DNA of 62,613 bases, filler included, from Deltaproteobacteria bacterium (GCA_016283195.1; 6 parts of 6 records of this genome joined end to end with filler, not necessarily neighbours in it), one strand, 5' to 3'; shown: positions 1 to 62,613, numbered from the whole stretch's first letter. Numbers and translations are program-made. The notes: a model not told the origin generated them from the sequence alone.

Positions 1-141
1 GGCCACTGTGTTATAATATGGTGGTGCAGCGGCCGGCGGAGTTTCAATTCACGCCCCCGTGCGGGGGGCGACGGTGCCCATGCTATTGTGGAAGGCTTTG
101 CTTACAATGGTTTCAATTCACGCCCCCGCGCGGGGGGCGAC
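1..141 (-). CRISPR. Type I-C CRISPR array, leader-proximal end (truncated by window start)
   Basis: 32-bp repeats GTTTCAATTCACGCCCCCG(T/C)GCGGGGGGCGAC at 41-72 and 110-141 (minus strand GTCGCCCCCCGC(A/G)CGGGGGCGTGAATTGAAAC, palindromic, ending ATTGAAAC); 37-bp spacer 73-109; bases 1-6 GGCCAC resemble a variant repeat end, giving a 34-bp spacer 7-40. Confidence 0.95.
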
Positions 142-297
142 AGTAGCAAAATAACTAGCTAATATATATAAAGTTTTCAGAGAACTTCCGCGAACCCTAT
201 ATTATGGTCTAGTCACTCACCAATTTCTCCTTATAATACAAGGAAATATTTTTGGCAACTAGCTTATTCTTTGTCTGTTTGCCAAGGGTTCGCGGAA
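142..297 (-). promoter_or_regulatory. CRISPR leader with 13-bp inverted repeat
   Basis: AT-rich region next to first repeat; TTCCGCGAACCCT (186-198) and AGGGTTCGCGGAA (285-297) are exact reverse complements. Confidence 0.8.
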
Positions 298-1394
298 TAA
301 AGTTCTTTCTCGATTTCTTCGATACTTGGCAGAGATGATTTAACCTCCCGTATAATTCGTTCTGTTTCGTATTCAGCAATACCAAGAGGTTGTGTAATAC
401 CTCTCAGTGCATATTTAGCTTTGATATTGCTTTTAGAACGGCATAAAAGTAATCCGATTGTCGGATTATCCTCCGGTGTTTTTATTAGGTCATCAACAGC
501 AGAAATATAAAAATTAAGTTTACTCACAAATTCTGGTATAAATTCAACAGCTTTCAATTCTACCACTACATAACAGTGCAAACGAGTATGGTACATCAAA
601 AGGTCAATATAGTAATCATCTCCATCGACCAGCAAATGATACTGACGTCCTACATAGGCAAATCCTTTACCCATCTCAAGCAAAAAATCATTGATGCGAT
701 TTGTTAGTTGACTTTCAACATCGAGTTCATTTTGACGATCCGATAGTTTTATAAAACCAAAGTTGTAAGGATCCTTAAAAACAGCCTTGGCTAAATCAGA
801 CTGTGGCTCAGGTAAAGTTTCTCCAAAGTTGGTAATAGCTTTGCCAGTTCTCTCATACAAGTTGCTATTTACCTGCATAAGCATTACATCGCGGCTCCAG
901 CCATTACGGACAGTTTCTAAAATATAAAAGGCGCGTTCGCGTTTGTTTTTTACTTTGGAAATAAGCGAAATATGGTGATACCAAGTTATCTTAGTAAGCG
1001 ATATCTCTGTTATTGAACCGTCTTGGCTTAATTTGGCAAGTGGCGCTTGCCGAATTGTAGTATCTTCGTAAGAATCCACAGGTAGTTTCAAAATTGGAAA
1101 ATCTGGGTATTCTTCGGCAAAAATTTTCATCGAACGAAGATTACGCTCTGAGTAGCCGTTATTTTTTCCAAACTCCATCTCCAAATCTATCGAGAGTTGT
1201 TTTATTACATGACTACCCCATCCTTTTTCTTCCTGTACATTTAAAATTTGTCTGCCAATTTCCCAATAATTTTCAAGTGTTTCTGCATTTACATTTAATA
1301 TAGTTCTTAGCTGGCCGGTGTGGATTTGCTTAATTATACTATCTCGCCATGAGAGATAATCAGCTGGAATTTGATCTCTAATAATTGAACTCAC
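264..1394 (-). CDS. yhcG: YhcG/DUF1016 family PD-(D/E)XK nuclease
   Basis: Motifs YWEIG, WG, GYSERNL, WYHH, FKDPY, GFAYVGRQ, IDLLMYH..LHCYVVVELK, NPTIGLLLC; GTG start at 1394 after GAGGTG SD. Confidence 0.9.
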   Translation of the reverse strand: MSSIIRDQIPADYLSWRDSIIKQIHTGQLRTILNVNAETLENYWEIGRQILNVQEEKGWGSHVIKQLSIDLEMEFGKNNGYSERNLRSMKIFAEEYPDFPILKLPVDSYEDTTIRQAPLAKLSQDGSITEISLTKITWYHHISLISKVKNKRERAFYILETVRNGWSRDVMLMQVNSNLYERTGKAITNFGETLPEPQSDLAKAVFKDPYNFGFIKLSDRQNELDVESQLTNRINDFLLEMGKGFAYVGRQYHLLVDGDDYYIDLLMYHTRLHCYVVVELKAVEFIPEFVSKLNFYISAVDDLIKTPEDNPTIGLLLCRSKSNIKAKYALRGITQPLGIAEYETERIIREVKSSLPSIEEIEKELYSANPWQTDKE

Positions 1395-1452
1395 AATACA
1401 CCTCAAAATTTAGCATATCACAATTTTATGATTCAACATATCTGCAAAACTG

Positions 1453-1740
1453 TCAAAACATAAGTACTCCCTGCGGATTTATTGGCTTTTTCTGCCCTAC
1501 ATGCTCAACCCGGTGCTCCCAGTTGGCTCCCAGAGAATAAAAGCGCAGGCTATCATAATCTTTATTGATAGTTTTCAAGAGTTTAGCCTTTAATTCCACC
1601 CACTGCGCCGGATCAACCAGGCACTCAAAGACAGAATATTGCACACGCTGGCCGTAGTTTTCCAAAATTTTGGCTACATGACGCAAACGTTTTTCACCGT
1701 TTTCATCACGGGCCACATCATAGCTAACAAGCATCATCAT
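1453..1740 (-). CDS. cas2: CRISPR-associated endoribonuclease Cas2
   Basis: LVSYDV, RLRHVAK..LENYGQRVQYSVFEC, DSLRFY. Confidence 0.97.
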   Translation of the reverse strand: MMMLVSYDVARDENGEKRLRHVAKILENYGQRVQYSVFECLVDPAQWVELKAKLLKTINKDYDSLRFYSLGANWEHRVEHVGQKKPINPQGVLMF

Positions 1741-1748
1741 AATAGCGC

Positions 1749-2780
1749 CTACTTCCAAATATAAACCGGATATCCATCAATATCTCCGCGCAAATAGCGA
1801 GCCAAGAGGCGCGCTTGCGTGTGAATTAAAATTGCCAAATACATTTTTTCTTCTAGGTATGGATGGGTTAAAACAGTGCTCTTTTTCTCTTGGTACGCTT
1901 TAATGAGGGTTTTTCTGGCCTCCTCGCTCATATTCACTGCTCCGCTTTCAGAGGTCTCAAATTGTTTGGCCGTGACTTCTTTGCGATTAATCAACGAGAG
2001 CACCAATCTGTCAGCATAAAAAGCCCGAAATTCCTCCATCAAATCCAAGGCCAGACTCAATCTTCCCGGCCTATCACGATGTAAAAAGCCGGCTGCAGGG
2101 TCGAGGCCCACAGCTTCCAAGGCGCTAATGGCATCGTGATATAGCAAAGTATAAGTATATGAAAGCATAGCGTTCACATTATCCAGAGGCGGGCGCCGAT
2201 TGCGCGATGTAAAGACAAAATCATCTTTTTGCGCCACAATAAGTTCATCAAAAGCGCTGAAATAACTCTCTGCTGCATCACCCTCTATGCCGCGCAACCT
2301 GTCTAAATCATTTTCTCTTTCTATACTTTTTATGGCACTTGAAAGGCTTAGAATAGCCGCATTTAGTTTTACTTCATCCACTTTGTCTTTGTGGTCACGC
2401 AAAGCACGCTGCAAAACGGTACGCTGATTGAGTATTTTACCGGTAATGAAGTATTTGGCCACCATAGCCGACTCATGCGGATCATCGGATATCTTATATT
2501 GAGCTTTTCTTAGCAAAATGTTTCCGGCCACCGGCCCCTGTATTCTGGCTAAGAATTTACCTGTCTCGGTTAAGTAACTGATGGTTATCGAGTTTTCGGC
2601 GCAGGCACCCAAAAGAAAGGGACTCACAGATACGTTGCCAAAAATCACAATGCTATCAAGAGTAATAAAGGGAATACTGGCCACCGCTTTATCACCAACA
2701 ACTATCTCCACTGCCTGGCCTTTTTTATGCACGTAACTTTTTTGCGTCATTATATATAGTGTGTTCAAAAAACGCTGCAT
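1749..2780 (-). CDS. cas1: Type I-C Cas1 integrase
   Basis: LNTLY, LRGIEG, RNRRPPLDNVNAMLS, GFLHRDRPGR.SLALDLMEEFR; 343 aa. Confidence 0.98.
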   Translation of the reverse strand: MQRFLNTLYIMTQKSYVHKKGQAVEIVVGDKAVASIPFITLDSIVIFGNVSVSPFLLGACAENSITISYLTETGKFLARIQGPVAGNILLRKAQYKISDDPHESAMVAKYFITGKILNQRTVLQRALRDHKDKVDEVKLNAAILSLSSAIKSIERENDLDRLRGIEGDAAESYFSAFDELIVAQKDDFVFTSRNRRPPLDNVNAMLSYTYTLLYHDAISALEAVGLDPAAGFLHRDRPGRLSLALDLMEEFRAFYADRLVLSLINRKEVTAKQFETSESGAVNMSEEARKTLIKAYQEKKSTVLTHPYLEEKMYLAILIHTQARLLARYLRGDIDGYPVYIWK

Positions 2781-2798
2781 AGAAGCCTCCTGGAGTAG

Positions 2799-3437
2799 TT
2801 AAGCAAACTCTGTTTCAAGCTGTTTGGTTGTTTTCTCCAAATAGCTGCTCACCGATTTTTTAGCTCCGGCTGATTTTGGAAAACACTCCTCCAGCAATGA
2901 ACAAGCCTTACAATGCGGCTTGTAACAAGCTTCTGGGGTTATGCCACTATCTATCAGACGATGAAATTCGTGAGCCAAAGCAATAGTCTCGGCCCGTAAT
3001 TCAGCAGTCATGGGCACCAAAATGCGTTTCCTGATTTTAAAATAAAAGAGCGCACCTTGCTCAATAGTTGTGTGTAGCATCTCTTCCAGGCAAATCACCT
3101 GCGCACAAAGCTGCACTTCATTGCTAGTATTATTCTGCGGTTCGCCGTGCTTGTATTCTATGGGTAATATGGTGCCATCTTTATAAAATTCCACCGCATC
3201 GGTTTGGCCGATTAGCCCCAGGGTACTGGAAGCAATTCGCAACGACCTAGCCGTTTTTACTCTTTTGCGTGATTCAAGTAGCCCGCTATGTACCTTTTCA
3301 TGGTCAACTTGCCCACCAGCAGTAAGATAGTTTTCTTTCCAATATTGCTCCATATGGATAAGAGCGCACTGGCGTGGGCAAAAGGAGAGATGTTGCAAGC
3401 CATTTATTTGCAGATAATCAGCTTCTTGGTACATCAA
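2799..3437 (-). CDS. cas4: Cas4 exonuclease
   Basis: LQH..FCPRQ, G..DAVE, PIEYKHG, QLCAQ, C..CSL...C Fe-S cysteines. Confidence 0.96.
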   Translation of the reverse strand: MMYQEADYLQINGLQHLSFCPRQCALIHMEQYWKENYLTAGGQVDHEKVHSGLLESRKRVKTARSLRIASSTLGLIGQTDAVEFYKDGTILPIEYKHGEPQNNTSNEVQLCAQVICLEEMLHTTIEQGALFYFKIRKRILVPMTAELRAETIALAHEFHRLIDSGITPEACYKPHCKACSLLEECFPKSAGAKKSVSSYLEKTTKQLETEFA

Positions 3438-4282
3438 AAAGTTAGAACTTCTGGCTTAAGTCCGCTAAGATCACTCGTTGAAATATCGTAATCATCAGCA
3501 GATTTGGCTTCTTGTACACCATCTTTTTTTGCTATTTTTACGGTGTGATGCACTTTGGCAGCCGAGTATTGACCGGCTTTTGAATCATGCTTCCACCAAA
3601 ATAGCTTGATAACTTCCATACTTCCTTCAGGTCTGGCAGAAGAAGCATCGTTATCAAATATGTGCAAAATAGCTTTTTTAATCTTTTCGGCATCTTCGGC
3701 ACTAAAACCTGTAAGTGCCGCTAGTTGTGGGTTTATGCTTCCATAAGTAACATAGAGACCAAAATCGACACTATGCTTCATGCCCATAGTATCGGAAGCT
3801 TTTTTAGTGCCATCGCCTTCACCACTTACACTTTTGGTAATTTGTAAACTGGTTACATTGATGGCATCAACGCTAAAGGCCGGTTGAATAGTTACCGGTC
3901 CGCGGATACCAACTGAGATACCCTTACCCTCTCCGCCCTTAAAGGCAAAGACTTGGCCAAAGCTACGCACATCAATCCATGTCTCGTTAGCCAGTTTTCG
4001 CAATTCGCTTTCATTCTTTATGGCTTTGCCAAGCATCGCTTCAGCTCTGTTACGCAGAGAACGATATTCGTCATTTCTGTAATCATCTGATTGCACAAAA
4101 ACTTTCTCACCAAAATCCAACAAACGATTTCTTATTTTGCGTTTCAAGCAAACATCAGAGAGCTCTCCATGCCCATCTAATGTCATGCGTGGGATATTAC
4201 CATTAAGCGGGTCTCCGTTTGGGTTTGCATTTTTTACGCTAAACACCAACGCAAAATCAATTTTGTTTTCCAAGGTAGCCAT
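3434..4282 (-). CDS. cas7: Type I-C Cas7/Csd2
   Basis: NANPNGDP, SDVCLKRKIRN, DVRSFG, IRGPV, DTMGMKH, SSARP. Confidence 0.97.
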   Translation of the reverse strand: MATLENKIDFALVFSVKNANPNGDPLNGNIPRMTLDGHGELSDVCLKRKIRNRLLDFGEKVFVQSDDYRNDEYRSLRNRAEAMLGKAIKNESELRKLANETWIDVRSFGQVFAFKGGEGKGISVGIRGPVTIQPAFSVDAINVTSLQITKSVSGEGDGTKKASDTMGMKHSVDFGLYVTYGSINPQLAALTGFSAEDAEKIKKAILHIFDNDASSARPEGSMEVIKLFWWKHDSKAGQYSAAKVHHTVKIAKKDGVQEAKSADDYDISTSDLSGLKPEVLTF

Positions 4283-4283
4283 A

Positions 4284-4682
4284 TTAATCCTCCATATTTT
4301 CTACTGATGGACCATTGGAGCCATCAGATTTTGTTCTAAAACTTTTTAATTGACAGTGGTAACCAAGCAAATATTCTCCGCTTAATGCTTTATCGTTTAT
4401 ATAGTCATCTGTCTTAAATAATGCTGTAATATCTTGAATTTTGCGTTCAAACCACTCTCTTAATCCTGGTTCGAGCTGCTTTTTATAAGCTGGCAGCTTT
4501 TTCTCATAAAGAATTTTCCAAGTTGTAGCAGGCTTGATAGAAAACTGCTGCATATACCTTACAGCATTTGTCTCTCTGCTTTCCTGCATTTTTTGTAAAG
4601 CTGCATTTTCCAGCTGTTGCGCCACAGCAAGCAGCCTGCCATATAAATAGTCCCTGCTGGTTCTGTCTTCTTCCAAGGCCAT
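4284..4682 (-). CDS. cas11: Cas11c small subunit from in-frame internal start within cas8c (132 aa)
   Basis: Strong SD AAGGAGGAG shortly upstream of in-frame ATG (MALEEDRTSRDYLYGRLLA); internal Cas11 translation is established for I-C. Confidence 0.8.
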   Translation of the reverse strand: MALEEDRTSRDYLYGRLLAVAQQLENAALQKMQESRETNAVRYMQQFSIKPATTWKILYEKKLPAYKKQLEPGLREWFERKIQDITALFKTDDYINDKALSGEYLLGYHCQLKSFRTKSDGSNGPSVENMED

Positions 4683-6155
4683 AGTGTACTCCTCCTTGTC
4701 TTTGGTTATTCTGTTATATTTATAAACGGCACAAGCTGTTTCCAGTACTATACTGCGTCTGTAGTTTTCAATAGTTAATAAGTTCGATGCAGATTTTACG
4801 CACTGTGTTTCTAAATCTTGAGGAATCGGATTGCCATCTAAAATGCATGGTAAAATACGAAGTACTGTTTTTTCAACAAGTTTTGCATTTACTTGCTCAC
4901 CATATGCACATTCGGTGATTGTTTTTGGTGATGGTGTACCTGTAGTATGTATTGGTGGAGTTTTTTTCTCTCCTTTTTCCTTTTTCTTTTTTGGCCAATA
5001 GGTTACATCCCATGAGAGCTTGGTATACCAGTTTTCCAAAGCAGCTAAAAAATCTGAATTTTGTAATTCGCGGTATAGTGTTATTGAAACTCGGCCTTGT
5101 CCAGGCGTTGCTTCCTTTATAGCCATAACCATAATGCGCTCTGGGTGTTCAATATTGCCATAATAGCCTTGAAGACGGTTATTAATTGCTTTAGCAAACT
5201 CCAAAGAGGTCTGATAGACTCCTTTTCCGTCTTCCTTTTCTACATCATCGCCATAATCCCAATCCAAGTCAGTACTGCTTGCTGTAAGCGGTGGTATTTT
5301 AGTTCCTGCCTCATTCCAGGTAACTATCGAAAGGCCTTCACCAAGAGCCACACCTTGGCGTTTAATAAGCCAACGCAAAGCCGAGTGAGCCTTTTGAGTT
5401 ATATCTGAGCTTATTTGGCACGCTTCGCTATCATCCAAAAAGCGACCTCTAAAGGTATAATTATTAGTATCGTTTGAAGAAATTATTTTGGCACTACTTC
5501 CGGCATTACGAATTTTTGATGGGTGATAAGCAGCTATTTTAGCCATTTCACCATCAACATAGTCTAAACCTGATTTTCTAATACGCTTTTCTGCATCTTT
5601 GGGGGCAAAATTGGTTTTACAATACTGCTCAAAATCAGACGAATTATAAAAATTTATCCAGCTGGTTTGTATAACAGGATCTTTCCAAAGGCAGGAATCT
5701 TTATCACCTGGTATTTGAACTTCCCAACGAATAAAATCGCTAATATCATCTTGAGATATTTGCGATTTTTCAAGATCCTGAATCAAGGTTTTGGAAGAAA
5801 CATAAGCGAGAACTGCCTTTACTTTTTTGGTTCCGTATTGAGAATTTGCCCAAGCCTCTAAAAGATTTTTATACAAATTGTATTTGGTCTCATTCCCTAC
5901 TACATATTCCAGTTTATCGCACAATGGATAAGCATCAGCTCCACTGGTACGGTTCGAGCAGCTTTCAGTGCAGGGCATAATGGTTACACGATCGGTGTCG
6001 GTTTTCTTTACTAATTCAGCTTTAATAAAGTTTCCATCTCCATCTAACATTATAGTAGCCGAGGCATTGTTGGCCGTGTGAAACATCGGAATTGGTTTAT
6101 CGGCATTTGCCTGTGTGTTATCGTAAACTTTAGCAAGTTCTACTAACCAACTCAT
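4284..6155 (-). CDS. cas8c: Type I-C Cas8c/Csd1 large subunit
   Basis: MSWL..L..YD, RTSG..AYPLCDKLEY, SSND..N.TFRGRF, QKAH.ALRWLI, YLYGRLLA, YLLGY..Q. Confidence 0.96.
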   Translation of the reverse strand: MSWLVELAKVYDNTQANADKPIPMFHTANNASATIMLDGDGNFIKAELVKKTDTDRVTIMPCTESCSNRTSGADAYPLCDKLEYVVGNETKYNLYKNLLEAWANSQYGTKKVKAVLAYVSSKTLIQDLEKSQISQDDISDFIRWEVQIPGDKDSCLWKDPVIQTSWINFYNSSDFEQYCKTNFAPKDAEKRIRKSGLDYVDGEMAKIAAYHPSKIRNAGSSAKIISSNDTNNYTFRGRFLDDSEACQISSDITQKAHSALRWLIKRQGVALGEGLSIVTWNEAGTKIPPLTASSTDLDWDYGDDVEKEDGKGVYQTSLEFAKAINNRLQGYYGNIEHPERIMVMAIKEATPGQGRVSITLYRELQNSDFLAALENWYTKLSWDVTYWPKKKKEKGEKKTPPIHTTGTPSPKTITECAYGEQVNAKLVEKTVLRILPCILDGNPIPQDLETQCVKSASNLLTIENYRRSIVLETACAVYKYNRITKDKEEYTMALEEDRTSRDYLYGRLLAVAQQLENAALQKMQESRETNAVRYMQQFSIKPATTWKILYEKKLPAYKKQLEPGLREWFERKIQDITALFKTDDYINDKALSGEYLLGYHCQLKSFRTKSDGSNGPSVENMED

Positions 6156-6841
6156 TACTCTTCCTCCGACACCAGCGGTTTTTGAGCGTTGTAATCTCTA
6201 ATTTCACGAGTAATCGAACAATTCTCCGGTCTAGGAAATTCGATAATTCCTTTTTCCATTTTTGCCTGCCAAAATCTGGCGATCAGTTTTTTAGTAGCCA
6301 CTTCTGTAGGATAATCAAAACCATGAAACATTAAGCCGTATGAAAACAAATCTTCATTATCATAAAAGCCACTGCCTTCACCAAAATTACATGGTTCAAC
6401 ATAACCCTGGCACTCTCTAGCTCCAAGGAATATGTCACGCCTACCCCCTTTTTCCAATGAACGCCTGGCAATATCAAAGTGTTTGTTTTCGTTTCTGTCT
6501 TTTTCTAAATCCGGGCGTTCTAAGTTCCATTCAAAATGAGCTTTTACTTGATACTCCACATCTTTTAGATATGTATAAACCGAGAGGTCATTACCGCCAC
6601 CACTATATAAAAGAGTCTTTATGTTCTTAGATTCAGTACTGATTTTGTGCATAATGCGAACTTTGTCTACGATCCAAATGATTGTTGGCTTCCAATAAAT
6701 ACTCTGAGTGATGCCCTTTAATGCCTCATATGTAGGAATATGATAAGTATTCTTTTCGCCGCCAATTTTTGTAATCGGATCCGTAAAGAGGGCATATCTG
6801 CCACTTAGCCGATATTCAATACTGTTTTCTTTCACGTTCAT
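6155..6841 (-). CDS. cas5: Type I-C Cas5 (Cas5d), pre-crRNA processing
   Basis: [43 protein letters not shown]. Confidence 0.97.
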
Positions 6842-6913
6842 CGCTCCATTTTCTAGCCATAGGCAAATGCTTTGCCTTATCTACTTTTCCCGCATTGAGC
6901 GGGAATGCGTTAC

Positions 6914-6942
6914 AATATGTACCAACGCAAAAACTATGTCAA
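6914..6942 (-). promoter_or_regulatory. Sigma70-type promoter of the cas5-cas2 operon
   Basis: Minus strand TTGACA (6942-6937), 17 bp, CATATT (6919-6914). Confidence 0.65.
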
Positions 6943-6948
6943 GCTATT

Positions 6949-6967
6949 ATTTTGACCTTTGACAAAA
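6949..6967 (-). promoter_or_regulatory. Putative Cascade operator (PAM TTT plus 16-nt protospacer) upstream of cas5 promoter
   Basis: Minus strand TTT-TGTCAAAGGTCAAAAT matches the guide at 7017-7002 at 15/16. Confidence 0.75.
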
Positions 6968-6981
6968 GTTTTTCTTCTACA

Positions 6982-7042
6982 TGGCAATCTCGCGATTGCC
7001 AATTTCGACCTTTGACAGTTTCAATTCACGCATCACTGCGAC
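6982..7042 (-). ncRNA. CRISPR-like regulatory RNA unit (solo shortened repeat, 16-nt guide, 3' hairpin)
   Basis: Minus strand GTCGCAGTGATGCGTGAATTGAAAC (last 14 nt identical to array repeat), TGTCAAAGGTCGAAAT, TGGCAATC-GCGA-GATTGCCA. Confidence 0.8.
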
Positions 7043-7087
7043 TAAAAGCCAGTATTTCATACCTACCATAAAAATTCCAGTCCCATT

Positions 7088-9622
7088 TCAAGCAAAGAGT
7101 GGCGAACTGTCAAAATTACATAGTTCGTATGATAACCCAAACTCATCATCATAAAAGCCATCATTCAGGGCATAAATGCCACTTTCCGGTAGAATTTCGT
7201 AAATCATATTTTCAGCCATTAGGCGCTTTAATTGATTTGAAAAAACATTTACTGAATATTGACCAGCTTCACTGAGCAGCAAGCGAAGTTTTTTTCCGTA
7301 ATCTTTTTCACCACGTTCCAAAGCACAAAGCCTGCCTGCAATGTCATTGTGGGCATAAGGGACAATAATTCCTGTAGTTATATCAGCAATTACCTCAAAA
7401 TTTTCCCATGCTGTTTTAAATGCCTGTTTATATGGCATCGGCCTCAAGTTTTTATTACTGTTAATTCGTTTGTATTCCTCAAATGCCAGCTTATTGTCAG
7501 ATAGCATATCAAGAACAGTAGCTTCATGCTCTGCTACAGCGTGTCTAAGGAGTTCTGATGAAAATTTGCCATAATAATAGGAGAAAAAGCTTTCTATCGT
7601 CCGTGGATGAATAAGCTCCACTGTTTCTTCCCCAATACTATTAAATTCACGTAACACACGCTCCATACATTGCTGGCCGATTTTAAGTTCAGCTAGTGAG
7701 CCTATTTTTTCATCTTGAAGAGCAAATATGGCCACCGTGCCGTTTATCTTATTACCATTTTCATCAGTAAGCTCATTATTACGATTACACCGTCCTGCTG
7801 TTTGAATAATAGAATCTAAGCCCGCCATATAACGCAGAGCACCACCAAAACTAAGGTCAACACCAGCTTCAATGAGCCTCGTGCTAACACAGATAACCTT
7901 ATCGCCATTTTTAAGGTGCCCCTGTATCTTGGCTATCTGAGCACGACGATGAGAGGGACACATATTGGTACTCAAATGATAGACAAAGTCAGCGCAATTA
8001 TTTTCTTTTATGAGTCTAAATAGCTCTTTTGCCTGCGGTTTTGTATTTACTACCGCCAAAAAGCTATTGTTTAATTTCATTTGCGTTTCTATATAATTAT
8101 ACACATCTTGAACCGAAGACTTAAATGTTCCACCGGCTGTTTTGTCGATAAAAGTTACTCTCTTCAAAGATAAAAAATGCTCCAAGGGGTTTTTAATGAT
8201 TTCATCATCAATATCGAGATGAAACATTTCTTCACCAATTTTATCAAGGCAAGGTTGGGTAGCCGTACAAAGAAGAGCAGATGATTGGCAGCATTTTACC
8301 AAATAATTAAGTCCCCAATTAAAGAGATAGGTAGAATTACTGGGAAGCGTTTGTATTTCATCAAATACTAAAACGCTATTAGCCAATCGGTGCATACGGC
8401 GAATTGCTTTTGTTCCGGCACCAAACATAGTTTCTAAAAACTGCACCATAGTTGTTACAATAATAGGTGCATCCCATGTTGCTTCATATTTCTCATACTC
8501 GTTCTCAGAATTACGCAATTCCTTCTTTTTTTCGCTGGTCAGATTGGAGTGGCATTCAAGAACTATCTGCCCTTTATTCTCTGCATTTTCCAAAACACTC
8601 CTTATCACATTGGCATTTTGGTCAATAATAGATGTATATGGGGCAATAATAAAAATGCGAGACATCTCGTGACGTTTAGCTTGTTCCAAGGCAAAACGCA
8701 GTGAAGCCAGTGTCTTACCGGCGCCAGTAACCGCAGAACAAGTATATATTCCTTTTTCACCACGCCCAATTTCAGCACAACGCTTTGATACTTCCTCGCG
8801 TATTTGTCCAAGTTTTCCGTTAGTTGAAAAACATTGCAAATGATTTTCAAGACGCTTAAGCAGGCTTTCCCAATCTGGTATGCTTTCTGAATATAAAGGC
8901 ACTTCTCCGGCTTCAAAGGCAGCGCTGTCCGTTCTATCAGCGTCAATAAGGCAACTGGAAAGATTTCTCAAATGCAGCCCCATATTGAAACAAACCTGCT
9001 TGGGAGCAATATTGCCGTTGGAATTCTTATAACAACCATTTTTACAAGCATCCAACAACACAGGCCGAGCATCATTTTTCCAATTATCGCTTTGCAAGCA
9101 TTTGCTGATTTCCAATTTTACTTTGGCTGGCAGTTTTTCTTCTATTTCCTCCAGCTCGTTATCGGGCAATTCTTTTTGCAATCGTTCAAAAAATTCTGAG
9201 TGTCCATCTGGAGCAATCATATCAGGAAGGCCAGAACCATGATGAAACATTATTGCGGCTTGAATAGCTGTAGCAGCTAGAATCTTATTCTCCGCTTGCT
9301 TTTGCAAAAGCTTTGCACCAGCTGTAGCATGGTCTTTTTTCTGTTGCGTTTTTCCGCCAACAGAGTTTTTTAAATAATTCTGCCAGGCATTAGAAGCCTT
9401 GCCAGCATCATGCAAAAGGCCTGCCAGTTTGGCAATGTCACAAAAGTTTTGGCTTTTAGAAAATAATTGAGACAAGTTACCGGTTTCCAGTAAGTGTACT
9501 TCCAGTGTTTGATAGGTTGAGTCTTCGTTTCTATACCTGGCAAGTGGTGATGAGTCAATAGTAGGTTGCACCCGCGAGCCTTCTTCTTCCTTATGAGCTA
9601 TTAGCGTTGAATCTGGAGCCAT
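7088..9622 (-). CDS. cas3: Cas3 HD nuclease-helicase
   Basis: LLHDAGK, HH, LIDAD, TGAGKT, HS, DEIQ, TAT, ST.LIEAGVD, QTAGRCNR. Confidence 0.97.
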   Translation of the reverse strand: MAPDSTLIAHKEEEGSRVQPTIDSSPLARYRNEDSTYQTLEVHLLETGNLSQLFSKSQNFCDIAKLAGLLHDAGKASNAWQNYLKNSVGGKTQQKKDHATAGAKLLQKQAENKILAATAIQAAIMFHHGSGLPDMIAPDGHSEFFERLQKELPDNELEEIEEKLPAKVKLEISKCLQSDNWKNDARPVLLDACKNGCYKNSNGNIAPKQVCFNMGLHLRNLSSCLIDADRTDSAAFEAGEVPLYSESIPDWESLLKRLENHLQCFSTNGKLGQIREEVSKRCAEIGRGEKGIYTCSAVTGAGKTLASLRFALEQAKRHEMSRIFIIAPYTSIIDQNANVIRSVLENAENKGQIVLECHSNLTSEKKKELRNSENEYEKYEATWDAPIIVTTMVQFLETMFGAGTKAIRRMHRLANSVLVFDEIQTLPSNSTYLFNWGLNYLVKCCQSSALLCTATQPCLDKIGEEMFHLDIDDEIIKNPLEHFLSLKRVTFIDKTAGGTFKSSVQDVYNYIETQMKLNNSFLAVVNTKPQAKELFRLIKENNCADFVYHLSTNMCPSHRRAQIAKIQGHLKNGDKVICVSTRLIEAGVDLSFGGALRYMAGLDSIIQTAGRCNRNNELTDENGNKINGTVAIFALQDEKIGSLAELKIGQQCMERVLREFNSIGEETVELIHPRTIESFFSYYYGKFSSELLRHAVAEHEATVLDMLSDNKLAFEEYKRINSNKNLRPMPYKQAFKTAWENFEVIADITTGIIVPYAHNDIAGRLCALERGEKDYGKKLRLLLSEAGQYSVNVFSNQLKRLMAENMIYEILPESGIYALNDGFYDDEFGLSYELCNFDSSPLFA

Positions 9623-9664
9623 GGTTTCTATCCCTTCTGGAAAGGATATCTTAAATTGCGCACA

Positions 9665-9693
9665 ATACTACAGTAATTATTCTTCAAAGTCAA
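9665..9693 (-). promoter_or_regulatory. Sigma70-type promoter of cas3
   Basis: Minus strand TTGACT, 17 bp, TAGTAT about 40 bp upstream of cas3 ATG. Confidence 0.55.
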
Positions 9694-10020
9694 CACAGTT
9701 TGGTATGTGTGTGACAACCAATTAATTCTTGGACACCTAGATTATTCTTCGGAGGCTGGACAGTCTTTCCCCAAAACAATATTTTCCAAATTCCGCCCTT
9801 CCCCATCATCTGCCTGTTGTTAAATCATGCATCATTACTAAAACCATTTCAGCCCAAATCACCATCAACTACCAAGGCCGCAATTGCATGCTTGAACCAT
9901 TTTTGACTGCCAAAAATTAAATGCTTTTAACACTCAGTTCTATTCTCCACTGTGATCTCCATCACTGCCACGATCCTAAAATTATTATAAAAGTGGCGCG
10001 GCTTTACTAAGGAGGTTACC

Positions 10021-10641
10021 ATGAAAAAATTAGCCGGTTTGTTAGCAGTATTAATTACATCTCTTACATTAAGCGGAGTTGCAAAAGCAGATGAACAAAT
10101 TGATTTTGCCGCACTAAAAGTTGGCGATACAATTAAACTTGGCCATTATGAACAAGATGGCGATGAAGCTAACGGTCCAGAAGCCATTGAATGGCAAATT
10201 GTTTTTGTTAAAGGCAAAAAAATATTGGCCTTAGCCAAAAATAACCTGGAACTTTATGATTTTCAGCCTAATTACAAATTGCCCAATGTAGCTATTCAAG
10301 AAGCGGCCCTCACCCTGCTCTCTTGGACAAAAAAAGATTTTGTCAAAAAAGCTTTTACCAAAGAGGAAAAAGCTCATGTTAAAGAAAGCTTTGTATTAAG
10401 CGATAAAGATGTTCTCAAAATGGTGCCGGCAGAATTTCGCGCGGCCAAGCCATCGGCCCATGTTTTGAAAAAAGGCGCCGAGGTGGGAGCCAATGGCAAT
10501 TGTCGCTGGTGGCTACAAAAAGACAGCAATTCTTATTCCGGTCATCATGATTTAATTAATGCCGACGGCACTTTTGGCAGCGAAGTTCTTTTTAAAAACA
10601 AAGTTTCCGCCATTCGCCCGGCCATTTGGTTAAAACCATAA
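10021..10641 (+). CDS. Secreted protein, DUF6273-like
   Basis: Signal peptide; G.YEQDGD..NGPE.IEW, WWL, IRPAIW motifs; AAGGAGG SD. Confidence 0.6.
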   Translation: MKKLAGLLAVLITSLTLSGVAKADEQIDFAALKVGDTIKLGHYEQDGDEANGPEAIEWQIVFVKGKKILALAKNNLELYDFQPNYKLPNVAIQEAALTLLSWTKKDFVKKAFTKEEKAHVKESFVLSDKDVLKMVPAEFRAAKPSAHVLKKGAEVGANGNCRWWLQKDSNSYSGHHDLINADGTFGSEVLFKNKVSAIRPAIWLKP

Positions 10642-10690
10642 TTATTTCCGTAAGTTATATATTATTAATACCTATTTAAGGAGATATTGT

Positions 10691-11734
10691 ATGAAATTTA
10701 TTAAACCAATGCTGCTTCTTTTAGGGATTACTCTCACTCTCTCTGCCTGTGGCGACGATACTCACCAAAATGGTGACACCCCCCAAATAAAACAAAAAAC
10801 AGATAATAACAACAACAGCAACAATAACAATAACACCACAAATACAGATACGATTATTGATAATAACAGCAATAATACAGATATTGATACAAATACAGAT
10901 ACAAATAATAATAACAACAATAATAATACTGATGCAGATACTGTTACCGACACTGACAACAATAACGACAATAGTGATAACTACTCAATAACTCAAGTAA
11001 AAAATGGTTTAACTGTTGGTGATACTATACAATTACAAGTTTATAAAAACGGCTCAGCTTTTGATGGTGCCAGTTGGAGCTCAGATAATGAAATATTCGC
11101 CACCGTCGATGAGAGCGGTCTGGTCACTGCCCTCTTTCCGGGCGAGGTTAACATCATCGCCACCATCGATGAGAAAACCACAGTTAGCAGCAATATAACT
11201 GTTAACGCGCGTAATAGTACCATGTATAAATTTGCCATGGAAAAAGGTACACCGGCCGTAGATAAAGATACCGGCCATGTCGTTGTGGCCTTTGTCAGCG
11301 TCAAAATCGATAATTATGGGCAAACCAGAGAGTTATCTTTTACCTACGATGTTGCCACAGAAGATTGCCTCATTAAATCCGCACTCCGTGGCACCACCAA
11401 CGGCGGCACTCCTTTTACATTAATTGGTTATAATGATTTTACCTGGGGCGATTACAAAAATGGTTCATTCTACGGCGCCTATTTCCAAGATAACCCCAAT
11501 AATGAGCTCGGCTATGACTATGCTATTATCTCCTTCAATAACAAGGAACTCACCTTCTACAACCACAGCGAAATCTATCTGCCGACAACCTATACTTACT
11601 ACATTGAATACAGCGACTGGGAAAAGCAAGAAGTCGAAAGCGTAGTGGAACCCATTTGGGTGCGGATACAAGAGTGCCCACTCTATGCCAATGATATGTT
11701 TGAGAAATTTAACTACAATCTAACTCTCTTCTAA
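10691..11734 (+). CDS. Lipoprotein with Asn/Thr/Asp-rich linker and Big_2 (Ig-like) domain
   Basis: Lipobox LSAC; WSSDN..ATVD..GLVTA..G...I.AT Big_2 signature. Confidence 0.75.
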   Translation: MKFIKPMLLLLGITLTLSACGDDTHQNGDTPQIKQKTDNNNNSNNNNNTTNTDTIIDNNSNNTDIDTNTDTNNNNNNNNTDADTVTDTDNNNDNSDNYSITQVKNGLTVGDTIQLQVYKNGSAFDGASWSSDNEIFATVDESGLVTALFPGEVNIIATIDEKTTVSSNITVNARNSTMYKFAMEKGTPAVDKDTGHVVVAFVSVKIDNYGQTRELSFTYDVATEDCLIKSALRGTTNGGTPFTLIGYNDFTWGDYKNGSFYGAYFQDNPNNELGYDYAIISFNNKELTFYNHSEIYLPTTYTYYIEYSDWEKQEVESVVEPIWVRIQECPLYANDMFEKFNYNLTLF

Positions 11735-11863
11735 AATTATTCCCATCAATTAGCAGAACCAGCCCTAAGGCCAGATGGCGCACTAGCGCCAGCTGAGAAA
11801 AAATCCTCACAAGGTGCCTGTTTTCCATTTACTAGGTAAAATTTCTGCCTGCCTTTGAGCGGA

Positions 11864-11928
11864 GCCCCTCCTTCCATGGGGGAGGGGCGATTTTCATAAA
11901 AATCCAATGAGTTAGGAGGAGAGGTCCG
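11864..11928. repeat. REP-like repeat variant
   Basis: Hairpin GCCCCTCC..GGAGGGGC plus a 41-bp block (11888-11928) with 4 mismatches to copies at 33517-33553 region and 50832 region. Confidence 0.7.
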
Positions 11929-11939
11929 AAAAAAGCCCA

Positions 11940-12680
11940 TTAGCTAAAGCGCTTAAACTCGTGCTCATTAAGCCGCCATATAGATCCGTCTTCTGCCTGG
12001 TGGATTGGGCAATTCTGCCCCAAATCGGCAATATGCACGGCTAAAATATGGCGCGCGCTAATTTCGGCCCGGTGTGCCATGAGCTCTGCCAGGCTCACAT
12101 GCGGCCCGGAGCCCTGAGACATATTTACATCAATGATGAGCAAATCGGCATTTTTGGCTAAAAGCGGAATATTTTCGCACCATTTGGTATCACCGGTAAT
12201 AGCCACGGTGAGGCCGGCGGCAGTGATTCTATAGCCCAGTGATTCCGGGCGATGCAACATGGGCAGAGCGCTAATAGCCCCAAAAGTATCACTATAACCC
12301 TGAGGCGGAAAATCTTCATATTTAATTACAGCAGGATCGCCGGCGCCGTACCCCATGGCTAAAGTGAGCGCTTCAACATGCTCTTTGGTGGTTCCAGGGC
12401 CAATTATTTTAAGCGGCCCTTTTAGGAGAGCAGGATTATTATTAAGTTCGGCAATCATATAAGGCAGGCCGCCAAAATGGTCGCCGTGATAGTGGGTTAT
12501 TAACACGCGCTGAAAACGATCATAACCAATAGATAGCTTTTCCATCTGCGCTTTGGTGTTGGCACCGCAATCGAGCAGGAGCCCTTCCCCGCCGTGCTCC
12601 AAAAGGAGAGCTTGCTGAGCCCGGCCGCCATGGTTGCAATAGTCGCCGCTACCTAAAATTGTAATTTTTAATTCTGCCAT
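11940..12680 (-). CDS. MBL-fold metallohydrolase (RNase Z/BN-like)
   Basis: ILGSG, LLDCG, THYHGDHFGG, GDT motifs. Confidence 0.85.
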   Translation of the reverse strand: MAELKITILGSGDYCNHGGRAQQALLLEHGGEGLLLDCGANTKAQMEKLSIGYDRFQRVLITHYHGDHFGGLPYMIAELNNNPALLKGPLKIIGPGTTKEHVEALTLAMGYGAGDPAVIKYEDFPPQGYSDTFGAISALPMLHRPESLGYRITAAGLTVAITGDTKWCENIPLLAKNADLLIIDVNMSQGSGPHVSLAELMAHRAEISARHILAVHIADLGQNCPIHQAEDGSIWRLNEHEFKRFS

Positions 12681-14563
12681 TATTCACTCCGCAAATTAAC
12701 GGCCGGCCGCACCGCCGCCGCTTGCAAAGAGGGAAAAACAGTGGCCAGATGGCAAATTATGAGGGCCGCCAAGGCGGTGACGGTAATTTCCAGCGGATTT
12801 AATAAAACACTAAGATTATCCACTAAATAAACTTGTGCCGAAAGCTGAAAATGGGCGCCGCTTAATATATAAGCTATGGCAATCCCCAAAACCACACCTA
12901 AAAGAGTGCCCGTAAGGCCGATAATCCAGCCCACCACCATAAAAATTTTCATCACCGAGGCATCGCTCACCCCGAGGGCCTTCATAAGAGCTATTTCATC
13001 GCTCTTTTCCACCACCACCATAAAAAGCGTGGAAGCAATATTAAAAGCCGCTACAATAATGATGAAAATAAGCACCAAAAACATCACTAATTTTTGAATT
13101 TTTAAGGCCATAAAAATGCCGGCATTCATCTCGCGCCAGTCCAAAGTACGGAAAGGATAACCGGAAAGGCGATTTATTACTTTAGCGGCCACCTCCTGCA
13201 CCCGCTCGGCATCTTTAACTTTGAGCTCCAGGCCGGTAACCGTGCCATCAAGGCCCATAAATTGCTGCGCCGCCGTTATATCGGCATAAATAAGCTTTTG
13301 ATCAAATTCAAAAACGCCGCTTTTAAAAACCCCGGCAATAACAAATTGCATTCTTTTAGGCGTATTGCCTTTAACTTTAGAAATGCCCACCGGCGTGGTA
13401 AGAGCCACTACATCGCCAACGCTGACATTCATATCTTGCAAAAATTCGCTGCCGACAAAAATGCCGGGCAGAATATTGGGGCCGCCGCGTTCTTTAGGGT
13501 AAAGCATATCCAAAGTAGCGCCGTTTTGCAGCTGATTGGCTACATTAGTAATCTGGGAAATACGCGCCGGATCAACACCTTTCAGCATCACACCTTGCAT
13601 GTGTCCATCGGTGGAAACCATGGCTTCATTAAAGACAAACGGCGAACCGCTTATAACGCCGGGCACCGTGCGGCATTTTTTTAAAATATCTTCGTATTCG
13701 CGAAAATCAGTGCCGTATTTTTGCACGATTAAATGAGCATTACTGTTTAAAATACGCTCTGTTACATCGCGCTGATAACCGCTCATCAGGCCGGTTACGG
13801 CAATGAGCGAAGCCACTCCCAGCATCACCCCCAAAATGGAGATAAAGGCCGTGGAACTAATTAAGCCCTGACGGCGACGGGCCATGAGGTAGCGCCAACC
13901 AATCCAGTTTTCAAAGCCGTTTTTCAGGCGGGTATTTATGAGCACATAGCACATAGATGAGGCAAATAAAGTCAGCACCAGGGTAATGAGGAGAGCCAGA
14001 GCAAAAGTGCGCATCCAACCATTGCCCAGGTAAATAATGCCCGGCCCCTGCTGCAAAATAGTAGCCAAAAAATTGGTGGTCAGCTCTTTGCTGGGAGCTA
14101 TTTTGCCGAGTAAATCATATTGCCCATGGATAAAAAAGAGTAGCCCGGCTAGGCCGGCGGCGCTTAAATTTTCCCAAAAGCCCAGCCTCTTACACTTTAT
14201 GGCCGTGACAAAGCCGGTAAAAAGCGCTGTTAGGGCTATGCCAAACCAAAGCCAGGGTTCCATGTGCGTTTGCAAAGCGCCGGCTTTGCCAATGCCGAGT
14301 GCAAGAGCGGCACTATCTCCGGCCAAAAGCAGCATAAAGGCGGTGAGCATAGCCGAAAAACTATAGCGCCACCGCCCCATAGGAGCCAAAAAAGCCACGA
14401 GAGCCGCCATAAGGCAAAGACAAGCAAAGGAGAGCGTACGCCAGTTTTCCGGCACCAAACGCAGCAGCAAAAATGTGCCGCCGCCCCAAATGAGCAAAAA
14501 CACAGTAGAAAGGGAAAGGCGCCGAAAAAGCGTATAAGATGTGGGATTTTTTAAGAAATTCAT
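12680..14563 (-). CDS. LolC/E-family lipoprotein-releasing ABC permease with extra N-terminal membrane region
   Basis: IGWRYL, ISILGV.LGVASLI, MacB periplasmic core, AAFNIASTL..VVEK..EIA.MKALG FtsX domain. Confidence 0.85.
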   Translation of the reverse strand: MNFLKNPTSYTLFRRLSLSTVFLLIWGGGTFLLLRLVPENWRTLSFACLCLMAALVAFLAPMGRWRYSFSAMLTAFMLLLAGDSAALALGIGKAGALQTHMEPWLWFGIALTALFTGFVTAIKCKRLGFWENLSAAGLAGLLFFIHGQYDLLGKIAPSKELTTNFLATILQQGPGIIYLGNGWMRTFALALLITLVLTLFASSMCYVLINTRLKNGFENWIGWRYLMARRRQGLISSTAFISILGVMLGVASLIAVTGLMSGYQRDVTERILNSNAHLIVQKYGTDFREYEDILKKCRTVPGVISGSPFVFNEAMVSTDGHMQGVMLKGVDPARISQITNVANQLQNGATLDMLYPKERGGPNILPGIFVGSEFLQDMNVSVGDVVALTTPVGISKVKGNTPKRMQFVIAGVFKSGVFEFDQKLIYADITAAQQFMGLDGTVTGLELKVKDAERVQEVAAKVINRLSGYPFRTLDWREMNAGIFMALKIQKLVMFLVLIFIIIVAAFNIASTLFMVVVEKSDEIALMKALGVSDASVMKIFMVVGWIIGLTGTLLGVVLGIAIAYILSGAHFQLSAQVYLVDNLSVLLNPLEITVTALAALIICHLATVFPSLQAAAVRPAVNLRSE

Positions 14564-14566
14564 TCT

Positions 14567-15226
14567 TTACTTGGCGCTGTTTACAATAGCGATACCGGCA
14601 GAACAACCAATGCGGCTAGCTCCGGCTTCGATCATGGCCATGGCATCTTCATAAGTGCGCACGCCGCCGGAAGCTTTAACGCCCATCTCCGGGCCAACAA
14701 TGCGCCGCATCAAAGCCACATCTTCAGCTTTGGCACCGCCCTCTTTGGCAAAGCCGGTGGAAGTTTTAACAAAGGCGGCTCCGGCAGCTTTGGAGAGAGC
14801 ACAGGCAATAATTTTTTCATCATCGCTCAGCATGGCGCTCTCGATAATCACCTTAACCGGGCGGTCACCGGCGGCTTTTACCACAGCTAAAATATCTTCA
14901 TAAACCAGGCTGTAATCTTTACCCTTTAAAGCACCAACATTGATAACGGTATCAATCTCGGCGGCGCCGTCGCGCACAGCTTGCTCGGTCTCAAAAGCCT
15001 TGGCCGCGCTGCTCATGGCTCCCAGGGGGAAACCGACAACAGCTATCGGCTTGGTAACACAACCTTCCAGCTCCTTGGCGCAAAGGGCCACATTGGCTGA
15101 ATTAACACACACGGTTTTAAAGGAATATTCCCTGGCTTCGGCACAGAGCTGCTTGAGCTCGGCCACCGTGGCGTTAGCTTTTAGTAAAGTGTGATCAATC
15201 ATTCCGGCCAATTGAGTTTTATCCAT
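14567..15226 (-). CDS. deoC: Deoxyribose-phosphate aldolase
   Basis: IDHTLLK, VVGFPLG, FVKTSTGF, VKASGGVR. Confidence 0.97.
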   Translation of the reverse strand: MDKTQLAGMIDHTLLKANATVAELKQLCAEAREYSFKTVCVNSANVALCAKELEGCVTKPIAVVGFPLGAMSSAAKAFETEQAVRDGAAEIDTVINVGALKGKDYSLVYEDILAVVKAAGDRPVKVIIESAMLSDDEKIIACALSKAAGAAFVKTSTGFAKEGGAKAEDVALMRRIVGPEMGVKASGGVRTYEDAMAMIEAGASRIGCSAGIAIVNSAK

Positions 15227-15329
15227 TTTTCACCTCTCTCAAAAGGGTTAAAACCGAGGAAAACTTTTAGCACGAAGCCCAAGAAGCGGCAAGGAGAAAG
15301 ATTGAGCTTTCCGCCTTTTTGGCGAAATA

Positions 15330-18300
15330 TTATTTGATAGTTTTAAGCAGCAATTTAACAGTGGAAAGATTGACGCGGTTATAAACTTCGTTGCCGCCGC
15401 CGGTGCCGCCGGTGTAGCTCACAAAATGGTCAAAATAAGACATATTAAAGACATCGCTGATTGTCACGGTATAAGTCTTATTTTTATCGAGAGTTAGCGG
15501 CATAAAGCTGGATTCGCCCCACCTGTCCCAGTTATCGCTGCCAAGATGCGGCATAAAGACAACATCACTTGCCACTTCATTGCCGCCGTTTTCCGTCACG
15601 GTCACCTTTTTCACAGCGCAGGTAATACCGGTATCAATGGGCCGCCCGCTGCCATATTCCAAAAGGAGCAGATAATCGCCGCTCTCGGTGGGTTTAACAT
15701 TAGGCACGGTTAAGGTTTCATTCGGCCTGCCCCAATCGCCAAAGTGGGAGCGGTCATGGTCGCTGGCGGTGGGCGTTTCGCTAAATTTAGAGGCATCGTA
15801 TTTGTTGCTGTCGGCGCGCACAAAGTTATCGCCCCAATAGCAGAGCGGCTTGGCATGGTGGCTCTCATTGCCATATTTATTTACGGCTGTCACCGAGTAA
15901 CAATATGATTTTTGAGCATAATCTGCGGAATCGGGATCAACCCAGGGGGAAGTAACTTTTGTCGCCACCAATTTGCCGTCGCGGTAAATATTAAAGGTGT
16001 TGCCCTGATCGACATCCATAGCCGTCTGGGTGCTAAAAGAGACTTTGAGTTTGCCGTTTTCCGGAGCAATGGGATAAACAGCATGGTCGGCAGGAAGTAG
16101 CGGCATTTGCGGCGCGTAACATTCGGCATCTTCGGTGCAGCTTTTGAGAGTAATGGTAGCGCCGGCATTGGCAACTTCGGCTTTCATGGTAATAATAATT
16201 TCATTATTATCCTGCAAATCATCAGCACTTAAAGGATCTCTTTTAAGAGCGCCGTTAAGTGTCAACTTATCCATGATAAAAAAGCCATCTACATCTTCAG
16301 TACGTTTAGGTAATTTTATAGTAATATCAATATTTTTACCATGATATTTAAAATATTGCAGGCGAATTTCACTGCTCCCGGCCAAAAAGACATTGCGCAT
16401 ATATGCCGTAATAGCCGGGTTAAACCAAACGGTATTTTGCGTTGTTTCCAGGCCAAAAATGCCATACAAAACCGCGGAGATATAGCCGGCAACCGACCAG
16501 AGCTGGCGGCGCGAATTGACTTTAGGCCCGGAAAGCTCATTACCTTGGTAATCGGTGCGCTTATCATCAGCCCAGGCCTTTAAATTGGTGAATTCAAAAT
16601 TTTCCATATTGGAGAGGTTAAAAGCCGCACCTCTGATAAGGCTAATCATGGCATTATCCACAACTTTACTATTGCGTGCTTTGAGCGCCGCTCTTAAGTG
16701 ATATGCGGTGACAAAAGGCCAGATGGAGCGGTTATGATATATCCAGGTGCGCGGCTGTTGCGGCCAGATAACCGGCGGCCCGGCTTCCACCACCGGGTAA
16801 CTGGCTATGGCCTGCGCCGCCTGCGCCGGGGTAGCCACATCCCACAAAATAGCGAGCGACTGGCCGAGAGAATCATAATTGCTATGGGCATCGCCGCTAT
16901 CGAGATAGGTGCCGGTCATACTGGCAAAGAGCCCCTTATCAGCCTGATAAAAGCGCTCCACTATAGCTGTCTTTAGGTCAGCGGCCCAGCCAGCATACTT
17001 GCTAGCCAGGGTGCTATCACCCTTTTCACCGGCCATTTCGGCAGCCACTTTTAAGATAATATAATGAGCCACATTGGTAGAAAGCGCTTTAGCCATACCG
17101 ATATGCACAGTGTCCTGAGCCGTCCACGGCTGATAGGTATTTTCGCGCCAATCGAGGTAAGATTGCTCACCGCCATAGAGCTTTTCCACCGGGTCATAGA
17201 CGACTTCCCTATCGGCTTCGATGGTGTTTTTTATGGCATCATAGGTATCGTTATAAAAACTATCGCGCGCGGAGCCATCCAAATATTTGAGCGTCTCATA
17301 AGCGCCCAGAATCCACACCACGCGGTCGGTAGAAATGGGCCAGGAACCGCCGCTACCGGTATCTTGCACAATCTGCTTACCGCCACCGCCGACGCTCTGT
17401 TTTTTATCAGCCAATTTAAAGGCCAGTGAATTCATCGAGCGCTCAGGGTCAACGAGAGCCAGGCCTAAATCCATGGCGTAGGAGGTGTCGCGCGTCCAAA
17501 CGTAATTCCAGTTTTCGCCGGTATTAAAACAGTTACAGGGCACGCCCTGGCCGTTATTAAAAGCGTAATTATCAATCTGGGTAACGCTATCAAGACTAGC
17601 TTCTCTCATAGCCAGAGCAAAAAGGCCGTCAAAATAAGTATGACCGCTTATAAGTCGCAAGCCTTCAATAAGTTCATAAATAGTGCGCTCTTTGGAGGCT
17701 GGAGTGTTATCACGCAAATCGGCAGTGGTGGTAAAGGTAAAGCTGCGCCAACTGTTGGTATTGCCATAAAGTGCCGCCGTACCCACTGTCCCGCGCCAGC
17801 TGATAATAGTATCGGAAAAATCTGCCGGCAATGCCGGTTCATCGCTACTGGCATCGGCACAGGCCGGCCCACTCCAACCGGCGGAGCAATTTTCACAGGC
17901 CTCACCGGCAAAATGGCTATTACATTCACAGCGGCCGCTCTCGTTACAAGTACCGCGCCCACTGCAAACGCCGTCACTGCTACCCGCGCCCGGGCAGCGC
18001 TCGGTGCAATTTTCGCCAAAGTAGCCAATAATGCATTTATCACAAGCAGGATAATTTGTTTTGTTGCCGGAGCAGCCGGAACAATCACCGCCGGCACCGT
18101 TGGTACAGGCACAAGTGCCGTCATCCTGGCAAGTGCCGTTGCCGTTGCAGGGATTTTCGTGGCCGCCAAGACATTCTATAGCACATGTCGGCCCTTTATA
18201 ACCGGCGGCACAAGTACAAGAACCGTCACCCTCAAGGCCGTCGTTGCAAGTACCGTTGACACATTTACAGGGTTCACACTTTTGGCCGTAATGACCGGCT

Positions 18301-18416
18301 TCGCATTTAGTCGGCTGACTTTTATTTTTATCAGGAATTTCAAGCTCTTCGTCATGATGATTACAGGAAAGAACAAATAAAAAACCAAGCACCAGAAAGA
18401 AAGAACGCTTTTTCAC
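15330..18416 (-). CDS. Lipoprotein with EGF/laminin-like Cys repeats and six-hairpin glycoside hydrolase (amylo-alpha-1,6-glucosidase-like) domain
   Basis: Lipobox VLSC; C..C.NG.C..G..G.G.C.C repeats; WTRD..YA, QDTGSGGSWP.STDR, YHN..IWPF, NS.RQLWS; GTG start at 18416. Confidence 0.7.
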   Translation of the reverse strand: MKKRSFFLVLGFLFVLSCNHHDEELEIPDKNKSQPTKCEAGHYGQKCEPCKCVNGTCNDGLEGDGSCTCAAGYKGPTCAIECLGGHENPCNGNGTCQDDGTCACTNGAGGDCSGCSGNKTNYPACDKCIIGYFGENCTERCPGAGSSDGVCSGRGTCNESGRCECNSHFAGEACENCSAGWSGPACADASSDEPALPADFSDTIISWRGTVGTAALYGNTNSWRSFTFTTTADLRDNTPASKERTIYELIEGLRLISGHTYFDGLFALAMREASLDSVTQIDNYAFNNGQGVPCNCFNTGENWNYVWTRDTSYAMDLGLALVDPERSMNSLAFKLADKKQSVGGGGKQIVQDTGSGGSWPISTDRVVWILGAYETLKYLDGSARDSFYNDTYDAIKNTIEADREVVYDPVEKLYGGEQSYLDWRENTYQPWTAQDTVHIGMAKALSTNVAHYIILKVAAEMAGEKGDSTLASKYAGWAADLKTAIVERFYQADKGLFASMTGTYLDSGDAHSNYDSLGQSLAILWDVATPAQAAQAIASYPVVEAGPPVIWPQQPRTWIYHNRSIWPFVTAYHLRAALKARNSKVVDNAMISLIRGAAFNLSNMENFEFTNLKAWADDKRTDYQGNELSGPKVNSRRQLWSVAGYISAVLYGIFGLETTQNTVWFNPAITAYMRNVFLAGSSEIRLQYFKYHGKNIDITIKLPKRTEDVDGFFIMDKLTLNGALKRDPLSADDLQDNNEIIITMKAEVANAGATITLKSCTEDAECYAPQMPLLPADHAVYPIAPENGKLKVSFSTQTAMDVDQGNTFNIYRDGKLVATKVTSPWVDPDSADYAQKSYCYSVTAVNKYGNESHHAKPLCYWGDNFVRADSNKYDASKFSETPTASDHDRSHFGDWGRPNETLTVPNVKPTESGDYLLLLEYGSGRPIDTGITCAVKKVTVTENGGNEVASDVVFMPHLGSDNWDRWGESSFMPLTLDKNKTYTVTISDVFNMSYFDHFVSYTGGTGGGNEVYNRVNLSTVKLLLKTIK

Positions 18417-18679
18417 CTTGCACCTCATGGAAATTGCGCCTGCCAATCCAGACCTTTTTACTATAGGCTTAAGGTGCGCTTTTGGACAATCATTTTTTAG
18501 CAAATAGCTTGGAGCTTTTCAAACATTTATCCGGGAGAATTTTTACAAATTGTGACATTTATCACGCTTATCTTGCGCAATTTAAGCATTTTTTAACATT
18601 TTGCCCGTTGTGCTGAAGTGCCATAATCCGTATAAATTATTTTAATCTGCGTCACTTTAAAGTGGCGAAGGAGGTTTTT

Positions 18680-18883
18680 ATGAAAGAAGATATTTTACGC
18701 GCCGCTTTTTTAAGAGTCAGCTTGGAGCTTAAACGAGCCGAGGCCGCCAGCATTGAAGATGTAGTGGCCACTGTGGCCGGCAAAATGGATATAGACCAAA
18801 ACAAACTCTATCAGGCCATTGCCAAAAGATTACCGCAGCTGATAGCTATTTCTACTCCGCAATACGTTAAGAACCGGGTATAA
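18680..18883 (+). CDS. Small hypothetical protein
   Basis: AAGGAGG SD before ATG 18680. Confidence 0.6.
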   Translation: MKEDILRAAFLRVSLELKRAEAASIEDVVATVAGKMDIDQNKLYQAIAKRLPQLIAISTPQYVKNRV

Positions 18884-18913
18884 GTTTTTTTTGTTTCTTA
18901 ACTTAAGTCTTAA

Positions 18914-20332
18914 TTATTCTTCGCTAAATTCGCTGACGAGGGCGCTAACGGTGGCTTTGGCATCGCCATAAAGCATAAGGGTGTTGTCGTTGGTAAAGAG
19001 CGGATTTTCTACTCCGGAGAAGCCGGTGCCTTTGCCGCGCTTTAAGACAAAGACCGTCTTGGCTTCAAAAGCGTTGACAATGGGCATACCGTAAAGCGGG
19101 CTGGATTCATCGTTCATAGCATCGGGATTGACAACATCATTGGCGCCGATGACTATAGCCACATCGGTATTAGACATTTGCGGATTAAGCTCATCGGAAG
19201 TTTTTAGCTGCTCATAGGGCACATTGGCTTCGGCTAAAAGCACATTCATGTGACCCGGCATACGGCCGGCCACAGGGTGAATAGCAAAATTAACTTCGGC
19301 GCCGTTAGCTTCCAATTTATCACACAGCTCTTTTACAGCGTGCTGAGCCTGAGCCACTGCCATACCGTAACCGGGTACAATAACAACATTTTTAGCCGCT
19401 TCCAAAATAAGATAGGCATCTTCAATAGAAACAGCTTTGGGCTCTTTGGCCACCCCGCCGCTCTTTTTGTGGCCGGCCGAGAGGCTCTTAAAGAGCAGAT
19501 GGAAGAGCGTGCGGTTCATGGCTTTACACATGATGAGGGTCAAAATGAGGCCGGAGGCGCCAACCAAACAGCCGGAAACCACCAGCACGGTATTGTTGAT
19601 GGCAAAGCCGGCAAAAGCAGCAGCAAGGCCGGAAAGAGCATTTAAGAAGGAAATGATAACCGGCATATCACCGCCGCCGATGCCGATGACCATGGTAATA
19701 CCGAGAATGAGGAAAATAGCGGTAGCCGCGATTATGCCATAAAGGGCCAAATCGGCTTCACAATTGATATCGCCACTCACAGTATAAAGAGCAATGCCGG
19801 CTAGGCCGATAAGACAAAAGAGGCCATTCACCGCATTTTTGCCGGGAATGGCAATATTCTTTCTAAAAATGCCCGAGAGCTTGCCCCAGGCCACAATAGA
19901 ACCGGTAAAGGCAATAGCACCAATAGCAATGGTGAGCCCCAAAGAAGCCGATGTAAAATAGTCGCCCTTGGGGTGGATAATATATTGGGCAAGAGCCACC
20001 AAAAGTGAGGAGAGGCCGCCAAAGCCGTTGAAAAGAGCCACCAGCTCCGGCATGCCGGTCATCTGCACCTTTTTGGCCCAAATAGTGCCAATCAGCGTAC
20101 CCAACACCAGTGCTACGGCAATATAAAGATAGCCGTTGGCCAAAATATTGGTAGTATTCCAAGAGCCCACCACCTCTTTTTCGGTGAGCACAGTTATAAC
20201 CGCGAGCAGCATACCAATAGATGAATAAAGATTACCCTTGCGGGCGGTATCGGTCTTGCCGAGTAATTTAATGCCCCGTATAAAGAATATACAGGCCACC
20301 ATATAAAGTATTGTAATCACTGTAGTATTCAT
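18914..20332 (-). CDS. pntB: NAD(P) transhydrogenase beta subunit
   Basis: MPELVA.FNGFGG, GG.DMPVIIS.LN, PGYGMAVAQAQ, HPVAGRMPGHMNVLLAE. Confidence 0.98.
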   Translation of the reverse strand: MNTTVITILYMVACIFFIRGIKLLGKTDTARKGNLYSSIGMLLAVITVLTEKEVVGSWNTTNILANGYLYIAVALVLGTLIGTIWAKKVQMTGMPELVALFNGFGGLSSLLVALAQYIIHPKGDYFTSASLGLTIAIGAIAFTGSIVAWGKLSGIFRKNIAIPGKNAVNGLFCLIGLAGIALYTVSGDINCEADLALYGIIAATAIFLILGITMVIGIGGGDMPVIISFLNALSGLAAAFAGFAINNTVLVVSGCLVGASGLILTLIMCKAMNRTLFHLLFKSLSAGHKKSGGVAKEPKAVSIEDAYLILEAAKNVVIVPGYGMAVAQAQHAVKELCDKLEANGAEVNFAIHPVAGRMPGHMNVLLAEANVPYEQLKTSDELNPQMSNTDVAIVIGANDVVNPDAMNDESSPLYGMPIVNAFEAKTVFVLKRGKGTGFSGVENPLFTNDNTLMLYGDAKATVSALVSEFSEE

Positions 20333-20622
20333 TATTTATCACCTTTTTTCTTAAACATGCTGAGCATTCTGTCGGTAACCAAATAGCCGCCCACCACATT
20401 GATAGTGGCAAAGAGAATAGCCAAAAAGCCCAAAACCTTGCCGGCAGTACCGCCAACACCCACTGCCACAGCCGTCACACTAATGGCACCAACCACGGTG
20501 ATGCCGGAGATGGCGTTGGTGCCGGACATCAGCGGTGTATGCAGCTGCGAAGGCACTTTGGAAATGAGCTCGATACCCAAAAAAGCCGCGATAATAAAGA
20601 CAAAAATAAGCATTATATCCAT
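20332..20622 (-). CDS. pntA: NAD(P) transhydrogenase alpha subunit, membrane part
   Basis: LHTPLMSGTNAISG, NVVGGYLVTDRML. Confidence 0.96.
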   Translation of the reverse strand: MDIMLIFVFIIAAFLGIELISKVPSQLHTPLMSGTNAISGITVVGAISVTAVAVGVGGTAGKVLGFLAILFATINVVGGYLVTDRMLSMFKKKGDK

Positions 20623-20647
20623 CTTATTTACTCCTATAAGTTAAGGC

Positions 20648-21778
20648 TTAGCCTTTAAAGCGCTCGTGGATAATAGCGCCGTCTTTGGTCAAAAGGCAGC
20701 CCTTCATAATTTCGTCATCGAGATTCACTTTAAACTCTTTGGCTTCTTTGTCATAAAAACCGGCATGGGTGAGAAAAGCGGTGATATTGCCGGAAAGCAT
20801 TTTGGAAGCATCATAAGGCACCTGGCGCTCCAAAAGGTCGCCGCTCATAATGGTAACGCCGTTTTCGGTCACCACATCTTCGCCTAATTTGGAACCTTCG
20901 ACATTGCCGCCGGTGGAAACAGCCATATCCACCACAATTGAGCCCGGCTGCATGCGGTCGAGCACATTTTTCTCAATAAGGCGGGGCGCCTTGCGGCCAA
21001 AAACCTTAGCTGTGGTGATAACAATATTGGCTTTTTCGCAAACTTTGGCCTGGGCCTCTTTTTGTTTGGCAATTTGCTCAGGAGTGAGCTCTTTAGCATA
21101 ACCCTGCGCTGTTTGCCCCATCTCGCCGAGGTCGATTTTCACAAAACTGGCGCCAAGGGATTTTACCTGCTCTTCCACCACTGGGCGGGTATCAAAAGCG
21201 TCAACACGGGCGCCAAGGCGCTTGGCCGTAGCAATAGCCTGGAGACCGGCCACACCAACACCGATGATAAAAACGCGTGCCGGGTTAATGGTACCGGCCG
21301 GAGTCACCATCATGGGCAGGATTTTGGGCAGTTTGGCCGCCGCATTCACCACCGCCACATAGCCGGCAAGAGATGTTTGCGAGGATTGCACGTCCATTTT
21401 CTGGGCCAGAGTTGTCCGCGGAATCATCTCCAAAGAGACAGCCATAAGTTCCTGAGAGGCAAATTTGTTCAAAAGCTCTTTTTCGTTAAAGGGGTCGAGG
21501 TAGCTGATATGCAAAGTATCTTTTTTAATACCGTCGATTTTAGTGGGCTTTAAGATGCGCACAATAATATCGCTATCGGCATAGCCGTCTTCTTCTTTGG
21601 CTATAACAGTAGCTCCGGCCTCTTTATAGGCTTCGTCGCTAAAACCGCTCTTAATACCGGCACCACTCACTACTTTAAACTCAAAGCCCATAGGAATAAG
21701 GTGCTTAATGTCGGCAGGAATCAGCGCCACTCTGGTCTCGAGGGCCTCCTGCTCCTTGCAAACCAATATCTTCTTCAT
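20648..21778 (-). CDS. pntA: NAD(P) transhydrogenase alpha subunit, NAD-binding part
   Basis: ETRVAL, PRTTLAQKMD..SSQ, GVGVAGLQA, GGNVEGS. Confidence 0.96.
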   Translation of the reverse strand: MKKILVCKEQEALETRVALIPADIKHLIPMGFEFKVVSGAGIKSGFSDEAYKEAGATVIAKEEDGYADSDIIVRILKPTKIDGIKKDTLHISYLDPFNEKELLNKFASQELMAVSLEMIPRTTLAQKMDVQSSQTSLAGYVAVVNAAAKLPKILPMMVTPAGTINPARVFIIGVGVAGLQAIATAKRLGARVDAFDTRPVVEEQVKSLGASFVKIDLGEMGQTAQGYAKELTPEQIAKQKEAQAKVCEKANIVITTAKVFGRKAPRLIEKNVLDRMQPGSIVVDMAVSTGGNVEGSKLGEDVVTENGVTIMSGDLLERQVPYDASKMLSGNITAFLTHAGFYDKEAKEFKVNLDDEIMKGCLLTKDGAIIHERFKG

Positions 21779-22041
21779 TCAAAAACTCCTTAAATTACCA
21801 TGCTATAGGGATTTTCCGTGCCGGGAAACGGTGGATAAGGTTCCCCTTGCGGCAAATGCTACGCGCCCCCTCTATAACACAAAATAAGAATTGGGGTACG
21901 GGGGAAGTGATAAAATTTTAAAAAAATTTACCCAGCGGTAAAAAAAGTTTGCCAAAGCCAAGAATTCAGCCCCCAAAGATAACATTTAGCTGTTGCCCTT
22001 TTAATTAAGCTTTATTATGAAGTAATGTCAGGAGTGGCCCG

Positions 22042-24150
22042 ATGAGCATCATCAGCACAAAACAGAATTCAAGTAATTTCCGCGAGTTTTCCTTAATATC
22101 TGGTGATAAGGGGCGTCTGGGCTATATTGGCCCCTATCAGCTATTAAATCGCCTGGGCAATGGGGGCATGGCCGTTGTTTACAAAGCCTGCTCCATTCAC
22201 CCGGAACGCGATGATGAGCTGGTGGCTATCAAAATTTTAAACGAAAAGGCGGCCTCCGACCCGGCCAAAGCCGAGTATTTTCGCGATGAGGCCTATCTTT
22301 TGAGCACTCTCGGCCACCCTAACCTGGTGCGCACTTTAGAAGCCGGCATTCATCAGGGGCAGTATTATCTTGTCATGCAATATGTCGATGGCTGCGACCT
22401 GGGCACGCTTTTGGATAACCTCGATAATCGCAATATGTTGCTGCCGGTGCCAATCGGTATTTACATTATTCACAGCCTGCTTTCTGCTCTAAAATATATC
22501 CATCAGGCGCATGCCACCGATGGCAAACCGCTGGGCCTGGTGCACCGCGATATTTGCCCTTCCAATGTGCTCCTCTCCACCAGCGGCCAGGTGCTTTTGA
22601 GCGATTTTGGCATAGCCACACACATTTTGCCGCGCCACTTGCACCGTGAGCTCAATGCCGGCCACCTGGGTTACCTGGCGCCGGAACAAATAAATGCCAA
22701 ACCGGTTGATAGGCGCACCGATCTTTTTGCTGTCGGCGTGCTTTTGTACGAAATCATCACCAATGTGCAGCCCTTCTTCCGCCCCAAAAAAGAGGATTCC
22801 TACTGGGCGACGCTGGAGTTCAAGCCCTTGCCGGCCCCAAATATCAGTGCGGAATTAAAAGAAAAATTGCTGCCACTTTTTAAAAAAGCCTGTAATCCCA
22901 ATCCTGATAAGCGTTTTCAAACCGCCGAACAATTTCAAGAAGCCCTGGAAGATTCTTTTCAGCTTACTCCAAGCTGCGGCGCCTTAACTTCGCTGATGAA
23001 CTCGCTCTATCCGGCACGCAGCCACAGTTTTTCCAACCTGCTCAATGATAACAGCGAGCCCAAAGAAGATTCCGGGGATATTGTGCAGCTCTGTCTTTTG
23101 GACCAAAGTGATGCCGAAGGCCCGGAGCGCCTTTTAAACCGCGCCGGTTACCACACTTTGAGGCTACCTAAGGGCCAGCTGCCCGATCCTAATACACCGC
23201 TGATGATTTCGGCGGCCGATATTTCAAGCGCGGATATTTTGCCCATAGTCAACAATCATCATGCCCCGCTGGTTATTCTTTTGGGGAATTTCAGTGAGCA
23301 ATCGCTGGCTGTTGCCACCGAACTCGGCAATCAGTGCTCTCTTTTTGCTCCATATAACATAGAGCGCATCTCACTTTTGCTCCACCCCACCACCACTTTG
23401 AAATCGCGCTTTAATACCCTGGAATTAAACCCGCACATGAGCCTCTTTCAGCAAATTAAGCTATTAAACCGCCGTGTGCTTTTGATTGGCTGGCCGGCTG
23501 TGGATGCCGCTATATGCTGCATGGTGCTGGAAAAATGGCGTATTTCCTGCCATGCTGTTGCCACTGTGGACGAGGCCCTCAATCTGGCCAAACATTCTAC
23601 TTATAACTTGGTGCTTCTAAGCCCCAAGTTGGCACCGGAAGCCATATCGATTATTTCTGAGCTAAGGGAGCAAACCGGCTATTCACTCTTGCCTGTCCTC
23701 CTGCCGGGAGCCGATAAGCCGGCCCTTTTAAATAGAGAACAAGATGCCATTTTCTGTGCGGAAAAAGACGCTTCAATGGAAGTGCTTTCGCAGCGCATCT
23801 TGATGATTTTGTTAAATAATAATATAAGAGCCTTTCTGCGCTATCGCGTTAGTTTACCAACAACATACAGCTATCTGGGCGTAGCACAGGAAGGGTCTTT
23901 GGTTAATATCGGCCGCCTCGGCGGGCTGCTTTTAAGCAAACAAATTGTGCCTATCGGCGCCGCACTGCATCTTAAAATTACTATTAACGAGGCCGAAGGA
24001 AAATACATTGATATAGATAAAGCCCAGGTTGTGCATATTGCTCTCGAGGAAGATCGCCTGGGCGGCAATGTGCTCATCGGCCTAAGTTTTGGCGGCATGT
24101 CGGAAGCTAACGAGCTGGATTGGCTGCATTTCATCTATCAGCAGGAGTAA
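22042..24150 (+). CDS. Ser/Thr protein kinase with receiver-like region and C-terminal PilZ domain
   Basis: GNGGMA.V, VAIK, HRDICPSN, DFG, APE; C-terminal RAFLR (RxxxR) and NIG.LG. Confidence 0.85.
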   Translation: MSIISTKQNSSNFREFSLISGDKGRLGYIGPYQLLNRLGNGGMAVVYKACSIHPERDDELVAIKILNEKAASDPAKAEYFRDEAYLLSTLGHPNLVRTLEAGIHQGQYYLVMQYVDGCDLGTLLDNLDNRNMLLPVPIGIYIIHSLLSALKYIHQAHATDGKPLGLVHRDICPSNVLLSTSGQVLLSDFGIATHILPRHLHRELNAGHLGYLAPEQINAKPVDRRTDLFAVGVLLYEIITNVQPFFRPKKEDSYWATLEFKPLPAPNISAELKEKLLPLFKKACNPNPDKRFQTAEQFQEALEDSFQLTPSCGALTSLMNSLYPARSHSFSNLLNDNSEPKEDSGDIVQLCLLDQSDAEGPERLLNRAGYHTLRLPKGQLPDPNTPLMISAADISSADILPIVNNHHAPLVILLGNFSEQSLAVATELGNQCSLFAPYNIERISLLLHPTTTLKSRFNTLELNPHMSLFQQIKLLNRRVLLIGWPAVDAAICCMVLEKWRISCHAVATVDEALNLAKHSTYNLVLLSPKLAPEAISIISELREQTGYSLLPVLLPGADKPALLNREQDAIFCAEKDASMEVLSQRILMILLNNNIRAFLRYRVSLPTTYSYLGVAQEGSLVNIGRLGGLLLSKQIVPIGAALHLKITINEAEGKYIDIDKAQVVHIALEEDRLGGNVLIGLSFGGMSEANELDWLHFIYQQE

Positions 24151-24172
24151 CGTTCCATTTGAGGAGCCAGTA

Positions 24173-25459
24173 GTGATTAAGCCTATAATATTTGGAAAAT
24201 ATTATCTTTTGGAACCCATTAACAAAGGCGGTATGGCCGAAGTTTTCAAAGCCAAGGAATTTGGTGTGGAGGGCTTTTCGCGCCTCTTGGCCATCAAGCG
24301 CATTTTGCCCGATGTCTCCAGCGACGATGCCTTTGTCACCATGTTCATCGACGAAGCGCGGCTGACAGTACAGCTCCAACATGTTAATATTACACAAGTT
24401 TATGAGCTGGGAAAGTTTGAAGACAGCTATTACATTGCCATGGAGTACATCCCCGGCAAAGATTTGCGCCACATTTTGGATCTTTATATCGCGCGCCATG
24501 AGCTCATGCCCATCCCGGAGGCCGCCTTTATCACCACCGGCATTTGCGAGGGCCTCGATTATGCACACCGCAAATGCGATGCCCAGGGCAAATCATTTAA
24601 TATTGTTCACCGCGATGTGAGCCCGCAAAATGTGCTCATCAATTACGATGGCTGGGTAAAGGTTATTGATTTTGGTATCGCCAAAGCAGAGCACCGCGAA
24701 ACAAAAACACAAGTTGGCGTACTTAAAGGTAAATTTGCTTATATGTCTCCGGAGCAAATCAGCGGCAAGCCCATAGATCACCGCAGCGATATCTTTGCTA
24801 TCGGTATCATGCTTTATGAAATGGTCACCGGCAAAAGGCTCTTCATCGGCGATAACGATATGGAGACTTTGCGCAATATTATTAAAGCCAAAGTGCCAAA
24901 TCCCAAAAAATATAATCCCCTCATCAGCGACGAACTGGAAGCCATCATCAGAAAGGCCCTGGCCAAAGAACCAGACGAGCGCTATCAGTGGGCCAGCGAT
25001 CTCGCTGAGGATTTACAGCCTTTTTTGATTCACAACAATACCATTTTCGGCCGCAAACAATTAAGCCGCGTTTTGCATGAATTCTATGCCGACGACATTG
25101 CCGTCGAACAAGCAAAAATGAAGGAATTCGCCGAAGTTAAGCCGCCGCAGGAAAGCGCTAACGAGATGATCGCCAACGCTAATCCCAATAAAACCTGCGT
25201 CATCAGCGCGGCTGAATACAGTGCCTATTTGGAACATGCCAAAGCCCAGGAAAGCGGCCAGCAAGCCACAGTAGCCGCGAGACCCCACCGTGAAGAAACT
25301 CCGCCGCCCCCGCCTTCTGCCGCTTTCGGTGATGCCGGTCAGCCACCGGCCCAACCAGGAAAACGGCAACCTTCGGCCTTCCAGGAGTCGGATATTTTAA
25401 AGAATAACCTTTTGCGCGACGGCTTGCCGGAGCTTTTTATCGGGCGCAATCATCCTTAG
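24173..25459 (+). CDS. Ser/Thr protein kinase (Hanks type)
   Basis: FGKY.L, GGMAEVFKA, HRDVSPQN, DFGIAK, GKFAYMSPEQ; GTG start after GAGGAG. Confidence 0.92.
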   Translation: MIKPIIFGKYYLLEPINKGGMAEVFKAKEFGVEGFSRLLAIKRILPDVSSDDAFVTMFIDEARLTVQLQHVNITQVYELGKFEDSYYIAMEYIPGKDLRHILDLYIARHELMPIPEAAFITTGICEGLDYAHRKCDAQGKSFNIVHRDVSPQNVLINYDGWVKVIDFGIAKAEHRETKTQVGVLKGKFAYMSPEQISGKPIDHRSDIFAIGIMLYEMVTGKRLFIGDNDMETLRNIIKAKVPNPKKYNPLISDELEAIIRKALAKEPDERYQWASDLAEDLQPFLIHNNTIFGRKQLSRVLHEFYADDIAVEQAKMKEFAEVKPPQESANEMIANANPNKTCVISAAEYSAYLEHAKAQESGQQATVAARPHREETPPPPPSAAFGDAGQPPAQPGKRQPSAFQESDILKNNLLRDGLPELFIGRNHP

Positions 25460-25540
25460 AATTTGTTTTTACCTAACCTTATTTTGTTTCTATAGGCCGG
25501 CATATTAGCAACTGTCGCCGCCGTAGAAAGTAGGCTTTAA

Positions 25541-26602
25541 GTGAGCAATAAAGATAAAGAAATTAATGAGTTGACTAAATTAAGAGGAGAACTTTCGGCC
25601 ACCAACCTTGAGCTCTTGGCCCTTCTTAATAAAAGAGCCGGCCTCGTACAAAAGGTGCAAGAGCTCAAAAGCGCGAAGGGACTACCGACTTTTGTGCCGG
25701 AGCGCGAAGAGGCCATGTATAGCGACCTAATCGCCGCCAATCGCGGCCCCTTCTCCGATGCCACAATTAAGCGGCTCTTTAAACATATTTTTCGAGCCTC
25801 ACTGGATCTCATGGAGAAGAATAAAGAGCGCCAACTCATTGTTTGTCAAAAAGAAGCCGCTGAAACTGCTGCCCTGCCCCAAGGGCCGATTCTTATTGCC
25901 GGCCCCTGCGCTGTAGAAAGCCGTGAGCAAGCGGAAGCAGTAGCGGCTTTTTTGGCTAAAAGCGGCGTAAAATTCATAAGAGGCGGCGCATTTAAGCCCA
26001 GGAGCTCTCCTTATAGCTTTCAGGGGCTTGGCCTCCCTGGGCTCCAAATACTTAAAGAAGCAGCAAAGAGCTACGGCCTCAAAGTGGTGAGCGAAATAAT
26101 GGATCCCAGGCAAATTGCTGCGGCCGCTCCCCTCATCGATATTATTCAGGTGGGGGCCAGAAATATGTATAATTATGATTTATTAAAAGAACTTGGGAAG
26201 TTAAAAAAGCCGGTTATCTTAAAGCGCGGCCTCTCGGCCACCATAGAGGAGTGGCTCTATGCCGCCGAATACATAGCCAAAGAGGGCAACAGGGCTATCA
26301 TTCTCTGCGAACGGGGTATTCGCACTTTTGAGCAGGCCACGAGAAACACACTGGATATTTCGGCTATACCTTTGCTGAAAGAGCAAACAAAATTGCCGGT
26401 TTTAGCTGATCTTTCGCACGCCGCCGGCCGCAAAGACCTTTTAATTCCCTTGGGGAAAGCGGCTCTGGCCGCCGGAGCGGACGGCCTCATGGTGGAGGTG
26501 CACCCAAGCCCGGAATCAGCCCTTTCCGATGCCGGGCAACAACTCGATTTTGCGGAATTTACCGCTTGGCAAAAGGCCGTTTGGCCACAACAAGGAGTTT
26601 AA
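25541..26602 (+). CDS. Bifunctional chorismate mutase/DAHP synthase (class I-beta)
   Basis: N-terminal AroQ-like domain; IAGPCAVES, RGGAFKPRSSPYSFQG, LKRG, CERGIR. Confidence 0.93.
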   Translation: MSNKDKEINELTKLRGELSATNLELLALLNKRAGLVQKVQELKSAKGLPTFVPEREEAMYSDLIAANRGPFSDATIKRLFKHIFRASLDLMEKNKERQLIVCQKEAAETAALPQGPILIAGPCAVESREQAEAVAAFLAKSGVKFIRGGAFKPRSSPYSFQGLGLPGLQILKEAAKSYGLKVVSEIMDPRQIAAAAPLIDIIQVGARNMYNYDLLKELGKLKKPVILKRGLSATIEEWLYAAEYIAKEGNRAIILCERGIRTFEQATRNTLDISAIPLLKEQTKLPVLADLSHAAGRKDLLIPLGKAALAAGADGLMVEVHPSPESALSDAGQQLDFAEFTAWQKAVWPQQGV

Positions 26603-26604
26603 AC

Positions 26605-27219
26605 ATGATAGCCTTATTAGAGGGAAAACTGGCTTATAAAAGTGTGGGCAAAGTTATTATTTCGGCCGGCGGCGTGGGTTTTGAAGTGCTCTGCACCACT
26701 CAGGCCTTGCAAATAGCCGGCGATATCGGCTCAAATGTTATTTTTCATATAGATACAGAGGTGCGCGAGGACGCCATTACTTTATACGGCTTTGCCACAG
26801 CGGAAGAGCGCGATTTATTTAGAAAACTTATTGCCGTACATGGCATTGGCGCGGCAACAGGCCTCGCCATTCTCTCTACCTATACTCCGGGCGAAGTGGT
26901 GCGAGCCATTTTGGCCGGCGATACCAAAACCATAGCCAAAGTGCCGGGAATCGGCCCCAAAACGGCGCAGCGCCTCTGTCTGGAATTAAAAGACCGCCTG
27001 GGTAACCTCTCCCTGCCGCCGGAAGCAGTAGCCAGCGCACCGGTGGCACTTAATACCGCTCCGGGCTCACTCTTTGAAGATGTGGCTGCCGGTCTCATTA
27101 ATCTGGGCTATAAACAAGGCGAAGTAGCTAAAGTTGTTAGTAAATTGCAAAAAGAAAACGCCGAAGAAACTGATTTACCCAAGCTCTTTAAGCTGGCTCT
27201 CCGTCAGCTCACCCGCTAA
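26605..27219 (+). CDS. ruvA: Holliday junction branch migration protein RuvA
   Basis: GGVG.E, VREDA.TLYGF, VPGIGPKTA.R..LELKD. Confidence 0.96.
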   Translation: MIALLEGKLAYKSVGKVIISAGGVGFEVLCTTQALQIAGDIGSNVIFHIDTEVREDAITLYGFATAEERDLFRKLIAVHGIGAATGLAILSTYTPGEVVRAILAGDTKTIAKVPGIGPKTAQRLCLELKDRLGNLSLPPEAVASAPVALNTAPGSLFEDVAAGLINLGYKQGEVAKVVSKLQKENAEETDLPKLFKLALRQLTR

Positions 27220-27339
27220 AATTTCTCATATATGTCTAAAAGTCATAGAAAATACGCAAAAAAAAGTGACACGAACTAATAAATTTGCTACTATGCGCTG
27301 GCAAAGTGGGGTATAAACCCTTATTTTTAAGGAGCTTAC

Positions 27340-28614
27340 ATGTTGAAAAATAGCCTAAAAATTCTAGCAGTCTTGTTATTAGCCCTACCTCTGGCCGCCT
27401 GCGGTGATGATACACCGACACCGCATCCAGCAAAATCTATAAGTACGAATACCGGCAACAATAACAACAATAACCAATCCAACAATAATAATAACAACAA
27501 CAATAACCAGCCAAACAATAATAACGACCAAAATTCCGATGCCGCCAGCGATAATACCCCGCGCACCAATTTGCCGGAAGGCGCTGCTTGCCAAAAAACC
27601 GAAGAATGCTCTGATACGCTGATTTGCTTAGATAGTACCTGTCAAAATAAATTAATCATCAACGAAGACGGCCAACCTAACGGCGCTACCTGTTCTCTCG
27701 GCTCTGAGTGCTTAAGCGGCCTCTGCCAAGGCGCCAAATGCGTTTGCCCCACAGGTTTTACCGGCGACCGCTGCGATACCTGCGAGCGCGACTATTTCGG
27801 CAAAAATTGTAAAAAATGCTCTACTTGTGTCAATGGCGGCTGTGATGACGGAGTAAGAGGCAGCGGCGCCTGTATGTGCGTTTCCGGCTTTACCGGCCCC
27901 ACCTGTGAAAAATGCGTAAAAGGTAATTATGGTGCACACTGCGTAAAATGCACCAAAGTCGGTGATACTTACCAAGGCGCAGCCAATGCCAGCGATTGCA
28001 GCTATGCCGATAACAGAAGCGAAAATAATCCCGTAACCTATAAGGTTGTTACCATCGGCGAGCAAATTTGGATGGCTGAAAATATCCGTTACAAAGCTCC
28101 CGGCGCCAATGGCACCGGCATCAATGGCCAATCGGTAGAGGGAGACCCAACCAAAGACGAAATATACGGCCTTATTTATACTTTTGATGAAGCAAAGAAG
28201 GTTTGCCCCAGTGGCTGGCGCCTGCCAAATAATAATGATTTTAAAGAACTATTAACTTTTGCCGGGGCAGAAAACGAAGAGGATGAAAACGAACAAATAT
28301 TCCTTGATCTCATCGAAAAGAGCGACCGCTGGGTGCATCACCAAAACAGAGGCACCGATAAGTATGGATTTTCTCTGCGCCCTGCCGGTTACAGGGAAGA
28401 TCTTGGTGTTGGCAAAACAGATTTAGATAAAGGCGTAAATGCCTATTTGTGGAGCAGCACCGTAGAGAGCGACTTAATTATTAAGTACTATTGCCTTGAT
28501 GCCGGCCAAAATAAATATGGTGAGGAAAATGTCGGGCGGGCTATATTGCATTCCATCGCCAATCATAATGAAGGTGACCGGCGCTCTGTACGCTGCATTT
28601 ATAAGCAAGACTAA
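27340..28614 (+). CDS. Lipoprotein: poly-Asn linker, EGF-like repeats, FISUMP (Fib_succ_major) domain
   Basis: Lipobox LAAC; YK.V.IG.Q.WMAEN, CP.GWRLP, GFS..PAG, WSST, SVRC. Confidence 0.85.
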   Translation: MLKNSLKILAVLLLALPLAACGDDTPTPHPAKSISTNTGNNNNNNQSNNNNNNNNNQPNNNNDQNSDAASDNTPRTNLPEGAACQKTEECSDTLICLDSTCQNKLIINEDGQPNGATCSLGSECLSGLCQGAKCVCPTGFTGDRCDTCERDYFGKNCKKCSTCVNGGCDDGVRGSGACMCVSGFTGPTCEKCVKGNYGAHCVKCTKVGDTYQGAANASDCSYADNRSENNPVTYKVVTIGEQIWMAENIRYKAPGANGTGINGQSVEGDPTKDEIYGLIYTFDEAKKVCPSGWRLPNNNDFKELLTFAGAENEEDENEQIFLDLIEKSDRWVHHQNRGTDKYGFSLRPAGYREDLGVGKTDLDKGVNAYLWSSTVESDLIIKYYCLDAGQNKYGEENVGRAILHSIANHNEGDRRSVRCIYKQD

Positions 28615-28659
28615 GACTATTTTCTAAATAATTCCAACAAAATAATCTCAACATATTGA

Positions 28660-29631
<972 letters not shown>

Positions 29632-29731
29632 NNNNNNNNNNNNNNNNNNNNNNNNNNNNNNNNNNNNNNNNNNNNTTAATTAATTAANNNNNNNNNNNNN
29701 NNNNNNNNNNNNNNNNNNNNNNNNNNNNNNN
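29632..29731. other. Artificial contig linker
   Basis: N44-TTAATTAATTAA-N44. Confidence 0.99.
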
Positions 29732-30290
29732 CATTTTTACCACCGGCTTCATATTCGCTCACCAAAATATATTGCTCACCACAGGCAATACCAAAACAGT
29801 GTCCGGGGCATCCCGGCTTTTCAATCTGATTGCCCCAATAGGTGGCTTTATCATCCAGCACTTTGATGCTATTACCCTGGACATTATAGATTTCATTTAT
29901 AAAAGAACCTTGTAATATAAATAAGTTATTTATTTTAGGCATACCATTTATACCGAGCGCGTTGACCTCGGCGATAAGCTGCTTTTTCAGCGGATTTTCG
30001 GCTTTTGGCAATTTATCGGCCGGCAATTGCCAGCGTTTTAAATTGGGATAAAGCTGGCGCAGCACCTCTTTATATTCTTCCTGGGTAAGATTCTTGCCGG
30101 TATTTTTATTATATTCCCCCACATATTGAGCGCAAAACTGCACCATCTCTTCCATGGTAAAATCACCGGTAAACGCGCCATCCTTATAACAATAAATGCA
30201 ATAATCGGTATTTTGGCTGCCATCGGCATTGGTGCCAAAAATCTCCGCGCCGAGCGGCATAGCGCAACTTTGACAAAAGAGCTGTTCCAT
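29732..30290 (-). CDS. Zinc-ribbon domain protein (Zn_ribbon_2), 3' truncated
   Basis: FCQSCAMP..GTNADGS.N.DYC.YCYKDG.FT, L.RW. Confidence 0.8.
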
Positions 30291-30428
30291 ATAATCCTCC
30301 CCAAAAACACATGCCGAGCTCATAAATTAGCTGGCACTTCTGGCGGAGAGAAGTAACAGTTTAGCCAGAAAATGGCAATATGCGAGGGAAAAAGCAAAGC
30401 CTGGTGATTATTTAACGGCGCCCAACAC

Positions 30429-31124
30429 TTACTCCCACACCTTAAATATCGGCCCGCTACCTTTGGCTAAGCATATTTGGCTTAGATTTATCCAACTCTT
30501 ACAATGGTCAAGTATGATGGAATCGGAGGTGATGACATTTTCCTTTGTCCATAATTCTTTATCTACCGCCTTAATTATTTGAATATCCAACTTATAAGGC
30601 CGGCCCTCGCCCAGAGTGGCAATAAGTGTTTTGAGCCGCCCTGAATTGGAAACCGGCTTATCCAGCAAAATGTGTACAGACTTTACCGTGAGTTCCTCCA
30701 GCGTATCTAAAAGCAAAAGCAGCGCAACCTCAGTCTCGGGAATTATTTTGTATGAACCGCGCAGGGCTGCCAAATCGCGGATAGCACCATCCATACCGAC
30801 GAACAACATGGAGCCGCTCAGCATAACTTCCAGCGTGATTATTGTATTAAAGCCATCAATCCAAATTTCTTCCCCAATAGCTGCCATCTTTTCTTTGGCG
30901 CGACGTCTCTCCAGTTGCGCGCTCGCAGCCACACTGCGGCTAATCGCCAAGCGCTGTCGCTCGGCCAGGGAAAAATGGTTACCAACGAAGGTCATGGCCT
31001 GTTTAAGTTCATAGCCTTCGTTCAGCAAATAACATATATGGCGTGCAGCCAGCCGCATGGTAGCCAGAGCTATGGGCGAAAAATATTCTTGATCCTTTGG
31101 CAGATATCCCCTTTTGGCATTCAT
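30429..31124 (-). CDS. DUF434-domain protein (PIN/NYN-like)
   Basis: YLL..GY, FVGNH..L..RQR, IDGFN.IIT.E, D.PVSNSG, D..I.D. Confidence 0.7.
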   Translation of the reverse strand: MNAKRGYLPKDQEYFSPIALATMRLAARHICYLLNEGYELKQAMTFVGNHFSLAERQRLAISRSVAASAQLERRRAKEKMAAIGEEIWIDGFNTIITLEVMLSGSMLFVGMDGAIRDLAALRGSYKIIPETEVALLLLLDTLEELTVKSVHILLDKPVSNSGRLKTLIATLGEGRPYKLDIQIIKAVDKELWTKENVITSDSIILDHCKSWINLSQICLAKGSGPIFKVWE

Positions 31125-31959
31125 GCGGCCTTCCCTCCAAATTTATCCTTATGCTTAAAGTAGCAACGCGACAATATACCTATTGGCAGAAAATAGAGAC
31201 ACCGTATTTTGAGAGCAATTTTCATTTCTTAAATGCCACCTTAAACACCCCTAAACAGGGGATGCGCACAACGCGGTTATCATCTAAACTATCAGCGAAG
31301 GCCGTAACAGTCGGAAGCAAGTTTTTAACCCTCAGGATATATAAGGCCCATTTCCCAAGAGGCCTTAGATTGTATTTTTACAGAGTCATGAGCAAGAATG
31401 GTAGCCATATAAGGAATTTTCTTTAGGCAGCGGCTTTCCTCTCATTACCCAGAGCCCTTGATGCACTTCATCCTTATTTTTCAATTAATCAACTTGGCTC
31501 ATTAAATAACATTATTCCCGATTCGGTACATCTCCAAGGTAAAAACATCATAGTACAATTTGAGCTTAAAAATGACATCGTTCCTGAAAAGCTCAAAAAC
31601 AACACTTTGCCGTTCTATATCAATAGTAAGGTTGGCTCATTTAGCTTAGATATTAACTTTGATGAAAACGCTAAGCCAACCATCGGCGGTTTAAAGTTGT
31701 AGTCTATATTGTTTGCATGAACTACCAGAACTAATTATCTATCCTGACGCTCTCCACTACCTACCAGGTATTTAAGTTTTCCGAATAGAATAAACCATTA
31801 CGCACAAACAGGTCGCCGGCGCCAACCGCCCTCATTTTACCCTTCTCGCCTTGGGTTCCGGCAGCTTAGCGCATGTTTTGGCGAGTCCATATTTCTCTCC
31901 ACGGCCGTAATGGCCTTGCTGCTTATAGCAAAAAAGTGGGGGCGGCTAAAGTGATTCAT

Positions 31960-33258
31960 TTATATTTCCAAACTGTTTTCATTTAAAAGAAAGTCGTAAA
32001 TTCCAATAACCGCACAGCCGAAGTCATCATAACGCGGCACCAACGGATTTCTCACAATCACTATCTTTTTAAAAGAATCATCTATCATCCTAAGTGGTTT
32101 TGTCTCCTGCTGCCACTTTGCCAAATCGGGAATAGCATAAGCCGATTGAATATAATATTTTTTGCTGCCGCCGGTAGCCACAAAATCTATCTCATAGTGG
32201 CGGCGTTCATTTTTGCCCGTTTCACTGATTTCTCTCACCTCCACCTCACCAACATCAACATTTAAGCCTCGGTAGCGCAGTTCATTATAAATAATATTTT
32301 CGATAAGATGCGTTTCCTCTATCTGCCGAAAGCCCAGGCGGGCATTACGCAAACCAACGTCCTCAAAATATATTTTAAAGGGCGAAGAAATATATTTTTT
32401 CCCTTTTATATCGTAGCGAGAAGCCTTTGATATTATAAAAGAATCAATAAAATATCCGATATATTTTTCAATAGTATTATCGGAAACCTTTTTTCCTTTT
32501 AAAGATAAAAAGGCTCTTTCCAGCTTTTTGGGATTGGTCAGGCAGGCAATACCGGAAGCCAAAACATCCAAAAGCTCCTCCAGCTCTCTTTCGCGGCGCA
32601 GATGGTTTCTCTGAATTATATCACGCAGATAAACATTACTAAGCTGGTTTGCAAGATAAAGGCTTTTTTGCTCACTAGTTACCATAGAGGCCACTGCCGG
32701 CAAGCCGCCATAGAGCAAATAGTTCTCCAATGCCTCTTCTTTAGTGCCCTTAAAAGCACTGAAAAATTCCCCAAAACTTAACGACAAAAGATGTATTTCG
32801 TCACCGCGACCGGCAAATTCGCTGAGCACATCGGAAGAAAGAAATTTAGAATTACTGCCGGTGACATAAACATCAAGGTTATTTTGGCGCAAATAGCCGT
32901 TTAAAACGGCTTCAAAAGCACCAAGTTTTTGCACCTCATCGAGGAGCAAATAGTAGCGGCCGTCATCTTTAATTTGTTTTTTTATGTAAGCGGTAAATTT
33001 ATGAGGATCGACTTGCCGGCCCTCAGTATCAATAGTTAAATAGTCTTCGTTTATCAGTTCCAGGTCAGCAGCGCTGTCAAAGGCAAATCTGATAATGTGC
33101 GCTTTATCGACCCCCGACGCTAAAAGCCATTCGTAAAAAATATTGTTTAAAAGATATGACTTACCGCTTCTTCTTATGCCGGTTATGACCTTAATAAGAC
33201 CATTATGGCGACGGATTTTTAGCTTTTCCAAATAGGTGTTGCGTTGTATTTCCATCAT
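31960..33258 (-). CDS. AAA_14 ATPase with DUF4143 C-terminal domain
   Basis: G.RRSGKS, LLDEVQ, TGSNS, GGLP, KIYF.DVG, EIDFVA. Confidence 0.88.
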   Translation of the reverse strand: MMEIQRNTYLEKLKIRRHNGLIKVITGIRRSGKSYLLNNIFYEWLLASGVDKAHIIRFAFDSAADLELINEDYLTIDTEGRQVDPHKFTAYIKKQIKDDGRYYLLLDEVQKLGAFEAVLNGYLRQNNLDVYVTGSNSKFLSSDVLSEFAGRGDEIHLLSLSFGEFFSAFKGTKEEALENYLLYGGLPAVASMVTSEQKSLYLANQLSNVYLRDIIQRNHLRRERELEELLDVLASGIACLTNPKKLERAFLSLKGKKVSDNTIEKYIGYFIDSFIISKASRYDIKGKKYISSPFKIYFEDVGLRNARLGFRQIEETHLIENIIYNELRYRGLNVDVGEVEVREISETGKNERRHYEIDFVATGGSKKYYIQSAYAIPDLAKWQQETKPLRMIDDSFKKIVIVRNPLVPRYDDFGCAVIGIYDFLLNENSLEI

Positions 33259-33429
33259 CTTCCTACTAAGCAAAACTGGTAAAATTACCAGAAACGTTTA
33301 GTAGATTAGACTTTTTTACCGGTTTTGTCAATTAAAGTCTTTCAAGTCGAGGAGGCCGCGAAAAATTACGAAATCAGACCCAGGCTCGGCAGTTGATTTA
33401 TAAAATATTTGTAAATTCATATAGATGAG

Positions 33430-33557
33430 CCCTCGCTATTTGTAAAAAATGGAGAGGGCGATATGCCATAATTTCCACGACTTGTGGGGTGAGGGCGCCG
33501 CAGGCAGAGGATCGATTTCCGCAAAAATCCAATAAGTTAGGAGGAGAGGTCCGCTTA
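33430..33557 (+). repeat. 128-bp dispersed repeat, copy 1 (runs into contig end)
   Basis: Exact reverse complement of 50828-50955. Confidence 0.9.
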
Positions 33558-33657
33558 NNNNNNNNNNNNNNNNNNNNNNNNNNNNNNNNNNNNNNNNNNN
33601 NTTAATTAATTAANNNNNNNNNNNNNNNNNNNNNNNNNNNNNNNNNNNNNNNNNNNN
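33558..33657. other. Artificial contig linker
   Basis: N44-TTAATTAATTAA-N44. Confidence 0.99.
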
Positions 33658-33826
33658 CTACCATTGCGAAGAAAATATTTCTATCGTCTGCGCCCCGGGC
33701 GATACTCCGGGAGTTTTGCAATATTCATCCACCAGCTGCGCCGATTATGAAGAATATTGCCCCGGCATAAAATGCCTCGCCCAAAGCGGCGAATGTGATT
33801 GGGATAAATGCAGCGACGATATGTAA
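33658..33826 (+). CDS. C-terminal fragment of Cys-rich protein (5' truncated)
   Basis: Open frame YHCEENISIVCAPG...CDWDKCSDDM* from contig start. Confidence 0.5.
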
Positions 33827-33998
33827 CCGTAAGCCGCAGGTAAAGAATATTTTTCCGCAAAACTACCGCGTATCAGAATTAGGGCCATAATAAAAAAGCT
33901 AGCATTATTCCGCCCTTTTCGCTTATACTGGCTCTACATTTTGGCCGGGCAGCTTGTTCCGGCTGATAGGCTAAAAAGAAAGATACGGAGTAAAAAAA

Positions 33999-34562
33999 GT
34001 GCGTAAAAAATATTTATCATCAAGGCCGGCCCTATGGCTTAGCGCTATGTCGCTAACGGCTATTATAGCCTTTTTCCCGCCTCCTCCGCCGCTCATGGCG
34101 CAGGAAGCCGGCACCCCGGAGGCCACGGCCGCGCCGGCGCAATATGAGACGCCTATCGGCTTTTGGCTCTCCGACGCCACCAAATCGCAATTTGGCGGCG
34201 TCTTTCAAATTTACCAGGAAGGTGCTGAAATCAAAGGCAAAATTGTGCGTCTTTTGCCGCGCATCGGCCACCCGGACGACGATTTAAACACCAAATGCGA
34301 CGGCTGTGACGGCGCTTTAAAGGGCCACCCCACCATAGGGCTTCCTTTTATTTACGGCTTTAAAAAAGAGGCCGACCGCGCCCGCTGGAGCGGCGGCAAA
34401 GTTATTGATTCCCGCTCCGGCAGTGCCTACAGCGCCCGTATGGAAGTGGTGGAAAACGGCAAAAAATTAAAAGTGCGCGGCTACCTGGGCACCCCCATGC
34501 TGGGCGCCACCGTCTATTGGACCAGAGTTACTTCAAAAGAAGATCTGCGCTCGCCGCTATGA
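33999..34562 (+). CDS. DUF2147 family secreted protein
   Basis: P.G.W, G.I, C..C.G, W.GG..D..SG..Y, L.VRGY.G, W.R. Confidence 0.85.
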   Translation: MRKKYLSSRPALWLSAMSLTAIIAFFPPPPPLMAQEAGTPEATAAPAQYETPIGFWLSDATKSQFGGVFQIYQEGAEIKGKIVRLLPRIGHPDDDLNTKCDGCDGALKGHPTIGLPFIYGFKKEADRARWSGGKVIDSRSGSAYSARMEVVENGKKLKVRGYLGTPMLGATVYWTRVTSKEDLRSPL

Positions 34563-34569
34563 GGACAAA

Positions 34570-34806
34570 ATGGCTGATATTATTATTAAACTAATGGGTA
34601 TTACTTATAAACCGCACGGTCGTTCGGAAGAAAAACTCCCCGCCGATGCGCCCATAAGCGTCAAAGATATTCTGCTAAAAATCGGCTACCGCGAAGTGGG
34701 GCTGGAATTTTTCATTGTGCATAGAAACGGTGAGGTTTTAAAGCTGGATTCTTTGGTAAACCCCGGCGATGAGCTATCCATTTTCATGCCGCTCGGCGGC
34801 GGCTGA
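34570..34806 (+). CDS. MoaD/ThiS ubiquitin-like sulfur carrier
   Basis: 78 aa, NG, GD...P..GG C-terminus. Confidence 0.8.
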   Translation: MADIIIKLMGITYKPHGRSEEKLPADAPISVKDILLKIGYREVGLEFFIVHRNGEVLKLDSLVNPGDELSIFMPLGGG

Positions 34807-34827
34807 GCCGGTGCCGGGGCGCTACTT

Positions 34828-35151
34828 TTAAGCCGTCACTCTTTTGTATAAAAACCAGCCCAAAAAAGCGAGAAGGGCCAGGTAAAAAACCACATCCAAT
34901 ATCTTTTCAAAAAGAGTGGCCGGTTTTTCCTCACCGTCGCTGCCGGCTATTTTTTGCATGCCGCCGCGGATGGAGAGCAAGGTGCCGCGCGAGCGCCGCT
35001 TTTTGGGCGCCTCTTTGGCTTTTTCGTTTTTCGGCTTACTCTCTTTGGGGGCCTTTTTGGCCTTTGGCTCTTTGCCTTTAGCCTCTTGGGCTTCCTCAAG
35101 ATCGGCCTCACCCTCACTCTTTAGAGCTGCTTTTTTCTTTTTCCCCGCCAT
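34828..35151 (-). CDS. Lys/Glu-rich hypothetical protein with C-terminal TM helix
   Basis: GAGGAG SD; hydrophobic tail VVFYLALLAFLGWFLY. Confidence 0.6.
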   Translation of the reverse strand: MAGKKKKAALKSEGEADLEEAQEAKGKEPKAKKAPKESKPKNEKAKEAPKKRRSRGTLLSIRGGMQKIAGSDGEEKPATLFEKILDVVFYLALLAFLGWFLYKRVTA

Positions 35152-35330
35152 ATTTTCTCCTCATGCGTTTTAACCCGCCGGCCAAGGGCCGCCGGCGCCG
35201 CTCACCATAACCAATTTTGCTTAACTATGCCAGAGCTATATAGCGCACTCAAAACTTGCCCTTATTCCGCTTTTTGCGTTAAAAGGGCGGCGATGCCACT
35301 TCCGGCATCCCATTACATAAGGATTTTCCC

Positions 35331-36026
35331 ATGTTAAAAAAAGCTATGGCTGAATGTATCGGTACTTTTTGGCTCGTTTTAGGCGGCTGCGGCGCGGCCT
35401 GTCTCGCCTGCGGCTTTCCCGCTCACGGCATCGGCTTTGCCGGCGTCTCTCTGGCCTTTGGTCTCACTGTGCTCACCATGGCCTATGCCATCGGCCACAT
35501 CTCCGGCTGCCACCTTAACCCCGCCGTCTCTTTGGGCCTGGCCGTCGGCGGCCGCTTTAGCTTTAAAGAACTGCCCTGGTACGTAGCGGCTCAGCTGGTG
35601 GGCGGCATTTTGGGCGCCCTTGTGCTCTTTTTAATTTTGCAAGGCACCGGTTTTGATTTCGCCAATGGCTTTGCTCTTAACGGCTATGGCGCACACTCTC
35701 CCGGCCACTTCGGCCTGGGTGCTGCCTTCCTCACCGAAGTGGTGATGACCGCCCTCTTTTTAATCATCATCATGGGTGCCACCGATAAGCGGGCGCCGGC
35801 GGGCATGGCCCCTGTGGCCATCGGCCTGGGTCTCACTTTGATTCACCTCATCTCCATTCCCGTAACCAACACCTCTGTCAACCCGGCCCGCTCCACCGCA
35901 GTGGCCGTTTTTGCCGGCGGCTGGGCTCTTAAAGAACTCTGGCTTTTCTGGGTGGCTCCGCTTTTGGGCGGCGCTCTCGGCGCGGCTTTTTACCGCTTTA
36001 TCGGCAAGAGTAGCGGCAAAGCATAA
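35331..36026 (+). CDS. aqpZ: Aquaporin Z
   Basis: Two NPA motifs; [24 protein letters not shown]. Confidence 0.97.
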
Positions 36027-36046
36027 GGTTTTCGGGATATAGACGA

Positions 36047-36301
36047 TTATTTTTTCTTTTCTTCGAGCTCGGCTATTTTTTCTTCCAAATCAAGCACTTT
36101 TTCGCGAAGCACAGCCACCGCTTTGGTGAGTTCCTTATAATCGGCGTGCGATGGCAAATGGGCTTTTTGCAATAATTCCGTCATGATAGCCACCAGCTGG
36201 CCCTCGCTTTTGCTAAAGAGGTTGCCGGCATGCACCGCCACTTTGGTAAGCTGCTCTTTTTGCTCATCGGTAAGCCACCAGATATCATCAATTATTTTCA
36301 T
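36047..36301 (-). CDS. Small coiled-coil (phasin-like) hypothetical protein
   Basis: GAGG SD; LPS..D...L...V..L heptads. Confidence 0.5.
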   Translation of the reverse strand: MKIIDDIWWLTDEQKEQLTKVAVHAGNLFSKSEGQLVAIMTELLQKAHLPSHADYKELTKAVAVLREKVLDLEEKIAELEEKKK

Positions 36302-36404
36302 CTAAACCTCACATCCGGCCGGGTTTTTCCTTGCCATAAACCGGAAAGACTATTAGCATAAAAGTGCTGGTTTAATTACTAGCCAGCTTTGCCGAGGAGT
36401 TAGC

Positions 36405-38759
36405 ATGAAAAGCAGCAAATTGCAACACTATGTGGGCGTAATCATTCTAACATCTACTCTCCTTGCCGCGGCTTGCGGCGACCACAAGGGCAGCGAGTTA
36501 AACAAAAATGAGAGTTGCAAAGCCATGGTCGGTGATTTAGTCATCACCGAAATAATGGCCAACCCCAAAGGCAAAGACAGCGGCCACGAGTGGTTTGAAA
36601 TTTACAATGCCAGCAGTTCCAAGCAAATACTTACCGGCCTGATTCTCCGCCAGGAATACGGCCAAAACGATAAAGTCAAAACCAAAGAACATAAAGTAAA
36701 AGGCTCACTTACCCTGAACCCCGGTGCCTATTTTGTCTTTGGCGACAACTCCACCGATTTTGTGAATTATAATTATGGAAGCGGACTGGCCGATTGGAAT
36801 AACAACAGTGCCATCCTCACCATTTTGTGCGAAGGCACGGTTATAGATTCCATCAACTACGGCACGGCAGACGGCCTCCCCGTCCCCACCGAAGGCGTAG
36901 CCATTGCCTTTGACGGCTCCAGAAAGCCCGATGCCCAGGCCAATAACGATCCGGCCGCCTGGTGCAAAGCCTTGGATTCTTACGACGGCGGCGATAATTT
37001 AGGCACCCCCGGAAGTGTCAATCAGAGCTGCACCGTTTTGTCCTGCGTCAATAGCGGCAGCCGGGTAAACGCCATTGTCCCCGCGGCCGGCGATTTGGTC
37101 ATCACCGAAATTATGGCCGACCCGGCCGGTAGCGATTCAGCAAAAATAACCGAACCTGCCGATTCAGGAACAGAGCTTATAGAGATTAAACTAGACAAAA
37201 GAGAATATATCGAGCTTTACAATGCTTCCGACAAGGATCTCGATTTATACGGCCTTTATTTTAAACAAATCAAAGACGGCGCCACCGACGGCACCGCGCA
37301 CCAAATCCTTGCCTTGGGTGAAACCGTCAAAAACCGCAAAGAATGTATTCGCCTCCAGGCCGGCTCCTATATCCTCATCGGCATGAGCGAAGACGAAGAT
37401 AGAAACTGCGACCTTCATCCAGATGCGCTCTTCACCGGCAGTAACCTCAATAACAGCAGTGGCTCTTTTAAGCTCTATACAGCAGATGGCCTTTTAATTG
37501 ATACTGCCCCTTATGTGCAAAAGAAAGATTCTGTTTACATATTGCATCCGAACTATCTGGATGCCCAAGGGAATGATGACCCAACTCACTGGTGTTCTAT
37601 CAGAGGCGAAGATCTTTGCGAAGACTCCGGTTCCCCAGGAAGAGCCAATAACGTCTGTCAAACCAATACCGATAGCAGTAGCGATAATGTAGTTATTACC
37701 TGCGAAGGCGCGGCACCAATGACCGGCGATCTGGTAATCAGCGAGATTTATTCCGCCCCCGGCCCCAATTCAGACCAAGAATTTAGCAAAGAATTTGTTG
37801 AAGTTTATGCCACAAAAGCGGTGACGACAAACTCCATGACTCTTATCAGCAAATCATTATCTACTTCGGCATCTGCGCTCCGCAAATTCACCATTGATTT
37901 TGGTGAATGTTACACTTTTGAAGCTGGGAAATATGTCACTTTTGGCGGTAGCACCGACGAAAACGAAAACGAAGGCATTGCCGTGGACTTTGCTTATACC
38001 GGCACTTCAAAGGGGCTCTACCAGCCCAAAACCGGCTTCCTCATTGAGCTGCTTAATGGCACCACACTCATCGACAGCGCACCCAATGCCATGGGCGGCG
38101 CTTTAAAATCCGCCAACTTATCCGCCGATAAATTAAATGCCGTCGATAATGATGACAGCGCCAACTGGTGCTTGGCCGATCTCACCCCGGGCCAGGCTGC
38201 CGGCATCTGTAGCAATGAAGGCCCGGATACCGATGACTGCGATACCGAAAAAGCGCCCATCAGCGGCGATATCGCCATTACCGAGATTTATTCCGCCCCC
38301 GGCCCCAAAGCCGGCGAAGAATTTAATAAAGAATTTGTCGAAGTTTTCGTTGCCAGAACCATCGAGGTAAAAAGCTTAACCATTTTAAGTAAAACCGCTT
38401 CCGCTTCCGGCTCTCCCCGCACATTTACCGTAAACTTTGGCGAATGCAAAACCATTCAGGCCGGTGATTATCTCGCTTTTGGCGGCAGCGCCGATAAAGA
38501 ACTAAACGGCAATATCGATATCGATTATGTCTATACCGGCCCCTCCTCAGGCCTTAACCAGCCGACCAAAAACTATACTATTGAGCTTCTGCATAAAGGC
38601 ACCCTCATCGACAGTGCCCCCAACACTAAAGGCAAAGAAGGTAAATCAGCCAATTTCAATACCGCGAGCGGCTACGATTTTGCCTCTTTAAACGATGATG
38701 CCGCTAACTGGTGCGAAGCGGATCCAACTCCCGGCGGCGTCAATAATGCCTGTCAATAA
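36405..38759 (+). CDS. Lipoprotein with four lamin-tail-domain (LTD)-like repeats
   Basis: Lipobox AAAC; four GDLVI(T/S)EI...P...E(W/Y/F).E repeats each ending ND...WC...(T/S)PG. Confidence 0.85.
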   Translation: MKSSKLQHYVGVIILTSTLLAAACGDHKGSELNKNESCKAMVGDLVITEIMANPKGKDSGHEWFEIYNASSSKQILTGLILRQEYGQNDKVKTKEHKVKGSLTLNPGAYFVFGDNSTDFVNYNYGSGLADWNNNSAILTILCEGTVIDSINYGTADGLPVPTEGVAIAFDGSRKPDAQANNDPAAWCKALDSYDGGDNLGTPGSVNQSCTVLSCVNSGSRVNAIVPAAGDLVITEIMADPAGSDSAKITEPADSGTELIEIKLDKREYIELYNASDKDLDLYGLYFKQIKDGATDGTAHQILALGETVKNRKECIRLQAGSYILIGMSEDEDRNCDLHPDALFTGSNLNNSSGSFKLYTADGLLIDTAPYVQKKDSVYILHPNYLDAQGNDDPTHWCSIRGEDLCEDSGSPGRANNVCQTNTDSSSDNVVITCEGAAPMTGDLVISEIYSAPGPNSDQEFSKEFVEVYATKAVTTNSMTLISKSLSTSASALRKFTIDFGECYTFEAGKYVTFGGSTDENENEGIAVDFAYTGTSKGLYQPKTGFLIELLNGTTLIDSAPNAMGGALKSANLSADKLNAVDNDDSANWCLADLTPGQAAGICSNEGPDTDDCDTEKAPISGDIAITEIYSAPGPKAGEEFNKEFVEVFVARTIEVKSLTILSKTASASGSPRTFTVNFGECKTIQAGDYLAFGGSADKELNGNIDIDYVYTGPSSGLNQPTKNYTIELLHKGTLIDSAPNTKGKEGKSANFNTASGYDFASLNDDAANWCEADPTPGGVNNACQ

Positions 38760-38771
38760 GGGGGGCTTATA

Positions 38772-39299
38772 ATGCGCCGCCAGACTTTTAAAACACTAAG
38801 TGTCGGCATTTTATTGGCGCTCTCTTTAGTTCCTGCCTGCAAAGACCCGGATGCCGAAGATATTGCCGCCGCTCTGCCCTGCGTCTATGACGATTTGAAT
38901 GCGTGCGGTTTTGCCAAAGCGGTAGTCAACCGGGTGGTTGACGGCGATACCATAGAGCTTGATACAGGCGAAAAAGTGCGTTTTTTACTGGTAAACACAC
39001 CGGAAAGCACCACCAAACACGAATGTTTCGGCGAAGAAGCTAAGGAATTTACCAGAGCGCTATTAGAAGGCCAGACAGTCTATCTTGAATATGACCAAAA
39101 ATGTACTGAAAAATATGGCCGCCTTTTGGCCTATATCTGCTTTAACGGCACCATGGTCAATAAAACACTTATTGAGCGCGGTTATGCCGATTTTTACCCC
39201 TATGATAATACGCCTTACAAATACCGCGAGGAATTTAAAGAGCTGGAAGAAGGGGCTAAGGCGGCAAAAGCGGGAAAATGGGGCGCCTGCCTTGAATAA
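38772..39299 (+). CDS. Thermonuclease (SNase-like) lipoprotein
   Basis: VVDGDTI, VR...NTPE, KYGRLLAY, N..LI..GYA, A.....G.W. Confidence 0.92.
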   Translation: MRRQTFKTLSVGILLALSLVPACKDPDAEDIAAALPCVYDDLNACGFAKAVVNRVVDGDTIELDTGEKVRFLLVNTPESTTKHECFGEEAKEFTRALLEGQTVYLEYDQKCTEKYGRLLAYICFNGTMVNKTLIERGYADFYPYDNTPYKYREEFKELEEGAKAAKAGKWGACLE

Positions 39300-39379
39300 A
39301 CTATTGCCAAAATCCTATTAGACGGTTACTCTAACCCAACATTTTGTGGCTCGGCCACAACTAACCAAAGGAGTTTTAA

Positions 39380-39757
39380 ATGAATCCACAAAGGTTTTTT
39401 ATCTGCAAGCGCTGCGGAAACATTGTCGCCATGGTTAAATCGAGCGGCGTGCCGGTAATGTGTTGCGGTGCCAAAATGGAAGAAATCATCCCCGGCACCA
39501 GCGATGCTTCTTTGGAAAAACATGTGCCGGTTATCTCCATAAACGGCCACCTGGTGACGGTTAAAGTAGGTTCTGTGGCTCACCCCATGGCCGAAGAGCA
39601 CTATATTGAGTGGATCTCTTTGCAAACCAAGCAAGGCAATCAGCGCAAATTATTAAAACCCGGAGATGCGCCGGAAGTAACTTTCGCCATCACCGCTGGC
39701 GATGAAGTAGAAGCCGCTTATGCCTATTGCAACCTGCACGGTCTCTGGAAAGCCTGA
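39380..39757 (+). CDS. dfx: Desulfoferrodoxin (superoxide reductase)
   Basis: C..CGN, CCG..M, EKHVP, HPM..EH.IEW, YCNLHGLW. Confidence 0.95.
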   Translation: MNPQRFFICKRCGNIVAMVKSSGVPVMCCGAKMEEIIPGTSDASLEKHVPVISINGHLVTVKVGSVAHPMAEEHYIEWISLQTKQGNQRKLLKPGDAPEVTFAITAGDEVEAAYAYCNLHGLWKA

Positions 39758-39864
39758 CTATTACCACCAAACCGCCCAATAACTTAAGCGCACCGGCTGA
39801 TACATTTCGAAATTGTCAAAATGCTTTTCCCTTATTATAATGCGCCCCTAGCGGAGGTGCCATA

Positions 39865-40677
39865 GTGCCCGGAGAAAGTTCACATCATGAGAGCGCGGCG
39901 CTCATAGAGCTCCCTGAGGGCGCCACCCACGTTTGGTATGCCCACCCGCGCGCGCTCTCCCATGAAGATGAACTGGATCTTCTTTACACCGTGCTCTCAC
40001 CGGCCGAGCAAGCTCGCTATTGGCGTTTTTTTGCCCCCAAAGTGCGCCAGGAGTTTTGCGCCGCCCATGCCATGCTGCGTTTGGTTTTAAGCCGCTACCT
40101 GCCGGTTTTACCTTCAGAGTGGCAATTTACCTACGCCGAAAACGGCCGCCCATATATCTCCTGGCCGCTGGATACAGGCCTCCATTTTAATTTGACTCAC
40201 ACTGCCGGCCTGGTGGCCTGTGTCATCAGCCACGAGCCTTTAATCGGCATAGATGTGGAAAATATCGAGCGCGAAATCGGCCACGAAGCCATTGCCGAAC
40301 GCATCTTTTCCCGCAAGGAGCTGGAGGAATTTGATGCCACAGCCAAATCGGTAAAGGGCCATTTTTTCTTTACTATCTGGACACTTAAAGAGGCCTTTAC
40401 CAAGGCTCTGGGCCTGGGGCTATCCATGCCGGTGCAAGAGCTCTCCTTTCATGTAGAGCCGGGTGAAGTTTGCTTTAACCACAGCGGAGCCATTCCTCTG
40501 CCGCCGGAGTGGCAATTCGATCTGCACGATATCGGCCATCACCGCCTGGCTGTAGCCCAGAGCGGCCGCGAACTCAATGTCACTTATAATGAACTTAGTT
40601 GGTCTAAGTACCGCGCCGTCAAACAGCGCTACCTTCTATTAACTGCGCCATTTGCCGAAGGGACTCAAGATCGTTAA
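39865..40677 (+). CDS. Sfp-type 4'-phosphopantetheinyl transferase
   Basis: GRP, FNLTHT, IGIDVE, WTLKEA..KALG.G. Confidence 0.92.
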   Translation: MPGESSHHESAALIELPEGATHVWYAHPRALSHEDELDLLYTVLSPAEQARYWRFFAPKVRQEFCAAHAMLRLVLSRYLPVLPSEWQFTYAENGRPYISWPLDTGLHFNLTHTAGLVACVISHEPLIGIDVENIEREIGHEAIAERIFSRKELEEFDATAKSVKGHFFFTIWTLKEAFTKALGLGLSMPVQELSFHVEPGEVCFNHSGAIPLPPEWQFDLHDIGHHRLAVAQSGRELNVTYNELSWSKYRAVKQRYLLLTAPFAEGTQDR

Positions 40678-41731
40678 CCCCGCCGTTAATTACCGGCAGT
40701 GTAACTAAAAACTCCCCATTTTTAAGTGTTGAAGCCAGTTTTTTATACTGCTCCTCCTGCCACTCTATCTGGCTTTCCTCGCGGGCTGCCAAATATTCCA
40801 ATTCATCCATAGCCCGGGGAGCAAGTTTTAGAGGCGGATGAACCTCGCTGGGCCAGGAATAGGTGCGGTGCTCTAAGAGACTGCGATTAAAAATATAGCC
40901 GCTAAGCGGCAATTCCAGCTCACTAAGGCTTTTATTGCCGAAATAGTTGGCTTCATCCAAGGCTTCCTGCGCCGGCGTGGTCACCACCACAAAAGAGGTG
41001 CTTTTATCCCTGAAAAGCTTTTGTATCTCCTTAGCATTACTGCCGAGGCGGTCCAAAATATGAGAAAAAAGGTCTAAAAAGGCGAGTAAATCCTGCCTGG
41101 CTTCCGTACCAAAGGCCACATCAAGCACCGCATGCACCATTTTTAGGGAGGCGCGGCGCAAAAGCGAGGCTTCATCAGGCACAAAAAAGCGCAACATTCG
41201 CCCATCCAAAAAACGGCTGATGCGCCGGGGCGCCGAAAGAAAATTCAGGGCGTTGCGCGATGGCGGTGTATCGAGAATAATTAAATCATAACGGCCACTT
41301 TCGGTAAATTCATACATAGCCTGCACCGCTGTGTATTCCTGCATACCGGCCACCATAGCCGAAACATTGCGGTACATGGGATTATTTAAAAGGCGCTCGC
41401 GCTCTTCGGGGTTTTTCGCTAGGCGGCGCACTACTCTATCGGAAACAATTTGCGGATCGAGCAGCCAGACGTGCAATTCGCCGCTACCGCTAATACCCAC
41501 AATTTTCCGCCTGGCCGCATCAAGAGGCAGAGGCTCTTCCAAAGAGCGGGCCACCCCCAGAGTCTCAGCCAGGCGCCGTGCCGGATCGATGGTAACTACT
41601 AAAGTACGCCGCCCGGCTCTGGCCGCCGCCAGAGCCATGGAAGCACTAACAGACGTTTTGCCCGCCCCACCGGCTCCGCAACAGACAATTATGCGCTGCT
41701 GCTTTAAAATATGCTTAAGCGGAGCTGTCAT
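40619..41731 (-). CDS. ArsA/Get3-family ATPase (subunit B-like)
   Basis: CCGAGGAGKT, TIDPARRLA, LDTPPSRNAL.FL.AP. Confidence 0.88.
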   Translation of the reverse strand: MTAPLKHILKQQRIIVCCGAGGAGKTSVSASMALAAARAGRRTLVVTIDPARRLAETLGVARSLEEPLPLDAARRKIVGISGSGELHVWLLDPQIVSDRVVRRLAKNPEERERLLNNPMYRNVSAMVAGMQEYTAVQAMYEFTESGRYDLIILDTPPSRNALNFLSAPRRISRFLDGRMLRFFVPDEASLLRRASLKMVHAVLDVAFGTEARQDLLAFLDLFSHILDRLGSNAKEIQKLFRDKSTSFVVVTTPAQEALDEANYFGNKSLSELELPLSGYIFNRSLLEHRTYSWPSEVHPPLKLAPRAMDELEYLAAREESQIEWQEEQYKKLASTLKNGEFLVTLPVINGGVNDLESLRQMAQLIEGSAV

Positions 41732-42636
41732 AATAGTACCTCGCGGAGTTCATCGGCCACGTCATTCACCAGTAAAGGGCCATCTGTTGCAAAATCATGA
41801 ATTATAATAAGCGGCAGCTCCGGACATTCGGCCGTAAGACGCGCTCTTGAACGCCCGCTCTGTCTAAGGCGAGTAAGCTCATAACGGCCGAGGATTTCAG
41901 GAGTTTTTGCTAGTTTTTCATCAAGAGCGGCCAATTCTTTTGCGCTTAAAGTACTTTCCACCAGGCGGTTCATAATAATACCGCCCACCGGCACATTGGT
42001 GGCTTTTAAGCCGCCTACCAGCTCCAAAGACTCACTAACCGGCAACTCTTCCGGCAGAGTGACCACATAACTATGACAAAAATAATCGCTATTTAAATAG
42101 CTCTCTCCCTCAAGGAGGGCACTTGCCACCGGCCCGCGCTTTATCATGCGCTTTAAGAGAGTGGGCAGACCGGTGAGCGCCAAAGCATGGCCGGTAGCCG
42201 GCAAATCAACAATAATATGGCGATAACGCGGCTCATTACTCCCGGGCGCCCGCTCTTTAATGAGCATAAGCAAGTGGTAAAACCAGCCCATCTCGGCAAA
42301 AGAGGGGGCTGTTTGCATAAATGTCTGCAAAGCTGATGATTTCAAAGCGGCGCCAAGCAAGGCTCCGCCTGGTATGGATTTGCGCAAAAAGGCCTCGTGG
42401 CCGACTGCCGGCGTTAAATGGCAAGCCAGGAGTCCGGGGGCAATTTTTTGCGGCCCGGCCGTAAAGTTATCCCGGCCGAAGATACGCGCCAAAGGCGAGT
42501 GCCCCCCCTCCGGAGCCCCCATATCACAAAGAAGTACATCCGCTTTTTCGCTAAGCACTTTGGAGAGGGCTGCGCAAATTACCGTGCGCCCCACTCCGCC
42601 TTTGCCGGTAATAAGTATAATGCGATCTTTAAGCAT
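41728..42636 (-). CDS. ArsA/Get3-family ATPase (subunit A-like)
   Basis: TGKGGVGRT, VDLPATGH, VTLPEELPV.E. Confidence 0.88.
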   Translation of the reverse strand: MLKDRIILITGKGGVGRTVICAALSKVLSEKADVLLCDMGAPEGGHSPLARIFGRDNFTAGPQKIAPGLLACHLTPAVGHEAFLRKSIPGGALLGAALKSSALQTFMQTAPSFAEMGWFYHLLMLIKERAPGSNEPRYRHIIVDLPATGHALALTGLPTLLKRMIKRGPVASALLEGESYLNSDYFCHSYVVTLPEELPVSESLELVGGLKATNVPVGGIIMNRLVESTLSAKELAALDEKLAKTPEILGRYELTRLRQSGRSRARLTAECPELPLIIIHDFATDGPLLVNDVADELREVLL

Positions 42637-42688
42637 CGCCGCCTCCCGGAGGGAGTGATATACCTAAATGAAATTATGTTCAAGGCAG

Positions 42689-43204
42689 CTATTCGGAATC
42701 GGTTAAACAATCAGGCGAATCTTTTTCCACTGCGGTATCGCCGCAACTGGCAAAACTCCAATAAGATATTTTATAGCCTTCATGACATTTTTCATGCCTG
42801 GTGGCCGTTTCCGGGCAATGGTATTCTTTATCTAAAATACAAGTAGGCGCACCAGCGGCCTCGGAGCAAATACCTTTTTGATTATATGAAAAACCTGCGG
42901 CTTCCTGGATTACTTGCTCATATTTAAGGCAGGAAACCGTCTCAAAAGTAGTATAGCCGTCTTTGGAGCAGGCCCTATCGGCATGGCGGATAACTATATC
43001 TTTGCCATCACAATAAGTCGAAATAGCCCGTTCGCTATCTTCACAAATGCCGTCTTCATGATTAGCTTCTTTAGCGCTAGGGGTATCAGAAGAGCTATCC
43101 GGTGTTTTCTCTGCCTGCTTTTCCGGCTCTTTCTCCGGATTGCCGCAAGCCGCGCTGCCAATGGCCAGCAAAGTGGTTATAAGAAAAAAGCTTTTTATCT
43201 TCAT
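42689..43204 (-). CDS. Cys-rich lipoprotein, hypothetical
   Basis: Lipobox SAAC; many paired Cys. Confidence 0.6.
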   Translation of the reverse strand: MKIKSFFLITTLLAIGSAACGNPEKEPEKQAEKTPDSSSDTPSAKEANHEDGICEDSERAISTYCDGKDIVIRHADRACSKDGYTTFETVSCLKYEQVIQEAAGFSYNQKGICSEAAGAPTCILDKEYHCPETATRHEKCHEGYKISYWSFASCGDTAVEKDSPDCLTDSE

Positions 43205-43364
43205 CTTGTTCTCCGCATAAAGTTTTAAGGCCTACATAGCCTAGGTTCCAGTTTTTCCTACCTTATAAAGGCTTTTATGGCAATGGGTTATCATGCCATC
43301 TTGCGTTTAAATACCTTTTGTGTTTATTAGCTCATGGGGTTTTATGCCCTAAGGCAGGTAAATT

Positions 43365-44315
43365 ATGCAAAAAAGAGTTCTCTATATTGCCCTTGTTTTT
43401 TCCCTAATGGCTGCTTGTCAAAAGCCCAAAGAAGAGCCTGTGCCCCAAAAAGTGCTGGCTATCGCTACAGTAAACGGCACCGCTATCCCCTTTGAAACCT
43501 TTAAAAAAGCCTATTTAGCCGAGCGCCTTGATTTACAAAATGCCGATGGGCCGGTGGCTTCGGCCCGTCAGTTACAAAAAGAAAATATTTTGCAAAATAA
43601 GATAGATGAGCTCCTTTTGCTCGATGCCGCCAAAAAATTGCAAATAAAAGTCAAAGATGAAGAGCTCGAGGAATATTTTAAAATAGTCACTTCCGGTTTT
43701 GATGCCGCCGCGCTGGAAAATGAGATAGCTGCCCGCGGGCAAACTCTCGCCTCTTTTAAAGATACATTGCGCAAAAACCTCACTATCAGCCACTATTTAA
43801 CTCAAGAGGTCTATGCCCGCGTCGATGTCAGCGAAGAGGAGCTTTTGGCCAGTTACCAGGCACACCCGGAAAAATACACCCAAATGGAAGCCATCAAGTT
43901 GCGCCAGATTTTGGTGCCCGGGGAGGCCTTGGCTCAGGAAGTGCACGAGTCGCTCGGAAAAGGCACAAAATTTGAAGATGCGGCCGCCAAATATTCCATA
44001 GCCTCTGAGTCTTACCAGGGCGGCGATATGGGCTGGATTAGGCGCGGCAATTTGCCACAAAATATTGAAGATGTTGTTTTTTCACTAAAAACAGGCACTA
44101 TCAGCCCGGTAGTTCCCTCGGATTACGGCTACCATATTTTTCTGGTTGAGGCCCATACCCCGGCCAAAGAGCTTAAATTTGACCAGGTAAAAGCGGCTAT
44201 TGAGCGCGATGTGCGAGCCCAAAAAGAGCAAGAAGCGCAAAACACACTCATGGAAACGCTGCACAGCGCGGCGAGTATCACCATAAACAAGCAGCTTTTA
44301 GAACAACTTGATTAA
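43365..44315 (+). CDS. Parvulin-type peptidyl-prolyl isomerase lipoprotein (PrsA/SurA-like)
   Basis: ATVNG, F...A.KYS, GGD.GW, S.YGYHI. Confidence 0.88.
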   Translation: MQKRVLYIALVFSLMAACQKPKEEPVPQKVLAIATVNGTAIPFETFKKAYLAERLDLQNADGPVASARQLQKENILQNKIDELLLLDAAKKLQIKVKDEELEEYFKIVTSGFDAAALENEIAARGQTLASFKDTLRKNLTISHYLTQEVYARVDVSEEELLASYQAHPEKYTQMEAIKLRQILVPGEALAQEVHESLGKGTKFEDAAAKYSIASESYQGGDMGWIRRGNLPQNIEDVVFSLKTGTISPVVPSDYGYHIFLVEAHTPAKELKFDQVKAAIERDVRAQKEQEAQNTLMETLHSAASITINKQLLEQLD

Positions 44316-44327
44316 AGGTTTTTAATA

Positions 44328-45260
44328 ATGAATTCGCTGGCTTTATTTACTTGCCTTGCCCTTTTAAGCGCCCCGAAACCGCTACTTGTTGATCGCATTG
44401 TAGCCATTGTGGAAGACGAAATTATCACCATGCGCGACCTCTTGAAAAGTCTCCCGCCTTCCGCCGATTTGGCCAATATTGAGCCGATGTTACAAGAAAT
44501 TTTAGAGCAAAAAATAGACGAAGCGCTCTTAAAAAAAGAGGCCCAAAACGCCGGCGAACAATTGCAGGTAAACGAAACCGATGTTGATAAAGCCATCCAG
44601 GAAATAATGAACATGAATCATTTAACCGAGGAGCAGCTTAAAGAGGCGCTTCTAAGGCAGGGCATTGTTTGGAGTGATTATCGCCGGCAAATAAGAGAGC
44701 AAATAGAGCGCATGCGGCTCATTCAATATAAAGTAGCTTCCAGAGTGGCCATTAGCCGCCAGGCTGTTTTGGCCGCTTGCGAGGCTAAAACCGGCACTGC
44801 CCAGGTCTCCAGTGTGGAACTGGCACACATTTTAATTAAAGCCGATGAATTATCCGCCGGCGCCGAACTGGCGGCAGCCCGTGAAAAGGCGCAAACAGCT
44901 TATGAAAAATTAAGTTCCGGCCTGCCGTGGGAAGAGGCGGTGGCCCTCTATTCCGATGATAAAGGCGGCGGCGACGGGCGCCTGGGCTCCTTTAGTCGCG
45001 GGCAAATTTTTGATGAAGTTGAGCAGGTGGCCTTTCAGCTGGAAAAGGGCGAATTTTCCGCTCCGGTGCGCACTCCACTCGGTTTTCACATTATCAAAGT
45101 GTTAAATCGCCAAATTGATTCGGCCGATCGCTGCCACGATGAAGCTTTTTTAAATACTTTGCAAAATCAGCTCTATCAGGAAGAGCATGATCGGCAGCTA
45201 AAAGCCTTTATGGAAAGTTTACACCGCAAAGCCTTTATCGAAATGCGGCCCTTGCTCTAG
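44328..45260 (+). CDS. surA: SurA-like chaperone/PPIase
   Basis: DRIVAIV..EIIT, HILI, G.LG, PVRTPLGFHIIK. Confidence 0.82.
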   Translation: MNSLALFTCLALLSAPKPLLVDRIVAIVEDEIITMRDLLKSLPPSADLANIEPMLQEILEQKIDEALLKKEAQNAGEQLQVNETDVDKAIQEIMNMNHLTEEQLKEALLRQGIVWSDYRRQIREQIERMRLIQYKVASRVAISRQAVLAACEAKTGTAQVSSVELAHILIKADELSAGAELAAAREKAQTAYEKLSSGLPWEEAVALYSDDKGGGDGRLGSFSRGQIFDEVEQVAFQLEKGEFSAPVRTPLGFHIIKVLNRQIDSADRCHDEAFLNTLQNQLYQEEHDRQLKAFMESLHRKAFIEMRPLL

Positions 45261-45281
45261 TCTAGCCCAAGTCAAAGCCCG

Positions 45282-46261
45282 ATGAGCGACCTGCCGATTT
45301 GCCAGATTATCCCGGAATTACTGGATAAATTAAAGGTCAATTCTACCATCATCCTAAGCGCGCCGCCCGGCACCGGCAAAAGTAGCGAGCTGCCGGCAGT
45401 CATCTATGAAAAAGCTGGTCTCACCGGCAAAATACTCATTTTAGAGCCCCGGCGCATGGCGGCCCGCGCTCTGGCTAGGCGCCTGGCCTGGCGCCTAAAT
45501 TGCCCTTTGGGTGATGTGGTTGGCTTTAGTGTGCGCCATGAAAAACTTGTTTCGGCGAAAACGCAAATAGAGGTGCTGACTGAAGGCGTTTTAACGCGCC
45601 GCCTGCTTAACGACCCTTTTTTGGAAGATGTGGCCCTGGTTATTTTGGATGAATTTCACGAAAGATCGGCCGAGGCCGATTTGGCCCTGGCCGCGCTTCG
45701 CGAAGCGCAGCAAATTAGTCCTTTAAAAATTATCATTATGTCGGCCACTATAGACCAAAAGCTGGCTGCTTATCTGCCGGAAGCCGGCCAGGTTAATCTC
45801 AATTATGAGCCCTTTCCACTAACTATCACCTATTTGCCGCAAGAGGCCGGCACACCGCTGGAAAGGCAAATATATCATGGTGTTAAAGCTCTAATAAATG
45901 ATGAGCGCGATGACGGCGGCGATATTTTGGCCTTTTTGCCCGGCCAGCGGGAAATTGAAAATACCGCCGTTTTTTTGCAAAAATGCGAACTTTGCCGCGA
46001 TATGGTCATCGGAACACTTTATGGCAACTTGCCCGCCGCTCGGCAGGACAGCATCTTAAATGCCGAAACTCTGCCCAAAGAGCGGCGCCTGATTCTCGCC
46101 ACCAATATTGCCGAAACTTCGCTTACCGTGCCGCGCGTTAGGGCTGTTATTGATAGCGGTTTGCAAAAAAATGCCCAATATGATCCCTATAGCGGCCTGC
46201 CGCGCCTTAGCACCGGCCGCGCCAGCCGGGCGGCGGCCACCCAGCGGGCCGGGCGGGCGGC
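45282..46261 (+). CDS. hrpB: ATP-dependent helicase HrpB, N-terminal part (truncated)
   Basis: APPGTGKS, EPRR.AAR, DEFHER, MSAT, FLPG, ATNIAETSLT, QRAGRA. Confidence 0.92.
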
Positions 46262-46361
46262 NNNNNNNNNNNNNNNNNNNNNNNNNNNNNNNNNNNNNNN
46301 NNNNNTTAATTAATTAANNNNNNNNNNNNNNNNNNNNNNNNNNNNNNNNNNNNNNNNNNNN
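46262..46361. other. Artificial contig linker
   Basis: N44-TTAATTAATTAA-N44. Confidence 0.99.
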
Positions 46362-46434
46362 CTCGCTCATGCATCTCTCCTGGGTATTGGGTGGGGTGTT
46401 AACTTAAGTATTTTTAAAGTATTTTTTATTATAA

Positions 46435-48096
46435 TCAGATTGTTGGAATAGTATAAAGCACAAAGGTGACCATATCTTCATCGTTAAGGCAGCTATTGAT
46501 TTTTTCGCGCACATTTTCGGTGATATCTTCGCCTTTATCATTAAAGCGCCGGCCTTCAAGATCCCGCCAATAACATATCCGTTTGCATTCTGGTCTGCCG
46601 CTTAAGTTTAGGAGACATTGCTTTACATCCAGATCGATGGAATCTAATTCCGCGCTATTTCCTATAGAAGCGCCCAGTAGAAGTTGGTCAAAAGCCGGTA
46701 GTAATGTTTCCGCAGCCTCTTTTTTTAAGGCTTCGGCGCTGGATAATTTTTTGCCACTATTTAACTGCTTTCTTAAAATATTAATCGGTTTGCTGTTCCC
46801 CAACAGAAATTGATTTAGGGCCGGTGCCACGCCGGTTTTAAAGGCTTCAAATACCGGAGTGCGCTGATTAATGCAACGATCATTTTCGCAAGCCATGAGC
46901 GACCAGTTGCTGATTCTATAACCCTCATATTTTAGTGCTACATTGCTTTGGGGCATCCGGCCATACCGCGATTGCAAATTGTAGATGGCTTGGGCTACAT
47001 TCCCTATGTCATCAGCATCGGGGTCAATGCTGTCTCTCATATTGGCATATACCGGTTTTGGAAACATATATGTATAAGATTTATCAGAACTATACCGGCA
47101 GTCGCTATTGGCTTCACATGGAGAGCCAGGCAGATCTTTAACACATTGTTGCCATGGTAAATAGCAGTGTTTGCTGGCGCAGGTTTCATCGGCCACGCAG
47201 GGGCTTCCTTGGCCCTTAATATTGGCTGCATTACCGGTAACGCATTGAGACCACTCGCTAAAGCAGTAACCTTTTAGGCAATCGCTATCTTTTTGGCATT
47301 TACTGCCGGCTCCTTTTTGGTCACTTAGAAGCGGTTTTTCACATTTGCTTGTAAGGCTGTTGCAGGCGAGATTGGCCAGACACTCGGCATTACTGCGACA
47401 ATCTTGCCCGATATTCCCTTTATTCTCACATTTTTTGCTTGCCAGCTTGCAAATAAGATTATTATTACAATCATCTGATGTATTGCATTTTGCATTTAGC
47501 ATTCCGCTTTGGCAAAAGCCAATGCCATTATTACTATCTTCATCTTCATCTTCATCTTCATCACCTTTATCGTCATTATAAGCTATCTCAAAAACGCAAT
47601 GGGAATTTTTGGAACAATGCTTATCTTTAGTGCAAATGTTGGACAACTGATAATCGCCTTGATAGGGTTTACCATTATAGAGCTTCACGCAGCCTAAAAC
47701 AGGATTACATTCCTGACCAATCTGGCAATCTTCCGCGCCCATGCAGTTGCGGCCTTTAGATATTTTGTTGCCGCAAATTTTTCCGGCCAGGCAAATTTTC
47801 GTTTCACAGTCATCATTATTTTGACAGGGGGTTAATAGGTCACCCATAGTGCCTCTTTCGGTACATATATGATTGTAGGCATGGCAATAAAGATCGCTGT
47901 TGCAATCATTATTTGCCTGGCAGCTTCCTCCGACATTTTTGGGCTCTAAGCAGCGGTTCTCACGGCAAATCAAGCCATTTTTGCAGTGGATGTCTGCTTG
48001 ACAACGTTCTCCGATATTTCTTTGGGGACTGCTAAATGCGCTTTGTGTCTCCAGTAATACTAAAAGAAAACATGCTGATTTAATTATGTTATTCAT
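46435..48096 (-). CDS. Secreted Cys-rich repeat protein (Dickkopf-like C..D.DC...L.C repeats)
   Basis: Signal-like N-terminus from ATG 48096; about ten G..C....DC....C....C units. Confidence 0.7.
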   Translation of the reverse strand: MNNIIKSACFLLVLLETQSAFSSPQRNIGERCQADIHCKNGLICRENRCLEPKNVGGSCQANNDCNSDLYCHAYNHICTERGTMGDLLTPCQNNDDCETKICLAGKICGNKISKGRNCMGAEDCQIGQECNPVLGCVKLYNGKPYQGDYQLSNICTKDKHCSKNSHCVFEIAYNDDKGDEDEDEDEDSNNGIGFCQSGMLNAKCNTSDDCNNNLICKLASKKCENKGNIGQDCRSNAECLANLACNSLTSKCEKPLLSDQKGAGSKCQKDSDCLKGYCFSEWSQCVTGNAANIKGQGSPCVADETCASKHCYLPWQQCVKDLPGSPCEANSDCRYSSDKSYTYMFPKPVYANMRDSIDPDADDIGNVAQAIYNLQSRYGRMPQSNVALKYEGYRISNWSLMACENDRCINQRTPVFEAFKTGVAPALNQFLLGNSKPINILRKQLNSGKKLSSAEALKKEAAETLLPAFDQLLLGASIGNSAELDSIDLDVKQCLLNLSGRPECKRICYWRDLEGRRFNDKGEDITENVREKINSCLNDEDMVTFVLYTIPTI

Positions 48097-48411
48097 AGTA
48101 CTCTCCAATGACGTATTAGTGCTTTTCTTGTGTTTGTTTTTGATTTTGTACTGGGGCTTTTCCCAATAGTGAATTCGAGTTATTAGCGTTTGGCTGGGGG
48201 GCTGATGCAGTTTTGCTGCCGCCACTTAGCAAAGTTAAAAAGCAGAATATGGTATTTAAAAAGACGAGTAAAAGAGTCCAAGCTTGCATATCAAATGCGC
48301 TAAATCCAAATAACAGTAGTATGCTATACAACATATTGTTTCTCCTCTGCCCTTATGGGCCGTTATGGCGCACCCCGCGCTTAATTACTTTAAATACATG
48401 TAGTTACGCCG

Positions 48412-48615
48412 CTAATAGAGCCTGGACTGGATCTCCTTGCGCTTCTCCTCCCAGCTTTTTTCGGCGGCGGCCAGTGCTTCCTGATATTCCTCATAAGCCG
48501 CTCGATATTCCTTAGCCAGAGCCTCCTTTCTGGCCTTATCTTGGGCGCTTTCCTTGGTGACCGGGGAATTTTGCGCCGCTTGTTCCGCGCTACCTTCTTT
48601 CGTTTTCTTCTTCAT
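48412..48615 (-). CDS. Small charged helical hypothetical protein
   Basis: AAGGAGG SD; consensus promoter upstream. Confidence 0.65.
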   Translation of the reverse strand: MKKKTKEGSAEQAAQNSPVTKESAQDKARKEALAKEYRAAYEEYQEALAAAEKSWEEKRKEIQSRLY

Positions 48616-48646
48616 TGCCGAATGCCTCCTTAAACATTCTGATAGT

Positions 48647-48682
48647 ATTATAACAACATTTATATAATATGTCAATACTAAA
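48647..48682 (-). promoter_or_regulatory. Consensus sigma70 promoter
   Basis: TTGACA-17 bp-TATAAT with TG extension. Confidence 0.8.
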
Positions 48683-48742
48683 TTCTCGACAGTAGAATAT
48701 TATTCTGTAAGGCGGCGGATTAAAGAGAGAATTTGGCCTTTC

Positions 48743-49504
48743 TTAGAGCAGCACGCCCTCGTGGTAGAGCGGTATATACTTGGCCGAGCTCAGATTTTTG
48801 TAGCCAAAATCGCTGTGCCAGTGGCCGAAAAACCACTTTTTGTAGGTGATTAAGTTGTCTATTTTATTATTAAAAACCACATTGGGGTCTTTTAGTAGCT
48901 CGTTGGGGCCTGGTGCTGTGGCCAGAGCTTGGTACAAAGTCATTATGCCGGCGCTGGGTCCGGTGTGGGAGAGCACATAATCAAACTTTCGGCCATGCTG
49001 CCCTATTTTTGCCAGGCAGGCCGCCTCTTCCTCAGCGCTCCATACTTCCTTGGTCCACCGATTCTCGTGCGGGCGCGGGTGGGCTGCTATGCCGCTCGAA
49101 GCACCGCCAAGCACCAAAAAGCTCTGGCCTTCAATTTGGTAAATATTACCGCGTATTAGATAAAAAATATTGCTGCTTACCTGTAAAACAGTTTGGCCGA
49201 ACATTTCTACTTGCGGCAGCTTTCCCAGCATGTCGTAATTATCGTGATTACCCATAAGTGCCAGAATCTTAAAGGGTTTTTTGTTGTACCACTCTAATAG
49301 ATGCCGATCGCTGCGCTCGCTTGGATGGATGCCATCGCGGCCAATAAAGCACTCATGCCATGGCAGGCCGAAATCACCCAGCACAATGGCAGCGCTGATG
49401 GTGCTATAAGCGGCTTTTTGTTCCAGGCAGCAGAGCTCCATATTCTCCTTGGAAAGGTTATCTTTATCTTGAGTGTTGTGGGTGTCGCCGGTTATGTAGA
49501 GCAT
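48743..49504 (-). CDS. Calcineurin-like metallophosphoesterase
   Basis: GDTH, GDFG, GNHD, HT.P, FGHWH. Confidence 0.88.
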   Translation of the reverse strand: MLYITGDTHNTQDKDNLSKENMELCCLEQKAAYSTISAAIVLGDFGLPWHECFIGRDGIHPSERSDRHLLEWYNKKPFKILALMGNHDNYDMLGKLPQVEMFGQTVLQVSSNIFYLIRGNIYQIEGQSFLVLGGASSGIAAHPRPHENRWTKEVWSAEEEAACLAKIGQHGRKFDYVLSHTGPSAGIMTLYQALATAPGPNELLKDPNVVFNNKIDNLITYKKWFFGHWHSDFGYKNLSSAKYIPLYHEGVLL

Positions 49505-49582
49505 TTTTGCACCTTGCGGCTAGCGCGTGTTAGTTGGCTTGGTGGCGGATTTGCCTATCTGGTATAGCATATCCAGCTTGGT

Positions 49583-49618
49583 AATATAGCACACTTTTGA
49601 TGATATGTCAATACTAAA
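49583..49618 (-). promoter_or_regulatory. Near-consensus sigma70 promoter
   Basis: TTGACA-17 bp-TATATT with TG extension. Confidence 0.7.
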
Positions 49619-49712
49619 GTGAAAAATTAAGCAAATAAGTTTGGTAAAGCCCGGGACAAAGTGGCTGCCGCAAAAATGGTAGCCGCAGTTTTCATCAGGA
49701 AAACTTTCTCTT

Positions 49713-50066
49713 TTATTTTAAGGCCTTTTCCCACTCTGTTACTTTGAATCCCACACAAACAGCTTGTTTTGTTATCAAAAGCGGGCGTTTTACCAGCATG
49801 CCATCACTGGCCAAAAGTTTAAATTGCTCATCTTCACTCATATTAGGCAGCTTGGCTGTCAGATTGAGCTCACGGTAAAGCATGCCGCTGGTGTTAAAAA
49901 AGCGTTTTAGCGGCAGGCCGCTTCGTGCATGGAGTTCGCGTAAGGTTTTTTCATCTGGATTTTGGGCTTTAATGTCGATTTTTTCGTAGGCCTGCTTTTG
50001 GGTATCAAGCCAGGCTAGGGCCTTTTTACAAGTTGTACATTTGTCGTAACAATAAACTTTAGTCAT
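49713..50066 (-). CDS. ArsC/Spx/YffB family protein
   Basis: C.TC.KA..WL, FFNTSG..YR, GMLVKRP. Confidence 0.9.
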   Translation of the reverse strand: MTKVYCYDKCTTCKKALAWLDTQKQAYEKIDIKAQNPDEKTLRELHARSGLPLKRFFNTSGMLYRELNLTAKLPNMSEDEQFKLLASDGMLVKRPLLITKQAVCVGFKVTEWEKALK

Positions 50067-50228
50067 TGGGCTGTCTCCATAATTAATCGCGCCCGCTATG
50101 GGCAACTTTGATATATAACTTTCCGACATGGTGTGACAATATGTAGCTTAGCTTCTTAACCATGAAGCGCTGAAAATACAGGCTAAGGCCTTTTGTAGAA
50201 GAGCTATTGCAAATAATGTCTGGTCTTA

Positions 50229-50702
50229 TTAAATACATTCATAACCTTTTGCTGCGCACCATTCCCTGATAGCCTGCTTTTCTGCCGCATCTCTAAAAGC
50301 GTACCAAGTTTGGCTTAAACCATGTCTGGCCACTGCATCGGTAAAACGCCTAAAAGCTCCTCTGCCGTGGATGGCCATTGATAGTAATTCGGCGAGATTA
50401 TCATCTTCTATTGTTTCAATGAAACGCACCATTGTGTCATAGCCATTGTAATCTATATTTATCGCAATAAATCGTTCCGGCTGCCTCTCCACATAATCGA
50501 AAAGCCATTTGGCTCTCGCTGTTTCATCAAGGTTATCTGGAATGAGCTCGTCATAAGCATCTGGTATACCTGCACACTCAATGCTTTCCTGTCCAAATAA
50601 AAAATTGAGCTCTAGGTCATATATAAGTTGATTCATTCTGGCATCTTCGGAGCCAAGCCATATTTGCACTTCATCAAGTTGGATTTTTTTCTTTTTGTCC
50701 AT
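50229..50702 (-). CDS. UPF0158 family protein
   Basis: Y..M..FI, AI.GRGAFRRF.D, WY.FR. Confidence 0.8.
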   Translation of the reverse strand: MDKKKKIQLDEVQIWLGSEDARMNQLIYDLELNFLFGQESIECAGIPDAYDELIPDNLDETARAKWLFDYVERQPERFIAINIDYNGYDTMVRFIETIEDDNLAELLSMAIHGRGAFRRFTDAVARHGLSQTWYAFRDAAEKQAIREWCAAKGYECI

Positions 50703-50827
50703 TTGTCAGTCCTCTAAGTGTGTAAGTTAACGTACCAACTATATTGGCCGCTAGCGAAACTATTTTAGCTAAGTGGTCAATATTTAGCAAGTTCGTCCGA
50801 ATATGGCGACTGGACGGCAGCTCCGGC

Positions 50828-50955
50828 TAAGCGGACCTCTCCTCCTAACTTATTGGATTTTTGCGGAAATCGATCCTCTGCCTGCGGCGCCCTCACCCCA
50901 CAAGTCGTGGAAATTATGGCATATCGCCCTCTCCATTTTTTACAAATAGCGAGGG
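50828..50955 (-). repeat. 128-bp dispersed repeat, copy 2
   Basis: Exact reverse complement of 33430-33557. Confidence 0.9.
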
Positions 50956-51344
50956 ATTCCAAAATGTGGCAGGGAGCATTTGATGTTGGCAGATTGAGTG
51001 AATCTGTGGCCTGATAGGGCGGGGAAGGTGGTGAATGTGTTATCTTTTTCTCTTTTCTTAACTGCGATGCCCGTTTTTGCTCGACTTTTTTCTTGATTTT
51101 CTTCTTTTTTTTGTGAAAACCTCCGCTACTTCCGTTTGCTCAGGTTTTCCACAAACCCCCTTCCGCCGCACGACCAAAGGACACCCTTGAAACCAGAGTA
51201 TTCAATAAAAATGGCTTTGTTTATGGTATGTTACAAAATTAGTCACTTCTGGATAGCCTTAAAAGCCAGAGGCCACACTTGAGAGCGGATCTGGGTAGTT
51301 GCCTCTGGCTTAGCCGGGGCGGTGCCCCGGCCCGGGCTCGGTGG

Positions 51345-51412
51345 CTATTGGCCTTCGATGGTGGCGATCTCTTCGGGGTTAGGGCGTAGAGGTTATAGAC
51401 CAGAGCATTTAT
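51345..51412 (-). pseudogene. Remnant C-terminus of a type IIG (Eco57I/TaqI-like) restriction-modification protein
   Basis: With one frameshift reads INALVYNLYALT(P)EEIATIEGQ*, resembling the IDxLVYxLYGLTxEEI tail of such enzymes. Confidence 0.55.
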
Positions 51413-51510
51413 GGGCTGGTGGGTGAGTTTGCGGCTCTTGCTACACAAACAGCGAAAATTATTTTTAATTCCTATTTACCGTTTGTTGCGGGACGAAAAT
51501 TCATCTGGAA

Positions 51511-52904
51511 TTAGTTTGATGCTTTGACTTCCCAGTGGCCGTTTTTGTCGGCACCCACTCTTTTAAGTATGCCATTTTTCTTTAATTCAGAAATAATTCT
51601 TCTTGTCTGCCGTTCGGATTTTTGGAGGGCATTTGCAATTTCCACAACATTTATAGCAGGATTCATGCGTATTATTTCAATTACCCTGTCATTTACCATG
51701 ACATTTACCCTGTCATTTGCCATGACATTTACCCTGTCATGATCAGTGACATTGCTCGCTTGTTTTCCTTTTTTCTCTTTTTTGTGCATTCCTTCGTGCT
51801 TTATTGCCGATTTATCAGCACGCTCTTTGTAAGATGGGCGATAAAAATTCACTCGGAGCAAATCACCTATTTCAAGAAATTCTGGTTTTTGCACATCATA
51901 ATTCGCACAAAGGGCCAAAATTCGTTTAAATCCCGACCCCCAGCCTTCAAGCACATCAATTTTTTCCAAGGTACGGGCAAGTGTTTGATTTCTTATGGAA
52001 GAACGCCCACTTAAAGCTTCTTCAAGTGTGAGAGTACCATACCAACTGCCGGGTGAAGAGATTTCAACGCGGTCATCATATACTGCAACCTGTATACTTG
52101 CTGCTTGCTGATAATTTCTGTGAATTGCGGCATTGATTATCAGCTCACGAATTGCTTGGGCCGGAAGCTCATAATGTTCTGTATGAACAATGCCATTAAT
52201 TTCGATAGCCATGTGCAAATGATTAAGCACAAATTTATATGCATTGTCTATTTGTTCACAGAGTGGCCCCTCATAATCTTTTTTATCCAGAAAATCCACA
52301 CGCTCTTTTCCGCGAAAACGCGCACATTGAATACGCGATGTGTAGGCATGTTTCCCGAGCAGAATCGCATAGGCATTCGTAGCAATATTTTTGTCATTCC
52401 CGATAAGTAAATTAAAATTTTCTAAATCTTTTCTGGTAATTTCACGCTTTGCCCGCTCAGAAAAATCTTTACAAAGGTAAGCAATATCTGATTCAGTAAC
52501 AGGTAGATTTGTGTATGGAAGGGCATCATAAAAAATATGGCGACCACGGTTTATGAGTTCATCAAGTGATATCCAGTCAGCATTGCGAGTCGTAGTTCCA
52601 AGGCGAATATATGTGCCGTTTTCTTTGCCTTGTGATTTGATGTAATATGGTGTCGCATTTCCCGGAAATACTTGCACTGTCAATATCTGCTTATCGTCAA
52701 TAGACTCAGGTGAAATGTCAAACATAATTTGCGGAGTGTACATCTGAGAAATCGTATCGGATATTTTGTCCTTGAGTTCCGTCCACCGGCTCCGTTGGCA
52801 AAAGCCACAATGGTCTTTATCCATTTTATGGAATCGGTCGGGAGTTCTTTTTTGAACTCAAGTGTGCGTGTTTCGCCGTTCTTAATTTTTTCGAGTAAAC
52901 TCAT
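51511..52904 (-). pseudogene. Frameshifted AlbA_2 (Schlafen-like)-HATPase_c_4-HTH protein
   Basis: N-terminal GE...LEFK...KTIVAFANGAGG in one frame; AIRELIINA.IHRNY, DDRVEI.SPG, G.GSG, HTH, G.W in another; break near 52780-52790. Confidence 0.75.
51681..51752. repeat. 3 x 24-bp coding tandem repeat
   Basis: TTACCCTGTCATTT(A/G)CCATGACAT units encoding NVM(A/V)NDRV. Confidence 0.85.
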
Positions 52905-53250
52905 TGCCTTTACCTTCCAACCCACAACCTTTATCTCATTCATGGTTAGCCCATATAAGCACTATGGCAGGTGTGCTTTAGCTCACCCCGGCGGGCGCAG
53001 TATAGCAGAAGAGCGTCGGGGCGGGGAAGGGCTATTTGAGGGCCGGGGACTAGCCTAATTGCTCCCTTATGGGGCGATGCAGGGAAAATAGGCTTTTGGT
53101 TAGCTTGCGGCGTGGCCTCTTTTTTCTTAACTGCGCTGCCCGTTTCTGGCGACTCTTTTACTTGATTTTATTCTGCTTTTTCTTTTTTTTCGGGGAGGAA
53201 CCACGCTACTTTAGTTATCCCTCACCCCACAAAATATATGTAAATTCAAT

Positions 53251-53617
53251 TGGAACTGTACCCCATTTGGTAGACACATCCCCCTGAGGGGTAGCCGTCT
53301 TTCCCATGTTATCTAGTACGACATTTGAGAGACTCTGCTTCATATCCTCTTCCTATTTTTTATTCTTCCATAGAGTCATTGTCGCCTAAGTTCTCCTTAT
53401 ACCCTTTAGAGTATTTTCGCCTATCCTGTATTGGGTAAATCCCAGACAGTCGGTATTCATAATACTCTTTCGGTGATAGTTTTAGCAAATCCCATTGGTA
53501 CCTTTCGTTGTTGTAGTATTCCATCCAGTCTTCTAATATTTTTTCTACCTCCTCATAAGTTTTACAACTCTTTATGATTGTTGCTATTTCGTCTTTCATG
53601 TGCCCGAAGAAACTTTC
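53251..53617 (-). mobile_element. IS3-family element right end (transposase C-terminus and terminal IR), truncated at contig end
   Basis: ESFFGHMKDE...YYNNERYQ..L..LSP integrase-core tail (53360-53617); IR-like TGGAACTGTACCCCATTTGGTAGACA at 53251-53276. Confidence 0.82.
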
Positions 53618-53717
53618 NNNNNNNNNNNNNNNNNNNNNNNNNNNNNNNNNNNNNNNNNNNNTTAATTAATTAANNNNNNNNNNNNNNNNNNNNNNNNNNN
53701 NNNNNNNNNNNNNNNNN
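53618..53717. other. Artificial contig linker
   Basis: N44-TTAATTAATTAA-N44. Confidence 0.99.
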
Positions 53718-53763
53718 CGCACCATAGCCGGAGATTCAAAAGAGGGCCTTTTATTCATGGTTT

Positions 53764-54843
53764 TTAGTGGTGGCAACCGTGACAGTGCTCACAATCATCA
53801 TCTTCGCAATCATCGTTGCTGCAGCACTCGTTTTGCTCATCGAGAATTTCATCAACTGTTGGTAATTCTTCGCTTATTTTGTGTTTTATACCTATTTGTT
53901 TCAGCGCCGGGCCGTATATTTCCACAAAAGCGTCATTGGGGCATTTGATGAGTTCCGGCAGAGTTTCGCGGCTTTTAAAGAGTTTTACCAAAACATCGTG
54001 GGCCGCCTCTTCAAGTTTTGCCGGTTCCCAAATATCATCAATGAGCGAGAGTGGCTTGCCTTCTTCGCAGGCAATTAGTTGCATAGGAATATAAGCCGGC
54101 TCACCGGGGCTCACTATATTGGTATAAGTGATGACCATTTCAAAAATGCCGCTGCGCTTTTTGGCTTTAAATTCGGCCAGTTCAGCATCGGTTAGTTTAA
54201 TTGGCTCTTTGGCGGGAATATTGGCATCGGGGAATAGCCAGCGTTCTTCCCAAGCGCCTTTTTCCTGCCTGTCCGGCACAAAGGTGAGCACCAGATTCTC
54301 GCCGCCGTTTATTTTTTTGTTTGATTTTAGGCACTTTTTGTCTTTTGCATAGCGCTTGCCGACTTCTTTAAGCCGCTCCATGAGCTGCATAGTAAATTCA
54401 AGTTCGGCGCTATTTATTTTGCCGGGCATATAGCCGGGATGAAAACTGCGCACTAGAGGATAGAGAGCATCCGGGTTGATGGTGCCACCACAGAGTTCTT
54501 TGAAAAGCTCTATTTCCTCTTCATCGCAGAAATTCTCCAAATCGGCTCCTTCTTCAAAGGAGAGCATCAAAGCGTCTTGCGACAAAAGATATCCCTCTTC
54601 ATCCTGATCGAGCTCACCCATTTGCAGCATGGCGAGTGTCATCATGCCATGCGGACCGCGATAGGCCAAAAAGCCGTCAACATCTTCATCCTCACCCAAA
54701 ACGGAGACATAACAAGGCACACCGTCTTGCGGGTTTTTTACGGAAAAGATCTCTTCTTCCGGAATAGATTTCCACTCTTTAGCGGCTTGCAATTCTTTGG
54801 CCGCCTTAAAAAATTCCTGCCATTTTTCTTTGCTGATACTCAT
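53764..54843 (-). CDS. Conserved hypothetical protein with Cys/His/Asp-rich C-terminal tail
   Basis: 359-aa ORF; YP..RS..PG..P motif; ends CCSNDDCEDDDCEHCHGCHH. Confidence 0.65.
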   Translation of the reverse strand: MSISKEKWQEFFKAAKELQAAKEWKSIPEEEIFSVKNPQDGVPCYVSVLGEDEDVDGFLAYRGPHGMMTLAMLQMGELDQDEEGYLLSQDALMLSFEEGADLENFCDEEEIELFKELCGGTINPDALYPLVRSFHPGYMPGKINSAELEFTMQLMERLKEVGKRYAKDKKCLKSNKKINGGENLVLTFVPDRQEKGAWEERWLFPDANIPAKEPIKLTDAELAEFKAKKRSGIFEMVITYTNIVSPGEPAYIPMQLIACEEGKPLSLIDDIWEPAKLEEAAHDVLVKLFKSRETLPELIKCPNDAFVEIYGPALKQIGIKHKISEELPTVDEILDEQNECCSNDDCEDDDCEHCHGCHH

Positions 54844-55033
54844 GTAAAACCTTACTAAGGAGTTATTTCCTCAAAGCTAGGGGTTTTCCCCGTTACCGCG
54901 CTCTTAGTAGCACAAGAGAGCACATTTATTCCAGCCCCGATTTTAAGTTGCCGCAATTTTCCGTTTTTTATTGCATAACGTCCATCTTTGTAGGATATTA
55001 GCGCCCAGGTGCGCCGCTATGTGGAGGAAAGCG

Positions 55034-55552
55034 ATGAAAGAGCAGCAGCTGGTAAAAGTAACCGTTCCCTCAAAATGGGGTGATATCGCCATTTTTTGCA
55101 GTGATCTCGGAATTGCCAAATTGCTATTACCAAAAAGCAAAGAGGATGTGGAAAAATATTTTACACGCTATTTCGGAGCTCACAAGATAATTGACGGCAC
55201 ATCGGCGCTAGCCACTTTCGCCGCCGAGGAAATTACGCAATATCTTGCCGGAAATCTTAAAAAATTTGATTCTCCCTGTGATTTGCGTCTCACGCCGTTT
55301 GCCCAGAGAGTTTTGCATGAATTACAGCAAATTCCTTATGGCACCACTATAAGTTATGCCGATTTGGCCGAACATTGCGGTAATCCGCGGGCTTTTCGCG
55401 CTGTCGGCTGGGCCATGGCCAATAATCCGATACCTATCGTTATTCCCTGCCATCGCGTTATCAATGCCAACGGCAAATTAGGCAATTACAGCGGCGGTAT
55501 AGCCATGAAAAAGGCCCTTTTGGCTCTGGAAACAAAGGCCTCCGGCAAATGA
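55034..55552 (+). CDS. ogt: Methylated-DNA-protein-cysteine methyltransferase
   Basis: IPYG.T.SY, RAVG.A...NP.PIVIPCHRVI, K..LL.LE. Confidence 0.95.
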   Translation: MKEQQLVKVTVPSKWGDIAIFCSDLGIAKLLLPKSKEDVEKYFTRYFGAHKIIDGTSALATFAAEEITQYLAGNLKKFDSPCDLRLTPFAQRVLHELQQIPYGTTISYADLAEHCGNPRAFRAVGWAMANNPIPIVIPCHRVINANGKLGNYSGGIAMKKALLALETKASGK

Positions 55553-56217
55553 AAAATCCCCAAAATGTACGGGCGGCCAAAATTGCCTCCGTGCGCTCTG
55601 TGAGTGAAGCTCCGCAGCATAGCTGGCCGGAGGTGGCTTTTGTTGGGCGCAGTAATGTAGGTAAATCATCTCTGCTTACCATGCTTACCGGCCTGCGCAA
55701 TTTGGCTCCCGTTTCCAAAACTCCCGGGCGTACCAAAAGCCTGGGCTTTTATGCGCTTAAAAACCCGGAGCTGTGTCTGGTGGATCTCCCAGGGTATGGT
55801 TGGGCGCAGCTTGGCCAGGATATGCGCCGCCAAATTGCCACCATGATTAGCGATTATGTAACCACGCGCAGCAATTTACTGGGCCTTATTTTGCTGATTG
55901 ATGCCCGCCGTGCCGAGCTCACAGATGATGATTGGGCGATGGTGAAGCTGGCGATGGAGGCAGAGCGCGCCCTCCTGGTGGTGCTCACCAAGAGCGATAA
56001 ATTATCCAAAAATCAGCTGTCCCAAGCCAGAATGGCAGTAGAAAAAGCGCTGGAAATTCCCAAAGGCAGCATTATTCCGGTGAGCTCTCTTAACGGCACT
56101 GGCAAAAAAGAGCTGTGGGTGCAAATTACGCAGCTTTTGAAGGCCTCCAAAGAGCCGGCAGAAGCTACCGATGAGGCCGCTACTACCGGCGAAGATTCGG
56201 CGGCGACGGCGGAGTAA
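55549..56217 (+). CDS. engB: Ribosome biogenesis GTPase YihA/EngB
   Basis: GRSNVGKSS, SKTPGRT, DLPGYG, TK.DK. Confidence 0.95.
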   Translation: MKNPQNVRAAKIASVRSVSEAPQHSWPEVAFVGRSNVGKSSLLTMLTGLRNLAPVSKTPGRTKSLGFYALKNPELCLVDLPGYGWAQLGQDMRRQIATMISDYVTTRSNLLGLILLIDARRAELTDDDWAMVKLAMEAERALLVVLTKSDKLSKNQLSQARMAVEKALEIPKGSIIPVSSLNGTGKKELWVQITQLLKASKEPAEATDEAATTGEDSAATAE

Positions 56218-56221
56218 TTTT

Positions 56222-56737
56222 TTGTTTTCCCTACATACATGGCTAATCATTATTTGTTTGGCCTACACAGTAGCCGAATTAAGCAACCATTTTCGCATTA
56301 CGCGAACGCTCCTGCGCCTTATTCTATTGCCTTTTTCCCTTTGGGAACTCCTAGTAAAACGGCTAATGCGTAAGATTTTTCCGCCGGTTTTTCCCATAAC
56401 CGGCAGTTGCCACATGTGCGGGCGCTGTTGTCAGAACATCATTGGCAATCCGCCGATGTTTATTCGTAAATACCGCCTGTTTACTTCGCTTTATATGCTT
56501 TGGCACAGTGTAATTCATGATTTTGAGGCTTATGCCCGCGGCCCTGAAGGTGAGATAATTTTTCGTTGCCGTCTTTTGGGTGCCGACCATATTTGCCGCG
56601 CTTATTGGCTACGGCCGGCTGTTTGCCGTGATTTTCCTTATCAATATTGGTTTGAGCAGCCGCGTTTTATCGAAGGTTGCGGCTTTAAAAGCGGTGAGCC
56701 AAAGCTAAACCCCCCGCCAAGCGGCAAAGTTGAATAG
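56222..56737 (+). CDS. YkgJ family CxxCxxCC cysteine-cluster protein (start uncertain)
   Basis: CHMCGRCC, C..L....C..Y..RP.VCRDFP. Confidence 0.75.
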   Translation: MFSLHTWLIIICLAYTVAELSNHFRITRTLLRLILLPFSLWELLVKRLMRKIFPPVFPITGSCHMCGRCCQNIIGNPPMFIRKYRLFTSLYMLWHSVIHDFEAYARGPEGEIIFRCRLLGADHICRAYWLRPAVCRDFPYQYWFEQPRFIEGCGFKSGEPKLNPPPSGKVE

Positions 56738-56839
56738 CTTATGGGGCGAGTAGGGCGCCATTATTTTTTCCCTTGCCTCCATGTCTTGTGTACCGCTAAA
56801 ATAGCGGCCTGCTGTCTTATGGCAGAAAAGGAGTTAACC

Positions 56840-57226
56840 ATGAAATACCTTGTCCGTTCTCTTTTAGCTACACTTTGTCTTTTGCCTCTGGCTGCGTGCG
56901 ATGGCGGCACCAACCTTTGTATTGAGGAATACAACTGCTCCGATGCTTGGTGCGAACGCGACTACAGCCAAAGCCTCGAGAGTTGTCACAAGTATTTTGC
57001 CGACCGCTATGACAGATGCCTTGATGACATGAATTATATCCAGAAAAATGAGCGCCCATCCTGCTATGATGCTTATAATAACCTAAATAATTGCATTTTT
57101 GCTCACACTACCTGCGGTGAAAGCCTGGATGTTTATCAGCACCGCGTCGATAGTATCGAGCAAAACGAATGTAGAAATGAGTTAAATACTTATTATGATG
57201 TTTGTGAAGGGCGCTATAACTATTAA
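56840..57226 (+). CDS. Cys-rich lipoprotein, hypothetical
   Basis: AAGGAG SD; lipobox LAAC. Confidence 0.65.
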   Translation: MKYLVRSLLATLCLLPLAACDGGTNLCIEEYNCSDAWCERDYSQSLESCHKYFADRYDRCLDDMNYIQKNERPSCYDAYNNLNNCIFAHTTCGESLDVYQHRVDSIEQNECRNELNTYYDVCEGRYNY

Positions 57227-57243
57227 TTTAGTAATTTAGTAAT

Positions 57244-57573
57244 TTAGTTTTTGGGGCAGCTTTTCTGAACTTTTCCCGAAAAACAAACCACTTCAATATT
57301 ATCCTGGCAAATCTTAGGGCCAATGCCCTTTACCTGCATCAGTGTTTGCCAATTGCGGAAGCCCCAGGTTTTGCGGCCCTCTTTGGTGGCTTTGGTGCGC
57401 TCTTTTTTGCGATAATCAATAATGCGTTGGGCTAAATCCTCACCTACACCTTTAAGAGCGGTGAGCTCTTTGGCGGAGGCTTTGTCAACATCAATACACT
57501 TGGGAGCCGCTATAGCCGATGAAGAAAGAGTCAATAAAAGAGCGGATAAAGCAAGAGAAAACAGTTTTTTCAT
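57244..57573 (-). CDS. ComEA-like helix-hairpin-helix DNA-binding protein
   Basis: Signal peptide; AS..EL..L.GVG..LAQRII.YR, L..VKGIG.K. Confidence 0.85.
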   Translation of the reverse strand: MKKLFSLALSALLLTLSSSAIAAPKCIDVDKASAKELTALKGVGEDLAQRIIDYRKKERTKATKEGRKTWGFRNWQTLMQVKGIGPKICQDNIEVVCFSGKVQKSCPKN

Positions 57574-57629
57574 GAGAAACCCTCCTTAAAAATATACTTT
57601 ATGAAAATAGGGCGGAGATGTCCAGATCT

Positions 57630-57890
57630 TTAATCGGTCACGCGAAAATCAACATATTCAAGTTGCAATTTGGCAATAAGCTCGTTTAATACTTGCGCTT
57701 CTTTGTCGCTGAGATTGCCCACTGTTTTTTCGCGGAGCATTAGCAATACATCTATAAATTCTTTGGCCAAAAGCGGATCGGGTTGGATATTTTCCTGACC
57801 GGGAATAGTACCCTTTCCAAGGGCAGCCAAAGCATTGGCACCCAGAGATATTATGAAAGACTCAAAGGTAATAGCCGCTGAAGACGTCAC
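57630..57890 (-). CDS. DUF1844 family protein
   Basis: F..FI.SL...AL..LG, A...ID.L..L.EKT.GNL...E. Confidence 0.8.
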   Translation of the reverse strand: MTSSAAITFESFIISLGANALAALGKGTIPGQENIQPDPLLAKEFIDVLLMLREKTVGNLSDKEAQVLNELIAKLQLEYVDFRVTD

Positions 57891-57902
57891 GGTTGAGAAC
57901 GA

Positions 57903-58115
57903 TTAAGCGCTGGGAGCAGTAGTGGCCGGTTCTTCCGCTTCGTTAGCCGGTTTTTCAACACCTGGCCAAAGAGTCTCACACTCGGCAACTTTATCGGCTA
58001 AATCGGGCAGGGCATCAATATGGGCAGTGAGCTCTTCGCTGCTTAAAATTCCGTGCTTGATGAGACGCTCTGTAACACGTACATCAAAGCTCTTAGGCAT
58101 ACAACGAGGATTCAT
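57903..58115 (-). CDS. Small conserved hypothetical protein
   Basis: D.R..ER....G.....E...H...LPD pattern; AGGAG SD. Confidence 0.6.
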   Translation of the reverse strand: MNPRCMPKSFDVRVTERLIKHGILSSEELTAHIDALPDLADKVAECETLWPGVEKPANEAEEPATTAPSA

Positions 58116-58141
58116 TGGCTAACTCCTAATTGCAGAGCTAC

Positions 58142-58423
58142 TTACTTGTTGAGTTTTAAATAATCGCGGAGCTCTTGACCAACTTTAAAGACAATACCTT
58201 TTTTGGGGCCAACCTCAACATTGGCGCCGCTTTTGGGATTGCGGCCGGTATAGCCTTCATAGGATTTAATTTTAAAAGAGGCAAAACCTCTGATTTCAAT
58301 TTTGTCACCCTTAGCCAATTCCTCTGACATAGAAGCAAAAACAGTATCGACAACTTGTTTTGCTTTGGTCACGGAGATGTTGGAACGTTCGGCTAGTTTC
58401 TTCACTAAATCGGATTTTTTCAT
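58142..58423 (-). CDS. HU/IHF family DNA-binding protein (IHF-beta-like)
   Basis: MKKSDL, IEIRGF.SF, GRNPKSG. Confidence 0.92.
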   Translation of the reverse strand: MKKSDLVKKLAERSNISVTKAKQVVDTVFASMSEELAKGDKIEIRGFASFKIKSYEGYTGRNPKSGANVEVGPKKGIVFKVGQELRDYLKLNK

Positions 58424-58556
58424 AATCACAACCTCGTTAAGTTTTGGGCTTTATTTACTGCCCGTTAAGCGGGCAACATAAACAAAAAATGCAATAAGTG
58501 CAAGTAAAAAAAAGCCCGACCTTAACTCGAACGCCGGGCCGTATAAAAGAACTCGG

Positions 58557-58628
<72 letters not shown>

Positions 58629-58719
58629 TCAGTCGCAAGGGGGCTTATATAAAAAGCGTTTTTAAATTGCAAGAAAAAAATGCATTTATTTTGAAAAAAT
58701 ATTTATAGCAGGGCTAACT

Positions 58720-59351
58720 CTAAGCATTTGCAAGGTTTTTTATGAATGCGGCCAAATCTTCCGGGCCGGCGGCCGGCGGATATTTGGCGATCCATTTATC
58801 AAGAGCTGCCAAAAATGCAGTTGCGGTGGCAAAACGGCGGCCGGGGTGCTTATTTAGCACTTTGTCCAGGAACCATTTCAGGCGCCAGGGCATGTCGGGG
58901 CGGTATTTACGCGGGTTCTCGTACTTGGCGTCGCGGATTTTGAGCATTATTTCCAGCTCTGTCTGCCCGGTGTAGCAGTTTTGGCGTGTTAAAAGTTCGT
59001 AGAGAATAATGGCCGCGCAGTAGAGGTCTATTGTTTGGGTGACGGGGGCGCCGCGCATCTGTTCCGGGGTAAAATAGCCCAGTTTGCCCTTGATATTGCC
59101 GCTTATTGTCCACGATTCCACGCCCACCAGCTTGGCAACGCCAAAATCGCCCAGTTTTACTGTGCCATCATGGGAAATCCAGATGTTTGACGGAGTAATA
59201 TCGCGGTGCACAATACCGAGCGGCTTGCCGGAGAGCGACTTGGCGCCGTGAATGTATTCCAGCCCCTTTAAAATCTCGTGGGTGATGTAAAAGGCAATAT
59301 TGAAGGGAATAATCACTTTTTTGGCAATGGCCGTCAGGATGATGTTGGAGA
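58720..59351 (-). CDS. Ser/Thr protein kinase, C-terminal part (5' truncated)
   Basis: HRDITPSN, DFGVAK, GKLGYFTPEQ. Confidence 0.88.
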
Positions 59352-59451
59352 NNNNNNNNNNNNNNNNNNNNNNNNNNNNNNNNNNNNNNNNNNNNTTAAT
59401 TAATTAANNNNNNNNNNNNNNNNNNNNNNNNNNNNNNNNNNNNNNNNNNNN
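59352..59451. other. Artificial contig linker
   Basis: N44-TTAATTAATTAA-N44. Confidence 0.99.
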
Positions 59452-59685
59452 CTTTACTCTTTTGCCGATGCCGCAAAAGTGTGCCCGGAGGGCTTCCGCC
59501 TGCCCACTAAGGAAGATTTTGAAGATCTGAACGAATATGCTTTTGGCCAGGTTAAAGATGAAGATTTAATCTTTTTTGCCCTGGTGTCCAAAGGGGTGGC
59601 TACCTGGGCCTATGAAGAAGAAATAGAGGCCAGCGGCCTCTTGGGCTTTAATGCCCTGCTCTCGGTGCGCTGTATTAAAGATTAA
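59452..59685 (+). CDS. FISUMP domain C-terminal fragment (5' truncated, apparent internal deletion)
   Basis: CPEGFRLPT, GFNAL, SVRCIKD. Confidence 0.7.
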   Translation, partial: LYSFADAAKVCPEGFRLPTKEDFEDLNEYAFGQVKDEDLIFFALVSKGVATWAYEEEIEASGLLGFNALLSVRCIKD

Positions 59686-59721
59686 AATTATCCCTTATCC
59701 CCGCCGCTTGCAAAAGCCAAT

Positions 59722-60507
59722 TTAACCGCCCAGAGCCACATCAAGAGTGAGCATGATGGTAAAGCCCAGGCCAAAAAAGATGGTGCCGACGTTGGAATGT
59801 TCGCCCTCGCTCATTTGCGGAATGAGCTCTTCCACCACCACATAAATCATGGCCCCGGCGGCAAAGCTTAGACAGTAAGGTAAGATAGGCACTACGAGGG
59901 CAGAGGCCACAATGGTGAGTAGGGCGCCCAGTGGCTCCACAATGCCGGAGAGGAGGCCATAGCCAAAGGCTTTGGGCTTTTTGGTGCCGGAAGCCAGTAG
60001 CGGCATGGAGATGATGGCTCCCTCCGGGAAATTTTGGATGGCAATGCCGATGGCGAGCGCCATAGCGCCGGCCAGGCTGATGGTGGTTTCCCCGGCCAGC
60101 CAGCCGGCAAAAACCACGCCTACCGTCATGCCTTCCGGGATGTTGTGGAGCGTTACTGCCAAAAACAGCATGACGCTCCGGGCAAAAGAGCTCTTGGGCC
60201 CCTCGCTCTTATCGGAAGTGGGGTGGAGGTGTGGGATTATATGGTCCAAAAGGAGCAAAAAGAGCATACCCACCCAAAAGCCGACAACCGCCGGGATAAA
60301 AGAGAGTTTGCCCATGCCGCTGGCCTGCTCCATAGCTGGAATTAAAAGGCTCCAGATAGAAGCGGCCACCATGACTCCGGCGGCAAAACCGGCCAGCAGG
60401 CGGCTCACAAATTGCGAAAGACCGTTTTTGAAAAAAAAGACACATGAGGCCCCAAGCATGGTACCGATAAAAGGAATTGTGAGGCCGAGGATAACTTCTT
60501 GGTGCAT
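59722..60507 (-). CDS. ZIP family (ZupT/GufA) metal transporter
   Basis: FAAGVM.AAS.WSLL.PA, TLHNIPEG, IQNFPEG, AAGAMIYVV.EELIP. Confidence 0.93.
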   Translation of the reverse strand: MHQEVILGLTIPFIGTMLGASCVFFFKNGLSQFVSRLLAGFAAGVMVAASIWSLLIPAMEQASGMGKLSFIPAVVGFWVGMLFLLLLDHIIPHLHPTSDKSEGPKSSFARSVMLFLAVTLHNIPEGMTVGVVFAGWLAGETTISLAGAMALAIGIAIQNFPEGAIISMPLLASGTKKPKAFGYGLLSGIVEPLGALLTIVASALVVPILPYCLSFAAGAMIYVVVEELIPQMSEGEHSNVGTIFFGLGFTIMLTLDVALGG

Positions 60508-60687
60508 GGCTCCTCCAATCGGGCGCTATATAATCATTTATAACTAATAATGCACCCCTAAAATTCGCTCTATTTGCATTTATTAGTAATTTTGATTATA
60601 CTATGCGGCGGTGTGAGAATGAAAATAGTCTGTTTTACAGCAGTATTGCGTGCAGTTAGGTAAAGTAACCATTATAAGGAGGCTATT

Positions 60688-62145
60688 ATGACTAACTTAC
60701 CTAGAATGCTTTTCTTCTCTTTCACTCTTGCCTTTTCTCTTGCTTCCGCCGGTTGCTTTTTTGTCCCTGAAGATGAGCCGGACAGTGACCAGGAGAAAAA
60801 TGACGATGATGAGTCAAGCTCATCGCGTAGAGATTACAAAATCGACCCGCCCAAAGTGGAGATTGATAATTCCGGCGTTGCCACCTGGTATCAAGTCTCC
60901 GCTGTTGGTTATGTTTATAATTTAAACGGCAAAGATTCTGAACAGCTTGGCACCAAAACCGAAGAACGCCGCGTGCAAATGAAGGAAGGCGATACTATTA
61001 AGGTAAAGGCCATTGCCTATAAGCCCGAAGAATCGAGTGACTGGTCGGCACCGCAAACTTATGTTAAGGCGAATTACGATTTTGCCGGCATTGGCCTTCC
61101 TGATGTTTGTTACAACTATCTTGTGAGCGCTCAAAATATGGCGCCGGGCAATTACGATATCGACGAGGATAGTTTTTATAAAGCACAAAACGGCGATGTC
61201 TTGTTTGGCGATATTGAAGGGCGGATGTATATATTTTCCAGCGCCAACGGATACCGCTTCTTTGAAACCCATCACAATTACTCGGATGATTTGACCTCCG
61301 ATTACAAGGAGACAGATTATCGGGACAACAAACTGGCCTATTATCAAAATTGGTGCCTGATGATTGGCCCGGTCTTTTCTATGGTGGAAAACTATTTGAA
61401 AGACCCCGAAGGTGCCTATTCGCTTTTGGTTACTCCCAGCAGCGATACTAAAGCATATGCCAATTATGATGATTTTCTGACAACCAAGGGCAAAACTTTT
61501 TTACCTAAAGAGGTTATCGATCCCCAGGTGGTTACCAGTTTTGAATTGCAGGAGCACACCGAATTTTCCGGCAGCGGCTATAAAAATTATCTCAACACGC
61601 AATATATGCAAAAACGCGATGTTTCCTTCCTAGACAGCTTAGAAAGTAAAATAAAGAGCTGGACTGTTACATATTGTAACTTTGGCCAACAATATTATTA
61701 CACCGACACTGAGTTCACGGTGAATTTTGTCGATGACATGGCTGATGACGACATTTTAGCCATGCGCAGTGCTTTATCGCAAGCTGGGGTTACTTGGGAA
61801 ATGGCGGATCTTACTCCGGAACTTAAGGCCCAAATGGAAGAAAATGGCCTTGATGTGAGCCTTTATGAATCCATGCTTTTGGGTGGCGGCTCCGGCAAGC
61901 GGCTTATTTATCAATATAAATGCACCGAAGATGATATTGAAGATTATGAAGATGATTATGTTTACCAACATATTGGCTATGGTGATATACAAGCGCATCT
62001 ACTCAAGGTTACCTATATAAATAGAATCTGGTATGATGGTGGTTGTTTTGGCTGGGCGGCTTTTGAGCGTAGCGGCTTCCACCGTTATCTGCCGGATGAT
62101 AATGGTGGATATAATGACCTCTTGTTGGTGCCAGCCAATCAGTAA
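60688..62145 (+). CDS. Acidic lipoprotein, hypothetical
   Basis: AAGGAGG SD; lipobox SAGC; 485 aa. Confidence 0.7.
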   Translation: MTNLPRMLFFSFTLAFSLASAGCFFVPEDEPDSDQEKNDDDESSSSRRDYKIDPPKVEIDNSGVATWYQVSAVGYVYNLNGKDSEQLGTKTEERRVQMKEGDTIKVKAIAYKPEESSDWSAPQTYVKANYDFAGIGLPDVCYNYLVSAQNMAPGNYDIDEDSFYKAQNGDVLFGDIEGRMYIFSSANGYRFFETHHNYSDDLTSDYKETDYRDNKLAYYQNWCLMIGPVFSMVENYLKDPEGAYSLLVTPSSDTKAYANYDDFLTTKGKTFLPKEVIDPQVVTSFELQEHTEFSGSGYKNYLNTQYMQKRDVSFLDSLESKIKSWTVTYCNFGQQYYYTDTEFTVNFVDDMADDDILAMRSALSQAGVTWEMADLTPELKAQMEENGLDVSLYESMLLGGGSGKRLIYQYKCTEDDIEDYEDDYVYQHIGYGDIQAHLLKVTYINRIWYDGGCFGWAAFERSGFHRYLPDDNGGYNDLLLVPANQ

Positions 62146-62214
62146 AAAACTTTCCAAAATTAAAAGATAATTTCCTCTATTACAAAAAAAGTGCATTTTT
62201 CCGAAAAAAAGTTG

Positions 62215-62242
62215 TTGACAAATTTCTCTGCCTGAGTAATAT
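62215..62242 (+). promoter_or_regulatory. rRNA operon promoter
   Basis: A-tract UP element, TTGACA-16 bp-TAATAT, GC-rich discriminator. Confidence 0.7.
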
Positions 62243-62414
62243 GCCGCTCACGTCAGCAAGAGCTGACCAGCCGCCCTGCGGCTTAGCTCCCTGAAAACTG
62301 AATATCGGATATACGATAAAGACGCACGTTGCGAGTTCGAGAAGAACTCATAACGGTCGAAAAAACAGTAAGACCAACGTTAATTAAGAATCAGAATTGA
62401 TTCTTTCCAATTTA

Positions 62415-62613
62415 TAATTGGAGAGTTTGATCCTGGCTCAGAACGAACGCTGGCGGCGTGCTTAACACATGCAAGTCGAACGCGAACGGGGTAACCCTAG
62501 TAGAGTGGCGCACGGGTGAGTAACACGTGGGTAATCTGCCTTATGGTTCGGGATAACCAGTGGAAACGCTAGCTAATACCGGATAGGCACTGTGTCACAA
62601 GGCATAGTGAGAA
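62415..62613 (+). rRNA. rrs: 16S rRNA 5' end (partial)
   Basis: AGAGTTTGATCCTGGCTCAG at 62422, AACGAACGCTGGCGGC, CATGCAAGTCG, GGGTGAGTAACACG. Confidence 0.98.

What the first reader, a model, noticed from the sequence alone, without database searches (positions are those of the whole stretch)
6914..7042. Hidden mini-CRISPR guide RNA between cas3 and cas5 that appears to target the Cascade operon's own promoter
Seen in sequence (minus strand): a solo 25-nt repeat GTCGCAGTGATGCGTGAATTGAAAC keeps the array repeat's GTCGC start and last 14 nt but has a rebuilt CGCA/TGCG stem. It is followed by exactly 16 nt (TGTCAAAGGTCGAAAT) and an 8-bp hairpin (TGGCAATC-GCGA-GATTGCCA). Just downstream lies TTT-TGTCAAAGGTCAAAAT (6967-6949), a 15/16 match whose only mismatch is guide position 12; it ends 6 bp before the TTGACA -35 box of cas5. 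Established knowledge: Cas5c cuts at the hairpin base leaving an 11-nt handle, every sixth guide base is flipped out in Cascade, the I-C PAM is TTC/TTN, and short pairing supports binding without Cas3 cleavage (CreR/CreA-type regulatory RNAs). Inference: Cascade represses its own operon through this RNA. The general class is known, but this physically 16-nt guide capped by a non-repeat hairpin and adjacent to its target would be missed by array finders.
Basis: partly seen in the sequence, partly recalled or inferred. Interest (0 to 1): 0.9.

Follow-up and report, generated by a model that had tools for sequence, protein, structure and literature searches.

The report
Self-targeting guide RNA regulating CRISPR genes
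A lone CRISPR repeat with a 16-base guide sits just upstream of the Cascade genes of a gut Treponema and matches their own promoter, so the system most likely throttles its own expression; this kind of switch is already known, and this is a new, well-supported example.

Summary
Between cas3 and cas5c of a complete type I-C locus lies a 25-nt solo repeat with the full 11-nt handle. A 16-nt guide and an 8-bp hairpin follow. The TTT-flanked 15/16 copy of the guide ends 6 nt before a TTGACA -35 box.

Related loci support the interpretation. Ten Treponema-family I-C loci, the window included, carry the same design with about eight unrelated guide sequences, and the target changes with the guide each time. 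All 12 guide-target mismatches fall at guide positions 6 or 12, which Cascade flips out (P about 1e-10 to 1e-12). The PAM is TTT or TTC in 10 of 10. Two loci carry the element inverted, yet it still targets the cas5c promoter region with the PAM on the correct side.

The design is already known. A 2024 preprint shows I-C solitary-repeat crRNA-like RNAs with an 11-nt handle, 3' hairpin, 16-bp match, mismatch at position 6 and a target next to the -35 box, and shows that they repress promoters. Here the target is the cas operon's own promoter, so the element is CreR-type.

Verdict: real; a new member of a known kind. There is no RNA or reporter evidence.

The parts
7088..9622 (-). cas3 (844 aa, HD nuclease plus helicase). 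Its stop codon lies 45 nt upstream of the solo repeat, so read-through transcription may supply the precursor RNA.
   Evidence: ORF. NCBIfam TIGR01587 (E 3.4e-35) and TIGR01596 (E 5.1e-24).
7018..7042 (-). Solo repeat (PsiR), GTCGCAGTGATGCGTGAATTGAAAC. It has a 4-bp stem (7040-7037 with 7032-7029) and a GTGA loop. The 11-nt 5' handle TGAATTGAAAC (7028-7018) is identical to that of the array repeat. Predicted Cas5c cut: between 7029 and 7028.
   Evidence: Relatives keep the same GTC, short stem and handle with different loops, and L215 has a fully different but still paired stem. The cut site is inferred from the I-C processing rule in the passages.
7002..7017 (-). 16-nt guide (PsiS), TGTCAAAGGTCGAAAT.
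   Evidence: The guide is 16 nt long in all 8 direct-type pairs and in L211.
6982..7001 (-). 3' hairpin, TGGCAATC-GCGA-GATTGCCA (8 bp, GNRA-type loop). It probably forms the 3' cap of the small RNA and acts as a repeat-like or terminator-like element.
   Evidence: Fold. A hairpin stands at or overlaps the guide's 3' end in 9 of 9 direct-type relatives with unrelated sequences (z -3.2 to -6.6).
6968..6981 (-). A-rich linker, TGTAGAAGAAAAAC. It ends in AAC directly before the PAM and may be the decayed tail of a second repeat.
Evidence: AAC precedes the PAM in 6 of the 8 direct-type loci.
6965..6967 (-). PAM, TTT, 5' of the protospacer on the non-target strand.
   Evidence: TTT in 5 and TTC in 5 of the 10 family pairs.
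6949..6964 (-). Target (protospacer), TGTCAAAGGTCAAAAT. It matches the guide at 15 of 16 positions, with the mismatch at guide position 12.
   Evidence: It is the only PAM-plus-seed site in the window.
6914..6942 (-). Predicted cas5c operon promoter, TTGACA-17 nt-CATATT. The predicted transcription start near 6907 lies about 42 nt downstream of the target's last base.
   Evidence: 10 of 12 consensus matches. The equivalent promoter is found in L003 (11 of 12) and L209 (10 of 12). The start site is inferred.
6155..6841 (-). cas5c, the first gene of the regulated operon cas5c-cas8c-cas7-cas4-cas1-cas2 (down to 1453). The likely true start is GTG at 6835.
   Evidence: NCBIfam TIGR01876 (E 7.4e-78) and the other Cas families. 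Start-codon comparison.
41..141 (-). First two repeats of the CRISPR array (141-110 and 72-41), separated by a 37-nt spacer. The array runs off the start of the window. It is the reference for the solo repeat.

Best explanation
The element is a crRNA-like regulatory RNA gene of the CreR type, built from a solitary repeat unit, in a Treponema type I-C CRISPR-Cas locus.

Proposed mechanism:
1. The RNA is transcribed as the 3' tail of the cas3 message or from a weak promoter of its own.
2. Cas5c cuts at the 3' base of the 4-bp mini-stem of the solo repeat. This leaves the 11-nt handle UGAAUUGAAAC.
3. The handle, the 16-nt guide and the 3' hairpin are loaded into a probably shortened Cascade.
4. 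That complex recognises the TTT PAM at 6967-6965 and pairs with 6964-6949. Pairing covers three 5-nt segments, with positions 6 and 12 flipped out.
5. It then sits directly against the -35 box of the cas5c-cas8c-cas7-cas4-cas1-cas2 promoter.
6. Sixteen nucleotides of pairing give stable binding but no complete R-loop, so Cas3 is not licensed. Transcription is blocked and the DNA is not cut.
7. The result is negative feedback. When Cascade is scarce or inhibited, the promoter opens.

Shown here: the sequence anatomy; its conservation; guide-target covariation; the 6/12 mismatch rule; the PAM; and the position next to the promoter.

Inferred: transcription, Cas5c processing, Cascade loading, repression, and absence of cleavage.
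For: 1. Anatomy at the stated coordinates in a complete I-C locus.

2. Covariation. Ten loci carry the design: the window, L106, L209, L210, L145, L002, L003, L208, L212 and L215. They hold about eight unrelated guide sequences, and each locus has its own matching target. Of 160 compared positions 12 mismatch, and all 12 are at guide positions 6 or 12. The probability given the mismatch counts is 1.2e-12, or 1.4e-10 after dropping L003 and L210, which have close relatives in the set.

3. PAM: TTT or TTC in 10 of 10 pairs, always 5' of the protospacer on the guide's strand.

4. Two loci (L212, L215) carry the RNA gene on the opposite strand. Their targets lie between the -10 box and the ribosome-binding site of cas5c. 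They still have a TTC PAM, 16-17 nt of pairing and a single mismatch at position 6. A tandem duplication cannot produce this.

5. L106 and L209 are at least 95% identical in most 20-nt windows of the flanks. They are only 45-70% identical across the guide-hairpin-target block, and guide and target changed together.

6. Control. With the guide read backwards, 0 of 104 solitary repeat units had a site matching at 13 or more of the 14 pairing positions within about 500 nt. With the real guides, 13 of 104 did: 12 at 14 of 14 and one at 13 of 14. Over whole contigs the figures were 0 of 96 against 9 of 96.

7. Stem of the solo repeat: conserved as a structure. L215 has CATGC/GCATG in place of CGCA/TGCG.

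8. 3' hairpin: present in 9 of 9 direct-type members with unrelated sequences.

9. Synteny (cas3, element, cas5c) holds in all members examined.

10. Published experiments on the same design in other I-C systems show Cascade-dependent small RNAs with an 11-nt handle and a 3' hairpin. [quoted passage not shown] The predicted geometry here is about 42 nt.
Against: - There is no expression or processing evidence. No RNA run holds the stretch.
- The window's PAM is TTT. The I-C PAMs named in the passages and abstracts I read are TTC, and TTA for some regulatory targets. Five of the ten family members do use TTT.
- The mini-stem of the solo repeat is only 4 bp, against 7 bp in the array repeat. Cas5c cutting of such a stem is untested.
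- The scan found no promoter upstream of the solo repeat in the window. In L003 there is only a weak 9-of-12 site, within chance expectation.
- The window's hairpin has no U-run after it, so how the 3' end forms is unclear.
- Of 16 Treponema-family genomes with a close Cas5c, 10 lack the element. Among 78 diverse I-C loci scanned, 76 lack it. It is therefore dispensable.
- A site at about -37 to -57 could in principle activate rather than repress. Repression rests on the analogy with the published I-C reporters.
Confidence: 0.85

Rival explanations
1. A decayed solo repeat beside a neutral local duplication, or the remnant of a two-unit mini-array whose two spacers are copies. It would have no function.
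For: Guide and target are direct repeats 53 nt apart. The linker before the target ends in AAC, like a repeat tail, in 6 of the 8 direct-type loci. Solo repeats are common and often spurious according to the passages of 10.1101/2023.03.03.530964 read. Two metagenome loci (L175, L176) do show plain repeat-plus-spacer duplications preceded by AAC.
Against: Neutral copies would diverge at random positions. Here 12 of 12 mismatches in 10 loci fall at positions 6 or 12. Guide and target change together between near-identical loci. A TTY PAM is present in 10 of 10 pairs. In the two inverted-type loci the two copies form an inverted repeat with the PAM on the correct side.
Confidence: 0.03
2. The two 16-bp copies are operator sites for a DNA-binding protein that controls the cas5c promoter. 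The neighbouring solo repeat would be incidental.
For: Direct repeats next to a -35 box are typical operators. Both copies end in the conserved AAAT.
Against: One copy always starts exactly at the end of the 11-nt crRNA handle, and the other always follows TTY. The sequence is unrelated between close relatives, which would require the protein's specificity to change each time. The period-6 tolerance of mismatches is a Cascade signature and is not expected of a protein operator.
Confidence: 0.02
3. The RNA is real and binds Cas proteins, but its main role is different. It could be a decoy that titrates Cas5c or Cascade, as phage solitary-repeat anti-CRISPR RNAs do. It could also be a guide for another genomic target, with the promoter match secondary.
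For: Solitary repeat RNAs that inhibit CRISPR-Cas exist (abstract of PMC10651486 in the listing). No whole genome is held for the window, so distant targets cannot be excluded. Most of the other solitary repeat units sampled (91 of 104 distinct units) have no recognisable nearby target.
Against: A decoy needs no conserved match to a site in its own locus. Within 62.6 kb the promoter site is the only PAM-plus-seed match. The target keeps a fixed place, 4-6 nt before the -35 box, in all 8 direct-type loci.
Confidence: 0.05
4. The RNA acts as an antisense RNA on the cas5c transcript and does not guide Cascade to DNA.
For: In the two inverted-type loci the guide is complementary to the 5' untranslated region of the cas5c mRNA.
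Against: In the 8 direct-type loci, the window included, guide and target have the same sense on the same strand, so the RNAs cannot pair. There the target also lies upstream of the promoter and is not part of the cas5c mRNA. The PAM and the 6/12 rule would go unexplained.
Confidence: 0.02

Closest known systems
Type I-C solitary-repeat-unit crRNA-like RNAs that repress the promoters of Nezha, Gabija and 'CRISIS' defence genes (bioRxiv 10.1101/2024.12.27.630466; passages read, figures and supplements not seen)
   Same: Located between cas3 and cas5c. One repeat-like unit with a short palindrome and the conserved 11-nt 5' handle. A 3' hairpin. About 16 bp of complementarity, with mismatches tolerated at positions 6 and 12. 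A 5' TTN PAM. The target sits directly beside the -35 box, with the transcription start 37-46 bp downstream of the target (about 42 nt predicted here).
   Different: In the published cases the targeted promoter drives non-cas defence genes inserted between cas3 and the repeat unit, and the RNA gene lies downstream of that cargo. Here there is no cargo. The RNA gene lies upstream of its target, and the target is the promoter of cas5c-cas8c-cas7 itself.

The published RNAs are 48-50 nt. Here the hairpin starts at guide nucleotide 17 or earlier, which predicts about 37-47 nt and hence a physically shorter spacer. This is an inference, because I could not see their figures.

The published hosts named in the passages I read are mainly Neisseria; here the host is Treponema.
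CreR, Cas-regulating RNAs from degenerated mini-CRISPRs (bioRxiv 10.1101/2023.03.10.532045; abstract and passages read)
   Same: A crRNA-like RNA encoded in the cas locus guides the effector to the promoter of its own cas genes. Complementarity is limited, giving autorepression without cleavage.
   Different: CreR was shown experimentally for I-B, I-E and V-A. For I-C the paper only mentions manually found candidates in its Figure S7, which I could not see. The classical form has two degenerate repeats flanking the spacer. Here only one repeat is recognisable and a hairpin takes the place of the second.
V-A CreR/Cracr with a single repeat, a spacer and a rho-independent terminator, and short-spacer I-F crRNA-like RNAs (bioRxiv 10.1101/2024.10.29.618823; passages read)
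   Same: A single repeat-like unit, a short guide and a terminal hairpin. The spacers are physically shortened (17-27 nt in I-F). That work lists I-C loci among those regulated by such RNAs.
   Different: The effector (Cas12a or Csy) and the handle differ. In several relatives of the window the hairpin has a U-run, like a terminator, but in the window it does not. No phage copy of these Treponema guides was found.
I-F1, I-E, I-B and I-D regulatory mini-arrays (bioRxiv 10.1101/2023.03.03.530964; passages read)
   Same: A shortened spacer that matches the effector gene's promoter, with a PAM and with mismatches at positions 6 and 12.
   Different: Those are two-repeat mini-arrays that target cas8, cas10d or cas6 promoters. 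The term I-C has 0 occurrences in the main text of that preprint.
CreTA, a Cascade-repressed toxin-antitoxin RNA pair (described in passages)
   Same: A crRNA-like RNA plus Cascade repress a promoter inside the cas locus.
   Different: No toxin gene lies under the targeted promoter here. The promoter is followed by about 70 nt of leader and then cas5c.

Membership tests
Type I-C solitary-repeat-unit crRNA-like RNA (crlRNA) | A repeat-like unit with a palindrome, followed by the conserved 3' segment of the local repeat (the 11-nt handle) | tested here: met
   7042-7018 has a 4-bp stem plus TGAATTGAAAC, identical to the last 11 nt of the array repeat.
Type I-C solitary-repeat-unit crRNA-like RNA (crlRNA) | Located inside the I-C cas locus, between cas3 and cas5c | tested here: met
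   cas3 at 9622-7088 and cas5c at 6841-6155. The same synteny holds in all relatives examined.
Type I-C solitary-repeat-unit crRNA-like RNA (crlRNA) | A PAM-flanked partial match (about 16 bp) of the spacer-like sequence to a promoter region, with mismatches tolerated at positions 6 and 12 | tested here: met
   TTT plus a 15-of-16 match with the mismatch at position 12, ending 6 nt before the -35 box. In the family, 12 of 12 mismatches are at positions 6 or 12.
Type I-C solitary-repeat-unit crRNA-like RNA (crlRNA) | A 3' hairpin after the spacer-like sequence | tested here: met
   An 8-bp hairpin at 7001-6982. Present in 9 of 9 direct-type relatives.
Type I-C solitary-repeat-unit crRNA-like RNA (crlRNA) | Cas5c- and Cascade-dependent maturation to a small RNA with an 11-nt 5' handle | not testable with these tools
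   No RNA run holds the stretch. This needs small-RNA sequencing or an in vitro Cas5c assay.
Type I-C solitary-repeat-unit crRNA-like RNA (crlRNA) | Cascade-dependent repression of the targeted promoter without DNA cleavage | not testable with these tools
   This needs a reporter assay and a cleavage assay.
CRISIS-type arrangement (CRISPR-supervised defence cargo) | Non-cas defence genes lie between the targeted promoter and the repeat unit | tested here: not met
   No ORF of 60 aa or more lies between the promoter (6942-6914) and cas5c, and the repeat unit lies upstream of its target.
CreR (Cas autorepression RNA) | The target lies in or beside the promoter of the effector cas genes of the same locus | tested here: met
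   The promoter is conserved in relatives.
CreR (Cas autorepression RNA) | Mini-CRISPR form, with two degenerate repeats flanking the spacer | tested here: inconclusive
   Only one repeat is recognisable. The hairpin plus the A-rich tail ending in AAC (34 nt in the window) has about the length of a repeat, but it has no alignable similarity to one.
CreTA | A toxin gene under the Cascade-repressed promoter | tested here: not met
   The promoter is followed by the leader and cas5c. Relatives have short leaders with no conserved small ORF.
Canonical CRISPR array | Two or more full repeats separated by spacers of normal length | tested here: not met
   There is a single 25-nt unit against a 32-nt array repeat, and a 16-nt guide against a 37-nt array spacer. 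Tandem Repeats Finder and Rfam report nothing here.

The most novel reading that the evidence does not exclude
The guide-hairpin-target block may be a fast-evolving 'lock and key' cassette. Near-identical Treponema loci carry different, internally matched guide-target pairs, and the element exists in two orientations.

This pattern would fit diversifying selection on the autoregulatory address. One possible driver is escape from phage RNAs that copy the host guide to shut down cas expression.

In addition, the guide is physically only 16-17 nt long, that is three 5-nt pairing segments closed by a hairpin. It would then assemble a miniature I-C Cascade with about three Cas7 subunits, specialised for binding without Cas3 recruitment.
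Probability: 0.25. Interest if true: 0.65.

Novelty: new member of a known kind. Interest (0 to 1): 0.45.

Why it matters
The finding extends RNA-guided self-regulation of CRISPR-Cas to type I-C systems of Spirochaetota. It rests on unusually clean comparative evidence: the pattern of tolerated mismatches reproduces the geometry of Cascade pairing without any experiment.

It gives a compact natural design (one short repeat, 16 nt of guide, one hairpin) for Cascade-based repression without cleavage.

Array finders, and annotation pipelines built on them, miss such elements. Treponema I-C loci that carry this element are probably kept partly repressed. This matters for judging how active these CRISPR systems are in gut and rumen communities.

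The hypervariable, internally matched guide-target cassette is a testable lead on an arms race over the regulatory address.

Tried and rejected
- Whole-genome search of the window's own genome: none is held.
- Expression: no RNA holder is listed among public runs.
- Laying four DNA runs on 6780-7180 gave only short, low-depth contigs that stop outside the element, so no strain variants were seen.
- Phage mimics of the guides: two scans of viral contigs, one with the handle plus the window's seed and one with the handle plus TAG, gave 5 and 39 stretches. The best match to any family guide was 11 of 14 pairing positions, so no mimic was found in that collection. The first viral scan, with the solo-repeat pattern, gave 5 stretches, none of this subfamily.
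- Rfam: only sub-threshold noise; CRISPR-DR2 scored 15.9 bits against a gathering score of 37.
- Intrinsic terminator on the sense strand at the hairpin: the scan did not call one in the window, L003 or L209. In L209 the scan called one only on the opposite strand.
- A dedicated promoter for the RNA: none was called in the window, and L003 has only a weak site.
- Toxin under the promoter (CreTA): rejected. The 14-codon ORF in the window's leader has no ribosome-binding site and is absent from relatives.
- Generality across I-C: only 2 of 78 diverse I-C loci (L002, L003) have a handle-plus-guide and target pair within 500 nt upstream of cas5c.
- Supplementary files and figures of the four preprints could not be seen. 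Figure S7 of 10.1101/2023.03.10.532045 and Supplementary Data 1 of 10.1101/2024.12.27.630466 may already list I-C cas-autoregulating elements or Treponema loci.

Full report
**1. What is in the window**

On the minus strand, positions 9622 to 1453 hold a complete type I-C operon: cas3, cas5c, cas8c, cas7, cas4, cas1 and cas2 (ORFs; NCBIfam hits, for example Cas5c TIGR01876 at E 7.4e-78). A YhcG-type nuclease gene follows. Then comes a CRISPR array whose first two 32-nt repeats lie at 141-110 and 72-41, separated by a 37-nt spacer.

- a 25-nt solo repeat at 7042-7018, which keeps GTCGC and the last 14 nt of the array repeat around a rebuilt 4-bp stem;
- a 16-nt guide at 7017-7002;
- an 8-bp hairpin with a GCGA loop at 7001-6982 (fold);
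- a 14-nt A-rich linker;
- TTT at 6967-6965;
- a 15-of-16 copy of the guide at 6964-6949;
- six bases, and then TTGACA-17 nt-CATATT at 6942-6914.

With up to one mismatch the guide occurs only at these two places in 62.6 kb. None of 100 shuffles gave two matches.

**2. Is it more than a duplication? The comparative test**

The closest Cas5c relatives are from Treponema and other Spirochaetaceae assemblies. I collected related loci in three ways:
- by Cas5c similarity in one genome per species (80 loci kept);
- by the same pattern, and by Cas5c, in 401 genomes of the Treponema family.

L139 is the window's own contig (100% identity over 12,744 nt) and was dropped. L206, L207, L218 and L220 (the same genomes as L002 and L003), L214 (the same as L209), L229 (the same as L210) and L222 (the same as L212) were counted once. 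L211 has the repeat, guide and hairpin, but its contig ends before any target, so it is not in the pair count.

Ten loci remain, the window included. Eight are 'direct' like the window: cas3, solo repeat, 16-nt guide, hairpin, linker, PAM and target, then 4-6 nt, TTGAC[A/G] and cas5c. Their guides fall into about eight unrelated sequence families, and in every locus the target matches that locus's own guide.

Of 160 compared positions 12 mismatch, and all 12 lie at guide positions 6 or 12. Given the number of mismatches per pair, the chance of this is 1.2e-12. It is 1.4e-10 if L003 and L210 are left out because close relatives are already in the set. Positions 6 and 12 are the bases that Cascade flips out of the guide-target duplex. 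This is established knowledge and is restated in the passage.

The PAM is TTT in five pairs and TTC in five. Position 17 also pairs in 6 of 10. Pairing therefore amounts to three 5-nt segments.

**3. Two further observations exclude a passive duplication**

First, L212 and L215 carry the RNA gene on the opposite strand, still between cas3 and cas5c. Their targets lie between the -10 box and the ribosome-binding site of cas5c. They have a TTC PAM on the correct side, 16-17 nt of pairing and a single mismatch at position 6. L215 also has a different but fully paired repeat stem (CATGC/GCATG), which is a compensatory change.

Second, L106 and L209 are at least 95% identical in most flanking 20-nt windows. 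They drop to 45-70% identity across the guide-hairpin-target block, and guide and target differ at the same positions. L002 and L003 show the same effect on a smaller scale: a single C/T difference at position 9 in both guide and target.

As a control I read each guide backwards. None of 104 distinct solitary repeat units then had a site matching at 13 or more of the 14 pairing positions within about 500 nt. With the real guides 13 did: 12 at 14 of 14 and one at 13 of 14. Over whole contigs the figures were 0 of 96 against 9 of 96.

**4. The hairpin**

In 9 of 9 direct-type members a stable hairpin begins at, or overlaps, the 3' end of the guide. Its sequence is unrelated between lineages (z -3.2 to -6.6 against mononucleotide shuffles).

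In several relatives the conserved AAAT at the end of the guide pairs with a U-run after the stem, as in an intrinsic terminator. The window has no U-run. The promoter and terminator scan called no sense-strand terminator.

The published I-C work reports that such 3' hairpins are cut at their 3' base by Cas5c in vitro, and that the RNAs end within the hairpin loop in vivo. The hairpin is therefore best read as a repeat-like 3' cap. It may also stop read-through from cas3. Which of these holds in the window is open.

**5. Mechanism**

The most likely mechanism is Cascade autorepression, as set out under Best explanation.

The sequence evidence fixes the guide, the PAM, the pairing register and the position of the bound complex: directly against the -35 box, with the predicted transcription start about 42 nt downstream of the target's end.

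Everything biochemical is inferred. The inference is backed by experiments on the same design in other I-C systems, which showed small-RNA ends, primer-extension start sites 37-46 bp downstream of the targets, and GFP repression (passages).

An antisense mechanism is excluded for the direct type, because guide and target have the same sense and the target lies upstream of the promoter.

**6. Distribution**

The element is patchy:
- 6 of the 16 Treponema-family genomes with a close Cas5c have it (G001, G002, G082, G223, G296, G309). The other 10 mostly have cas3 abutting cas5c.
- Among 78 diverse I-C loci with enough upstream sequence, only L002 and L003 have it.
- Many other short-stem solitary repeats exist in I-C contexts without a nearby target. 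A few have distant or different targets (L090, L176, L199). That fits the published cargo-regulating type.

**7. Comparison with what is known**

The class is known. The sources I read are:
- CreR (10.1101/2023.03.10.532045): abstract and passages.
- Regulatory mini-arrays (10.1101/2023.03.03.530964): passages. The term I-C has 0 occurrences in its main text.
- Single-repeat CreR with terminator, and short spacers (10.1101/2024.10.29.618823): passages.
- I-C solitary-repeat crlRNAs (10.1101/2024.12.27.630466): passages. This is the closest.

The last of these already describes, with experiments, the handle, the 3' hairpin, the 16-bp match, the rule for positions 6 and 12, and the placement beside the -35 box.

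The differences here are:
- the regulated promoter is that of cas5c-cas8c-cas7 itself, with no cargo genes;
- the RNA gene stands immediately upstream of its target, or inverted beside it;
- the spacer is physically about 16 nt long;
- the host is Treponema.

My four literature searches found no experimental demonstration of cas autorepression in a I-C system and no description of these Treponema elements. I could not see the figures and supplements that might list them.

**8. Verdict**

I place it as a new member of a known kind.

I score interest at 0.45. The covariation result is clean and the hypervariable cassette is a worthwhile lead, but a specialist would not be surprised by the element itself.

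Noticed in passing
window 264-1406 (-): A 380-aa ORF between cas2 and the CRISPR array is a YhcG/DUF1016 PDDEXK nuclease (Pfam PF06250 at E 6.5e-58 and PF17761 at E 1.8e-36). This is an unusual position, inside the leader side of the array.
   Followed up: partly
window 6905-6887 and 6877-6861 (-): The cas5c leader of the window holds two hairpins, TTCCCGC...GCGGGAA and AGGCAAA..TTTGCCT, plus a 14-codon ORF. The relatives have short leaders without them. Their function is unknown.
   Followed up: no
L106 against L209, guide-hairpin-target block: Near-identical loci (flanks at least 95% identical) differ at 5-6 of 16 guide positions, with matching changes in the target, and have unrelated hairpins. 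The block behaves as a hypervariable cassette.
   Followed up: partly
L212 (G082) and L215 (G309): An inverted version of the element. The RNA gene lies on the strand opposite to cas5c, and the target lies between the -10 box and the ribosome-binding site.
   Followed up: yes
L176, around 670-800 (+): A solitary repeat whose 16-nt guide equals the TTC-flanked 3' end of an adjacent tRNA-like sequence. A second repeat-plus-guide copy follows. It may be a mobile element at a tRNA site.
   Followed up: no
L199 / L204 (a viral contig of IMG/VR): A solitary I-C repeat unit with a palindromic, TTC-flanked site matching 13 of 14 pairing positions, 2.3 kb upstream. This is a cargo-type arrangement on a contig classed as viral.
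   Followed up: no
L090, around 75-175 (-): A solitary repeat whose guide has a 20-nt identical, TTC-flanked copy 56 nt upstream, next to a lipoprotein-like ORF. There is no cas gene in the 2.3 kb held.
   Followed up: no
L088, L140, L147, L159, L192 and others: Families of short-stem solitary repeats recur in unrelated metagenome contigs, each with a conserved following sequence. One example is a 24-nt unit followed by TTCTTGCCCATTCAGA in 5 contigs. None has a recognisable target within the contig.
   Followed up: no
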